A stretch of DNA of 63,702 nucleotides, the filler included, from Stramenopiles sp. TOSAG23-2 (lineage: Eukaryota), in assembly GCA_900128395.1 (NCBI GenBank). It is 27 parts of 27 records of this genome, joined end to end, with 100 filler letters (N's around TTAATTAATTAA, not from the genome) between each part and the next. Parts side by side here need not be neighbours in the genome. Positions count along the whole stretch, not along the records: positions 15,248 to 18,956 come from LT651121.1; 26 more parts are not named here. The stretch is one strand, 5' to 3'. Made by a program: the position numbers and the translations under genes. The notes beneath the pieces were generated by a model. It did no database searches. It saw only the letters and a list, made by a program, of their open reading frames with translations, and was not told the origin of the DNA. Positions 1 through 63,702 of this stretch are shown in pieces. Every line of letters starts with the position of its first letter. The first letter of the stretch is position 1.

Positions 1-488
1 GAACCACTACCGAAAAGTAATTGGTTGCTATCTGGACCCCATGCTAAAGTATAAATGGCAGCACCTTGCTGCGAGAAGTTATTTCGCAACATCCCTGATC
101 TAGACCATATTTTGACACTACCATCTTCGCCACCAGATGCTAAAGAATTCCCATCAAAACTCCATTTCAAGCAAATAACGGCACCACCTGAAGCTTCTTT
201 AATTTTTTTCTGTTCATTACCACTTTTTGATAATAAACGTATAGTCCCATCCGAGCAAGAAACGGCAAACATATCAGAAGTTTGTTGTCCAGCACTTGGA
301 AACCAACTCATGTCGGTAACAAATGCATCTAAATCGCATACTTTACCTAAATGTTCACCTTGCAAATTCCATTTCATAATAACTTTATCATCGCCACAAG
401 TATATAATTCATTGGATGGTGTCCAACAAGTAGCAGTTACCATTTGCTTATGGACATTAACTGGTTGTTGTGTCGTTTTAAATTTCAT
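1..488 (-). CDS. IFT80: Intraflagellar transport protein 80, N-terminal WD40 region (3'-partial, runs off window start)
   Basis: Not in the ORF track. My minus-strand translation from ATG at 488 gives MKFKTTQQPVNVHKQMVTATCWTPSNELYTCGDDKVIMKWNL...SCSDGTIRLLSKSG...GAVICLKWSFDGNSLASGGEDGSVKIWSRSGMLRNNFSQQGAAIYTLAWGPDS, which matches the IFT80 N-terminus motif by motif. Confidence 0.9.
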   Translation of the reverse strand, partial: MKFKTTQQPVNVHKQMVTATCWTPSNELYTCGDDKVIMKWNLQGEHLGKVCDLDAFVTDMSWFPSAGQQTSDMFAVSCSDGTIRLLSKSGNEQKKIKEASGGAVICLKWSFDGNSLASGGEDGSVKIWSRSGMLRNNFSQQGAAIYTLAWGPDSNQLLFGSG

Positions 489-2091
489 CTTTATGTATAT
501 AATATTATAATTCAAATGATATATATATATATTAAATATATATTATCTTGTTTTGATAATATATTTTTTCTCTTTTGGAAAATACAAATGAAGAAAAAGG
601 ATGATAAGTTTGGTTATATTGCTCAAACGTAGCTAACAGAAAGACACAGATATCGTATAACATATACTTTTATACATATATAGTCACTGTTATTATTATA
701 TTAGTAGAAGAATTCATCAAGTGAATGATGTGTGAAATCTAAAATTCGTCGCTATATAATATGAACACACCATTGCAAGCCAAGGCAGCATTTCAAAAAT
801 CACAACAAAAAAATAATAAAAAATACAAAAAAATTTAAAAAAAAATTATTTGAAAAACTTGAATTGTGCAATTGGTACAGTAATTGGTATCCCGTGCTCC
901 CTATCATCATCCTTTACAGGAAAAGTTGACTGAGGATAGCATATAAATAATATTAAGTACTATATATATGCTAAATAGGTATACATAAATCACACAAATC
1001 GATTAAAACACCTTAAATATATCATACTTCTTCAGACTAAGAGACGATACAGAGCTACCTACATTAACATGGTATAAAAAAAAAAAAGTTGTTGTTGTTG
1101 GACACAGAAAGAAAAAAAAAGGTTTATTTTTTTATAGCTTTATACATTTGTCTTTATCTGTGCGTGCTGTTGTAAAAACATATTACAAGATATAATTATG
1201 GCAATCACTGCATCGACTAGGTATTTACAATATGTCACTTTTCACAGTGCATTTCGTCTATTTGCATATATAGTAAACAGGGAACGAGTTACGAGAGTTA
1301 AATTTTCTGATGTGGCTGTAAGTATTCAAAAATTTAAATTTGAATCATTAAACCCGAAAGGTAGAAATTCTCTCTCTAACACAACATATACTCTTGCATA
1401 TATATATATATATATTACTGTCCATAGTGGGAAAATCCTATCACAAGACAAGCTGCTTATGCATATACTGGAGTGATACGAAGTTTATTTATATTTAGGG
1501 TCTGTATTTATTTTTGGGGTTCATATTTAGAAAATAAAAAAGATAGGGATAGACTGTCTATCATTTCATTTCTATTTGATAGCCAAATGATGTATGGTAT
1601 CTTGTCGAAATCATTTTTACAAGGTGGTGTTGATATTGTCAAAAGTACACAAACACGTGCATTGGTTCATAGTCAAGGTTGGGTGCCATTGTCCATGCAA
1701 GCATCTCGGATTCTAGCTGCTTTTATTGCTTTTTTGTATGAAATGTATTATTGAGTAATGCATCAACGAAAGGGGGTATATTAATACTACTATATGAGAG
1801 TTACCACCAGGTGGTAGTAGTGGAGATAATACTATTTATATACTACCAACTATAATATCCTATATATATATAATTCTTGTAAACTTTATTTTTATTATGG
1901 ATATTTGAATAAATATATATATATATAAATACACACACACTGGCGGCACACACATACAGATGAGAACAAATATATACATATATATATAGAAGTATACACA
2001 TCAGATTCTATATTGAAACCATCTATTATTATTATTAATAATAATACCTCTCTGTCTCTCTCTCTCTCTCTCTCACACACACATATATAAA

Positions 2092-3256
2092 ATGGTCAAT
2101 ACGAAATATATGTTACGATCAATCTTCATGCCATCATTTTTCATTTATTATTATTGTTTTATAACATCATTTGTCTTAATAAAAAAAGTTGAAGCAGCAA
2201 CATATGCAGAGCAAACAACATGGTGGAATTCAGATTTTTATGGTATGCTAGGTGTTTCCAAAGATGTTGAAACAAGAGAATTGAAAAAAGTATATCGAAA
2301 ACTAGCAAGAACATTTCATCCTGACAAATATGAAACGAGTGGCCCCGAAATCAAACAAGTATTTACAAAAGATGAAGCAGCAAATAAATTTTTAGAAATT
2401 AGTGGAGCATATGAAATATTAAAAGATGAAGATAAAAGAAAAGAATATGATGAATTTATTGCTTCCATTCCAGCACGATTCCGCCCAGTATATGGTGAAA
2501 GTCGATTAGCCAAAGCTGATGTATGGGTTGTGATACTTGGTTTTTTGTTGGCATTGACTGGAATACAATACGTTTCACAAAGATTTAAATTTAATTCGTT
2601 TGTAAAATTTTGGAAGACACGAGATGATGTACAACAATGGGGGATGGAACAAACAGAGGAGGACTATCAAAAACAATTAAAAAGCATTGACTGGAATACA
2701 ATACGTTTCACAAAGATTTAAATTTAATTCGTTTGTAAAATTTTGGAAGACACGAGATGATGTACAACAATGGGGGATGGAACAAACAGAGGAGGACTAT
2801 CAAAAACAATTAAAAACAATGAAAAAAATGACAAAACAAGATAAACGCATTTTAAGGGCACAACTTGTTGATGATTTTTTAACATTGAAATCAAAAGATT
2901 TGGATGTTAAAGGTGGATATAAAAAATTGGTATGGCATGAATTAATAATCGTGCGTTTCTTTTGCTCCCCATATACGATACCTAGGTGGTTTTTTGCATT
3001 ATTGTCATATACTTTAAGATTATTAAGAAATACACCAACGGAGGATGATAAAATATATTGGACAAAAGGTGCTTTAAAAATGAAAGATACACAATGGGAG
3101 CAATTAGATGATGAAGATAAAGAAGAATATGTATCAAAGGAATTATGGATATCAGCAAATATGGCAAAATATCAAAAAGAACAGCAAGATGAATATATGA
3201 AATCAAACCCGGCTCAGATGAAACGATATTTAAGATGGAAAAAGAAAAATCGATAG
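2092..3256 (+). CDS. DNAJC25: DnaJ subfamily C member 25-like protein (signal peptide, J-domain, TM); split into two ORFs by a 133-bp tandem duplication
   Basis: J-domain FYGMLGV...YRKLARTFHPDK, a hydrophobic segment, and C-terminal ELW..N...Y..EQ...KRYLRWKK. Removing one copy of 2551-2683 joins ORFs 2092-2721 and 2687-3256 in frame. Confidence 0.8.
2551..2816. repeat. Perfect 133-bp tandem duplication inside the DnaJ gene (probable assembly artefact)
   Basis: 2551-2683 is identical to 2684-2816. Confidence 0.9.
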
Positions 3257-3444
3257 AACGCATGTGTTTTATACGAACCGTTCGTATTTTTACGTGTATA
3301 TGTGTGTGTGCCGAGAAGAGTGAAGACCCGGCTCAGATGAAACGATATTTAAGATGGAAAAAGAAAAATCGATAGAACGCATGTGTTTTATACGAACCGT
3401 TCGTATTTTTACGTGTATATGTGTGTGTGCCGAGAAGAGTGAAG
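3207..3444. repeat. Perfect 119-bp tandem duplication covering the DnaJ stop codon and 3' UTR
   Basis: 3207-3325 is identical to 3326-3444. Confidence 0.9.
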
Positions 3445-3714
3445 AGTGAAGAGTGAAGAGTGGAGAGTTTTGCACACACACTCATACTTTTTTTTGTAGT
3501 ACACAGTGTATTATATGCATATTTTTTTAATATTTAAAAAGTATTTTTTTAGTTTTTTTTATAAAAAATATAAAATGAGTAAATTAAAAAATAAGTTATG
3601 CATTAATTAATTATCGTAATATATACGCCTCGTAATAAAAAAAAAGACTTTTTTAAAATTCATTTATCCAAACCGACAGTTCGATCATCATAATCTTGTT
3701 GAAATTCTGCTTGT

Positions 3715-3814
3715 NNNNNNNNNNNNNNNNNNNNNNNNNNNNNNNNNNNNNNNNNNNNTTAATTAATTAANNNNNNNNNNNNNNNNNNNNNNNNNNNNNN
3801 NNNNNNNNNNNNNN
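3715..3814. other. Artificial contig linker N44-TTAATTAATTAA-N44 (first of 26 in the window)
   Basis: The same ~100-nt spacer with all-frame stops recurs throughout; the flanking contigs are sorted by length. Confidence 0.98.
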
Positions 3815-4527
3815 TTAAATCGAATGAATAAGTTAAAACGTAATCAACGACGTGGTAGATTTATTCGGTAAGAAAGATTAGAAAGGTGAGAAGTGAGAGA
3901 GAGGGAGAGAGAGAAGGCAAGAGCGCAAGAGCAAGAGATGTAAAACGAGTAATAAATCTGCAGGAGGAAAACCAAGAGCCAAGAGACGTTTTTGTTCTTT
4001 AGCTGTGCTGCTGTGCTTTTTAAAAATTGCTTTTTTTGCTTTTTGTTTTTTTATAAAATAAAAATTAAATACGAGTACGAGATACGAGTATGATAAAAAT
4101 ATTTTTTAAAATTCAATTTTTTAATTTTTACTTTCCCCATCTCTCTCAAAATTAACCCTCTAAAATTTTACAAAAAACATTGTATTCATTTTTATTGTCT
4201 CTTTTCCTCCCTTCAAAAGGTGCAAATCTTTCATATCTCTAAAAAGTATTTGCCTGTGGATGTGGTGGAAAAGGTTATTATTGTTTGTGAAAATGTTACA
4301 CCATGTGAAAAGCTGTTGGTGCAAAATATGTTTTGATAAATTCTGTTGTATTGTTGTACCGTTTTTATCATCTCTTATGCAACGATATGTCGTCTAGTAG
4401 CATTTCTGTATTGTTAAAAATTCAGTTTCTTTTTCTTTTTTTTTACTATTTTTCATATATGTATATATATATATATATTTTACATTTGATTCTTGCGATA
4501 TATTACATTATCGTACATCACCCATCA

Positions 4528-4782
4528 TCATTGTGGTGCATTACAGCTCGTTATTGTTCCATTGGTAGTTGCATTTGCTACTAAACGTCTTACATCATGT
4601 TGCAATGAACGTTCGTTTTCTTGGTTAAAGATTGTTTGACTCATATATGCAATTGCTAATGCAAATACAGCAATACATAATGTTCCTCTTACATAATAAC
4701 GTGCTTGTTTTTTAACCTTTTGTTTTAATTTTAACATTTTTTTATGTGTCATCATCGTTGTTTTTTCTACCATCATTATCAA
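4528..4782 (-). CDS. Possible membrane-protein N-terminal fragment (basic stretch, one TM, RRL motif); may be a gene remnant
   Basis: KKQARYYVRGTLCIAVFALAIAYMSQ followed by DVRRLV; ends early at TGA TGA. Confidence 0.3.
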   Translation of the reverse strand: MIMMVEKTTMMTHKKMLKLKQKVKKQARYYVRGTLCIAVFALAIAYMSQTIFNQENERSLQHDVRRLVANATTNGTITSCNAPQ

Positions 4783-5292
4783 CGTACGTTTTTAAATCCT
4801 GTTATTACTATTATTTATCTCGCACGATGGTTGTATATAATATATATATATGTATATCAAATATGTTTTTGTTATACGCGTATGTGTGAGGAGTATCAAT
4901 GCAAATAGATATGTGCTAAAAATGTGTCCTATATTCGTTGGGTAGGATGGATAATTTGTTTGTTCCGTTGTTTTAATACTATCCACAACAATTTATATAT
5001 ATGTATATATCCACACACAACTTGTTATCTCAATTCGTTCTTGTATAAACTAAACTAGCTGAATAAAACTATTTTATTGATCGATGAATGCCAATTATGT
5101 ATTTACTTTTACATTTGATTCGTCTCTTATCTAACATGTCCATGCAATATATATATCTATATATATATATTTCCCCATTGTTAACAGTGTTAAATGTGTT
5201 TTGCTCCTCCTCTTGGCAGGCATGAAACAGCGTTTTCCCCGCAGGAAAAATTGGATCGTAGTGGATGCTGTGTCGATGTTATATACATAAAT

Positions 5293-5500
5293 GCATGGGA
5301 TTAACAGGAAGACCAATAGCATTGGCACAGCAGCTATTATGGTTCAATTTGGTAGCATGGGATTAACAGGAAGATCAATAGCATGAACACAGCGTTTGTT
5401 ATGGTTCAATTTTGGTATTTGGATGTGTCAGCATGAGATTAACAAGAAGACCAATAGCATTGACACAGCAACTGTTATGGTTCAATTTGGTATTTGGATT
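5293..5500. repeat. Three imperfect tandem copies of a ~62-76 bp unit
   Basis: GCATGGGATTAACAGGAAGACCAATAGCAT...TTATGGTTCAATTTGGTA begins at about 5293, 5355 and 5431. Confidence 0.8.
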
Positions 5501-6227
5501 TGTTACATCCTATTAAATGCAATATTTACTAGTATGATATGTAGTATTCTTAATTAGAAGAGGATAGGTGATTAATGACCCAAGAAGAGGAAGGAGCTAT
5601 AGCCTACGACAAGGAGGTAGAAAATCGACCAAGGAGAGGGTTATATATGGAAATAGCATTGGTTTTACGGCGGAGAATCGATCGTATTTATTGCTTTTTT
5701 AGCTTTTCATTTAGCTTAAACGGGCATCAAAAAATGATGATTGTTTTGCAACGAACAAATATTACATTTTGGGGCGACGACGACGGCCTCCAATATCTAC
5801 AATGTACATGATCTACACTATCTACAATGTACTGTACTCTTATACATCTATACGTTTTTACATTTTTTTACAAGTCACCACAAGTACCAAAAGTTGTCTA
5901 CATTCCACATCAGATATGCATACGGTATATTCAGGAAACATCCCGCTGTGAGATTGTGTGTACTACATCATGTAGCTAGCTACTTTGCCTTATAGCTTTC
6001 TATCTTGTAAATGAGAAATGAGACGGCAGCGAGATCTCGAAATTTAATCCGTATGTATATAGCGAAGACGCAGTACAGACGGTAAGCTGGTAAGCGAAAA
6101 GCGAAGAGGCGAGGATCTCGACTAATCCGTAAAGGTGGTGATTAGTGGTGGTGTAAATATATTTTTTGAACATACTAATCATAATACTAATCATAATAAT
6201 AATAATAATAATAATAATACAAATATT

Positions 6228-7183
6228 ATGGAAACAAAAGTCGGGGGAAATGTTATACACTCAAATAAATTAATAGAACAAGAACGTGATATTAACGAAT
6301 TTTTAAATAAAACATTAGGTATGATGATATATTCTGATGCGGTGCAAAAAATAGGAACAGAAAACGAAGGAAAGAACGTCGATAAAAATGAATTAAAAGA
6401 AGAGTTAGAAAATGACATTATTATTGACAATGACGACGATTCAAGTAACATTGATACCGTTATCAAAGAATTAATGAATACTAATAAAGATTTAGAAAAT
6501 AAACTTTTATATCAAAACCGTATCATTGATGATTAAAATGCTGGTATAGTAGAAAAAGAATTTGCGTTGCGATATACACGACGCGTTAATAATGAAACAG
6601 AGAAAAACAATGTGGATTTGAGGTTTATGATGGATGATTTAGAAGATACATTAAAAAGTGTTGTTGATACAAATGAAACAAGTGAACGTGCAAGAAAATT
6701 AATGAATGATTTTATGGCGATCAATAATGAAATTAATATTACACCAAAGCGTTTTAATAATCAAACGAATGTTTCACCTATATATTTATCCCCGCCAAAT
6801 ACCAGCTATTCTAGTAGCAGTAGTGGAGGTAGTATGAGAAATAGTAGTATTACTACAAGGGGTGGTAGTCATGAGAAACAGATGATGGCAATCAATCGTA
6901 GTATTGAAAATGTTCATTCTTCTTCTACTTTCAATAATGAAACAGTGACTAGTATCATACTTCCAGCTATGTTAATCGACGAAAATGATTTTGCAGATAA
7001 GGTATACAATTCACCACCACCTACTGAGGAGGCAACTGGTAAAAATAATAACATGATGAAGCTTGGAATTCGTGGTTCAAGCTTGGAATTCGTGGTTCTA
7101 GTAGTAGTATTATTATTAGTAATGATGGGAATACTACTGCAGTGAACAATGATAGAAGTGGAGGTGAGGAAATATGGGTGTGA
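6228..7183 (+). pseudogene. Coiled-coil, Ser/Asn-rich protein interrupted by an in-frame TAA (6534) and a 20-bp duplication frameshift
   Basis: ORFs 6135-6536 and 6567-7145 share a frame, separated only by the TAA (IIDD*NAGIVEKEFALRY). AAGCTTGGAATTCGTGGTTC is duplicated at 7059-7098; removing one copy gives a Ser-rich tail ending at TGA 7181-7183. Confidence 0.55.
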
Positions 7184-7744
7184 GGGGTCTCCGGTGGGAC
7201 TGCCGAGAGTGAGTGTGTGGAGTGTGTCTAGTGTCTAGTCAAGAGATCTGAAGAGAGCTCAGAGAGAGCGGAGAGTGGTGCGTGTTGTGCGTTTTGGTCA
7301 TTTTGTCGGTTAAAATTGTGTGCGTGTGTGTAAAACGTGTAAAAAATTTAATTTCACACACTCTTTTTTTAAGAAACAACTCCTCTATATTTAATTTTTT
7401 TTTTAATAATTCGCCGTATTAAAAAAATATTTTTATTCCAAAATATTATCTCCCTTGTAAGTTTCACCGTTGCTCTTCCAACTTTTGCCTTTCAATGAAA
7501 CGACGTGTTTGTTCAAGAACCATATCNNNNNNNNNNNNNNNNNNNNNNNNNNNNNNNNNNNNNNNNNNNNTTAATTAATTAANNNNNNNNNNNNNNNNNN
7601 NNNNNNNNNNNNNNNNNNNNNNNNNNTTTCTTCATGAAAATATTTTTTTTTAACATTTATTACTTTTACGCTGTAATAGGCTTGAAAATATTTATATCAT
7701 AGGACTTCTTAGAGTATGAATTGTGATGATCCGCCAAATTTAGC

Positions 7745-10549
7745 ATGGACACAGCAACATCTCTACATACCTCAGCCGACTAATACATTGGTGGCTTTAA
7801 TAATAATAATAAAAAAAATAGAAAAAAACATGGCAATGGCAAGATTACGTATGGATATACTGTGTGGCAATTTAAGATTGGAACAGAGCAACGACAACGA
7901 CGAAAACAGAGCAACGACGAGAGTCGTCTGTATTATGGTGGTAGAAGTTATGAGGGTCAGTGGAAGAATGACAAATATCATGGAGAAGGTATGTATACTT
8001 ATCCAGATGGTATGACTATCAAGGGAAAATGGAAAGAGGGAACCAAATGCGGTAAATGCATCATAAGTGTACCAAAACGTTGCTCTAAATATGAAGTAGA
8101 GTTTAATTGCAGAGGTATACCGAAAGAAGTAGGAACATTATACGATACTTGTACTGTATCTGATCCTCGACGTAAAACGTGTGAAACCTACAAGCAATAC
8201 AAAAATGGAAAACTTACTGTGGAAGGGGATTTTGTTATGGAGGGAGATTTCATCTATAAAGATCATAAAAAATCCTACCAAAAAAAAGACTTTACGAAGA
8301 CTATAAAACGAAGTGAAAGAGAAAGGAATTCTATGAAAAGCATGTTTATAAAACAGGGACAAACCGTCACTGTCCGCAACGCAGAACCACATAGAACTCA
8401 ATGGGAAAAAAATTTGGAAGTCTATACATTTGCAACGGAAATTTTCATGTATGGTATGGTTAAACAAAAGTTCGATGATGGCCGTACATATAGTGGAATG
8501 GTTAAATTAGATCGTTTACATGGTTTTGGTACCTATAAGTGGCCCAAAGATTATAAATTTTCTTCAGTTCTAAAAGACCATGATATAAAGTTTGTCGAAT
8601 TAGTAGGTAGTTTTAGACACGGCAATGTTGTGAACGGGGAATTAAAATTCAAAATTGGCAAAGTAAATTCTTCAATTGAATTTGAGAATATTGATCACAA
8701 TATAATTGGATTATCCGGTCTTGTTGTTGATTGGTTGGTCAATGCACCGAAAGTAACACGAAAATGTAAGTTTTGTCAACATTTTCCTGTTAAACAAAAG
8801 TTCGATGATGGCCGTACATATAGTGGAATGGTTGAATTAGATCGTTTACATTGTTCTGGTACCTATAAGTGGCCCAAAGATTATAAATTTTCTTCAGTTC
8901 TAAAAGACCATGATATAAAGTTTGTCGAATTAGTAGGTAGTTTTAGACACGGCAATGTTGTGAAAGGGGAATTAAAATTCAAAATTGGCAAAGTAAATTC
9001 TTCAATTAAATTTGGGTATATTGATCACGATATAATTGGATTATCCGCTCTGGTTGTTGATTGGTTGGTCAATGCACCGAAAGTAACACGAAAATGTGAG
9101 ATTTGTCAACAATTTCTTTATACATCGACAATAACAATCAGTACTGGTCAACACGTAACATGCACAAAGCAAGAGTTGCGAAAAGAAAGGATATGGTGTT
9201 ATGACAAAGTTTTAAAACGTTTGCCTATGACATATCCAGTGTCATCTCTACCAGTGCAACGATTACCGCAACACGGAGGGGGTTACAACTATGGTAATTA
9301 CAACTATACAACTAGTAGTTTAGATTCACAGGCACGGCCTTATTTTAATCATGCAGATTATTTACTAAATATGCCACCTTGTTGTCAAACATGCTATGAT
9401 AATAAAAATGAGAAATATATTACAATTGTAAACAAATTGAAAGATGAAAGAATGGAATATTTAGAGATTAAGCGAAAAGAATTTTACAAAAAAAATACTA
9501 AGAGAAAGAATCCGCAAGGGTTGTCAAACCCTGGTCATGGGAAACAATATGTTTATGCAAATACTTACAAAAAAAGTGCTTTTTCCTTCTGTCGATTTTT
9601 TTCTCGTGGATTTGGTATTTATGAATATCCTGGTACCCGACACGAGAAACCTATGCAAGCTGGATCATTAAAAGTTACACCGCATGTAGAAGAAGATAAA
9701 AATGAATCTAAGGAAATGAAAAACAACAATATGGTCATCGTCGCGTGTGAAAAAGGCAGATTAAACGATGTTAAAACATTTATTAAAAATGGCACGGTGG
9801 AAGATGTTAATACATATGAAGGGAATAGTAGTGATGGTAATGGTTATACACTACTACATGCAGCATCGCGCTACGAACATTATGAAATTGTCCAGTATTT
9901 GCTATCCCTACCTGGCATCGATGTGGGTGTTGCAGATAGTGATGGATGGACAGCCATTATGTGGGCTGCTATGCTCAACGAAAAGAATTTGGATGTTCTA
10001 AAAGCATTATTGAATCATAAAACATGTACATGGGAAGTGTTAAACAAAAAGACTATCCATGATAAAAATACAGCATTGGATTTCACAAAAAAAGAACTGG
10101 TAAAAACACAGAATCGGATTTCAGAAAAGGAACACCCAATGATAGATTTGTTACAACAAAAAATAAATGAATTACAAAATGCCGGAGCTCGGCACAGGCG
10201 TGAAACGCAGTTGATGCGATTGGAAAACTTGATGATGGTGAACATCAATACCTGTGGATTTCGTGTTTGCCGTGATTCCCATGGCTTTGTTGATTCGTTT
10301 GTTGTTACAGATTCGGACAAATTAAAATCATTTGCTGGTGACTTATGTGCACCCGACCGGGATATGCTGTTAACTTTTGTGCCGGATGAAATTGCTTTTG
10401 ATGACAATGATGATGGCAACGGCAGTGGTGGTGGTGAAGATGATGATTCATTCCCATCCTTTGAAATTGCTTTTGATGACAATGATGATGGCAACGGCAG
10501 TGGTGGTGGTGAAGATGATGATCCATTCTCATCCTTTGGTGATTTTTAG
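7745..10549 (+). CDS. MORN-repeat + duplicated 110-aa module + ankyrin-repeat protein (in-frame TAA at 7781 near the 5' end)
   Basis: MORN motifs YEGQWKNDKYHGEGMYTYPDG and TYSGMVKLDRLHGFGTYKW. Ankyrin motifs GYTLLHAASRYEHYEIVQYLL and DGWTAIMWAAM. The frame extends upstream of 7862 through YIGGFNN..KHGNGKITY to a TAA, with an ATG at 7745. Confidence 0.75.
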
Positions 10550-10744
10550 GAAAAGTTGTACAGATATTTCGCACAGAAAAATATTGTATTAATATTATTA
10601 TATTTTTTGATTTTTCAATTATTATTTTTTGTTGGTGAGGGAGTTTTATAATAGTAGGCACATAGCATTAAAATTATTTTTATAACAAACAAATTCAAAA
10701 CACTCCTTAAACCATTATTTTGTAACTTGGTATATAGTGATAAT

Positions 10745-10922
10745 TTTGGGCAGGGGTCCTTGCCTCACAGGCGTCTGTAACTTTGAACGTTTAGATAATA
10801 ATAGGACAAATTAGCTTAAGAGAATACGACTAAAAAGAAAATTTAGTACTGGTGTCCCTGCTTTTTGCGATTTAAGAGGCGTTAAGTTACAGACGCCTGT
10901 GAGGCAAGGACCCCTGCCCAAA
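10745..10922. mobile_element. MITE: 39-bp perfect terminal inverted repeats with a candidate TAAT target-site duplication
   Basis: 10745-10783 TTTGGGCAGGGGTCCTTGCCTCACAGGCGTCTGTAACTT is the exact reverse complement of 10884-10922. TAAT lies at 10741-10744 and 10923-10926. Confidence 0.85.
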
Positions 10923-11598
10923 TAATGTAAAATATACATTTTTGCTGATCCTAAAATTTAAGGCCATTGTGCTATGTATAAAATATTAGGAACGAACTGT
11001 AATAAACGTCAATTTATCCTGTAGAACACCTCACAAATTTGTTAATTTTTTCATCTCATAGTGTTTAAGTATAAAATTAGATAGGAATTGTTTTGATAGA
11101 TAATCATATTTTGTAGTGTCCAAGTATGAAACACAAAAAATCTATAAAATTTTGATGAAAATCGTAAAAAACCAAAAAAAATAATGGTTCCTGCTATTAC
11201 GGCTTATATTCGAAGACCGGAAAACTTTGTAAAAGAAAAACACGATTCTTTGGTAAAAATCAGTAATTTACCAAAGATTGCGACATTTGATTTACCTGCT
11301 ATTACGGCTTATTTCGTTTGGACATTTGATTTACCTGNNNNNNNNNNNNNNNNNNNNNNNNNNNNNNNNNNNNNNNNNNNNTTAATTAATTAANNNNNNN
11401 NNNNNNNNNNNNNNNNNNNNNNNNNNNNNNNNNNNNNACACTCTCCCAGCTCTCTGTCCAACTTACAGCGCTCATCTTTACTTCAATTGATACCCATTTT
11501 ATAAAAGCCTTTTATATTTTTATAGATAAAAGTGATGTATCTTTTGGAGCCGTCTCTATTTTTTTTCTTTTCGGTCGAGCTGCAACACATCGTTTGTC

Positions 11599-14544
11599 TC
11601 AATCATCTTTCGCCCCACCAATAATATCACATTCTTCCTTTTTATTGAAATCACTATCTTTATATTGTTGAAAGGAAAAATAATCAAAACTATCCTCTCT
11701 AAATAACATTGGTTTTGTCGTTTTATTACCATCACCATCTTCTTCAACATCATAATGTACGACGTCTTCGCCTACATTATTATTACCGCTTGAATCACTT
11801 GATTTACGTTTTCGTTTCTTATTATTAGTAGTAATAGTTGTATTATTATTACTTTTCTTCTTTTTTTTTGATTTATTACTTTTACTTTTTTTTGTTTCAT
11901 CATTAGTTTCTTCCTCTTCGTCACTACTACTGCTGCTACCGCTTGAACTGCTACCATCACTACTAGATGAACTATTGTCATTATTTTTTTTATCATCGAT
12001 TTTCTTACTCGTATTGGTATCTTTCTTGCTGCCGTTGCTGTTGCTACTGCCTGCAGCTAAAGCTTTAGCTTCTTCTTCTTTTAATAGTTGGTCACGCTTA
12101 GCTTGATATGGCGCTTTATCTTCATCTGTTAATGCGCGCCACAATTCACCACTTCGTCGCCTTACTAATCCTACAATTGTTTTTGGCTCCTCGGGGGTAC
12201 CCTTAATTGTTTTTTCGACCTCTTCGCGAATCTTTCGACGATTTTCCCTAAACCACAATGTATATACACCTGGTACAAGTTGCGTCTTCTTTTTCTTACC
12301 ACTGTTGCTTGAACTACTTCGTTTTCGCTTTGATGGGGTTTTATTAGCTTTAGCAAGAATTTTTGCAACTAATTTTGCAGCTGCTTTTGCTTCCCGTGCC
12401 TCTTTAAATTCTTTTGCCCTTTCTTGTGCATTGCATATTACTCTACCTTTATTAAGTTGTTTGCGCATTTCCGTCATATCAACCATACCTTTCGGTATAA
12501 ACGACATGCATTTTTTTAACGCTTTTGTTTTCTCTGTTTTTTGGTGACAATAATCATCAAATTCGTTTTGCCACAAGGTTTCAAAATAATCATTTTGCAC
12601 ATCAATGAAATCGGTATGCGTATCAACAGCTTGAAACAATGCTATCTGCTCAGGTTCATTCCATGTATACCATTCTCGTTTTTCAATTATTTTAAGCAAA
12701 GACGCTGGAGCACCATACGTTTCACTGCCATTTTCTTCCGTAATGTTATTGGCCATTTTGTATTGCTCCATTAAAAATTGAGCTTCACGATTTTTAACCA
12801 ACGAGCTTTTTAGTAATTTTGGTATTTCGTTTATTTCTAAAGGCTTTTTTGTTGTATAAAATTCAGTAAAATGATCCGTCCATGAAATTTCAGCACTTTC
12901 TTTGGCATCCATATCAGCTTTAATATGCCATAACATACCAGCATGGTTCTCTCGAGTCTCAGGAGATGAAAATATCTCCTTCATTTTACTTTCAAAGATT
13001 TCAAGCTTCTTCATTGAGATTTCTTTTGAACGATTGGTTTTCTCACGTAAACGTAATCGTTTCATCTGTTTGCGCACCATTTGGCTTTTATATGGTATAT
13101 GTTTTGTCAATTCATCAATTAAAGATGAAGGAAGTTTATTATCACATAATTTCATAAGAATTGAATCAAGTTTGTAAAGCGCCATGTCTAAACTACTTGG
13201 CAAACGTTTTTCCGCTGCTTTTCTTCCTTTTGCATCCAGGTTTTCAAATACGGGGCCACACATTTCAACTAGACTATTAAATGCTTTCATAATTTCTTCA
13301 TTTTCTCTCCACTCTCGTACAATTATCTGTTTGTTCGGTTGCAAGGATGCTATTAACTTCTTATCTTCTTCACTCAATCCAGTCCTTTTATTTTGTTTCT
13401 CTTTCTTACTACTGCCACTTTTACCTTTACCATTTTTACCTTTTCCTTGATTCACTACTTTTAATTCACCACTATTGACGAAAAAACCTTCATGCACAGT
13501 TTTAACTTGGTCATGTTGATTATCAATCATTTCAATCAATTCAGAATCATCAATAAATGGATCGTACATATCATAATATGTCGCTTGTTTTCGCTTTTTT
13601 TTCTTTTTCTTCGTTGTTTTATTATTGATTGTTGTGGTGATGGTGGTGGTAGTAGTAGTAGTGGTAGATGCCATCTCCGCAGTTCCATCATTTGTAGAAA
13701 TTTTCCCATCGTCTTCGGTTACACTTTCTGCGCTAGTATTTAATTCATCATCATCATCATCATCTTCTGCTTCATCGTCATCATCCTCTCCTTCATCATC
13801 ATCCTCTGCTTCATCATCATCGTTCTCCTCGCCATCAACATCAGCTTCGTCATTATTATCAGTATTTTTCTTACTTTTGACTTTATTTTTCTTATTATCA
13901 TCATCATCATAATCTCCTTCTCCATCATCATCACCATCTTCTTCTTCTTCATTGTCTGATATTATGCGTATTGAACCAGTACTGAATTCAGCTTCTCGTT
14001 GTTCAATTCTTTCAATAACACCAGCAAGTCCTCTAGTTCGAGATTTATTATTATTTTTCTTTTTCTTTTTTCTGATATTCAAAGTGCCATTTATTGTTGA
14101 AACTTCTGTTGTACTGTTACTAGTACCATTGCTTACTAATGTTGGTTGAATCTTTTTTGTTATTTTAGAAAGCATTTTTACACCTTTTCCTGGTGATGTT
14201 ACGATTCCATTGATATTATTGTTTCCATTGCTATGTAAATTTGGTACTGTTGTTGTTGGGCCGTCCACAGACATAAAACCATTTCCATTCATATTATTGT
14301 TGTTATCACTATTTTCGTATCTTTTTTGCAATAAATCCTCAATATCAATTACAACATTTTTACTATCAAGTTCAACAACGAAACGTAAGCAAGATTCTTC
14401 AGCTTTACTGCCTGCACTTTCCTTTGTATAATGGCCATTTGTTTTGCTACCAACATTTAAAATGCCTAAACCATTGTTATTATTGCTGCTATCGTTATTA
14501 GTTTTACCATTTGTTATTTGTTGTATTAAATCTGGTGTTGACAT
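11599..14544 (-). CDS. UBN: Ubinuclein/Hpc2-like histone chaperone subunit (HUN/HRD domain) with a C-terminal HMG box
   Basis: HUN motif YYDMYDPFIDDSEL...GFFVNSGEL, acidic tracts, and an HMG-like segment PGVYTLWFRENRRKI...GELWRALTDEDKAPYQAK. Confidence 0.8.
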   Translation of the reverse strand: MSTPDLIQQITNGKTNNDSSNNNNGLGILNVGSKTNGHYTKESAGSKAEESCLRFVVELDSKNVVIDIEDLLQKRYENSDNNNNMNGNGFMSVDGPTTTVPNLHSNGNNNINGIVTSPGKGVKMLSKITKKIQPTLVSNGTSNSTTEVSTINGTLNIRKKKKKNNNKSRTRGLAGVIERIEQREAEFSTGSIRIISDNEEEEDGDDDGEGDYDDDDNKKNKVKSKKNTDNNDEADVDGEENDDDEAEDDDEGEDDDDEAEDDDDDDELNTSAESVTEDDGKISTNDGTAEMASTTTTTTTTITTTINNKTTKKKKKKRKQATYYDMYDPFIDDSELIEMIDNQHDQVKTVHEGFFVNSGELKVVNQGKGKNGKGKSGSSKKEKQNKRTGLSEEDKKLIASLQPNKQIIVREWRENEEIMKAFNSLVEMCGPVFENLDAKGRKAAEKRLPSSLDMALYKLDSILMKLCDNKLPSSLIDELTKHIPYKSQMVRKQMKRLRLREKTNRSKEISMKKLEIFESKMKEIFSSPETRENHAGMLWHIKADMDAKESAEISWTDHFTEFYTTKKPLEINEIPKLLKSSLVKNREAQFLMEQYKMANNITEENGSETYGAPASLLKIIEKREWYTWNEPEQIALFQAVDTHTDFIDVQNDYFETLWQNEFDDYCHQKTEKTKALKKCMSFIPKGMVDMTEMRKQLNKGRVICNAQERAKEFKEAREAKAAAKLVAKILAKANKTPSKRKRSSSSNSGKKKKTQLVPGVYTLWFRENRRKIREEVEKTIKGTPEEPKTIVGLVRRRSGELWRALTDEDKAPYQAKRDQLLKEEEAKALAAGSSNSNGSKKDTNTSKKIDDKKNNDNSSSSSDGSSSSGSSSSSDEEEETNDETKKSKSNKSKKKKKSNNNTTITTNNKKRKRKSSDSSGNNNVGEDVVHYDVEEDGDGNKTTKPMLFREDSFDYFSFQQYKDSDFNKKEECDIIGGAKDD

Positions 14545-15247
14545 TATGACTTTTTTTTTATTAAATTATTCTTCTTGAACTATTTTTTTTTTCTATGTGT
14601 TATATATATATATATATATCTTATGTACTATATCTTCGTACAGTATTATATCAGAGAAGGGGGTGGGGTAGGGTGGAGAAGAGAAGGGAAGGGAAGGGTA
14701 GAATATTATATATTCTACTTTTTTCGTTTATAGTGTTTTCCTTCTCAGTGACGTATGTAGTCGTCTATTATGTGATACAATATATATGGCGTTTATCAAT
14801 TCAATAGAGGTATAATAGCAACTGAATATCTATTGCTATTCTTCATTTAAAATTCAAAAAAAAATTTCATCATGTTGTTGAAAAAATAATAGTCGTCGTA
14901 CTGTATTAATATACTAATACCAGGTATCTTTGTTATTTGTAAATAGATAGTTTTACTACTAACCACTTACTAGAATAAATTACTACTTACACAAGGAAAA
15001 ATTTCTGAAATCTCGTACATACTTTTTTTAAATATATATTAAGTATATATAATTGTATACTAATATGCCTATTACATTTTTCAAATATTATCATACCACT
15101 GTACAGTATAGCTTTTCTTCTTCTTTTGTGCTCTTCGAAAATGAAAANNNNNNNNNNNNNNNNNNNNNNNNNNNNNNNNNNNNNNNNNNNNTTAATTAAT
15201 TAANNNNNNNNNNNNNNNNNNNNNNNNNNNNNNNNNNNNNNNNNNNN

Positions 15248-15301
<54 letters not shown>
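15248..15301 (+). repeat. (TATC)n microsatellite at contig start
   Basis: Direct run of TATC units. Confidence 0.95.
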
Positions 15302-15302
<1 letters not shown>

Positions 15303-15954
15303 ATATTATTAATAAGAAAGGAGAAAAAAAAAAAAAAAAAAGAAGAAGAAGATATTATTATTTATTATTAATAATAATAATTTGGATCTTATTTATTATA
15401 GCAGATGTGAATTAAATTCGGATATCAAGTGTTATATAGATTATTATTTAAATAAAAAAGAATAAAAATTACCTATTTTTTGTACTTTTTTATACTATAT
15501 TTTAAGCCTATTCTCATATAATACTATTATATAGTAGTTTTGAAAAATGATATAAAATAATATAGTTTTGATATTATTTAATATTATAATAATCGCGTAC
15601 GCTGGAGAGCAGCGGTAAAAACTAGAATAAATAATAATCTATATATTCTTATAATAATATATTTTTATATTTATCATCACACTTGAAACATCATATTTAC
15701 CAATAAATACTGTATTAATATATATCCAATTTTATTGATGATAGAGATTGTTGCCGCTACCTGCAACTAATATAAAATAGAAAAGATATATTCCTAATAT
15801 ACAGAACATATAAGCCTTTCAATCTTTCAATTGATTAAAAATTAATATAAATTACGAAATTGCATATATTAAGATAGGTTTTTTAGTTAGTTATATATAC
15901 ATATTTGTTTGTACGTATATATAATACTTCCCATAAAGTGTATAATTTAATAAA

Positions 15955-17299
15955 ATGAATAATAATAATAATAATAATATGCCGGTGGATCAAGACGAAG
16001 AAAGTGTAATAGACGAGGACGTACTAGAAGCCTTGATAAATCAAGGAGATTATCAACCAAAGTGTCCTTTCATGATTGAATTAAAATTTGATAATTTATC
16101 GTTTCCTCCGCATGATATTTTACATACGCAATACAAGGATAAATCAGGCAATTATAATAAATCTTGTCGTTGTTTCTGTCTTCTAGCTGGAAAGTTACCA
16201 CCAAATACCATTAATCGACATCAATAATAATCACACTCAAGGATCCTACTATTGGCAAGCGGAAGATAAAACTGGGAAGCATATTAAATATCGACACCCA
16301 ATACGTTTTGATAACAATAATAATTATACTGAACTACCATTTAGCACGAAGTTCAAACCAAATTCAAACAAACGAACGTATTGGAGGATATATTATAAGG
16401 AAAATAATGAAGATACCCATAATCAAGCAAGAATTAAAATTTATAGCGACATTTTTTTTGATGCAATTATTGTTATTGGGCATATTAACCAAAAAAAAGG
16501 AACCAATGAAAGTAACAAAAAGAGGCAAAAGTTGCACCCTTGGAGTTATGGTGACATCCATGGAGAAACGAAACTTCGACCTATAACATTCGATATATTT
16601 GCGGTAGGAAATAGTTCATCTAATTCTCCATTAAATGTAATTGGATTGGGAAACGATTCGTCTAATTCTCAACTTGTAATATCGGAATCTAACAAAACTA
16701 ATAATCCACATGTGAATAGTCTATTGGCAAATAATGTAATTGCTAATAATGCAGCATTTAATAAACTTGTTACAGATCAATTAACAGTTTTATCAGATTC
16801 GAAATTAAAAGCTATTATTAAAGAATGCCCAAAGAATGTTTTACATAAAATTATTGATTTACCACTTTACATATATGAATGGAAAAAATCAGGTGATTTA
16901 GATGCTGGATTTATTGCAGAAGATTTATGGAGAATTGGTGTTGCACTTAATATGCCATTAGTACGATTTGAGGATGGAACAAAAGTTACGAAAGATAATA
17001 TACATAAACGTGTCGATGAAAATGGTAAATTCAAAAATGGGAAACGTTTAGTTATTAATACAAATGCATTGAACTCATTAAATATATCATGTATAAAAGA
17101 ATTGCAAAGAAATCAAACTATACTAAAAGAAGACCAAATTAAACATGTATCTGATGTTGCAAAGAAATTAAATCAATTTAAACAACGTATTGAATTATTA
17201 TTTAGCAAACTTCAAAAAGATATTACAGATGTAAAGAAGAAGCAAGATAATTTGAAAATAAAGCATGATGCTTTAGTAGGAGATGTTGATCAATTGTGA
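15955..17299 (+). CDS. MYRF-like protein: putative DNA-binding N-terminal domain + peptidase S74/ICA autoprocessing chaperone + coiled coil (frameshift or intron near 16187-16224)
   Basis: S74 motif LSDSKLK (Ser codon at 16793) followed by LPLYIYEWK..AGFIAEDL..LV...LVIN...I..IKEL. The frame of ORF 16532 is open back to 16187 and contains AIIVIGH, a basic NKKRQKL, W and FAVGNSSSNSPLNVIG, resembling the MYRF DBD-ICA linker. Confidence 0.7.
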
Positions 17300-18956
17300 A
17301 TTGAAGTTGCGGACGACTTAAATGATATCAATCGAAATCAACAACTGTTAGAAGATAAACTAAACCAAGGACAGGAACAGGTCATAACTTTCGAAGGCAA
17401 ATTGACATTTCCTGCATCATCAAAGGCCGTAAAAGAACTATTTAGCCTCTCAAATTCTGAAAGTCCTACACGTGCTGATGAAGTAAACAGGATACCAGAA
17501 AAAGGAAGCAACGGTAAATTTAATTGGCGACAAGAGAATGTGCTAGGCACCGGTAGTTTTGGCGAAGTTTATCTTGGTACTGATATGAATTCTGGAATGT
17601 CGATGGCGGTCAAAAAATTAGTAGTTAGAAATGCTAGCGATAAAAATACAATAATCCAGGAGGTAGAAATATTCCGATGTTTAAACCATAAAAATATAAT
17701 AAAGTATTTTGGCACGGAAGTTGAGACCGTTAATAGTGTATGTAAAGTTTTCATCTTCGCAGAGTATATGCCATGCGGATCGTTGGATGATGTGTTGAAT
17801 AAACATACCGGTTCACTGCCAATTTCGTTGATACAAAGGTACACTATACAAATAGTAGAAGGCTTGATTTATATACATGCCCAAAAAATTATCCATCGGG
17901 ATATAAAACCAGCAAATATTTTGGTAGATCAAAATGGTAACGTAAAATTAGCTGATATTGGTACATCAAAAAAGCTTTTAGGTAATGAAGAAAGTGAAGG
18001 AATGCCAGTTGGAACACCGTACTACATGGCACCAGAAATTATGGGGGAATTGCCGTGTAATGAAAAAGCAGATGTTTGGAGCTTAGGTGGTGCAATTTTA
18101 AAGTTGGCAACAGGTGATCCACCATGGAAGGAGCTAGGGTTTAGAGGCGAACCAATAATCTTGTTATCACATGTGGCGAGGAATCGTAATCTTGTACCAA
18201 AATTACCAGATAAAGATATTTTCTCAGAAGATTTGCAATCGTTTTTGAAAATGTGTTTTCAACATAATGTGGAAAATCGTCCAACATCGACAGATATACG
18301 TATACATCCGTTTTTACAACAGAAACAGAGCCGACAAAAAAACGGATCACCAAGTAATACTATGGAAGTTACTATGGAACAACTTCAAAATATACAAGTA
18401 GGCCTACCTAGCAGTGATCGTAGTACTATTAACAATAACAGCTTTGATAGTAGCGCAACAAGTACATCGCATAAGTTAAATCAACCTGTTTCTAATAATG
18501 ATAATAATGAAATTGGTGATGATGAAACAAAGCAAGATCCGGTGAAGGGCAATCCATTTGGACGAAATGCCAATAATCATGACATCTCTTTTTCAAATTT
18601 TGAACATAACATAGTTGGCCATTCTGAAACGACAAGTTCTAAGAGTACTGAGGAACGTGATGGTATTGATGAAAATGGCATTTCCAATCTCCAGGTAAAT
18701 CAGGTACCTGATATCAGTCAACTTGTACTGTCTGCTGCAATTGACGTAAATCGGGTAGAAAAAGTAAAGCTTCCATTATTTGGCCCACATTTGGTATACA
18801 TGCTGGTCCGGAACAGTATTAAAGACGATGAAAAACGCCGTGCAGAAGTCAGTTCTTGTATATCAATTAATGCCCTATTTAATTTATGTAATATTAAACA
18901 TGAGCCTGATAATTTACCGGATAATATCATGAACAACATACGCTTAATATGCAATG
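17300..18956 (+). CDS. STE11/MAP3K-like Ser/Thr kinase (3'-partial), in frame with the upstream S74 ORF across one TGA
   Basis: LGTGSFGEVYLG, MAVKK, HRDIKPANIL, DIG (in place of DFG), GTPYYMAPE, ADVWSLG. Same frame as 16532-17299, with no stop between 17300 and 17402. Confidence 0.88.
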
Positions 18957-19409
18957 NNNNNNNNNNNNNNNNNNNNNNNNNNNNNNNNNNNNNNNNNNNN
19001 TTAATTAATTAANNNNNNNNNNNNNNNNNNNNNNNNNNNNNNNNNNNNNNNNNNNNAAATCAATATGAAGGGATTAAAGTGTTTACATTTAAATGAGAGA
19101 GGGGAGAGGAGGAAAATTTTTTTTATGAAAAGGGTATTAGAGAGAGATATACACAACTATATGATCAGGAGGATCTTTTAGGGCGAGCGAGGTATGATAT
19201 AAAATTTAAGATAATTTAAAAATTTAAAACACACACCTGTATATTTTTATATCATACCAATATTTATATATACAACTACGCTTTCGTATATATATATATA
19301 TGATATATATGATACAAGTCGCGTATAGTTTTTAGTTCTCCGACTTCTTGCCTTGGTACCACTTTTTTAATAATCATCTTTTCATTCTTCATCTTCTTCT
19401 TCTTCTTCA

Positions 19410-19976
19410 TCATCTACGTATTTCATTACCATGTTCATCATATTTATTTGCAATTCCACCTTTTGAACGTAAAAGTGCAATCATTTCTTGTTTAATTGGA
19501 CTATGATTATATCCATAACAAGTATCCAATGGAGTGTCTCCCTCTTCATCTGTCTTATTAATACTGTTAAGAGTCATATGATGTAACAACAACTGAATCA
19601 ACTCAGTAGTAGTTCTGTTAATTACTGCTAAATGTAATGCATTCCATCCATAACTATCTGCTATATTAGGATCAGCTTCACATTGTTCAATTAAATATTG
19701 AACTAGTTGGAAATCTTCGTTCTCTGCAGCTGCCATTAAAGGTGTACGTTCCAGACCATGACTAATTTTACCGACTTGACTCACCATATCTTTCAATGTC
19801 ATATCATCTCTGTAGCCATTCACATCACGATTAGTAATATACTTGTGAAAAGGATGAAGACTCATAAATAATTCTACATCATCCATACGTCCGTGTTCAC
19901 ATGCACATAGAATAGGTGTTGGTATTTCACCTTCGAGTTCTTCCTCTGTACCATGTGGAAACTCTCTTTTCCCATA
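19410..19976 (-). CDS. Ankyrin-repeat protein (probably 5'-truncated copy of an expanded family)
   Basis: TPLMAAAENEDFQLVQYLI, GWNALHLAV, GDTPLD. The frame extends upstream through KREFPHG..TPILCACEHGRMDDV to a TGA with no earlier ATG. Confidence 0.75.
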   Translation of the reverse strand, partial: YGKREFPHGTEEELEGEIPTPILCACEHGRMDDVELFMSLHPFHKYITNRDVNGYRDDMTLKDMVSQVGKISHGLERTPLMAAAENEDFQLVQYLIEQCEADPNIADSYGWNALHLAVINRTTTELIQLLLHHMTLNSINKTDEEGDTPLDTCYGYNHSPIKQEMIALLRSKGGIANKYDEHGNEIRR

Positions 19977-20274
19977 TCATATAGTGAATAGTTCTAATAG
20001 TGTTAGAGCTAATTTGTTAGTAATAGTGCACCAGGGATCATATACCACCCCTTAATGTAGGAGCACACATTATTATGACATACATCAGGGTATATATTTT
20101 TACATTTTACAGAGCAATGTGATATATACATGTAATGAAAGAAAATCTCACACACCACTATATAATATATATATATACGACGTATAAATTTTTTTTATAC
20201 GGAGCTTCGTATTTTAAAAATAAAAATACTATAAATTTACCGCGCGATGAAGGTAAAATAGAGATTATGAATTC

Positions 20275-22701
20275 TTATGCCTTTTGAAATAACACATCTG
20301 GTGCCTCCCAAGTTGTTTCTCCGGTTGTCACATTGTGATAATAAGGCTTACCCATGTTTTCATCAATATATTCAATCCATTCATTTTCATTATCAATTGC
20401 CATTATAGAACGACGGTTTGGTTTTGAATTTTTATTTAAACTTGGTTTGGGCAGTTGATCTTCAATAGCAAAACCAATTGCTGATTCGCGAATTGGGTTT
20501 AAATGTCGATTTTGAAGTGGATTTAAGTGAAATGTATTTTTATTTTCAGTTTCTTCACTATTGCCACTGTCATTGTAGTCTTTTGGTTTATTACGTTGTT
20601 TTAGTTCAATAGCATTCATATCCCATGTATTTCTATTTTGTAGCTTGATATTATTTTTAAAATCATCTTTTGGCCTTTTAAATATTCGTTTATATACCAC
20701 AAATCCACCATATGATAATGCTACAACGAACAGCAAGGAAACAATTATGGCACTTACTGATGAAGTATTTTTTGAGGTTGCTTCCTCATTGTCATTACCA
20801 CCTGTCTCCTGGTTGTTAACTTCATCATCACCTGAGCTACGAGCTGCATTTCCATTTTCTAACTTTGTGTATTTCTTTTTAACGTTAGGCTGTTGTACAT
20901 TGTCTATGACAGCATTTAAACTTGGTGACTCTTTCTTAATATTTGTTTCAAGAGTGGATTTAAATGTGTCTGCTTTCATGTTAGCTTCAATTTCCTTTGC
21001 TTTAATAGCATCATTAACTTCTACTTCATAAATAATTTCAACAATAGTATTTGACCCAAGTAAATACCTTCGTCTTTTCTCTTCTTCAATAATATTTATG
21101 ATCTTAACCCTTTCTGCTTGTATTCCTAACGAATATGCCAATGCTTTCTCTATATTTTTCTTATTTTCTTCCATTTGTTTCTTCGTCGTCCCGTGGAATT
21201 CAATTTTTTGTTCTACAACAATGGTTTCAATTGCTTCAGCAGGGGGTAAAGTTGTACGAGTTAATGTTGGAGATGCTGTGGTGGAATATTTTGGAGATGT
21301 TGTGACTGGTCTATCATCAGCGGTTGTAGTTGTACATCCACCAACGGTATATGGATCACCATCAGTTGTGCATTTGGTTACAGTTGGATTGTTACCTTCG
21401 TATCCTGATGCACATTGTAAATTTGTAACACCAAAACCATTATCCATCCGTAAACTTGTTTCAGTAATTTGTGAAAAATCGTATCCAATACTATTACTTG
21501 GACTAGGACGTACACAATATGGGATTTTAGTACATCCATTAAGTAAATATGGTTGGCCATCATTTGTACATTTAATTACAGTTGGATTATTACCTTCATA
21601 CCCTGATGCACATTGTAAATTTGTAACATCAAAACCATTATCCATCCGTAAACTTGTTTCAGTAATTTGTGAAAAATCGTATCCAATACTATTACTTGGA
21701 CTAGGACGTACACAATATGGGATTTTAGTACATCCATTAAGTAAATATGGTTGGCCATCATTTGTACATTTAATTACAGTTGGATTATTACCTTCATACC
21801 CTGATGCACATTGTAAATTTGTAACATCAAAACCATTATCCATCCGTAAACTTGTTTCAGTAATTTGTGAAAAATCATATCCAATACTATTACTTGGACT
21901 TGGACGTACACAAGATGGAATTTTAGTACACCCACTAACGGTATATGGATCACCATCATTTGTACATTTAGTTACAGTTAGATTACCTTCGTATCCGGAA
22001 GCACATTTCAGTCCACTAACACTAAATGAACCCATTTTTAAATTTTCATTTACACTTGAATAATCATAACCGGTACTTGTTGTACTTCTTAAACAAGAAG
22101 TTCTGCATAGACATTTTTTGTTATATGTGCAACTTCCAGTATTTGACATATGAACATTAAATTTTAATCTGTTAGCAAAATAATAACATCCGTTTGGATA
22201 ATTCCATCGACCGTCTTTATTGTCATTTTCTGCCGTCTTATCATTGAAACCTAACTCTGTAGCAGCAACTTCACAATCGGATATAGATGTAATACTATAA
22301 TCACATTTTGAACTTCTTTGCGATTTATACAGAGCCGTTGTAGATGTAAGTATTCTCCCTGCCACCTTACAACCAGTAATTGTATACGGCTCGCCGTCTT
22401 TCTTACACATAGTTGCAGTTGGATTATTGCCCTCATATCCAGACGCACATTGTAAATTACTAACATCGAAATAATTACCATCCATTCGTAAACTTGTTTC
22501 AGCAATTTTTGAAAAATCATATCCAATACTTTTGCTTGCACTTGGGCGTATACAATATGAAATTTTAGATTTAGATGAATTTGGTAACGTACCTGTAGTA
22601 GTTATATTTTCCATCAAAGGTGTTGCACTTACAATCGTTGCTGCAAGTAAATAATTTAGTGTCAAGGTGACTATATAGATTCTTTGCGATATTTGTATCA
22701 T
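20275..22701 (-). CDS. Type I membrane protein: signal peptide, Cys-rich 66-aa repeats, stalk, TM, cytoplasmic WW domain
   Basis: Repeats CVRPS..GYDFS....LQCASGYEG....C..DG.PY...GC; TM AIIVSLLFVVALSYGGFVVY; WW motif EWIEYIDENMGKPYYHNVTTGETTWEAP. Confidence 0.85.
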   Translation of the reverse strand: MIQISQRIYIVTLTLNYLLAATIVSATPLMENITTTGTLPNSSKSKISYCIRPSASKSIGYDFSKIAETSLRMDGNYFDVSNLQCASGYEGNNPTATMCKKDGEPYTITGCKVAGRILTSTTALYKSQRSSKCDYSITSISDCEVAATELGFNDKTAENDNKDGRWNYPNGCYYFANRLKFNVHMSNTGSCTYNKKCLCRTSCLRSTTSTGYDYSSVNENLKMGSFSVSGLKCASGYEGNLTVTKCTNDGDPYTVSGCTKIPSCVRPSPSNSIGYDFSQITETSLRMDNGFDVTNLQCASGYEGNNPTVIKCTNDGQPYLLNGCTKIPYCVRPSPSNSIGYDFSQITETSLRMDNGFDVTNLQCASGYEGNNPTVIKCTNDGQPYLLNGCTKIPYCVRPSPSNSIGYDFSQITETSLRMDNGFGVTNLQCASGYEGNNPTVTKCTTDGDPYTVGGCTTTTADDRPVTTSPKYSTTASPTLTRTTLPPAEAIETIVVEQKIEFHGTTKKQMEENKKNIEKALAYSLGIQAERVKIINIIEEEKRRRYLLGSNTIVEIIYEVEVNDAIKAKEIEANMKADTFKSTLETNIKKESPSLNAVIDNVQQPNVKKKYTKLENGNAARSSGDDEVNNQETGGNDNEEATSKNTSSVSAIIVSLLFVVALSYGGFVVYKRIFKRPKDDFKNNIKLQNRNTWDMNAIELKQRNKPKDYNDSGNSEETENKNTFHLNPLQNRHLNPIRESAIGFAIEDQLPKPSLNKNSKPNRRSIMAIDNENEWIEYIDENMGKPYYHNVTTGETTWEAPDVLFQKA

Positions 22702-23715
22702 TTTTTGCGTTTTTTATCTTGATATATAGGTTTGAATAAATAATTTTGTTATCAAAAATGNNNNNNNNNNNNNNNNNNNNNNNNNNNNNNNNNNNNNNNN
22801 NNNNTTAATTAATTAANNNNNNNNNNNNNNNNNNNNNNNNNNNNNNNNNNNNNNNNNNNNAATTACAGCAAGTGTCGTGAAAAAATGTGATACAATTATG
22901 CATCATACGTAAAAAGAATTCTTTTTCGTCCCTGCTGGGCTGCGCTGGGTGTATATATCATGTGTGGGAAGAGTGTCAGAGACTGGAGTTTGTAAGAGAT
23001 AGATATTAGATGCACACCTTAGACGAGTACGAAGTTCGTTAGGAGCTTATGTGTGGTTAAAACGTGAAAGACGAAAGACGAAAGAGAGCGAAGAGAGAGA
23101 TTTTCAATATTAATTAAAAAAATAATAAAAATTTTATATTTCATATTCAATGTCATATACACTCAAATCTCAAATCTCAAAACAGAATTAAAGAGAGAAT
23201 AAAAATGTATTTTTCTAAATACTACAGTAGTGAAGCTCTATTAATAATGCACCTTCTGCAACCTTAAGGTTTCTATTGTGTTTCTAATCCTTCCACGTGC
23301 GCACCTCGGTTGAATGCGGGTTTCATTCGAAAACGGTGAGGCTGTCATATTTAAAAAAATTATTAACGCTCTCGTAGGCTGGTATGATATTGAGAATGTG
23401 CGAATGATGGTGAAAAAATCTAATTACATAAAGTTTTACCATTTTACGAAGGTAATAATAACTAGAGAGTTCTTATATAATATATATATATAGAATTTAT
23501 GGGAACTTTTTTTTACGGTTCGTAACAGACATTTTTACGGTTCGTATTTTTCATAATCCTTTATCCCATATGTGTGTGTATGATGTATAGTATGAGATAC
23601 TTTTTTATAATTATAAAATACGAATTAACTCTCCTCCTTCCTGTGTGATGATGTGATATATATATATATATATGTACATATATTAATTACACCCTTGATC
23701 TTCAACGATTTTTAA

Positions 23716-23994
23716 CTACTGTACAATTCCCGATGTTGCCCAAAGACCTAATACCAACATACACAATACCCATGATGTAATAATTGGAGTTTCTTCATTC
23801 CAAAAAACGTTATCTGAACCAATTACAAATATGATAAGAAAAACACAACCAGCATAGAAGGTACGATAATCGTTCCAATCATCAATATCACCATCAGAAG
23901 CACAAAAAACATTTAATATCTGATACGCAAAAATTAAGACAAAAAAATAAATTGATGACAGACGTTTGAAACTACTATGGTGTGATAAATCCAT
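23716..23994 (-). CDS. Small three-TM hypothetical membrane protein
   Basis: From MDLSHH: three hydrophobic segments separated by short polar loops. Confidence 0.5.
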   Translation of the reverse strand: MDLSHHSSFKRLSSIYFFVLIFAYQILNVFCASDGDIDDWNDYRTFYAGCVFLIIFVIGSDNVFWNEETPIITSWVLCMLVLGLWATSGIVQ

Positions 23995-24962
23995 CACTAA
24001 CTGTACAAAATACGTATATATGTATTGTATTGTTGTTGTTGTTGTTGTTGTTATATAGATTATTAGTAAAGTCAATATAATTCAACTATTTATCAACTCA
24101 ATGAAAGAAGAAAAAAAAAGCGTAATTATATTAGTTTATATATATATATGTAAATAAAAATATAGATCGTACTTGTGTTGTTTTATCTATCTATATTGCT
24201 GTTGTTTTATTATCCTATTTATAATTATTTGTTACAACAATAAAATGGATTATAGATAGTAACTGTGTTTACACCACGTTTGTATATTTATGTAACTAAA
24301 AAGACATTAATAGAAGATTACAATAGCAACAACAACAACGTTATTATAGTTATTATAGACTCCTCTAACTACTATAATAATTTCTACCTTCTAATTGGCT
24401 AACTGGCTAATATTAATATTATTAATAATAACCACCAGGAAAACCCGAACTTATAGTATAATATTAATAATTAATACCAGGTATTTAACATTATAGTCTC
24501 GAAACAAAAAATTTTGCCATTTTGCCATTTTTGCCGTCGTCCTTTTCCTGCGCACCGTGCGCCTGCAACTGCACAGCAGCACAGCACACAGCAGTGCACA
24601 GTTTCTTTGTTCCTCCAACAGCTGGACAGCAGGCCAAAGTTGAGTATATGAGTATATAAGTAGTCAAGAGTCAAGAGTCAAGAATCAATACAGGTAACAT
24701 AGAACATAGAGGTTGGAGGTATCTTTCGTCCTGGGAAAACGTAGAGATTTGGACCTGGAAGATCCTATGGTGTCCAGAGAAACATAGAGGTATCAACAAC
24801 AAGAATTTTTTTTCTTTTTTTAAATAAAGGTACCTGAGAAGAGGAAGAGAGATTTGCATTTGGATAAATATTATATAAAGTAAGATACAATAATATAGGA
24901 TATATTCAGCAAAAAAGTTTTGTGAAGAGAGTGATTGCATATATTATATTATCATTTGAGTT

Positions 24963-26159
24963 ATGAAATTACAAGATTGCATGCAAAAAAAATGTATCGT
25001 TATATGGATGGTTCTTTGTACAATACCATTATTAGTTTTACAATATAATACCAAGGACGATGGACATCCATGCGAGTTTAATTGTGAAAAGGAATGGATA
25101 AATGATAGGAATAATTTAAAAGTTATAAAAGATCGTCAAAAAAGCCCACAAACAGACCATTTTCTTGCCACAACTGTTAACTTTCTAGGAGAAAATAAAA
25201 TAGTTGAAGTAGTTACAGATAAACCATGGGAAGAGGAAATTCCAAGAGATGAAAGTTGTAATTTTAATATTATTGATCTTGGCAGTTCAGTTCCAATTCG
25301 TTCAATTGAGCTATGCCGAATTGTAAAATGTTGTAAACATTTAAGTGCAATGGATCCATCCCGTTTAGCAATGAAATTAGGACGTGAATATGCAACCGAA
25401 CGGCTTGGTTCTGTTTTTAATTTTAAACCAATTGTAGGGATGATCAATACAGTCAAAGGTACCGCTTTTGGTAAAAAAGAACAATATGACTTGGTAATGA
25501 CAGCACAAATGTTACAACATGTACCACGTAATAGCTATGTCGAAACGTTTAAAATATTACATAATAATATAAAGTTTGGAGGACATATAATAACAAATGA
25601 AATTTCAATGGCGCCATTGAATGAAACAACAATTATGAATCCAATGTATTGGGTACCATTAAATTTGTTTTATCGTAGGATGTGGAATTGTATACATGGT
25701 GAGATTTTTTCTGTATATTTATATCTAACAGAACGTTATGAATATGAATATATGCTGTGTGATAAATATTCTGAATTATCAAAACCATCAAAAGATTTTT
25801 CGTATGTGTATAGTAAAAATAATGATAAAAAACTAGAAAAAATACCAAAAGTAATACATTGGTATAAAAGGAAAATGGATGATGAAGAAATATCAAATAA
25901 ATATCCAAAAGGAAGAATTTTAATGGATGGTTTAGGTGATAATTGGGTATACAATATGCGAATGTGTACAGGCATACTAAGAAAAAAAAAATTAAGTGAA
26001 TTGCCACCAGATTTACCTCCATTTGAAGAACAACTTTTAAATATTATTAAAAAATTAAAAACACCTGGATACGACAAGCCGTGTAAACCTGATGGTAGAA
26101 GTGTAATAAATGTTTTCAAATCAAATCAATCAATCAATGCAAATCTTGGTTTGTATTAA
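24963..26159 (+). CDS. Type II membrane protein with a class I SAM-dependent methyltransferase-like domain
   Basis: N-terminal anchor; IIDLGSS (motif I-like), YDLVMTAQMLQHVP and IKFGGHII. Confidence 0.6.
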   Translation: MKLQDCMQKKCIVIWMVLCTIPLLVLQYNTKDDGHPCEFNCEKEWINDRNNLKVIKDRQKSPQTDHFLATTVNFLGENKIVEVVTDKPWEEEIPRDESCNFNIIDLGSSVPIRSIELCRIVKCCKHLSAMDPSRLAMKLGREYATERLGSVFNFKPIVGMINTVKGTAFGKKEQYDLVMTAQMLQHVPRNSYVETFKILHNNIKFGGHIITNEISMAPLNETTIMNPMYWVPLNLFYRRMWNCIHGEIFSVYLYLTERYEYEYMLCDKYSELSKPSKDFSYVYSKNNDKKLEKIPKVIHWYKRKMDDEEISNKYPKGRILMDGLGDNWVYNMRMCTGILRKKKLSELPPDLPPFEEQLLNIIKKLKTPGYDKPCKPDGRSVINVFKSNQSINANLGLY

Positions 26160-26400
26160 ATGAGTTTTAGTAGTTTTAGTTAGTAGCGAGGTGAAATGGT
26201 GAATTTGAAATTTTTGAAGATAGGATATATAGACAGACACACACACACACTTATAATCTACTACTACAATTGTATATGAATATTCTATTATAAACATTTA
26301 CAAAAACATATAGTTAAACAATACATGCATTAATAATGTATACTATAAATTCAAATATATACATATGGACCCGATATAATTGTTCCTGTGCCGGCCAGAC

Positions 26401-26556
26401 ACCGATTTTCGGTACAAATTTTTTAGTGTACTTAAACACTATATTCCCTATCAAATACACAAAATTAATCCAAAACTCCTGAACACCGATTAATTTGTGT
26501 ATTTGATAGGTAATATATTGTTTAAGTATACAAAACAATTTGTACCGAAAATCGGT
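26401..26556. mobile_element. Foldback/MITE-like element with ~70-bp imperfect inverted arms
   Basis: 26401-26470 (ACCGATTTTCGGTACAAATT...CAAAATTAATC) pairs with 26488-26556 around a 17-nt loop. Confidence 0.75.
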
Positions 26557-26665
26557 AAAGGGTNNNNNNNNNNNNNNNNNNNNNNNNNNNNNNNNNNNNN
26601 NNNNNNNTTAATTAATTAANNNNNNNNNNNNNNNNNNNNNNNNNNNNNNNNNNNNNNNNNNNNGT

Positions 26666-26838
26666 TTCTACCATTGAAGCAGCACGTATTTTAAAAATTC
26701 ATTATAAAATGGTTTATTTTAATACAAACAATTTTGTTAGTTTTTTTTTTCTTTGTTATTAGGCTTATTTTAAAACACGTGTTAAACCCCTGCAATTAAT
26801 TTGAAAAATATTTAAGGTATATACGAAAAATGGTCAAA
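26666..26838 (+). repeat. Left arm of a long inverted repeat bracketing the ARMC2 contig
   Basis: TTCTACCATTGAAGCAGCA...AAAAATGGTCAAA is the near-exact reverse complement of 30189-30365. Confidence 0.9.
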
Positions 26839-27215
26839 TGTAATACATCATACAAAAATGAGTGAAATATAGGCACTTCATTTATTTTTTTTTTAATTTT
26901 GTCACCTTAAACCACAGATATCCACGCTTGTAATATATAGAGGATAGGATTAATAAATATATTGACGTTATAGATTTTTAAATATTTTGAATGAATCGAG
27001 AAATATAATAATTCATGTATATATTCGAAATATACTGGACATATATTTTATGTATTCTTATTTACAAATAATTAACATACCGAATATATATATATATAAT
27101 TAGCATATTCTTGGGGTTTTGTTTTTCCTTGTTGCATATTATTACATATTGGTATTCGTAATTGTTTTTTAATAATATTTTTTGACATTATTTTTTTTTT
27201 ATATATATATATAAG

Positions 27216-30152
27216 ATGATATCTGATGATGCAAAAAATGAAAGAAGTACAATATATCAAGTATTAGAACAAGCACGTGCATCGTTAAGTGATCCTAAAC
27301 GGCCAACAACACCTGCTGAATCAATGCGACGTTCATTATTTTCTGGTGAAGATTATCGTCCAGAAAGTCGACCAACATCTGCATTTCATTTGGATGGTGG
27401 TTCAACAAGTGCTGCTTTTCATATGAATGATGGATATGATAATAATAAATATTTCTATGACAATAATAGCGGTAACGTTTTGAATACTAATACTGGTTAT
27501 GGTCAATCTGGACAAAGAAGGAAAAAGAAAAAGAAAAAACGTGGTGGTAGTAATAAAAGTTCTAATAATAGTAATTGTGTTGATAACAGCCACAACGACA
27601 TTAGTAGTAGTAGCAGTAGAAAAGAAAATGAAATGAGTATGACGCAACAACCAGCCTCAGAATGGGGTTGGGGTGTAACAAACTCTAGTGACAATATGGT
27701 TGAGGTATGCGATACTACAAATCAACCATTCCAAGTAACTATTACAAAAAAAGGAGATGAGGTAGTTGGAGACAAAGAAAGTACAATGATAATGAAAAAG
27801 AAGAAAAGTAAAAAGAGTAAAAAAAAGAAGAAAAAAAAGAAGAAACAGGAAGAAGACGAGGATGAAGCACAGAAATATGCAGAAGAGGAACAAGAGGAAG
27901 ATGAAGAAGAAAATCCATTAGATAATCCAGCTAGTGCTGAAATTGCAGCAAGATTTCAAACCCTAAAGAATTTAGAAAAAGGAATTTTAAAGGAACTTGA
28001 TCCGAAAACATCGACAGATATTTTACTTTTAAAACTAGCTGCCGTAGAAGCTTCTGTAGGCGATTTGACTATGGGAGGTATTGATAGCCCCAATTATTCA
28101 ATAATTGGTATGGATGGTAAAAGTATAGAGGAAAGTACGATACGTATAAGGCAGCAAGCAATGCGTGCTTTATACAAACTAATGAAATTAAATATACCAC
28201 GTTTGCAACTATGTGTTGCAAAATTAATATTGCGAATAGCAGCTGCGGCTGCTGTGCAAGATTTACAAAGCAAAGATACAAACGGTGTTAACAAAGCCGA
28301 TGAAACTAGCCGACGGCACAAACAAATGGTAACTGCATTGAGACTTTTATTTTCATTAAGCAAATCGAAAAAGCATGATGAACTCTTTCGAAAGGAACGT
28401 ATTATACATACGTTGTTGGAGTTACTATCAGGTGAAGCTGGTGAAGATAGAAGACGTAGGACAAAGAAAAACAGACCTAGAAAAGCACGTGTGCGATTTA
28501 AGCTTGATATTTTAACATATGCAACTGGAACATTGAAAAATGTATGTACGTTAAACAAAGATAATCAGAAATTGATGGCAACGCAAGGTGCTATAACGAC
28601 ATTAGGATCTATGATGACTGCTGCATCGAAAGGATATCAAGGCCCACATGAAAAACAAGTAGCACAATTACTAATTCAAATTACAGGTACATTGCGCAAC
28701 TTATCCGGTGATAAAAGGCATTTAAAACAATTTTGGACTGCACGTGTGGTACAAACATTGTGCCATATCGTTTGTACGTTTCCGATGACACACTCTGAAT
28801 TGATGTTGAATATTGTACGCATTTTAAGCAAATTGTCTTTGCATGCCGCTGGTCGTTCTCGTATCGCTGGTGAGGAAAGTGATGATAATGGCCAACAGAC
28901 ATTGGAAGCATTGCTTACATTATGCAATAAATATAAAAATCATAATGCCATGTTGGTTAGAACATTTTTTGTACTTGGAAATTTAACAGCTGGTGCATCT
29001 GATGATAATCGACGCATACTTGCTGATGCGTTAATTAAATGCGATGATGATGAAGAAGATGATGATGATGACAATGACTCACAAGATGTGGAGCCTAATA
29101 GCACACCAGGTTATAAAAGTGGTATTACAACTTTATCCAATTTATTGGCATTTCATACTGTCAATTTAATTAAAGCTAGTTTTGTAATATCAGAAGAAAC
29201 CATTAAACCTAAAGAGACTGCTGAAGTATTAGTTAAAATAGTTCGTTTAATAGCAAATATGTCTATTGCTGCTGGTCCAGGTAATCGATTTGCACGTTCA
29301 AGTGGTATTAAAACCTTGGTCACTTTATTGGCGGATGTGAAAGGTATTGAATACGAAGAATTACAATTAAATGTTGTCAGTGCAATTAGCAATTTATCCT
29401 TTTATGCTATACCGGGAAATCATCATGATGGTGGTGATGATAAAAAAGTATCTGCCTCTTTGCATTTCATGGAAACGGAAGGTGAAAAAGTCATTAATTT
29501 AATGACACAATTGTTGTTGGAAAATGATCAAGAAGAAGGAATATTGGAAGCGTCGCGCGCATTTGCAAACTTTTCACGTTGTCCTAAATTAAGAGATTAT
29601 TTATCTGTAACAAGGAGTGATGAAATATTTGTTTTGCTTTTAGAACATGAAAATCGTGACATTGTTATGTCTGTATGTGGTGTATTGATGAATTTAGCTG
29701 CATGCGATGAAGGTAAAAAGTTAATTCGTAGTAAAGATACTCAAGGTATTAATAAATTGTTAAGTGTAATACGTGATGCTGGAACTAATGATTTGGAAAT
29801 GTCTACTCTAGCATGTAAAGTATTGCATAATTCATGTTTAGATGGTGGTAATACAGCAAGTGTTGATTCACTTGGAGGGGGAAGCATGATTAGAAAAATC
29901 TGCAATTCATTGGATGAATTAGTAGATGTTGTAGAAGATATTGTAAATGATGAAGAGGAGGAAGAACAAGAAGATGAATATGGAGATAATGAAAATGATC
30001 TTGAACTGGAACGTCACTTTTTAGAAGTCGGTAGCAGTTTGTTAAAGTTATTGTCTGGATTTACGATTTCCAGTGAAGATGAATTGGTGCCATTATCCGG
30101 TGTAGAAGAAGAAGAGGAAGATGAGACAAGTCGCAGCAGTAGAAAAAAATAA
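27216..30152 (+). CDS. ARMC2: Armadillo repeat-containing protein 2-like (ciliary)
   Basis: N-terminal ARASL..PKRPTTP..RRSLFSGEDYRPESRPTSAF, then ARM repeats YATGTLKNV, QITGTLRNL, RTFFVLGNLTA, KIVRLIANMSI, EASRAFANFSR. Confidence 0.85.
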   Translation: MISDDAKNERSTIYQVLEQARASLSDPKRPTTPAESMRRSLFSGEDYRPESRPTSAFHLDGGSTSAAFHMNDGYDNNKYFYDNNSGNVLNTNTGYGQSGQRRKKKKKKRGGSNKSSNNSNCVDNSHNDISSSSSRKENEMSMTQQPASEWGWGVTNSSDNMVEVCDTTNQPFQVTITKKGDEVVGDKESTMIMKKKKSKKSKKKKKKKKKQEEDEDEAQKYAEEEQEEDEEENPLDNPASAEIAARFQTLKNLEKGILKELDPKTSTDILLLKLAAVEASVGDLTMGGIDSPNYSIIGMDGKSIEESTIRIRQQAMRALYKLMKLNIPRLQLCVAKLILRIAAAAAVQDLQSKDTNGVNKADETSRRHKQMVTALRLLFSLSKSKKHDELFRKERIIHTLLELLSGEAGEDRRRRTKKNRPRKARVRFKLDILTYATGTLKNVCTLNKDNQKLMATQGAITTLGSMMTAASKGYQGPHEKQVAQLLIQITGTLRNLSGDKRHLKQFWTARVVQTLCHIVCTFPMTHSELMLNIVRILSKLSLHAAGRSRIAGEESDDNGQQTLEALLTLCNKYKNHNAMLVRTFFVLGNLTAGASDDNRRILADALIKCDDDEEDDDDDNDSQDVEPNSTPGYKSGITTLSNLLAFHTVNLIKASFVISEETIKPKETAEVLVKIVRLIANMSIAAGPGNRFARSSGIKTLVTLLADVKGIEYEELQLNVVSAISNLSFYAIPGNHHDGGDDKKVSASLHFMETEGEKVINLMTQLLLENDQEEGILEASRAFANFSRCPKLRDYLSVTRSDEIFVLLLEHENRDIVMSVCGVLMNLAACDEGKKLIRSKDTQGINKLLSVIRDAGTNDLEMSTLACKVLHNSCLDGGNTASVDSLGGGSMIRKICNSLDELVDVVEDIVNDEEEEEQEDEYGDNENDLELERHFLEVGSSLLKLLSGFTISSEDELVPLSGVEEEEEDETSRSSRKK

Positions 30153-30188
30153 AAATTTTTATAGTATATTTTTATAGTATATATTGAC

Positions 30189-30365
30189 TTTGACCATTTT
30201 TCGTATATAATACCTTAAATATTTTTCAAATGAATTACAGAAGTGTAACACGTGTTTTAAAATAAGCCTAATAACAATGGAAAAAAAAAGGTAACAAAAT
30301 TGTTACCAAAAAAATAAACCATTTTATAATGAATTTTTAAAATACCTGCTGCTTCAATGGTAGAA
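30189..30365 (-). repeat. Right arm of the long inverted repeat bracketing the ARMC2 contig
   Basis: Its reverse complement matches 26666-26838 with scattered mismatches and indels. Confidence 0.9.
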
Positions 30366-31121
30366 NNNNNNNNNNNNNNNNNNNNNNNNNNNNNNNNNNN
30401 NNNNNNNNNTTAATTAATTAANNNNNNNNNNNNNNNNNNNNNNNNNNNNNNNNNNNNNNNNNNNNACATTAGGGTAATGGAAAATACCAAAAAAAGCTCC
30501 ATATAGCGAGTACACAGCATGGTATAATGGCACATAAGATAGTTCGACAGCTTTAATTTATTCCACATCAATACATCAATACACACACTAACACCATAAC
30601 ACCATTCCTAAATCAAACAACAACCACATTAACATGTCAACTACTCCTCAGAAAACCTTAACGAGCAAATCCACTACACGCACCTCAAGAATCGGAGCGT
30701 AGCTACCAGCTATAGCGTATTTAGTCAACATCTCACTATCTCACTTTGGAATCAATATTTTGTTTAAGGTGTAGAAATGGAACCATTCAGAATTCAGCTC
30801 CATACGCAGTACACAGCATTGAGAATATAATTAATAACATGGCACAGAATAGCAAAAATAATCATCATTTTAATTTGCGCGCGGGGGGATCGATGATTTT
30901 CTCGACTCGACTTGTGGATACAAAAAAACAAACAAATTGAATGGATATATATCTATCCATGTGGTTGTTTATATAGCAAAATATAGAATAACAGTGTTGA
31001 AACACATATTCATTTTTTGGTACCATTACATTCTCATATATATATTAGTAATAAGTAGTGATAATACTGTTGTCGTATCAATTTTCAACTGGTATCATAT
31101 TCATAACGGAAAAAGAAGAAG

Positions 31122-32621
31122 ATGACGGCACGTGTATGTCAAATGTTTTTGACAAAAGGCGTGACTTTGAATAAAAATGGTACACCAAAATCTGTATGTT
31201 CCTTTGCAACTTCATGTCCAAACTTTGGCAAATCAAGTTGTGGTCTAATGGACATGGAGGATTTATTTTTGAGCACTAACGTGACCAGCGAAAAGAAAAA
31301 AGTTGCGAATCTATTTTCTTCACGTCAAAATTTATTAAAACAACAACAACAAGAAAGTAATACTGAAAAAAACAAAGTAATGTCAATTTTATCAGCACGA
31401 CAAAACTTTTTGAATATTAATAACCACCATAATAATAATGATACAAATAATAAAAGTGTACAGGTTATAAACAACAACAATAGCAGCAATTCTATTACTT
31501 CAATTGACGTGGAAAATGATGTTGTCAATATTAAATTTCCTAATTTAAAAAGAGAACATGATAAGATTACAAATAATACTAATACCAACGAAAAAATTAC
31601 TACAAAAGACGAAACAATGATTAATGAAAAAATTATTTATAATAATAATGATGATGATGATCACGATGATGAGGAGATATCTTGTTATAAAAAACAATTA
31701 TCAAATGCTGATCCAACATTAATACCATTTAATTCAAGAAAAGGCAGACAATTATTTGGAAAAGCATTTGAAACAGGATTATTGGATGGTTCGTATTGGG
31801 ATTTAGGTGAAAATTACTCTACACAAAGTGAGCCATCTTTCTGTGCTCTGACTTCATTAGTAATGGCATTAAATAGTCTTGGAATTGATCCGAAAAGAAA
31901 AGCGTGGTCAACGAAACCAGAAATTCCATGGAGATGGTATACAGAAAACTCATTACTATCATGTTGCGATAAACATAAAACGTTATCAGAAATCAATCTT
32001 TCACATGGAATGAATATACATGAATTATACGAATTAGCTGAATGCCAAGATGGTGTCTCAGTAAAACATTTTTTCCCATCTGATGATTGTAAAGAAGCCG
32101 AGCTTCAAGCTGATGATCATTTTTCAGCAGCAGAGTCACCAATACCTGTAAATGAAAATATGTTTCGACAGGATTTGTTAAGTATAAGTGAACGGAATAT
32201 TACAACGGATGTTCTCGGAGCAACAGATAATGGTGAGAATCACAATGATGACGACGACGAAACATGTGCTGGAAAGCGTATGATTGTTAATTTTTCAAGA
32301 AGTGCATTGGAACAAACCGGTGAACATGGGCATTTCAGTTGTATTGGAGCATATGAAGCTGAATCAGATATGGCATTGGTAATGGAAACTGCTAGGTTTA
32401 AATACCCCCCATTTTGGGTTCCAACATCTTTATTATACAAAGCAATGGCATCGATTGACCCTGAAAGTGGATTGCCAAGGGGGTATTTACTAGTCGAACG
32501 AGACAATCAAGATATGATTATGAATCATGATGATTTTGATCAGCATTGTCATACGCATTCTTCTACATGTGGTTGTCACAATAGTAAAAACAACATGAAT
32601 ATTGTTGGAAGTGAAGGTTGA
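31122..32621 (+). CDS. PCS: Phytochelatin synthase (glutathione gamma-glutamylcysteinyltransferase)
   Basis: TQSEPSFCALTSLVMALNSLGIDP, PWRWYTENSLLSCC, GHFSCIGAY, ARFKYPPFWV, RGYLL. Confidence 0.92.
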   Translation: MTARVCQMFLTKGVTLNKNGTPKSVCSFATSCPNFGKSSCGLMDMEDLFLSTNVTSEKKKVANLFSSRQNLLKQQQQESNTEKNKVMSILSARQNFLNINNHHNNNDTNNKSVQVINNNNSSNSITSIDVENDVVNIKFPNLKREHDKITNNTNTNEKITTKDETMINEKIIYNNNDDDDHDDEEISCYKKQLSNADPTLIPFNSRKGRQLFGKAFETGLLDGSYWDLGENYSTQSEPSFCALTSLVMALNSLGIDPKRKAWSTKPEIPWRWYTENSLLSCCDKHKTLSEINLSHGMNIHELYELAECQDGVSVKHFFPSDDCKEAELQADDHFSAAESPIPVNENMFRQDLLSISERNITTDVLGATDNGENHNDDDDETCAGKRMIVNFSRSALEQTGEHGHFSCIGAYEAESDMALVMETARFKYPPFWVPTSLLYKAMASIDPESGLPRGYLLVERDNQDMIMNHDDFDQHCHTHSSTCGCHNSKNNMNIVGSEG

Positions 32622-32950
32622 ATTTATGCAGATCTAACAAAAATCTCTCTCTCATTTTTTTTATATGCATTTTTCATGAAAAGCATTTTTTATGTTCTAT
32701 ATGCCCTGGAGAGAGATAAAATATTACTTCGGTACCACTATATTACAATTGCGCATATAGTGATGTAGATTGAAAATGATGTACATATACATGATATTCA
32801 AGAGAGAGGTGTGTGTGGTGTAGTCACATATAACATTTTTAAACTCAAAGATATTTAAAATATCATAATTCCAATAATATAATATTTAAATGTACATTTG
32901 ATATCATACTTAATGTGCATATCATATAAAAAATTCATATCATATATTTT

Positions 32951-33520
32951 TCATCCCTCTTTTTTTTGAAATGCAATATCTCGCAATTTCAAATACGTTG
33001 CAAAAACATACGAGACCAGATTTCCAGTTGGAACCCAAAGCATAGGTGGTAAAAAATACATTTGGATGAAAGTATATGGAGCCCATAGCTTCCATGCTGC
33101 TGTGATTGTTGGTCTTAATTCTTCTTTCAACTGTACATTTATCTCTTCTATTTGTTTCCCTTCCAATAAGCCTATAAAAAAATACCAAACAACATAAAAG
33201 AAGGGGGTGAAAAAAACTTGATCAAAGAAACAACCAACAATCGTTCGTAAAAACAATGATTTTCCTACAAGGCGACTTTCATCTAACCGTGCATTTAAAT
33301 AGATATAAAAAGCATGCCACATTGGTGCATCAATAAAACATCCAAATATTAATTTTGCCCTAATTGTTTTCCAATTAGTTACGTTTTCATTATCATCTTT
33401 ATTATCCAATAATTGACCAGTATAATCAGCCAAGGATTTAATAATTCCACAAGTGATTCCTTTTGTAACATATGGACGACGTTCCAATAAATTTAGATAT
33501 ATGGATGCAATACCACTCAT
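32951..33520 (-). CDS. Mpv17/PMP22 family membrane protein
   Basis: YLNLLERRPYVTKGITCG..ADYTGQ, DQVFFTP, WKLWAPYTFIQMYFLP...GNLVSYVFATYL. Confidence 0.9.
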   Translation of the reverse strand: MSGIASIYLNLLERRPYVTKGITCGIIKSLADYTGQLLDNKDDNENVTNWKTIRAKLIFGCFIDAPMWHAFYIYLNARLDESRLVGKSLFLRTIVGCFFDQVFFTPFFYVVWYFFIGLLEGKQIEEINVQLKEELRPTITAAWKLWAPYTFIQMYFLPPMLWVPTGNLVSYVFATYLKLRDIAFQKKEG

Positions 33521-34005
33521 AATTAAATATGCACTCGTTTTATGTTTTGTTCTAAATGGTCGTATAATATATTATATGATAAAATATGTTTTTGTATTTT
33601 AAATATGGTGTGTAGTATGTGATGCATGTACTTATGAACTTAAACCTTGTTGATATATATTAGTACCTGTACACCTTAGTCCCCCCAGAGACGTAGATTT
33701 AGTGCTATGTGCCTTGTAAATCCCATCCAAACAGTGCAAATATCAGGTATTTTCCATCCTGTGTCAGCCTAAATTGCGTTCAAAAAAACAATCCCAAAAC
33801 AGGTGTAAATTGAGTGGATTTGGATTTTTGTATACTTGATTCTATTTTCATCCTATCCAATGTTATACTTATATCATACCATCAGCTGATATTTATTCAG
33901 TCCAATCAATATATATAATGAATGACCATTATAAAAATATATATATATATATTTAGTATCTGATGGGCATTTTACAAATAAAAAATAGCCAATATCTTTT
34001 TTTTG

Positions 34006-34092
34006 AACACAAGGTTGACGTTGAATAATTGCACAGGCCATATTTACATATAATAGAAGAACATATCATTTATTCAACGCCAGCCCTGTGTT
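34006..34092. repeat. Short imperfect inverted repeat (23-bp arms), possible MITE remnant
   Basis: AACACAAGGTTGACGTTGAATAA pairs with TTATTCAACGCCAGCCCTGTGTT. Confidence 0.55.
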
Positions 34093-34755
34093 GAGATTTT
34101 TTTTATCAAGCACGTTGTACATCATGAAATGTAAGGCCTAATTATTTATATATATTTACTTCATNNNNNNNNNNNNNNNNNNNNNNNNNNNNNNNNNNNN
34201 NNNNNNNNTTAATTAATTAANNNNNNNNNNNNNNNNNNNNNNNNNNNNNNNNNNNNNNNNNNNNTATTTTCAATGTTTTTCCTTTGTTTTCATGTAATGA
34301 AATGAAAAATCCAACATCACAACAATGAATAATAAGAATTTAGGTTGAAAATGTTGATTTTGATGAAATTTGATGAAAAATATGCGAGTTGTAATGGTAT
34401 GTAATACTTTCAACATACGACTATGGTATACGTCGCTACGCTCCTTGCTCCATTTTAAAAGGAGTGTAGCAGACCAGTATAATATTTATAGAGGAGACAC
34501 CATTAGTGTGAAGGGACCGAGTACGACTATGGTGTTAGCCGCCAGTTAGCTCTCATCAGTTTCAGCGAGAGCAAATAATAATAGTGCAATAATAATATCT
34601 TTTGTATAAGAGTTGCAAGACACATATCTATTTTTTCTATCTAAAAAATGTAATTATCACAGAGGTATTCCTGACATCGATATTCAAAATATAAAGATTA
34701 CAACATAGAAGTAAAATATAGATTGAACAAACAAAAGACAGAACAACCAATAAGA

Positions 34756-37700
34756 ATGAATTACTTCTTAAAGATATATGTATTCATCACCGTGGTGATC
34801 GCTGCTGTATCAGTTGCATCAGTTGCATCTTCCTCCACTGCTTGTAGCAACAGCTTGTATAAAATTAACAATTTACAAGTAGACAGTTCGAAATATATTA
34901 TTGATCGGTTAAATCCTAAATTTAGTTGGGGAAGTGAGCTAGTAGCTAATAGCAAGACTCAAACAACATTTAAACAAGAGAAATTCATTATAAGCATTGT
35001 CGATGACGCAACGTCGAAAATGGTTTGGCAAAGTGGAGTTATTCGTTCCTCGAAGCCAGTTTATCGTGCTCCAACTTTACCTATTCAACACTTTAGGAAA
35101 TATACTTGGTTTGTAAAAAGTTTTGACTCTCGTGGCTGTTGGATTACATCAGAAAAAAGCAATTTATATGTATCGAATAATTCCATATTCGAATCTGCCA
35201 AATGGATAGGAAGCCACGAGAATAATCAATATAGGGGCGAATTCAAAATCGATACTAGCAAAAAAATTAGTTCTGCTCATATACATGTTTGTGGATTGTC
35301 ATTTTCATATGTTAGTGTTAATGGTAATTTATTAACGTCGATACATTTAACTTCTGCACCATGGACAAACAACGAACGTTCGAATGGTTATAGTACTGTC
35401 GATATAACAAAATATTTAGGCAATCAAGAGACGCAAGCTGTCGGAATCACATTAGGATATGGTTGGAGAAATAGAACAATGTTTGTTGTTAAGGATACTG
35501 AAGATCCAGGACTGAAGCAGGATACAATTGATCGTGTTTTAATAATGTCACTCGCAGTTGTGTATGAAGGAGAAAATAAAACAAGTATTGTTTTACAAAG
35601 TGGAGATGGACGATTTGAAGCAAGTAAAGGCCCTGTAATCTATGATTCGGTATACAACGGGGAAACGTTTGATTCTCGACTTGCAGATGATGGTTGGGAT
35701 ACAATTAATTTCGATAAAACGACAAGTAAAGTATCATGGGAAAAAGCATCTGTTGTTCCTGGACCAACCGGTGTATTATTTCCGTGGATACATACACCAA
35801 TACAAATCACAAGGACAGTAAAACCTGTTCAAATTACCAAACCGTATGATGGCGTTTACGTAGTTGATTTCGGTGCAAATTTAGCTGGTGTCACACAATT
35901 GATTAACATTGATTGTAAACAAGATTCAAACGTAACATTGATCCACGCAGAGATCATGCAACATGCTGGCTTACCAGGACTTCCTAATCCAGATCCAAAA
36001 CTTGTTTATACTGCTAATTTGAGAAGCGCAAAGGCAACGGATGTGTATATTTGCAATGGTTCACCAGAAAATTCATACATGCCACGTTTAACATATCACG
36101 GATTTCGTTTCGTAGAAGTACATGTTGGTGATAGTGGAGTTAAAATTACCAATGATAATATAGAAATGTTACATTTTCATTCCGCAGTTGTTCAAAAAGC
36201 GGCTATTAATTTCCAATCGGATACGTTGAATCGTATACAAAAGATGGCTGTTGGAGCTCAGAGATCAAATTTAATGTCCGTTCCAACTGATTGTGATCAA
36301 CGAGATGAAAGACTTGGTTGGATGGGCGATGCAAATTTATCTGGTGAATCTATGATGTTGAATTTTGACATGCCAGGTTTCTTTCGCCATTTCATTAATA
36401 TAATGACGTCTGAACAAGATGAAGATGGCAGCTTACCAGATGTAGTGCCGTTTGTACGATTTGGTGGAAGACCAGCAGATGTTTCATGGAGTGGAGTTTA
36501 TGTAAATTGGTTTTACCAATTGTGGAAACATGATGATGATTTAGATACTGCAAAAGAGCATTTAGATGACATGTTAAGCCAACTGGACAATGTTAAGATG
36601 CAAGCGAAAGCAGGGTTAAATAAAATGCATACACCATACGGCGATTGGTGCCCACCACCGATAAAAATGGGCACAGGTCAAGGGCCTAAACCCTCCTCGC
36701 CATATACCAGCGCGTTTTCTTATCTGGCAATGATTGGACAAGTACAAGAAATCGCATTAGCATTAGGTAATAAAACAGTATCTAGTAAATTATCAACTAT
36801 GTTCAACGAAGTAGCAAAAGAATTTAACAATGTATTTTATTCTACAAAAAACGAAACAGTGTATGATAATGGACTGCAAACTGCTTTAGTCCTTCCTATG
36901 GCATTAAATATCGTCCCAGACATGGATCGAGCTAAAGATGCATTGTTGGCAAGCATTAAGAAAATGAATGGACATTATAATTGTGGGATTGTTGGTTTCC
37001 GATGGTTGTTTGATGTATTATCCAATATAAATGAACATGACATGGCATTAAATCTCCTGTCCAACACGGACTACCCTAGTATTGGTTATTATTTTGCGAA
37101 TGGAGAAGAAGCAGCAACAGAAAACTTATGGGAATTACCAGATGCCAATCGTGAAGGTGTAGGTATGAATTCAAGGAATCATCATATGTGGAGTAGTTAC
37201 AGTTCTTATTTAGTACGTAAAGTTGCAGGGATAAGTCAACATCGTGCTTCATCTGGTCATTGGGATTTAGAATTAAGACCTGGTTATTTCAAGGATTTAT
37301 CGTATGCATCATCTACGTTAAAATTAAAACAAGGAGATGTTGTATTAAATTGGGAAAAGATTGGTGGAACACATTGTGATCGTGCAGCGAAAGGTGATGT
37401 TGTCCATCTTAATTGTGGTGAAAATGGTGGTGTAATCTCAGAAGTTACGTTTGCATCATATGGATTTTTAAAAGGTACTACTTGTAGCTCAATGAAAGTT
37501 ACATCATGCCAAGATCCAAATACACACAAAAAAGTAACAGAGATGTGTCTAGGAAAAAATCGTTGTGACGTAAAAAGTTCATCTGATATTATCTGTAATG
37601 GTGACGTTGATCAAGTTGAGCAGCTTGTAGTAAAGGTAAAATGTTCAAGCAAGGCAAAATTACATGTGAAGACAGTAGTGCCATTAGGTAGCAAGGCAAG

Positions 37701-37806
37701 GCTGTATTATCAAGAAAGTAGTAGCGCTTCTTCGAATTTGAAAAAAGTAGAAAAATTTGTTGATTTATTGGAAAGTGGTTCATATGAACATGTATTTGAA
37801 TATTAA
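34756..37806 (+). CDS. Secreted GH78 alpha-L-rhamnosidase with a SUEL/galactose-binding lectin insert
   Basis: Signal peptide from ATG 34756. Motifs VVDFGANLAG, TYHGFRFVEV, PTDCDQRDERLGWMGD, YGDWCPP, NLWE..NSRNHHMWSS. Lectin motif LNCG..GVISEVTFASYG...C...CLGKNRC. Confidence 0.92.
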   Translation: MNYFLKIYVFITVVIAAVSVASVASSSTACSNSLYKINNLQVDSSKYIIDRLNPKFSWGSELVANSKTQTTFKQEKFIISIVDDATSKMVWQSGVIRSSKPVYRAPTLPIQHFRKYTWFVKSFDSRGCWITSEKSNLYVSNNSIFESAKWIGSHENNQYRGEFKIDTSKKISSAHIHVCGLSFSYVSVNGNLLTSIHLTSAPWTNNERSNGYSTVDITKYLGNQETQAVGITLGYGWRNRTMFVVKDTEDPGLKQDTIDRVLIMSLAVVYEGENKTSIVLQSGDGRFEASKGPVIYDSVYNGETFDSRLADDGWDTINFDKTTSKVSWEKASVVPGPTGVLFPWIHTPIQITRTVKPVQITKPYDGVYVVDFGANLAGVTQLINIDCKQDSNVTLIHAEIMQHAGLPGLPNPDPKLVYTANLRSAKATDVYICNGSPENSYMPRLTYHGFRFVEVHVGDSGVKITNDNIEMLHFHSAVVQKAAINFQSDTLNRIQKMAVGAQRSNLMSVPTDCDQRDERLGWMGDANLSGESMMLNFDMPGFFRHFINIMTSEQDEDGSLPDVVPFVRFGGRPADVSWSGVYVNWFYQLWKHDDDLDTAKEHLDDMLSQLDNVKMQAKAGLNKMHTPYGDWCPPPIKMGTGQGPKPSSPYTSAFSYLAMIGQVQEIALALGNKTVSSKLSTMFNEVAKEFNNVFYSTKNETVYDNGLQTALVLPMALNIVPDMDRAKDALLASIKKMNGHYNCGIVGFRWLFDVLSNINEHDMALNLLSNTDYPSIGYYFANGEEAATENLWELPDANREGVGMNSRNHHMWSSYSSYLVRKVAGISQHRASSGHWDLELRPGYFKDLSYASSTLKLKQGDVVLNWEKIGGTHCDRAAKGDVVHLNCGENGGVISEVTFASYGFLKGTTCSSMKVTSCQDPNTHKKVTEMCLGKNRCDVKSSSDIICNGDVDQVEQLVVKVKCSSKAKLHVKTVVPLGSKARLYYQESSSASSNLKKVEKFVDLLESGSYEHVFEY

Positions 37807-38056
37807 AAGAACTCTGTGTGAATGTGGTCGGAGTTACGATGACAAGATTTGAATATGTAGAGAATGTAAGCGGGGGTTTGTGATACATTTGTATCAGTAG
37901 GATGGTTCGTTTGAGGTAAAAAATATTTGTGTCATTTCACCTAAAACAAATTTATANNNNNNNNNNNNNNNNNNNNNNNNNNNNNNNNNNNNNNNNNNNN
38001 TTAATTAATTAANNNNNNNNNNNNNNNNNNNNNNNNNNNNNNNNNNNNNNNNNNNN

Positions 38057-41000
38057 TGTATTGTTTGTTTTTAATCCTTCACCAATACTTTGTACATCAG
38101 TAATATTATTACTACGTAGGTACAATTTCGTTAATGTATTGTTTGATTTTAATGCATCACCAATACATTGTACATCAGTAATATTATTATGTTGTAGGTC
38201 CAATTCCGTTAATGTCTTGTTTGTTTTTAATGCTTCGCCAATACTTTGTACATCAGTAATATTATTATCAGATAGGTCCAATTTCGTTAATGTCTTGTTT
38301 GTTTTTAATGCTTCGCCAATACTTTGTACATCAGTAATATTATTATGATCTAGTTTCAATGTCGTTAATGTCTTGTTCGTTTTTAACAATTCACCAATAA
38401 TTACAATATCTGCATTGGTAAGCTTTAAATTTTTAAAATTTAACGTCTTGTGAAATTTACCTTTTGTTTTTATCATCTCTAATTCATTCCTCTCTAGTCT
38501 TATTGCTATATCTTTAAGAGTCTTAGTATTCGCAATATTATTATCATTTAGTTCCAATCTCGTTAATGTCTTGTTTGTTTTTAATGCTTCACCAATACTT
38601 TCTACATCAGTAATATTATTATTAGATAGGGACAATATCTCTAATGTCTTGTTTGTTTTTAATGCTTCACCAATACTTTGTACATCAGTAATATTATTAT
38701 TTTTTAGGTCCAAGTTCTGCAATGTCTTGTTTGTTTTTAATGCTTCAACAATATATCTCACATTTAAATCATTAACACCACTTGCTTTTTCACCACTTGG
38801 AGTAGCTGCAATTCTTATTTTATCACTTCTTTTATCCAAAACATTTTGAAATGCAACAAAACACGTATCATCAAATGCTTCTACATTTTCCCAATCCAAG
38901 AATGCTTTTACATTTTCCCATCCAAGATCAATTATTTCAATATTAAACTTATCATTATGTTCAATATATTTTGATAATTTTTTTAAATGTTCATTATTTA
39001 TGTGACAATCACTAAAATCTAATTTTCCAGTATTTGACTTTGTTTTTTTTTCATTATTTACAAGAAACATCTTGAACACATATCCGGGTATCCCACCACC
39101 AATGTTCATATTATCAGCAGTGTGATTATCATCTGTTTTATCTTGCTGTTTACAACGTTTTATTGTTTCCCATAAATATAATATCCCGGATTTTCCTAAT
39201 GCATCCTGTATTCCCAATTTAAAGCCTTGATATTGCATTCGAAAAAAATCATTATAAATATCTTCATCTAGCCAAATTAAAAAAATCACGCAACAACATC
39301 CTATGCATCCAAAACAAACACACAAGACAAAAACAACAAAACCATACATTAAAACTAACAATTCCCAACCAATTTCAAAACAATGATAAAATTTTTCACC
39401 TAACCAATACGGTGGATATACTATTGCAATTGCATAACGCAATGTCTTTTCAGAAAGACTTTTATCAAATTCTTCCATATATTGATTAATAAACCATAAA
39501 ATTGCAATTAAACGCTCAAAGGCCAACAAACCAAGCGAAAATGACATTGGTAATTGTACCCTAAGTGAAAGATCGGTTGGCCATGAAAATACAAAATTAA
39601 AATCAAGAGTAAAAGCAAAATCAAAAACAGGTTGCCAATCCAGTTCTAATCTTAAACTTTTAAGCATAGTTTCATATGTATCCATTTTGCCATTATACAC
39701 ATCTAAAAAATGCAACGATGCAACGCATATCCCCATGTATAAAATTGTTAACACTTTTAATGTAAATAATTCTGTTCCATCGTTGTTTGTGTCATCACTA
39801 TCGCGTATTTGGTCGATTAATTTTGGCGTTTTCATTGTCATGTATAGTTCTTTTACCTTTTTTCGTTCTTCATACTTTAGAGAATCGAATTTTACTCCTT
39901 CGCAACCTGTATACTTTTCTGTTAATTTATCTTTTTCCTCGTCGCTTAAATCGTCAAATTTGCCAAAATAATACTCCACCAACTCCTCTTTCTCCTCATC
40001 ATCTAACTTCGCTAAATCAGACTTTTCATAGCAACATAAACAACATCTACAACACAACCAACGTCCTTTTAAAATTTGTACCGGTAAATGCAAAAATACA
40101 AAAGGAATGATATAAATTGCTGGTAAAATTGCCCATGATGAAAGAAATAATAATGGCCAAAACACCATTGTCATTAACATATAAACAAACCAACACATAC
40201 TAGTTAAATATACGTAAATTAAACTCAGCCAATTAATTTCAAATGGTTGCGTTCCCGGTAAAACAAAATCTTGATATTTCGATAATGGTTGTGACCGTCT
40301 ACATATAAATGATTTATAATAATTACAAAAAAAGGTTAGTGTATAATCACAAAAAAGTTAGTATATAAATTTAAAGTAGACGACAGTGTACAAAGTTTAT
40401 AAATAAATTTCTATTTTTATTAAATATAATACTTACCTAGCTTGCCAATGGACAAATTGCATTAATGGCATTAATGCTGGCCACATTGCAATTGAAATAG
40501 GTTTATACAATGGCAATACTGTAAAATGTGCTGCACGGCATATAAGCTGAGTTTTAAATGATTTGCTTTCTAAATCTGGTACTCGATGATCCCAATATTC
40601 AATAGTTAGAATAATTGTAATGATAGCATGCACAACATACATAATCATATCAATAAATTCTGCCTTTTCATTATCTTCTGCTGGCTTTTCCACATCAAAA
40701 TGTTCATTCTCGTTGTTGCCTAATCCAATAGCAGTATCTTTCATCGTTTCTTGTAATTCGTCCATATTTTCTTCCATCGCATCTACTTGTTCATTGATAT
40801 TAATTTTGATATCTTCAATTGTTTCATTTAATTTATCTTTTATATCGTTTTTTATTTTTTGTTTAACTTTCTTAAGTTTATATTTTGCTTCATCTTTAAA
40901 TGTTCTTTTATGTGAACTATTTAGCATATCAGGTGCTGATGTTCGACGTTGCTTTTGTTTCTTTGGTAAATTTGTTGTTGTATTGCTACTACCACGACGT

Positions 41001-41677
41001 ATTTGTTTTGTATGCTTCTTATTGATACTATTATTTTTATTTAATGTAATTTTACTATTTGTAATCCTATTGTTGTTATTATTATTATTGGTCATTTTCT
41101 TGATATTTGCAGTCCCTCTTACAGTATGTCGACGATCTTTCTTTTTACTATTGTTATTATTATTATTATTATTATTATTGGTATCAAAATCTCTATTGTT
41201 TAATATCCGTGTCTTCTGATAAGCTTTTAAATCTTTGTTGGTCCTATATCTAAAGGTATCTTTTTCTATTTCTTCGTTTCCATACAAAGGATTTATAAAT
41301 TGTTTAGCGTGTACCATTTTTATTTCTTTTTCAGGCACGTCTTCTTTTTTGTTCAGTGTAAAACTTGATATACATTTTTTTAATTGAATACCTCGATCTA
41401 TAACTGCTTTCCCAATTGTTGTTTTCGTAAAAATATATTTAATAGTAGACCAAAATGCACTAACACCTGTCAATGCAACCACTACTAAACATGCTGTAAA
41501 GAAGAACTCTGATAATGATAAATGTTGAGATGTAAATACTGTACTTGGATCAACTTCACATGCATTTGCAAGAGCATTGCGTATAAGTAATGACTTGTAA
41601 ATTTTTTTAACTTGAACTATGTTTGTTGTGCTGTTGGTGAAATTAGAGCTATTATTTATAATAGTAGCAAAATTCAT
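38057..41677 (-). CDS. Multi-pass membrane protein with C-terminal RI-like/NLRC3-type LRRs; two exons, intron 40299-40436 (3'-partial)
   Basis: The GTAAGT donor at 40436 and TAG acceptor at 40299 join ...HWQAR to RSQPLSKYQDFVLPG...LTSMCWFV in frame. The 26-aa LRR ALKTNKTLTKLDLSDNNITDVQSIGE is repeated. Confidence 0.85.
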
Positions 41678-42158
41678 TAGTATCTTGTAATTCTGTTTCT
41701 TTCGTATTTTTATTTTCGTTAATAAATTGTGATATATACTTTANNNNNNNNNNNNNNNNNNNNNNNNNNNNNNNNNNNNNNNNNNNNTTAATTAATTAAN
41801 NNNNNNNNNNNNNNNNNNNNNNNNNNNNNNNNNNNNNNNNNNNAAGTCCTTCCCCACGCAGTTCAACATGTGTTGCTTTTTGATTTTTTAAAATTTTTGG
41901 TGTGAGTGGACCAAAAAATATTTTACCGCACATATTTTATGATTCTTGCATTTTTATACAACAAACCAATTATTTCAATTTTTTACGATTAAACAACGGC
42001 ATATAAAAGTGTTTTAAAAATTTTCGGTAGTGTATTTTCGTATCATATATTTTATTTTTTTTACAAAAATAAATCATTTATCATTTTAATATAAATTATA
42101 TTCTAATTTATTTACGAGAAGCGTAATTTTTACACACCACACATCTCAAATTTTATCT

Positions 42159-44105
42159 CTACGATACAAAACTATTTCGTTTACTATCTTGTTCCATGAT
42201 TAAATCAAAATCCATAATTTCACTATCATCATCCGTATCAGAAGGAACATTATTATTGTTATGAAATTTTCTATACAACGATGATACATCACTATTATCT
42301 TCATATAAAACAGTACCACCGACATCATCATCATTATCAATCATCGTATTGTAACTTGAGAAATTATCATAACGACTACTGCTGCTACGACGTCGTGTTT
42401 TATATAAATAAATACTACGTACAATTGCAATAAATAACATTAAAAATGGTAATATTAACAATAATAATTGTGGACTAAACGTAGCAGCATCATCATTATG
42501 TAATAATTTATGTATATCGTCGTGGTTGTTGTTGTTGTTGTTACTATTATTATTATTAAACGAAAATGCATGACTATTATTTTTTCCACTATTAGTACCA
42601 CCACCATTATTGTTGTTATTTCTATGGCATGGTTGAAAATTGGTTTGAGTTGTTAATGTATTTGCAGCTAATAAATTGCCAACAACTCGTATACCAGCAC
42701 TTGAAGCGCGTAAAATACCAATGAAAAAATTAGGTCGTTCACGTATTGATTTAGTAAACATACTTGATAAAAATGTCAATAAACAAAATATACCAATAGC
42801 ATATGCAACATTACCAATGATAAATGAAAGTAGACTTGTTGAATCATAAAATAATATTAACGAGCCAATCAATGCAATTATAATGCTAAAATACATACCG
42901 ACATTATCATCTAAACGAATGCAAGCTGCAACTTTTACTAATACTATATTACTGAAAAACAATAAGAAACCAGAGATAATGAAAATAATACTATTTTCAC
43001 TAACTCCAAAACCAAAATTTTGAGCACCGATAGGTACTACGATTGTCTCTAATGATGATACTGCAGCATTATTTACAAGTGCTAATAAAAATATAAATAA
43101 CATATTGTACGAGATTAATTTATTTGTACAAAATAATGTATGCAATGAGTAGATATCAACACTACTGGTACTGCTATTACTACTGCCATCATCGCTGTTA
43201 CTATTTAAACTGTCATTATTGATATTACTATTATTATTATAACTATTGCTCCTAGTTTTATTTTTCTTATTATTATTACTGTTGCTATTATTACTTGATG
43301 AGATATTATTTGATGGATTTGCTACAAAACTACGAAATGCCCATGGAAATGTTAAACAAAAAATCATAAATGTCCATACACCGACTAAATTGAAGCTATC
43401 AAATTGAAAATCGGACACTGTAAATTTCACCGATATCGTCAGATATGCTATTAATGGACCAACTATTTCACCAACAGCAGCTGCTATGAAAAAATTTGCT
43501 ATTGCAGATGTTCGTTTCTCACTGGAAGTTGCAGAAACCAGTGTACTCATTAATAATGTCAATGCACCTGCACCTAAACCAGCTAACGTGCGGCTTATGA
43601 TCAATATAACTGGACTCCATGCTATTGTATACAAAAATGAAGAGATCAACGATAAGAAGAAACACAATAACCCAGCAATTCTCATACTTTGCTTTGTATG
43701 CTCTCGTAAATTTAATAAAACTGCAGAAATCGAACGCCCAGCAGAAAATGCTGCTAATATAACACCTAAATAATATCGTAAATCATCTGAATCATATTGA
43801 TCACAAAACATTAAAAGTCTTGGCCATAATGAAGGAAAAATGATGACATTCTCTAAACAAATAGCAAATGTGTATGCTAAAACACCGAGAAGCCAATATC
43901 TCCACACTTTTGGTTTTAAAATAAATAAACTGCCTAAATCAGATGGTGCTGAAATACTCCGTTCATCTTCTAACATACTACCATAATCATTATAATCAAT
44001 AGAACCAAAACGGTCATTATTTTGTCCATAACGAAAAGCGGTGGATGGGGAATCAATTGCACGTGGCAACGTAGTCGCAGAAAATGTTTTCGATCGTTGC
44101 GCCAT
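42159..44105 (-). CDS. Major facilitator superfamily transporter (MFSD8-like)
   Basis: About 12 hydrophobic segments; IIFPSLWP, YLGVILAAFSAGR, ISRTLAGLGAG, GEIVGP, ETIVVP. Confidence 0.85.
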   Translation of the reverse strand: MAQRSKTFSATTLPRAIDSPSTAFRYGQNNDRFGSIDYNDYGSMLEDERSISAPSDLGSLFILKPKVWRYWLLGVLAYTFAICLENVIIFPSLWPRLLMFCDQYDSDDLRYYLGVILAAFSAGRSISAVLLNLREHTKQSMRIAGLLCFFLSLISSFLYTIAWSPVILIISRTLAGLGAGALTLLMSTLVSATSSEKRTSAIANFFIAAAVGEIVGPLIAYLTISVKFTVSDFQFDSFNLVGVWTFMIFCLTFPWAFRSFVANPSNNISSSNNSNSNNNKKNKTRSNSYNNNSNINNDSLNSNSDDGSSNSSTSSVDIYSLHTLFCTNKLISYNMLFIFLLALVNNAAVSSLETIVVPIGAQNFGFGVSENSIIFIISGFLLFFSNIVLVKVAACIRLDDNVGMYFSIIIALIGSLILFYDSTSLLSFIIGNVAYAIGIFCLLTFLSSMFTKSIRERPNFFIGILRASSAGIRVVGNLLAANTLTTQTNFQPCHRNNNNNGGGTNSGKNNSHAFSFNNNNSNNNNNNHDDIHKLLHNDDAATFSPQLLLLILPFLMLFIAIVRSIYLYKTRRRSSSSRYDNFSSYNTMIDNDDDVGGTVLYEDNSDVSSLYRKFHNNNNVPSDTDDDSEIMDFDLIMEQDSKRNSFVS

Positions 44106-44817
44106 CGTTATATATAATATAGTCTAGGAAATCTACTCAAGTATAATAATAACTTTCTTCTTCCGCTGCCAATTAGATTTGTATTTGTCGTCTGTATAAA
44201 TTCATTCTCAATATAGTATATACATCAGGTTCTTCACTTCTTCAATTATTCACAATAAAAAGAAGCATTTTCAAGCTCCTTCATGCAACAACAACCAGAA
44301 TTATTTTTTTTCACCAGAGGAACCCATAGTTAAGGGAAATTTTCTCTAAGTTTCAGAGTATAGGACCTCCCACTCTCCCATGAATTTAAGCCAAACTCAA
44401 AATCCCCTTAAAATGAAAAATCGGACCACATTTTCTTTTTGCACCAGTAGAGCTAGTGGTATATTAGTAATTAGCATCATCACACACAGTATTTTACTTG
44501 ACTATCCTTAAATCTAGTGCGTCGTCAGACTCCTTAAATCTCCGACAATGTAGTGTACGCCTCGTAGTCTACTGTGTATATAAATGAGTCGTCTATTAAT
44601 CCTGAAGAACGTTGCAAAAAGATATCAGGTGCAGAATCAAAAAAAGATACCCAAATTGCAATTTACTGAATTTATAATGCTATATAGTGCTATACTCACC
44701 ACACCTTATCATTTTTTATCCACACATTATAGGTTATAGGCAAAAAATATAGATTATATGAAGTAAATAATAGATATGTGTTAGACTTACATAACATACT
44801 AGATTATACATACATAG

Positions 44818-44967
44818 ATTACAGATCAAACAAACAAAATAAACAAGAATTTAAACAAACTTATTATCATAATAATAACAAAAATAAACAAAAATTACAG
44901 ATCAAACAAACAAAATAAACAAGAATTTAAACAAACTTATTATCATAATAATAACAAAAAATAAACA
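44818..44967. repeat. 76-bp-period tandem duplication upstream of ORF 44980
   Basis: ATTACAGATCAAACAAACAAAATAAACAAG... at 44818 and 44894. Confidence 0.8.
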
Positions 44968-44979
44968 GCACAACACGAA

Positions 44980-45519
44980 ATGTCCAAATTAATTTCACAA
45001 ATTGCATTAGTACTCTTTGCAGTATTTTCATTAGTATTGGTATGTTCCAATATGGGGATTATGAATCCTTGTAACTCATTTGCTGCAGATGGTGCAGAGT
45101 TGGGAATAACAAAGGAAAACTGTGCTGCTAGCTTCAAAAAGATGGCAGGTATGGGAAACAATGAAGAAAATATGGTAGCAATGACGGTATTGTATCCTCC
45201 TCTTATGCACACTTGGTTCCTTGCAGCTGGACTTGCTTCCCTTTATTGCCTCTTTACTTGTGAAGCAGGTACAAAAGAAGTAGCAATTTGCCACTTACAT
45301 GCAGGAATTTTTATGTTGGGTGCTGGTTTTCAACATTTAAATAATGGAGGACTTTTACCACCAGCAGTATCTGCATATTGGCCAGTGAATGAAAATGTTA
45401 ATGCTGCAACTAGCAAAATGCTATTACCATGGGCTGTTATGTGCAATAGTATCGGCGCTCTTTGCATGTATGCCTTCTTTGCTTCATCTGGCAAAGCTGC
45501 TAAAACGAAAACAAACTAG
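44980..45519 (+). CDS. Hypothetical four-TM membrane protein with a Lys-rich C-terminus
   Basis: Complete 179-aa ORF with coding-like composition and hydrophobic segments; ends AAKTKTN. Confidence 0.7.
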   Translation: MSKLISQIALVLFAVFSLVLVCSNMGIMNPCNSFAADGAELGITKENCAASFKKMAGMGNNEENMVAMTVLYPPLMHTWFLAAGLASLYCLFTCEAGTKEVAICHLHAGIFMLGAGFQHLNNGGLLPPAVSAYWPVNENVNAATSKMLLPWAVMCNSIGALCMYAFFASSGKAAKTKTN

Positions 45520-46327
45520 ATTTACTGAATNNNNNNNNNNNNNNNNNNNNNNNNNNNNNNNNNNNNNNNNNNNNTTAATTAATTAANNNNNNNNNNNNNN
45601 NNNNNNNNNNNNNNNNNNNNNNNNNNNNNNTTTTGTATTCTGTTAAGTAAATTTACCTATATATTGATATTTTTGTTTACAAATTTATACCGTATTCAAT
45701 CAATCTCCTGTAGTATTGGATTCTTAAAATACTTCTATTTTTGGCGAATCTTATTATTACTACATGTAAATTATTATCACAGCGTTTTTATTATACAGTA
45801 CATATTAATAGTAATAGCACCTTTTGTTTTCTACCTATTACATCAAAACACCTTTTGAAAGCACGAAAGCTGGAAAGCCGGGAAGTCCAGGAAAGCTGGA
45901 AAGCTGGAAAGCCAGCCGCCAGGAAAGCTGGAAAGCCTGGAAGAAAGCTGAAAAAGATATTTAAAACATAGAGATAATAATTTAAACCAATGTATAGGCC
46001 ATTGATACTTGTTACAGTACATAATCAATTCTGTAAATCAAAAAAAAATTAAATATTAATGTATTGTTGTTGTGTTGTGGTTTGTGGTTTGTGGTTTGTG
46101 GTAGTATAAGTATGTATGTATTTTTCAAAAGTAGTATAGATAGTATATAGATAGAGACAGACTTTTCTTTCAAAGTATAATATATATATGTATATAACAT
46201 ATTTCAAATATCTTAGATATCTTTCATATACTGTGAAAACAATTTACATACATAATATCCAGACGGGATAATCGTTTTTGGTCAATCAATTTGTTATTAA
46301 TAACCAAATATTCAAATCAGATATAAC

Positions 46328-46744
46328 ATGATGCACAAGATCTTCTATTTTATTGTATTAATTGCTGTTATTCAACAGTCAACATTTGCATTAGAAACTT
46401 GTTTTTTACACACAGACAGTACAAGCGATTATGACTGTAAGAGTAGCGCGTGTGTAACCGCATGCACGAACGATGGTTGTGTTTTGGGTGCCGATAGATG
46501 CAGAGCGGTGGCAACCTGTGGTGAAACCACTGCCAAAAAATATCATAAATGCTCGGAATGTTTTTCTGCTGGACAAAGTGCATGTGAAGCTGCAGGGTGT
46601 TTATGGGATAGTAATTTCCCTGGGAATGCCGGCGCGGCTGCCTGTATAGCTCCATTCGAGTATTGCACACAGGCCCGTACTGAATCCGATTGTAACGCCG
46701 TTTCCACGCAAACTTGCGTTTTTAATCCACTAAAATTGACCGAC
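46328..46744 (+). CDS. Secreted Cys-rich protein (3'-partial)
   Basis: Signal peptide followed by closely spaced Cys repeats (C..AGCLW, C..AR.ESDC). Confidence 0.7.
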
Positions 46745-47619
46745 NNNNNNNNNNNNNNNNNNNNNNNNNNNNNNNNNNNNNNNNNNNNTTAATTAATTAA
46801 NNNNNNNNNNNNNNNNNNNNNNNNNNNNNNNNNNNNNNNNNNNNTATTAATAATACATTTAAAAATACGAGGATGTTAGATAAATTCATTATATTATATG
46901 TATATATACCTTTTTTTATTCGGTTGTGGATTTTCTTTTGTATGTATATATAATTATTATTAGTAGTATTAAAAAATATAGATATTATGTTGTTGTGTAT
47001 TTAATTAATTCATAAAAACTATATAATAATATACAGTCTAATAATAATAATTTTAACAATATTCATATATATATTATTATTGCACTACTATTAATTTCAT
47101 TATTACAACATAAACACGGTATAATGCATCAAGGTTGCTTTTGGCACCTTTTTTGTATTATTGAAATTATTATATTGGATATTTAAGCTAAATTTGTGAC
47201 ATTGTCGTCGTCTTTAACCTTAACCGAAACAAGCACCTAATGGGAATGTTAGTGGTCCTCGTATACCAGGTATGAATACCAGACCAAAAGATTAAGGATT
47301 ATTGGATTACAAATTGCTGTCATTTCTCTTCTTGTGCTCTTCTCCTCAGCAGGCTGGGCAGGCTGGCTGGCCAGGCAGGCCCAGCAGGCCTGGCAGGTTA
47401 CTGTATTCCTGGTATTTACTCTCCTCAGGTCAACCTCTCTGCAGCTAATACATCTATACATAATAAAAAAAAAGATATGTCATATTCTACATATACGTCA
47501 AAGTAAAGAGAACAAGACATATATCTATAGAGAGAAACCTACTTATTAGTATTCAAACAAACAAAAAAACCACAAAAAATATTATATATATACATATATA
47601 TATATATTAAATTAATATC

Positions 47620-47958
47620 ATGAAAATTACAATTTTATTTTTACTGCTAGCTGCAGCAACCACTGCATATGGAGCATCATGGAAGAAACCTGAAACAGCT
47701 TTTGCTTCCGCTTTGATAGGAGTTGCAACCCCAGAAGCAAAATCCGCATTTATCACAGGTGGTAGCAATGGACAGGGTGCAGAAGCATTGAGTTCCGGTG
47801 ATGGTGGAAAAACTTGGGCCAACATGGAAATCGGTAAATGTTTTTTGCTTTTAGACACTGGGGCTAACTCAGATACATCGATTGTTATCAATGGTTTATT
47901 TGGTGCACAATATAGTACAGATGGAAAATCCTTTCAAGCCGCACGTGGCGGAGGTGGA
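47620..47958 (+). CDS. Secreted BNR/Asp-box beta-propeller protein (3'-partial)
   Basis: Signal peptide; Asp-boxes SGDGGKTW and STDGKSF. Confidence 0.7.
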
Positions 47959-48058
47959 NNNNNNNNNNNNNNNNNNNNNNNNNNNNNNNNNNNNNNNNNN
48001 NNTTAATTAATTAANNNNNNNNNNNNNNNNNNNNNNNNNNNNNNNNNNNNNNNNNNNN

Positions 48059-49014
48059 TTGGCGATATATTTGGTTTGAATGAAGCAATTTTAACAGGGA
48101 AAAATAAAAAAGTCGAAGATGATGATAAAGGCTTTAATATTTTTGGGAGTAGTGAAGTATCAGACGTCGAGGATGAGGATGACGACAGTCAAAAAATTGA
48201 AACATTAAGTATTTTATTTCGCGCTGTTGCTGAGTTAGAAGTGTATAATTTCGATACAATAGATGACATAAGAACATATGCACAAAACCCTTTTACTTTA
48301 GAGGAAGAATACAAGACAGTACTCAAAACAATGTGGAAAAAAAATGCTAATAAGAAACACAACGTTATGAAGAAAAAAGAAATGTCCATACTATTAAAAA
48401 ATATGTTGAAAAAAGAACAACAAGATAAAGAAACTTTGTTAAAAAGTATTGGTATATCAAAAGACCGTATTACATTAGGAGTTGAAAAAGCATGTAAACG
48501 AGAAATCAAAAATGCACAAATGCGTTCAAGTAACAATGCTTTCGTTGCAAAGCAATTTACTGAACAAAAAGATGAAATCATGGAAAAAATAAATGCTTCA
48601 TATAAACTATATAAAGATACATTAGATGGAAATTTTAAGAAAATTAAAAACGATATTTACAAATATTATATATCAAATATAGACATGTACAGTGAGGAAA
48701 TGTTATTTCAAATTACGAAAGTTGCGAAACAAGAATACCAAATATTAGGACCACATGCCGAAGCTCATCATTCATCATCAAATGGCAATTCAAAATCAAT
48801 AAAAAATAAAACAAATGAAACCAAGAGGAAGACATCATCAAAAGATGACATCGCAATTAATTTTACACAGTTTATTTTGTGTTTCATACCATGTCTTGAT
48901 ATAGTGTTTACAGGATCTAGGTATATGGTGGATCAAGGATATTTGCACCCTAGTTTGTTTGAATTTTCGCGATTTCAGAAAGAGGAAAAGAAGAGCACAA
49001 AGAAGAATAGATAA
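48059..49014 (+). CDS. Hypothetical helical/coiled-coil protein (5'-partial)
   Basis: More than 310 codons open from the contig edge; no family recognised. Confidence 0.65.
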
Positions 49015-49271
49015 GAAAATGTGGAAAAATTAAAACAATCTAGATTGAGAGGGATTAACATTATTATTCCTGAGATTGAGTATTGAGCGTAGTAATATTT
49101 TCCACACGGAAAAGAAAAATTATTATATACGCAGTAAACGTAACTTGCTAGATTTTAAAACCAACATTATTNNNNNNNNNNNNNNNNNNNNNNNNNNNNN
49201 NNNNNNNNNNNNNNNTTAATTAATTAANNNNNNNNNNNNNNNNNNNNNNNNNNNNNNNNNNNNNNNNNNNN

Positions 49272-50383
49272 ACAAAAGGTGTAAGTGGTGCATTAGTATT
49301 TAGCTCTGGTATTACAACATGTGGTGCATCTGGATCAATATCAATTGGTACTGGTACAGCTGCTATTGGTGAAGGTGGTGATATATCTGTAGAAATTGGT
49401 GATTCAAATCATCAAATAGGAGGTACTCTTACTTTGAAAGCTGGGAAATCAACGGAAGCGAGTGGTGGTTCAGCCAGTTTAGACTCGGGCTTATCAACAA
49501 AAGGAGATGGGGGTGCAATGACCATCCGGAGTGGAACATCCACTGCAAGCGGTGCTGGTGGTGCAACAACATTAGCTTCTGGGACTTCAGCGGATAGTGC
49601 TGGTGGGGCAATGACTGTGTCAGCTGGAAAATCTTCTAATGGAGTTGGTGGAAGTCTGAGTTTGTCATCTGGTCTATCTGATGCAGGGGGTGCTGGCGGT
49701 ACCGTTACCTTAAGTGCCGGTACTTCTGCATCCACTACAGGAGGTGAATTGATAATTAACTCGGGTCAATCGACGTCCGGTGCTGGTGGAGCCTCTTCTA
49801 TTACTTCTGGCGATGGTAGTGGTGGTGCCGGAGGAGCTATGTCTTTAATTGCTGGTTCTTCCAATAATGGAGCTGGAGGTGCACTTGCAATAACTGGTGG
49901 CTCCTCAACTGGAGGTGGTCTTGGCGGTGCAATGACCATTGATAGTGGGGATTCAAATAATGCAGCTGGTGGAACGATGGCAATAACATCTGGTAGCTCT
50001 ACTGCTGGTGGAGTCGGGGGTGCTTTTACCATTACATCAGGGCGTGCTTCAGGCAATTTTGTGGGTGGTGAATTTTCCGTATCCGCTGGTCAAGGAGGTA
50101 CTATTGGTGGAAAAATAAAACTTGTTGCTGGTACTGGTGATGCAAATACTGGTGGTATGATTTCACTTTTAAGTGGTGTAGGAACTGCTACAACATCTGG
50201 TCAAATTCAAATACGATCTCCAGATGCAGGTACAAAAGGTGTAAGTGGTGCATTAGTATTTAGCTCTGGTATTACAACATGTGGTGCATCTGGATCAATA
50301 TCAATTGGTACAGGTACAGCTGCTATTGGTGAAGGTGGTGATATGTTTTTAACAGTTGGTACAAGCTCCAGTCATAACGGTGG
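49272..50383 (+). CDS. Internal fragment of a large Gly/Ser/Thr-rich repeat (beta-solenoid/adhesin-like) protein
   Basis: Open across the whole contig. ~14-15-aa units GG-x-[MLI]-x-[LI]-x-[SA]-G-x-S; 49272-49384 is repeated at 50232-50344. Confidence 0.85.
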
Positions 50384-50483
50384 NNNNNNNNNNNNNNNNN
50401 NNNNNNNNNNNNNNNNNNNNNNNNNNNTTAATTAATTAANNNNNNNNNNNNNNNNNNNNNNNNNNNNNNNNNNNNNNNNNNNN

Positions 50484-50807
50484 GGATCTTCTGCCACCGT
50501 CTGGAGTTTCATTATTGCTTCTAGTGATGCCAATGCTACTAGCGTTACGAGCCTCGTCAGTGCGACTACTGCTACTTGATGATGATGAGGTATCTGTTAC
50601 CCCTTGAATGGTAGTAGCCGCCGTGATGACGAAACTGTTATCAAAACTACTATCAGTTTCAACAATTCTCGACTTAATTTTTTGCAATAAGTTACGCTCT
50701 GCTACCATTAGTTGATTTCTGATATTTTGAAACGCAGTAGCGACCATTGTTTGCATATCCTCTCCATTGTTATTATGGTTGTTTGGATTGTTTCTGAGTA
50801 ATGGCAT
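50484..50807 (-). CDS. Hypothetical protein N-terminus (3'-partial)
   Basis: ATG-initiated ORF running into the gap; helical, then Ser-rich. Confidence 0.45.
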
Positions 50808-51363
50808 TATGAATAGTAAATTCTTGTTTATTTTTTTCTGATTATCTATCTTGTTTTTCGGCTACTGCTTTTATTGTTGGGTTAGATTCATTGTTTGATT
50901 CAAACTAATTTTTTCGTATACGTAAATGTAAATGATTTTTGCAAAGTTAAAGAACTATGATTTTAATGATTGATATTATTAGCTTATTATTATGATGTTG
51001 AAAAACGAAAAAAAGATTTTAATTTGCCGAGTGGCAGAGTGGCACTATACTGTCAGACTGTCAGAGTCACATCACAGTCTTTCTACAGTCTGGCAGTAGT
51101 CTACCTGTGGTACTGTAGAGCTAGAGTAGACTTATATCTTTTTATGCAAAAACCTGGCCATCCAGGCTGGCAAACCTGGCAAACAACAACTGGCGATAAT
51201 ACAGGTACACACACAACAAACAACTTTAACTTATATATATCCACCAACACACTTTTTAATTAATACTCTGTATATTACGATTACATCGAACCATATTTCA
51301 TCTCAATATCACCAACACCATAATTGTGTTTGCTAGACATATCTATAGTGCGTGACAGAAAGC

Positions 51364-51595
51364 ATGGGGTGTGGACAATCCAAATCTGTCGAGGTGGTCG
51401 AAGAAAAAGAAGATGAAGAAGTTATTGTTGCCGAGAAAACAATTATAAAAAAAGAAGAGAAAACAAATGTTATAGAAGAAAAGGTACAAGAAGTCATCAC
51501 TAGTAATAAAGAGGATAAGACAATACTTAGTAGTAAGACTAACAACGTCGCCAAAGCAGACAGCGCAAGCGATGGGAGTAGCAGCGATGCTTCTG
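51364..51595 (+). CDS. Protein with a dual-acylation N-terminus MGCGQSK (3'-partial)
   Basis: The ATG at 51364 gives the M-G-C-x-x-S-K myristoylation/palmitoylation consensus, followed by a charged low-complexity region. Confidence 0.6.
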
Positions 51596-51987
51596 NNNNN
51601 NNNNNNNNNNNNNNNNNNNNNNNNNNNNNNNNNNNNNNNTTAATTAATTAANNNNNNNNNNNNNNNNNNNNNNNNNNNNNNNNNNNNNNNNNNNNCCCAT
51701 TTTTCCACCAAGATAATTACCAGTATATAATGATGCTGTTCCGACACCAAACGCAATTCCAACACCACCGATTCTTAATAAATTTTTTGTTGAAAACATG
51801 GTATTATAATCTTGCGGTTAATTAATGATTAACAACCGTTCTTATGATAATTCTCATTTTCTGTTTATATGTATATTTGTATGCATACATAACGATCATT
51901 TATTATTTATATTCATTCTGTCTCCTTATATTATAAATATTCTATAATAATGCAGCAACCATAGGAATAGTATTGTTGTTGTGATGA

Positions 51988-52284
51988 TTATTTACCAACG
52001 TTTTTTTGGTTGGTATAACATGATGACGATGGTTTTTTCAATATATTTTTATTGGCTTTTGGAACTTTTATCGGTAGCTGTTTATCATGTGATTTTACAC
52101 TTGTTTCTTCGCCGATTGAATTGTCGTCTTGGTGATTATAATTATTATCCTTCTTACTATCTTTTAATGATGATGGTATGAGCAATGGATGATGATTTAA
52201 TATGAAATATGTCGTAGCAACAGATGTTATTATTGAAACAATACATGCAACAATAATTGTTATTAATACCCATAGTAATCTCAT
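51988..52284 (-). CDS. Small protein with an N-terminal signal anchor
   Basis: MRLLWVLITIIVACIVSIITSVATTYFIL followed by a polar tail. Confidence 0.4.
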   Translation of the reverse strand: MRLLWVLITIIVACIVSIITSVATTYFILNHHPLLIPSSLKDSKKDNNYNHQDDNSIGEETSVKSHDKQLPIKVPKANKNILKKPSSSCYTNQKNVGK

Positions 52285-52299
52285 CGTCGTTCAACGCGC

Positions 52300-52340
<41 letters not shown>

Positions 52341-54120
52341 TGCAGTGTGATGTCTTTTTAAATGCCAAATGAATTTTACTGTTTCATTCTTTTTGCAATT
52401 TATTATTTTTTTCTTGCAATTTGTGTTTGCAATTGAAATGTTTTGTATATATATGTGTGTGATGGACCCCAAATTCAAATTTAATCAAAATTATTCAAAC
52501 GCGCTTCAATTGTATATACTCTATAATACCCTTAAATACAAAAACAAATACAAAAAATACAAATAGTATTGTACAGAGAGTGTAAAAATTTTTATATTTT
52601 TTTTATTAAATACGCGTTCGTATTGGCTCAGTCACTGCATTTCTTTTGAGACGCGTAGGGAATCGTCTTGGGTACGGAATTAAAAAAATTAAAATACGTC
52701 TCTCGTACATTTAAAATAATAAAAAAATATTTATCTTTTTACATCTCCTCAACCCCACCATTCACACATTTAACAATATCCAAGCCATCGATATTTGTAC
52801 TATATTCNNNNNNNNNNNNNNNNNNNNNNNNNNNNNNNNNNNNNNNNNNNNTTAATTAATTAANNNNNNNNNNNNNNNNNNNNNNNNNNNNNNNNNNNNN
52901 NNNNNNNAATATATCAACAAACCTTTTTTTGGTAATAACGTGTGTGCTTTTATGATTGGTGGGTATTTCAGCCATGATTTTATAGCTTGGTTATTTATTT
53001 AACTTTTATGTTATATCTATTAATGTCTATTTATCTTTATATATCTTTATATATCTATCTAGTTAGATATATATACAGTTCCACTCTTTTCAGTAACTGG
53101 TTTTATATGGAATATTCTGCTTATTTTTGGTGATCTACCTGTTAGACTACTGGAATTTTTGCTTTTGCTAGTTGCTAAATTCTAAATTAACCCACTACCC
53201 ATCACTATTACTGTTAAAGTGCACATCTATCACCGCACGTGCGCACGTGCGCGCTTCTTCACTATTCACTACTGTATCTGACAAACATACAATACAGTAG
53301 CTACTATTAGCCACTATTAGCTAGAGCTACGAGGAGCTGGGCTAGCCAGCGGGCCAGCTAATAGTACTAGTATAAAAATTTATTAGACTATTTATTATTG
53401 AAATTAGTCTGCGTCTTCCGCACGTCCGCACGTCTTAGTCTGCCATAGTCTGCACCTCAGGAATTCTTCGCTATTAATTCGATTAAATAGCGCTCAGAAT
53501 TCCTGATTATTGGCTGGGAAGACGAGGCGTTTAGTGAAGGGATCGAGTAGTCGTCTGGTATAGTCGTCAGACGACTCTCGTATTCAACCAAAAATACGTA
53601 TTATACTGCACATACTTTTATTAACACATTACCAGAATTACACATCATTTTTACATTTTATTTTTGTGTATACTAATAAGTATAATTTCGTGTTTTTATG
53701 TTGTGATGATTTTATTACAGTAGTATACAGTCAGTAGTGTCCGGCTAAGCAACCTTACTGGTATTATTATTGTATTTTTGAAAAAATAATTACTATCATC
53801 AGACGACTGGTATATAGTAGTGCAGTATATGCATACGTGCATACCAGCTACCAGCATACAAACTAACTGCAAAGAGTAAAAAAACTAAATTTGAAAACGA
53901 ACCAATAAAACATTTACGATCATATAAAGAAGTATTATACAAAGTCTAGATAAAAGTAAATAATGATAGAGTCTCGTCATATGCATAAGCGTTACGACAC
54001 CTATTTGTCAATCGTCTTCNNNNNNNNNNNNNNNNNNNNNNNNNNNNNNNNNNNNNNNNNNNNTTAATTAATTAANNNNNNNNNNNNNNNNNNNNNNNNN
54101 NNNNNNNNNNNNNNNNNNNA

Positions 54121-54216
54121 CGTTGGACCTTTAAAACATTTGAGAAACATCCACATTTAGTGGAAACACCAAGTCATTTACGACCAGGTGTTCCAGTTAA
54201 AAGTAGTAGATTGTGA
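54121..54216 (+). CDS. C-terminal fragment ending in PTS1 (-SRL), possible peroxisomal protein (5'-partial)
   Basis: RWTFKTFEKHPHLVETPSHLRPGVPVKSSRL*, open from the contig edge. Confidence 0.4.
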   Translation, partial: RWTFKTFEKHPHLVETPSHLRPGVPVKSSRL

Positions 54217-54656
54217 AAACAATTTCCTTGGATACAAATATGTTCACAAAGCAGTGGTGAAAATGTTACGCCTTTTAGCCTACACAGCATTAAAAATACC
54301 TCCTATTAATATTTCATAGTGTATTACGTCGTATAGTATAACTCTCTATTTGGAACGTTATTATTTTATTTAACCTGTGTGCCAGTGTGCAACTGACAAC
54401 TATTCATTAAAAATATACCGTATATTATATATAGTCGTCTATTATGTGTCATTGACAATAGATAGAAACAACCTCCATCTATATCTACCGACCTATTTAT
54501 ATATATATATATCATATTATATATACATCATATTATATATTACGTACTTATTACAAATATATTATATATATACATACATATACATATATTATATATATAC
54601 ATACGCATACACACACAAACACACACACAATATAAATATTATTTTTATTCAAAAAA

Positions 54657-55231
54657 ATGGCAGATGACCGTATTAAAGAGGCGGTTATGGAATATTTGAC
54701 ATATCATAATATGAATAATACTTTACAGTGTTTCGAAGTGGAAGCAAGACAAAAATTGAAAAATGTTGTTGCCTCGCCACGTACTGGTGCGCCTGCAAGG
54801 AATATTGAAGATATGAGGTTTCGATTACGACGTGACATGATTACTGCATATGATGATGGTCTATATGAACGGTTTTTCATATTATGGGCTAAACACGTGC
54901 CGGAGGATGTACGCGATAATAATGAAATTGCACAAAAACTGGAATTTTATTTAAATATACATTTCGCTGTGGCACCTTTCCGAACTTCATTTCTAAGAAA
55001 ATTAGCACAGCGTGGAGGAGCAAAAAAAGCAGCTGGAATGGCAGCATCAGCGATGTTATCCTTCCGTAAATTTTTAGAAACACGTGGTCAAGCATTATCA
55101 CAAACCCCTGAGTTTTTATCATATTATGCTTTGCCATACGTACCAAACCCATCTGAACATCCATCTTTTAAACATTTATTGAAGGAGAAATGGTTAGCAG
55201 AAATACGACATCGTTTAGAACGGTTCTTGGA
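54657..55231 (+). CDS. ARMC9: LisH/armadillo protein ARMC9 (3'-partial)
   Basis: LisH AVMEYLTYHNMNNTLQCFEVE; LEFYLNIHFAV; LSQTPEFLSYYALPYVPNPSEHPSFKHL. Confidence 0.9.
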
Positions 55232-56011
55232 NNNNNNNNNNNNNNNNNNNNNNNNNNNNNNNNNNNNNNNNNNNNTTAATTAATTAANNNNNNNNNNNNN
55301 NNNNNNNNNNNNNNNNNNNNNNNNNNNNNNNATTCATTAAAACATACAAAGGTTATTGTGAATCTATGTGAAGATTTAAATGGCAACGTGGAGAAAATTG
55401 GCAATGCATTACGTAAAGTATGCCAATAAATAAAAAAAGGATTTTAAATAGTTGTGATATTGATTTGGTTCAAGTAGTAGAAGAGTGCTAGTGTTAAAAG
55501 AACACGTGCACGTTTGAAAATATTTTGGGACTTTGTTGGGACATTAAAAAAGTCAAAAATCAAAAATTACACTCTTAAAAATATATATATACGACTCGAA
55601 TTTATTTCACATATAATGATGTATGTATTTAAAATACAAACAAAAAGAGGAATAGGTTCTTATCGTTTTTTTAAATAAAAAAGAGAGCTTTTAAATATAT
55701 TTTATACGAAGTATAAAATATATGCATATATATTATATGTGCGAAAAAATTATCCTTAGTTGAACTCAAAACGATTATTTCATATATATATACGAGAGAG
55801 TCGTATGCAATAGAAAAGCTGACAAAAAAAGACGAGCGCGTAAAAAAAATTAAAACGTGTAATATTATTTAATCTAGAAACTTAACTAATATATATATGC
55901 AAATATTGATGTGGTTAGAATCTACTAATTATCGATATATAAATAAGAACTCTCCGCATTTTTACACACCTGGCACACACACACACACACACACGCAAAA
56001 CACCAAAAAGT

Positions 56012-56442
56012 TCACACCAAATGCTTCCCAACACTATAAACAGAATGCAATACAAATTGCTTTTCCAACCCATTGCGTTCCATTGCATCTTTCCTCATAC
56101 GCATATATTTTCTTACCCAATCCTTTTTATCACCACTATCAATGCCATATTTATCAGTAATACTTTGCATTTCCGTACAAAATGTATTAAATTCATTTAA
56201 TACATCATGTCTTATTTGCTCATCATTAGCATCAATATTATTTATATTATTATTATCGACAATAATATTCTTTTTTATTGTCTTCTTCTTTTTTACAACA
56301 TCTACATTACTCTTACTTGTTGATGTCGACGATGAAGACGGCGAAGATGTTGGTGACGAGGACGACCATCTTTTACTGCGTAATCGTCGTAATAATTTTG
56401 ATCCACGAAATGAAGATATGCTTTCTTGTTTTTTTGGTATAC
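56012..56442 (-). CDS. Hypothetical protein C-terminus (5'-partial)
   Basis: Minus frame open from the gap: IPKKQESISSFRGSKLLRR...DWVRKYMRMRKDAMERNGLEKQFVLHSVYSVGKHLV*. Confidence 0.55.
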
Positions 56443-56542
56443 NNNNNNNNNNNNNNNNNNNNNNNNNNNNNNNNNNNNNNNNNNNNTTAATTAATTAANN
56501 NNNNNNNNNNNNNNNNNNNNNNNNNNNNNNNNNNNNNNNNNN

Positions 56543-57652
56543 TTGTTTCTTGTTTTAATTTTCCCTCCTGGACTTTTTTTTCTGTTTGTTCTTGTTGCCG
56601 CTTTTGCATTTGCTCTTGCCGTTTTATTCGCAATTCCACATATGGATTATTACGTGCACTATATGTAAATCCAAAAACACCCTTATCGTCATTAGCCTGG
56701 TGGCACTCATTTGGGTTTGACATAAGGATACTATTATAATATTCAATTGTGCGCGTTGGATATATACGAGAAGGACTTTCAGAAACATTAGTACACCCAA
56801 CTGTAGTGCAGCGATTTTCTGTCAGAACAAAATGTGTATTATTCCAATCAATAGAATGATAATTAAATTCATGACAATTACCTCCAGGACTTCGCATCGA
56901 AAAATAATCCTTTGTATGTCTTCCAGGTATCCATTTGAAAAGTGGAGCATTCGTAGCAAGTATACTGCCATTGCAATCATTTACTTGTATACGATCCCAT
57001 GTCCATAATGGAGCGTTATCAAATTGTACTGGTGGTATCATTTTTGGTGTATTATCAATGAACAATTTAGATGGATCACCACCACAACATGGTGTTAACA
57101 TAGGTAAGGCATGTAATAAATTTGGTATGACCGTATTGTTTCCAAGTGTAAGTGGACCTTCTTGAAACATATCGCATGTTGGATTTGCTAAATCAATTGA
57201 AGGGGATAAAGTATCAAAATAACCAATATACCCATCACATGTGTTTGTACCATCCGATGTTGTTATAACCAAAGATCCTTTATAATTATTTGGATCAGCA
57301 CAAAAATTTTTATAACAAACATCAAACAATTTAAAGTATCCACCACAACATGGTGCTAAATTTGGTAACCATTCCATTGAATTTGAAACAACAGTGCCAT
57401 CAGGATAAGTTACTGGAATCTTAAACATTGAACATGTTGGCTTTGATAAATTCATACCTGGTAATAATGGATCGAGATAACTAAGCCACCCTTCGCATGT
57501 TTTTTCGTCTTTACTTTGTGGCATTGAAACTGGCATATATTCTTTATAATCGTATGAGTTGGTGCAAAAATTTACATATTTAGAACAAGATATGCCTTTG
57601 TTAAACAATTTAGATGGATCACCACCACAACATGGTGTTAACATAGGTAAGG
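56543..57652 (-). CDS. Cys-rich repeat extracellular-type protein (partial at both ends)
   Basis: ~90-aa units FC....Y....TC.G...Y.D.L.P...L..PTC.MF....LP.L.PCCGG. An identical ~49-bp block occurs at 57061 and 57604. Confidence 0.75.
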
Positions 57653-57838
57653 NNNNNNNNNNNNNNNNNNNNNNNNNNNNNNNNNNNNNNNNNNNNTTAA
57701 TTAATTAANNNNNNNNNNNNNNNNNNNNNNNNNNNNNNNNNNNNNNNNNNNNAATATCCCACAAACCCTAATAACCGTAGTTATCGAGTTTCTCGTCAAA
57801 GGTGGATTGTTCATTACGCTCGTCAAATACAACTTGCA

Positions 57839-58455
57839 GTGGCAAACGGGGCAGCACCGGCGATTTCACTTGCCATTCGAAACATTAAGTCTCAACTGGT
57901 GCATTCGTCGATGGAGAGATTTGGAAACTTGGATAAGGGAATACCGGGGTTTTTTAAAGAGGGGAATGAATATAAGGAGTTGCATGCGGATAGGGTGGCA
58001 TACACGTCTATAAATAGCAGGGGTGAAACGCGGTTGCAGGCAAAACCGCCTTTTAATGATGGAGCAGTGTTATCCGAAACACATGACGGGGTACACATCA
58101 GGAACGAATGGGTGGATGAAAGTGAAAGCAGTTAATATAGTGAATCACAATCATCAATTGAGATATATACTACGAATATTCACGATATTGGGGACGAAAC
58201 GAGTGCTGTTAAAAGAGTCATATATAATTAAAGAAGGATTATACAACAGGCAATGAAACATTTATAAAAAAGGAAGTATAGGGACGGTTATTGAGGCAAC
58301 CCCACGTAAGGATAGGAAACTGAAAGTCAAGTTGGATAAATGATAAAAAATAAAAATACAGATTGATTATGGAAGGCGACCTACAAGCTTATGAAGGAGC
58401 AGCTTTTCTAGCTAACACCAAACCACAGACAGATGAAGATTCTTTTGAATATGAT
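57839..58455 (+). pseudogene. Degenerate coding region ending in an SH3/KOW-like module
   Basis: Multiple stops. 58262-58455 (KKGSIGTVIEATPRKDRKLKVKLD*) is homologous to 61501-61689. Confidence 0.5.
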
Positions 58456-58501
58456 ATTATAAATAATATTGATGGTTAAAATCTAAGTTATAATATTTTT
58501 A

Positions 58502-58731
58502 CACTTCTCGTGTTAAGTAATATGCTCAATACTCAATCGCAAGAATAATATGCTATCCTACTATAATAAAGCTCTCCTGACGTCGCCGCAAGCTCTCATG
58601 CGCCACCGCAAGCTATATATATGCTTGTAGAGTATTAGTTTGCAGAGGTGCATTAGAGCTTTACTATAGTAGGATAACATATTATTCTTGCGATTGAGTA
58701 TTGAGCATCATATTACTTAACACGAGAAGTG
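58502..58731. mobile_element. MITE-like foldback element with ~75-bp arms; a second copy starts at about 58791-58862
   Basis: CACTTCTCGTGTTAAGTAATATGCTCAATACTCAATCGCAAG...AAGCTCT pairs with 58655-58731. Related arms occur at about 49062-49168 and 62047-62140. Confidence 0.8.
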
Positions 58732-59360
58732 AAAAATGATTATATTTAAATATTTATTAAATTATTTATTTAAAATGATGATATTATCAGTGATGGTTAA
58801 AATCTAAGTTATAATAATTTTACACTTCTCGTGTTAAGTAATATGCTCAATACTCAATCGCANNNNNNNNNNNNNNNNNNNNNNNNNNNNNNNNNNNNNN
58901 NNNNNNTTAATTAATTAANNNNNNNNNNNNNNNNNNNNNNNNNNNNNNNNNNNNNNNNNNNNAAAAAAAAACACAAAAAAGTTTAAAACGTGGTAGGTGT
59001 GTTTTTTCATATACTAACGTTGTTAACCTTGTGTATATGTTAATTGTAAATATATGTTGTACTTAGATTAAATCTTTCCCAACAACATTTTCACCAATCC
59101 GAACTTGTGTATATATGGAAAAACACGTATATTTGCTGATGAGATGGTTTGTCATTTTTTGGGAGGATCGTACTTGTTAGTATATGGTATAAGGACATCC
59201 TATCAATCATAGGAATTAGGGAAAGTGAGAGATCTGTAGTTGTATGTGCCTGCTAATTGGACGTTAACAGGTACATAGCACCACCCTTTTTTATAAAATA
59301 ATTAAATTTTTCAGCAACAAAAACGCATCTATTTTAGAAAATTCCTATCATAATGTGGAA

Positions 59361-59540
59361 TAATTATACTTAAAGGTGAAATTAGACTATTCCACCGAGT
59401 GATATTTCCTATTAAATGTTGTATAATTATACTTGAAGGTGACATTAGACTATCAGACCGAGTGAAATTTCCTATTAAACGTTGTTAAATTATACTTGAA
59501 TGTGAAATTAGAATATCAGAGCGAGTGTACATTCCCATTC
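59361..59540. repeat. 63-bp minisatellite, about 3 diverged copies
   Basis: AATTATACTT(A/G)AAGGTGAAATTAGACTAT...CGAGTGA at about 59362, 59425 and 59488. Confidence 0.8.
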
Positions 59541-59890
59541 TTCCTCTCTTCATTTCATCTCCCAGATTTTCTTTCTACTTTTCTATTATCTATTAATTCT
59601 AGATTAATACAGCATTTATTAAAAAAGTAATACCATACATATATCATAAGTTTCGTCATCCAAAAAAATACTATTATCATCAGAGAGGAGCTATCCAGCT
59701 ATTATAGCAGTTATAAAAATAACAACAATAATAAATAAAAAAAAAAACACGAACAATAGATACATACATATATATATATATATATATACACTATCTACAT
59801 CATCAAAACAATATCAGCATTTATATAATCTACACCACCCATTCACCATTTCATCATTCATCAAATAACATATCCAACAATATAACAACC

Positions 59891-60072
59891 ATGTCAGGTG
59901 GTTTTAAAGATCCACGTGTAGCAGCATATATTAAAGGTGTCGAACATACAGAACCAATTCAACGTAAACATAATAATGAAGCTTTACCACCAGGTTGGGC
60001 AGTTGCAGCACATTCAGAAACATTATTTCGTACACAAGGTAGGCCACCACGAGTATATTACATTAACGAGGA
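59891..60072 (+). CDS. Protein with a WW-like N-terminal motif (3'-partial)
   Basis: LPPGWAVA...RVYYINE. Confidence 0.55.
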
Positions 60073-60172
60073 NNNNNNNNNNNNNNNNNNNNNNNNNNNN
60101 NNNNNNNNNNNNNNNNTTAATTAATTAANNNNNNNNNNNNNNNNNNNNNNNNNNNNNNNNNNNNNNNNNNNN

Positions 60173-60396
60173 ATTTTCATCAACATCCACATCACTTGTG
60201 CATCATAATGTGTATGCGGGTCAACCCATCCTGGTGTTACTGTCAACCCAGTTGCGTCCACAACATTTGCAGCGGATATCGTTAAGTTTTTACCTATGTC
60301 CATAATTTTACCATTATGTATTGCAATATCACCAATGAATGGTTTTGAACCAGTGCCATCAACAATGGTTCCATTTTTAATTATTGTATCACACAT
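60173..60396 (-). CDS. N-acyl-D-amino-acid deacylase-like amidohydrolase (3'-partial)
   Basis: IIKNGTIVDGTG...DIAIHNGKI...VDATGLTVTPGWVDPHTHYDAQV; ATG at 60396. Confidence 0.85.
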
Positions 60397-61500
60397 TATA
60401 ATATTAATTTTTAGATTTTTTTTATTTTCTAGTATATACAACTTGTACAACTTTTTAGATTGTTTTGTTTTCTTTCGTTTTATCAATTTTGAATCAATTG
60501 CTTCGTATCTTGTATCATCTTCTTCTTCTTTTTCTTAAAAAAGCAGCGCTTCACACAATTTTGTTCTTTGTTCTTTTTTGGTCTATTAATGTTCTAAAAG
60601 CACGTGCTTTACTAACTTATTTTAAATAAGGACAATGGAGGAAGAAGAAAAAGTAAAAGGGGTTAGACTCTAATATTTGTTTCAGATTTTGTGTGATGAA
60701 ACTTGATGGGAAAATCTCAAAGAAAAAAAAATCAACTGTAGAGTGCTATATCATAGCATGGCAGACGACAAGACGGCGGCTATTTTTATAGAAGAATAAA
60801 AAAACAAAACAAAAAAACAGGTCTCAAATCACCAAAATATCAAAAGATACTCATCCTAAATGAATTAGTACAAAATATCCGGAAATAAAACAACCATTTA
60901 TTCAGAATAGATATATAATTTTTCCCCCATAGTATAATAGTGAATAGTCTTTAAAAATGCACTTTTTCGACTTTATGAGATCCCAGAGATGCACTCATGA
61001 TTTCCTTGAAATTATTATCATTTTTGATCAATTGAAAAAAAACAAAATCATTATAATTTAGTCTAATATTTATTTTTTATTGAATTAACCCTGGTGTGTG
61101 TTAGACTTTTTGTTGTTTTTGTGTAAAAAAGAAAATATATATATCAGAGATAGTAGTAGTAGCAATAATAATATATACATCATCCAAGTACAAAGGGAGT
61201 CTATATATATATATATCTGTTTAAAGTTATGTACATTGTTTGGGTATAAGTAACATGAACTCGACGAGGGATAATATATATCNNNNNNNNNNNNNNNNNN
61301 NNNNNNNNNNNNNNNNNNNNNNNNNNTTAATTAATTAANNNNNNNNNNNNNNNNNNNNNNNNNNNNNNNNNNNNNNNNNNNNATTATTATATCAATATGG
61401 CAAATTATTGATACGTATTACTTATTTCAAAATTATGCAACATTTCGTATGCAGTTTCCATATTTAGAATTATCATCTCAAGCACTCGTAAAGAAGAATA

Positions 61501-61689
61501 TTTAAACAAGGACGTAGAGGGACAGTTATTGAGGCACCCTCACGTAAGGACAGAAAATGGAAAGTTAAGTTCAATAATGATATTAAAAAATACAGATTAA
61601 TTAAAGGATGTGACTTACAACTTTACGAAGGAGTAGCTTTTTCACCTAACTCTGAATCACAGACAGAGAAAAACTCTTTTGAATACTAA
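61501..61689 (+). pseudogene. SH3/KOW-like C-terminal module, second copy of the family at 58262
   Basis: FKQGRRGTVIEAPSRKDRKWKVKFNNDIKKYRLIKGCDLQLY...FEY*; stops lie immediately upstream in this frame. Confidence 0.5.
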
Positions 61690-62332
61690 AATGATTTACT
61701 ATGTTTATATTAATAAATGAGTATTTAAATCATTTTTGATTTGAGATGTTAACTTCCGGGAGTAAAAGAAATTTATATATATATCATAATTATATGTGAG
61801 TAAGAGAAATAATATATACGAGAAATAATAATAATATATGATACACGAAGTGTTCGTATAATATTATTCGAAGTATATATATATTAATATTTATTTCATA
61901 TTTATAAATATATGAATTAATATATTATATTTTTATACTACGAGTACTCGTAGTTCGTGTAATAGTTATATGAACCCGACGTCCATCGCGTTCAACGAGA
62001 GCGCACGGAAGGATAGAAACCTACTCACATGCTTGTAGGCTATAGATTATTATTCTTGAGATTGAGTATTGAGCTTATTACTTAGCACGGGAAGTAAAAT
62101 TATTAATACTCGTAACTTAGACTTTAACAACCATCATTATAGTATCATATAATTATATATTTTATATATATATACGAGTATATATATATGTTTTTTATAT
62201 TTACATTTTTTTACATTTTACATTTTTTTTAATTGGTGCATTGAGTCACTTTATTATCATATTTTCTGTGCATGTGGAGACACAACATATTTATACGAAG
62301 TACATAATACAATACCACATGTCCAAAAAGAA

Positions 62333-62369
<37 letters not shown>

Positions 62370-63353
62370 ATATACATATATCAATACATAGTCTAGATTT
62401 TTCATAACTATACGCGTTTATCATGTGCTTCTAAATGGTACAACACGATGTATATGGACAATTTAATTACTTGTACACATCATGTGTTTATTNNNNNNNN
62501 NNNNNNNNNNNNNNNNNNNNNNNNNNNNNNNNNNNNTTAATTAATTAANNNNNNNNNNNNNNNNNNNNNNNNNNNNNNNNNNNNNNNNNNNNGTTTTAAA
62601 AAAATTCCACGTGAAAGTCCAAGAACTGTTGTTGATGATTCGTAGTTATATATATATATATTATTTGAAAATATAATATTTTACAATTATTTTTGAGAAA
62701 AGTTGTTGTTGGGGGAAAAAGTAAAAACAGAACGAAGGTTCGTATGGAGAGAAAAGTGTTTTTGTCGTAAAAAATATAAAAAGAGGGATGAAGGAGAAAG
62801 GGTATATATTTTATTAAAATGTGTTGAGCGTGCGTTTAAAAGTAAATGTGAGCGCGCATTATAGTGACGTATAACACATTAAATATTGATACACACGGTC
62901 CGTTTAGTATGTAAAAAACTTTTGTATTTTCCAGATAGAGTATTATTTTATAAAAAACGTATTAAACTATTCATATTTAATTTGCACTCTTTTATCGCTT
63001 TGTATGTGATCGATATTAGAGTGGGGGTGTGGAAAAGTGGATATATAGGGATATTGTAGTTGGTAGTATATAAATATAAAATATTAATTATTATGCGTAA
63101 ACACTTATTGATACCCGTTTGATCCTCTCCGTTTTTATTTTATATTGTTGTATAGCATTTATAATTGTGATTTCATATTATTATCATTAAGTTTTGTCGT
63201 AGTAAAATAATCATCATCAATCAATCATCACAGTGTTTTTTTTAGTAGTTATGCACTTATTATTTTATAAATACAGTGTACATAGATTATTTATACAGAT
63301 TTCAAGAGATACAATTTGAACAACGTAAGCGATAAAGTGTCTGTAGAGAAACG

Positions 63354-63702
63354 ATGGAAGGCATAGAAGCATTAGCATCGTTGTTAAAGCATAATAGAAC
63401 AACCAGTGATGACGATGAACAATCACCATCTTTTTCCCCAAATTCATTAACATGTTCATCCTCTGGGAAAAGTAACAGTCAAATGAATGATAAAAATAAT
63501 GTGGTATTGTTTATCACCGGTGCTGGTTTATCTAAATCATCTGGTATACCAACCTATCGATCCAACTCCTCTTCATCCACGGCAACAACGACATCAGCAA
63601 CAGCTCAGGAAAATACTAGTATGAATAACGCGACATGGAGTCGATTCGTATATAAATGGGGAACTAGACAACAATTTTTGAAAGATCCATTAATATGGTA
63701 TA
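63354..63702 (+). CDS. Sir2-family (sirtuin) NAD-dependent deacylase (3'-partial)
   Basis: Not in the ORF track. From ATG 63354: ...VVLFITGAGLSKSSGIPTYR...W...GTRQQFLKDPLIWY. Confidence 0.8.
   Translation, partial: MEGIEALASLLKHNRTTSDDDEQSPSFSPNSLTCSSSGKSNSQMNDKNNVVLFITGAGLSKSSGIPTYRSNSSSSTATTTSATAQENTSMNNATWSRFVYKWGTRQQFLKDPLIWY

What the first reader, a model, noticed from the sequence alone, without database searches (positions are those of the whole stretch)
15955..18956. MYRF-like self-cleaving factor (S74/ICA chaperone) fused in frame to a MAP3K-like kinase
Seen: one reading frame from 16187 to the contig end carries a beta-rich region ending IIVIGH, a basic KKRQK, the segment W..G....FAVGNSSSNSPLNVIG, the motif SDSKLK plus downstream S74 motifs, a coiled coil, and then (after one TGA) a complete STE11-like kinase domain and a further unknown domain. 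No TM segment lies between the ICA and the kinase. Known: ICA/peptidase S74 domains trimerise phage tailspikes and MYRF/MrfA and self-cleave through a Ser-Lys dyad (S-D-x-R/K-x-K). In MYRF this releases an Ndt80-type DNA-binding trimer from an ER TM anchor. Inference: here a kinase replaces the membrane anchor, giving a soluble trimeric polyprotein that could cut itself into a nuclear factor and an ICA-trimerised kinase. That would be a one-component signalling module that I do not recognise as described. The DNA-binding assignment is the weakest part.
Basis: partly seen in the sequence, partly recalled or inferred. Interest (0 to 1): 0.88.

Follow-up and report, generated by a model that had tools for sequence, protein, structure and literature searches.

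The report
Self-cleaving phage-type domain joined to kinase
A marine protist gene joins a phage-type self-cleaving, trimer-forming domain to a MAP3K-like kinase, but this copy is broken by a frameshift and a stop codon, and its relatives carry immune-type domains where the kinase sits.

Summary
On contig 15248-18956 one frame carries a Peptidase_S74 (ICA) domain, scoring above Pfam's cut-off. Its Ser/Lys(+5) pair SDSKLK is intact. A long coiled coil follows, then an in-frame TGA (17297-99), then a complete MAP3K-like kinase that runs to the contig end. There is no ATG between the TGA and the kinase glycine loop, and the heptad pattern runs on across the TGA. TGA is an ordinary stop elsewhere in this assembly.

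I found a second lesion. The A-run at 16203-05 is one base longer than in two independent marine metagenomes. Without that base, the ATG at 15955 reads straight into the S74 frame.

The stretch 17213-17312, which holds the TGA, was bridged by no independent contig I could see, so a mis-join of paralogs is not excluded.

The N-terminal part is not an Ndt80 domain, and its fold stayed unresolved.

Relatives are few. They share a variable N-part, a basic cluster, S74 and a coiled coil, followed by different C-terminal domains. Two metagenome loci have single long ORFs with S74 + TIR + helicase + LRR. Others carry STAND NTPases. None carries a kinase.

Verdict: probably one gene of an undescribed modular family, broken or mis-assembled here. 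"MYRF-like" applies only to the ICA module.

The parts
15955..16202 (+). 5' coding part in the frame of the ATG at 15955: poly-Asn, an acidic stretch, then the first beta-like segments
   Evidence: Translation. It reads into the S74 frame once one A of 16203-05 is left out, as in the X2 and X3 contigs (table 4).
16203..16205 (+). AAA run holding one extra base compared with environmental copies (a +1 frameshift in this assembly)
   Evidence: one letter left out at 16203 in X2 record 11 (16044-16356) and X3 record 19 (16044-16275). These are 2 of the 2 DNA runs that cover the place.
16206..16516 (+). N-terminal beta-rich region of unknown fold, ending in IIVIGH
   Evidence: Translation. AF2 pLDDT below 50. 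No Pfam family at E<=10.
16517..16531 (+). Basic cluster KKRQK (NLS-like), 88 residues upstream of the cleavage Ser
   Evidence: Sequence. Comparable basic clusters stand in P0008, P0013, P0014 and P0016 between the N-part and S74. Nuclear import was not tested.
16541..16792 (+). Gly/Asn/Ser-rich stretch before the cleavage site. It is a candidate triple beta-helix, and its last part lies in the predicted trimer interface.
   Evidence: interface residues 169-213. PHROG tail-fibre matches start at residues 110-163.
16793..17059 (+). Peptidase_S74 / ICA domain. Putative cleavage Ser at 16793-95, Lys(+5) at 16808-10.
   Evidence: Pfam hit. Alignments. The family profile matches 3gud_A, whose chain starts at the aligned Ser (E 0.0012). 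AF2 pLDDT 64-89 over residues 210-290.
17060..17296 (+). Long helix predicted to form a trimeric coiled coil
   Evidence: AF2 helix 291-368. Heptad-spaced trimer contacts reach residue 369. Heptad table.
17297..17299 (+). In-frame TGA at a heptad b position
   Evidence: TGA ends other genes of the assembly. None of the contig pieces listed for the 4 laid runs bridges it.
17300..17527 (+). Continuation of the heptad pattern for about 3 heptads, then a linker. It holds no ATG.
   Evidence: X2 records 15 and 16 join 17313 onward to the kinase.
17528..18316 (+). Protein kinase domain, nearest solved relatives MAP3K2 and MAP3K5
   Evidence: Pfam Pkinase E 2.1e-61. PDB best hits 9p6a_A at 9.2e-45 and 4bib_A at 4.3e-44. 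GTGSFGEV, MAVKK, HRDIKPANIL, DIG and APE are seen.
18317..18955 (+). Low-complexity stretch, then the start of a further domain of unknown family, cut off by the contig end
   Evidence: No Pfam family in this part. RNA-library contigs X15 records 7 and 8 and X16 records 9 and 10 lie here.

Best explanation
The locus is one gene for a soluble protein of at least 1000 residues. In order it carries a variable N-terminal beta-rich part, a basic cluster, a phage-type ICA (Peptidase_S74) domain, a trimeric coiled coil, a MAP3K-like kinase and a further C-terminal domain.

It belongs to a small family of AT-rich marine protists. In this family the module 'N-part + basic cluster + ICA + coiled coil' stands in front of interchangeable cytosolic signalling domains.

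In this assembly the gene is broken twice: by one extra A at 16203-05 and by a TGA at 17297-99. These are either errors of a thinly covered assembly or lesions of a decaying or variant copy.

Inferred mechanism: the ICA and the coiled coil make a trimer. The Ser (16793-95) and Lys (+5) pair then cuts the chain. This frees an N-terminal trimer that carries the basic cluster, and it leaves an ICA-coiled-coil-kinase trimer whose kinase domains are held close together.

Shown here: the domains, the catalytic pair, the shared frame and the family. Inferred only: cleavage, trimer formation in the cell, nuclear entry and kinase activation.
For: - S74 scores above the Pfam cut-off and the kinase is complete.
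- Ser and Lys(+5) align with the pair in relatives and with the first residue of the released GA-1 chaperone chain 3gud_A. S578/K583 are the catalytic pair in MYRF (PMC3742443, passages read).
- Homotrimer model of residues 125-369: score 0.88, best of 3 controls 0.11. The mark was reached by 21 of 30 proteins solved as pairs of one chain and 0 of 23 solved as single chains. On eukaryotes it was reached by 17 of 29, but by only 1 of the 7 with no older solved relative. Runs agree in at least 78% of contacts and pLDDT is at least 78. Like complexes are solved, so the pass may come from memory.
- The same frame holds 370 and 552 open codons. There is no ATG from the TGA to the glycine loop. The heptad pattern continues across the TGA.
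- The frameshift is absent in 2 of 2 independent DNA runs that cover it.
- L002 has an uninterrupted 1511-codon ORF that runs from S74 through the coiled coil into TIR, helicase and LRR. L001 has the same domain order. P0007/P0014, P0012 and P0013 carry a helicase or a STAND NTPase after S74 and the coiled coil.
- Contigs from poly-A RNA libraries lie on both halves.
Against: - TGA is a normal stop in this assembly. For example, the ankyrin gene 19410-19886(-) ends in TGA TGA.
- No independent contig listed bridges 17213-17312. X3 record 20, 98% alike over 16543-17212, runs on into other coding-like sequence.
- No relative has a kinase: 0 of 8, 0 of 5, 0 of 2.
- Searches for fused relatives or junction fragments found none.
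- Two lesions in 3 kb fit a pseudogene.
- Cleavage, trimer formation and kinase activity are untested.
- The N-part has no recognisable fold.
Confidence: 0.6

Rival explanations
1. The contig is a mis-join of two paralogs, or of two genes, inside the repeated coiled-coil region near 17213-17312. In that case the S74 module and the kinase of this window do not belong to one molecule.
For: One search gives three pointers. None of the contig pieces listed for the 4 runs covers 17213-17312. X3 record 20 matches 16543-17212 and then continues with 57 unlike letters that still read as coiled-coil-like coding. X3 record 21 (1364 nt) shares only 17159-17181, which shows that paralogs with short identical stretches exist. 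In addition, no relative has a kinase.
Against: The frame and the heptad pattern are kept across the join. The kinase ORF has 76 upstream codons of coiled coil and linker and no ATG, so it needs some upstream coding partner. A join between paralogs would still imply a coiled-coil-plus-kinase member of the same family. 33 contig pieces were not shown, so cover may exist.
Confidence: 0.15
2. The lesions are real and this copy is a dead pseudogene of a fast-turning-over gene family. The fusion existed, but it makes no full-length protein in this cell.
For: There are two disabling changes in 3 kb. L001, an independent assembly of a family member, also has an in-frame TGA. It sits where the neighbouring LRR repeat has GGA. 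Multi-copy families with variable ends are suggested.
Against: Environmental copies 98-99% alike lack the frameshift. Contigs from RNA libraries lie on both halves, one with 0 differences over 268 nt. The kinase motifs are intact. The probable source run is very small (8 million letters), so errors are plausible.
Confidence: 0.2
3. The TGA is a true stop and the locus makes only the short N-part-ICA-coiled-coil protein. The kinase would be made separately, or only by rare read-through or selenocysteine decoding.
For: TGA is a stop elsewhere in the assembly. P0002 (365 aa) ends soon after its coiled coil.
Against: No ATG lies before the kinase glycine loop. P0002 is a fragment of a gene like L002, which runs on into a TIR domain. 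No Rfam element was found on the contig. No frame-keeping GT-AG intron spans the TGA when the sequence is read by eye. The coiled coil is unfinished at the TGA.
Confidence: 0.05

Closest known systems
MYRF / Dictyostelium MrfA (membrane-bound, self-cleaving transcription factors)
   Same: Both have an ICA (Peptidase_S74) domain with a Ser and Lys(+5) pair inside a eukaryotic cytosolic protein. Both have a basic NLS-like cluster roughly 90 residues upstream of the cleavage Ser: MYRF NLS2 K482-K485 against S578 (PMC3742443, passages), and here KKRQK 88 residues upstream. The expected outcome is also the same, two trimers made from one chain.
   Different: No Ndt80/PhoG domain. No TM segment in the 1000 codons held. 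No MRF_C1/C2. The ICA is followed by a long coiled coil and a kinase.
Phage tailspike and tail-fibre intramolecular chaperone domains (K1F endosialidase, GA-1 neck appendage 3GUD, long tail fibres)
   Same: The family profile matches 3gud_A from its first residue, the post-cleavage Ser (E 0.0012), and 6f45_A (E 0.025). PHROG tail-fibre families match. A Gly/Asn/Ser-rich stretch precedes the Ser.
   Different: In phages the ICA is the C-terminal end and is discarded. Here it is internal and would stay attached to a coiled coil and a kinase.
MAP3K2 (MEKK2) and MAP3K5 (ASK1), STE11-type MAP3Ks
   Same: They are the best solved matches of the kinase domain (E 9.2e-45 and 4.3e-44). From my own knowledge, not tested here, these kinases are regulated by oligomerisation through coiled coils.
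   Different: The N-terminal ICA module is not known in them. DFG reads DIG here. No phylogeny was made, so placement in the STE11 group rests on best hits only.
Ndt80 + 'chaperone of endosialidase' proteins that lack the MYRF C-terminal domain (PMC13294678)
   Same: These are eukaryotic S74 proteins outside classical MYRF. The paper notes seven such proteins, from two fish, one sponge and four Amoebozoa (passages read).
   Different: Those proteins keep the Ndt80 domain and a TM segment. The present family has neither, and it carries kinase, TIR, helicase or STAND domains.
TIR-NTPase-LRR and STAND (NACHT/NPHP3_N) immune-type receptors
   Same: The relatives L001 and L002 (TIR_2 + ResIII + LRR) and P0012 and P0013 (NPHP3_N/NACHT) have these domains after the ICA module.
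   Different: I found no such receptor described with an N-terminal ICA module. The window's own gene has a kinase instead.

Membership tests
Peptidase_S74 / ICA domain (PF13884) | Match to the family model above its curated cut-off | tested here: met
   29.5 bits against a cut-off of 22, E 9.3e-07, residues 202-249. Supported by PHROG tail-fibre hits.
Peptidase_S74 / ICA domain (PF13884) | Catalytic Ser with Lys five residues on | tested here: met
   SDSKLK (16793-16810) aligns with SDSELK, SDERLK and SDKRLK of relatives and with the first residue of 3gud_A. The role of the pair is taken from PMC3742443 passages.
Peptidase_S74 / ICA domain (PF13884) | Forms a homotrimer | tested here: met
   Prediction only. 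Score 0.88 against a best control of 0.11, runs agree in at least 78% of contacts, pLDDT at least 78. The pass may come from memory of solved ICA trimers.
Peptidase_S74 / ICA domain (PF13884) | Self-cleavage at the Ser after folding | not testable with these tools
   Needs expression with Ser and Lys mutants.
MYRF / MrfA family | Ndt80/PhoG DNA-binding domain N-terminal to the ICA | tested here: not met
   No PF05224 hit at E<=1 for the three window pieces, nor at E<=10 for 7 family members or pieces. The fold could not be modelled.
MYRF / MrfA family | TM segment C-terminal to the ICA | tested here: not met
   Highest 19-residue hydropathy is 1.21 in the sequence held. The C-terminus is cut off at 18955, so a later TM segment is not excluded.
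MYRF / MrfA family | MRF_C1 / MRF_C2 domains | tested here: not met
   No such Pfam hit at E<=1. The same caveat about the cut-off C-terminus applies.
STE11-type MAP3K kinases | Complete eukaryotic protein kinase domain with catalytic motifs | tested here: met
   Pkinase E 2.1e-61 over profile positions 2-263 of 263. Glycine loop, Lys, HRD and APE are present, and DFG reads DIG.
STE11-type MAP3K kinases | Groups with MAP3Ks rather than other kinase groups | tested here: inconclusive
   The best PDB hits are MAP3K2 and MAP3K5, but STE20-type and NEK kinases follow within 6-8 orders of magnitude in E-value. No tree was made.
New family: N-part + basic cluster + ICA + coiled coil + variable signalling domains | ICA and coiled coil 27-45% identical to the other members, followed in the same ORF by a cytosolic signalling domain | tested here: inconclusive
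   The ICA and coiled coil meet this. The same-ORF condition is met in L002 and, but for one TGA, in L001. In the window it is interrupted by the TGA and not independently covered.

The most novel reading that the evidence does not exclude
Marine protists have a family of soluble one-chain signalling proteins. In them a phage-derived ICA module sits at the N-terminus of immune-type or stress-type signalling domains: TIR-helicase-LRR, STAND NTPase or MAP3K. Oligomerisation of the C-terminal sensor or kinase part would let the ICA trimerise and cut. That would send an N-terminal trimer with its basic cluster to the nucleus. This would be a membrane-free counterpart of MYRF that couples sensing directly to a nuclear response.
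Probability: 0.15. Interest if true: 0.85.

Novelty: new variant of a known kind. Interest (0 to 1): 0.6.

Why it matters
In eukaryotes the ICA domain is known almost only from MYRF-type membrane-bound transcription factors. Here it appears without a membrane anchor and without the Ndt80 domain, placed in front of kinase, TIR, helicase or STAND domains.

If the architecture is real and the domain still cleaves, a phage tail-fibre folding device has been reused more than once as a trimerising, self-cutting switch in eukaryotic signalling proteins. It would also give a simple system for testing how cleavage is coupled to oligomerisation.

If the join is an artefact, the family seen in L001 and L002 still stands, but the kinase case falls.

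Tried and rejected
- Whole genome of the window: not held.
- Fused relatives of 507-1614 aa, searched with the S74 part: none. Short fragments spanning the junction (residues 320-450): none. The word index is insensitive, so these blanks are weak.
- Metagenome scan with the single protein: none. Viral contigs with profile A2: none.
- phmmer of the 369 aa against PDB: only coiled-coil noise.
- Foldseek of the AF2 model against PDB: nothing below E 0.47.
- AF2 of the window's 369 aa gave pLDDT below 50 for residues 1-209. AF2 of relative P0015 failed with mean pLDDT 33.8. The N-part fold is therefore unknown.
- Atlas look-alikes: phage structural proteins at 0.75-0.78 for the window's N-part, and Ig-like sandwiches at TM 0.27-0.38 for P0014. 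All are under the bar and serve as leads only.
- N-parts of the subgroups do not align by BLASTP.
- Read laying: none of the contig pieces listed for the 4 runs covers 17213-17312, and 33 pieces were not shown. The X2 joint 17360 to 17407 (skips 46, 'between: not known') is probably a diverged stretch. Neither settles the TGA.
- TGA as a sense codon: rejected. Other genes end in TGA, the read-through tails look non-coding, and reading TGA as sense gains less open frame than reading TAA as sense.
- An intron over the TGA, or between the two frames: I found no frame-keeping GT-AG intron by reading. The frame change is explained by the one-base difference.
- Rfam on the contig: no match at E<=1.
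- Paralogs in the window: none for the S74 part or the kinase.
- Literature: five searches found no paper that joins S74/ICA to kinase, TIR or NACHT domains. Supplements are closed and could hold domain tables that list such architectures.
Full report
**What the window is.** The window is 27 short contigs joined by spacers of N. The finding lies on contig 15248-18956, so the "contig end" at 18956 is real. GC content is near 31%. The other contigs carry long, mostly uninterrupted ORFs with eukaryotic domains: HUN/ubinuclein, WW, ankyrin+MORN and phytochelatin synthase. The probable source run is a very small run of a coded organism. Marine metagenomes and poly-A metatranscriptomes hold parts of the stretch.

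**The observation.** The frame of 16187 is open for 370 codons, meets the TGA at 17297-99, and is then open for 552 codons to the contig end.
- Pfam gives Peptidase_S74 at residues 202-249 of the first piece (29.5 bits, cut-off 22, E 9.3e-07).
- Pfam gives a full Pkinase domain in the second piece (E 2.1e-61).
- PHROG tail-fibre families match the same region as S74.
- No hydrophobic stretch reaches TM level; the highest value is 1.21.
- The best solved relatives of the kinase are MAP3K2 and MAP3K5.

**The ICA domain.** The Ser of SDSKLK (16793-95) and the Lys five residues on align with the same pair in relatives. A profile of the family matches the released chaperone chain of the phage GA-1 neck appendage. 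That chain, 3gud_A, begins at the aligned Ser (E 0.0012). In MYRF, S578 and K583 form the catalytic pair, and folding plus trimer formation position them (PMC3742443, passages).

A monomer AF2 model is confident only for residues 210-369 and shows one long helix at 291-368.

A model of three copies of residues 125-369 scored 0.88 in each of three runs, against 0.11 for the best of 3 controls. The calibration figures are these:
- The mark was reached by 21 of 30 proteins solved as pairs of one chain and by 0 of 23 solved as single chains.
- On eukaryotes it was reached by 17 of 29, but by only 1 of the 7 with no older solved relative.
- The runs agree in at least 78% of their contacts, and pLDDT is at least 78.

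ICA trimers have been solved, so the pass may reflect likeness to them rather than binding of this copy. The contacts run in heptad steps to residue 369, the last before the TGA.

**One gene or two?** Points in favour of one gene:
- Both parts share one frame.
- No ATG lies between the TGA and the kinase glycine loop.
- Hydrophobic heptad positions continue for about three heptads after the TGA.
- I found no frame-keeping GT-AG intron over the TGA when reading.

TGA is not a sense codon in this organism. Other genes end in it, one with TGA TGA, and their read-through tails look non-coding.

**A second lesion.** The ATG at 15955 opens a different frame. In both DNA runs that cover the place (X2 record 11 and X3 record 19), one letter of the A-run 16203-05 is missing. 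That missing letter joins the two frames without any intron. So this copy differs from environmental copies that are 98-99% alike by a disabling one-base insertion.

**What stays open.** None of the contig pieces listed for the four laid runs covers 17213-17312, and 33 pieces were not shown. X3 record 20 follows the window from 16543 to 17212 and then runs into other sequence that still reads as coding. X3 record 21 shares only 23 letters. Paralogs with short identical stretches therefore exist, and a mis-join in the coiled-coil region cannot be excluded. X2 records 15 and 16 do link 17313 onward to the kinase. Contigs from poly-A RNA libraries lie on both halves, but none crosses the TGA.

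**Relatives.** An exhaustive phmmer search of 1.84 billion representatives gave only 11 proteins at E<=0.001. I scanned 8 of the 11 with Pfam. I left out P0005 and P0006 as short fragments, and P0009 as a repetitive protein whose best-scoring stretch covered only 30 residues. Of the 8, 7 had S74 at E<=0.01 and 6 scored above the cut-off. None had a kinase.
- P0007/P0014 (886 and 897 aa) carry a ResIII-type helicase after S74 and the coiled coil.
- P0012 and P0013 carry NPHP3_N/NACHT STAND NTPases.
- A second metagenome scan found two loci. L002 has an uninterrupted 1511-codon ORF. L001 has a 1460-codon ORF that continues in frame after one TGA.
- Both have Peptidase_S74, TIR_2, ResIII/DEAD and LRR in that order. 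Both lie beside eukaryotic genes with ubiquitin-domain and ALG6/8 matches.
- Their LRR ends are 49-76% identical to another contig of the window (38057-38782, minus strand). The loci therefore come from a related organism.

These ORFs show that reading from the ICA through the coiled coil into cytosolic signalling domains is normal for the family. That is the best support for the window's join. No relative carries a kinase: 0 of 8, 0 of 5 and 0 of 2.

**The N-terminal part.** No Ndt80/PhoG match appears at E<=1 for the three window pieces, nor at E<=10 in 7 members or pieces. The N-parts of the subgroups do not align with one another. Two AF2 runs gave no usable model. Foldseek and Atlas look-alikes are below any bar.

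What is shared is a basic cluster between the N-part and the ICA. In the window it is KKRQK, 88 residues before the Ser. Comparable clusters stand in P0008, P0013, P0014 and P0016. MYRF has its second NLS at a similar distance from its cleavage Ser. Nuclear entry is an inference, and DNA binding has no support.

**Mechanism.**
- Shown: the domains, the catalytic pair, the family and the frame.
- Inferred: the ICA and the coiled coil trimerise; the Ser-Lys pair cuts; an N-terminal trimer with the basic cluster is freed; an ICA-coiled-coil-kinase trimer remains, with its kinase domains held together.
- From my own knowledge, not tested here: MAP3Ks of the ASK1/MEKK type are activated by oligomerisation.

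**Comparison and novelty.** It works like MYRF only in the ICA step. It is not a MYRF member, since it lacks the Ndt80 domain, a TM segment and the MRF_C domains in what is held. The ICA is internal, unlike the C-terminal, discarded ICA of phage fibres.

Five full-text searches found no paper that joins S74/ICA to kinase, TIR or NACHT domains. The nearest is a note on Ndt80+S74 proteins that lack the MYRF C-terminus (PMC13294678, passages). Supplements were closed and may list such architectures.

**Verdict.** I rate it a new variant of a known kind. Confidence is about 0.6 that the window's S74-kinase chain is one true gene, and interest is 0.6. The family with TIR-helicase-LRR and STAND ends is the firmer finding. 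The kinase member needs its join and its two lesions checked in reads.

Noticed in passing
L001:9808-9810: The family member on L001 also has an in-frame TGA. It sits where the next LRR repeat has GGA (Gly) in the unit IGEGLKTNNTL, and the frame runs on to a TAA near 10129. This is a second in-frame TGA in this family, from an independent assembly. It could be a pseudogene lesion or a G-to-T error.
   Followed up: partly
window 38057-41743 (-): An ORF of 767 codons, cut off by the contig end, ends in LRR repeats 49-76% identical to the LRR ends of the L001/L002 S74-TIR-helicase-LRR proteins. The ORF upstream (40436-41740) has no Pfam family. This may be another large receptor-like gene of the same organism.
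   Followed up: partly
window 34675-37803 (+): A 1043-codon ORF has a full bacterial-type alpha-L-rhamnosidase domain set plus a SUEL rhamnose-binding lectin domain. This is an unusual combination in a protist assembly. It could be gene transfer or a contaminant contig.
   Followed up: no
window 20278-22713 (-): An 812-codon ORF has four near-identical Cys-rich repeats (CASGYEGNNPT...), a TM-like stretch and a C-terminal WW domain.
   Followed up: no
window 17159-17212 and 16777: Several metagenome contigs share only 23-31 letters with the gene and then diverge into other coding-like sequence (tables 7 and 8). This points to a multi-copy family with mosaic similarity in the environment.
   Followed up: partly
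window, all spacers: The window is a chain of 27 contigs (about 3.7 kb each, then about 1.1 kb each) joined by N44-TTAATTAATTAA-N44. Features must not be read across these joins.
   Followed up: yes
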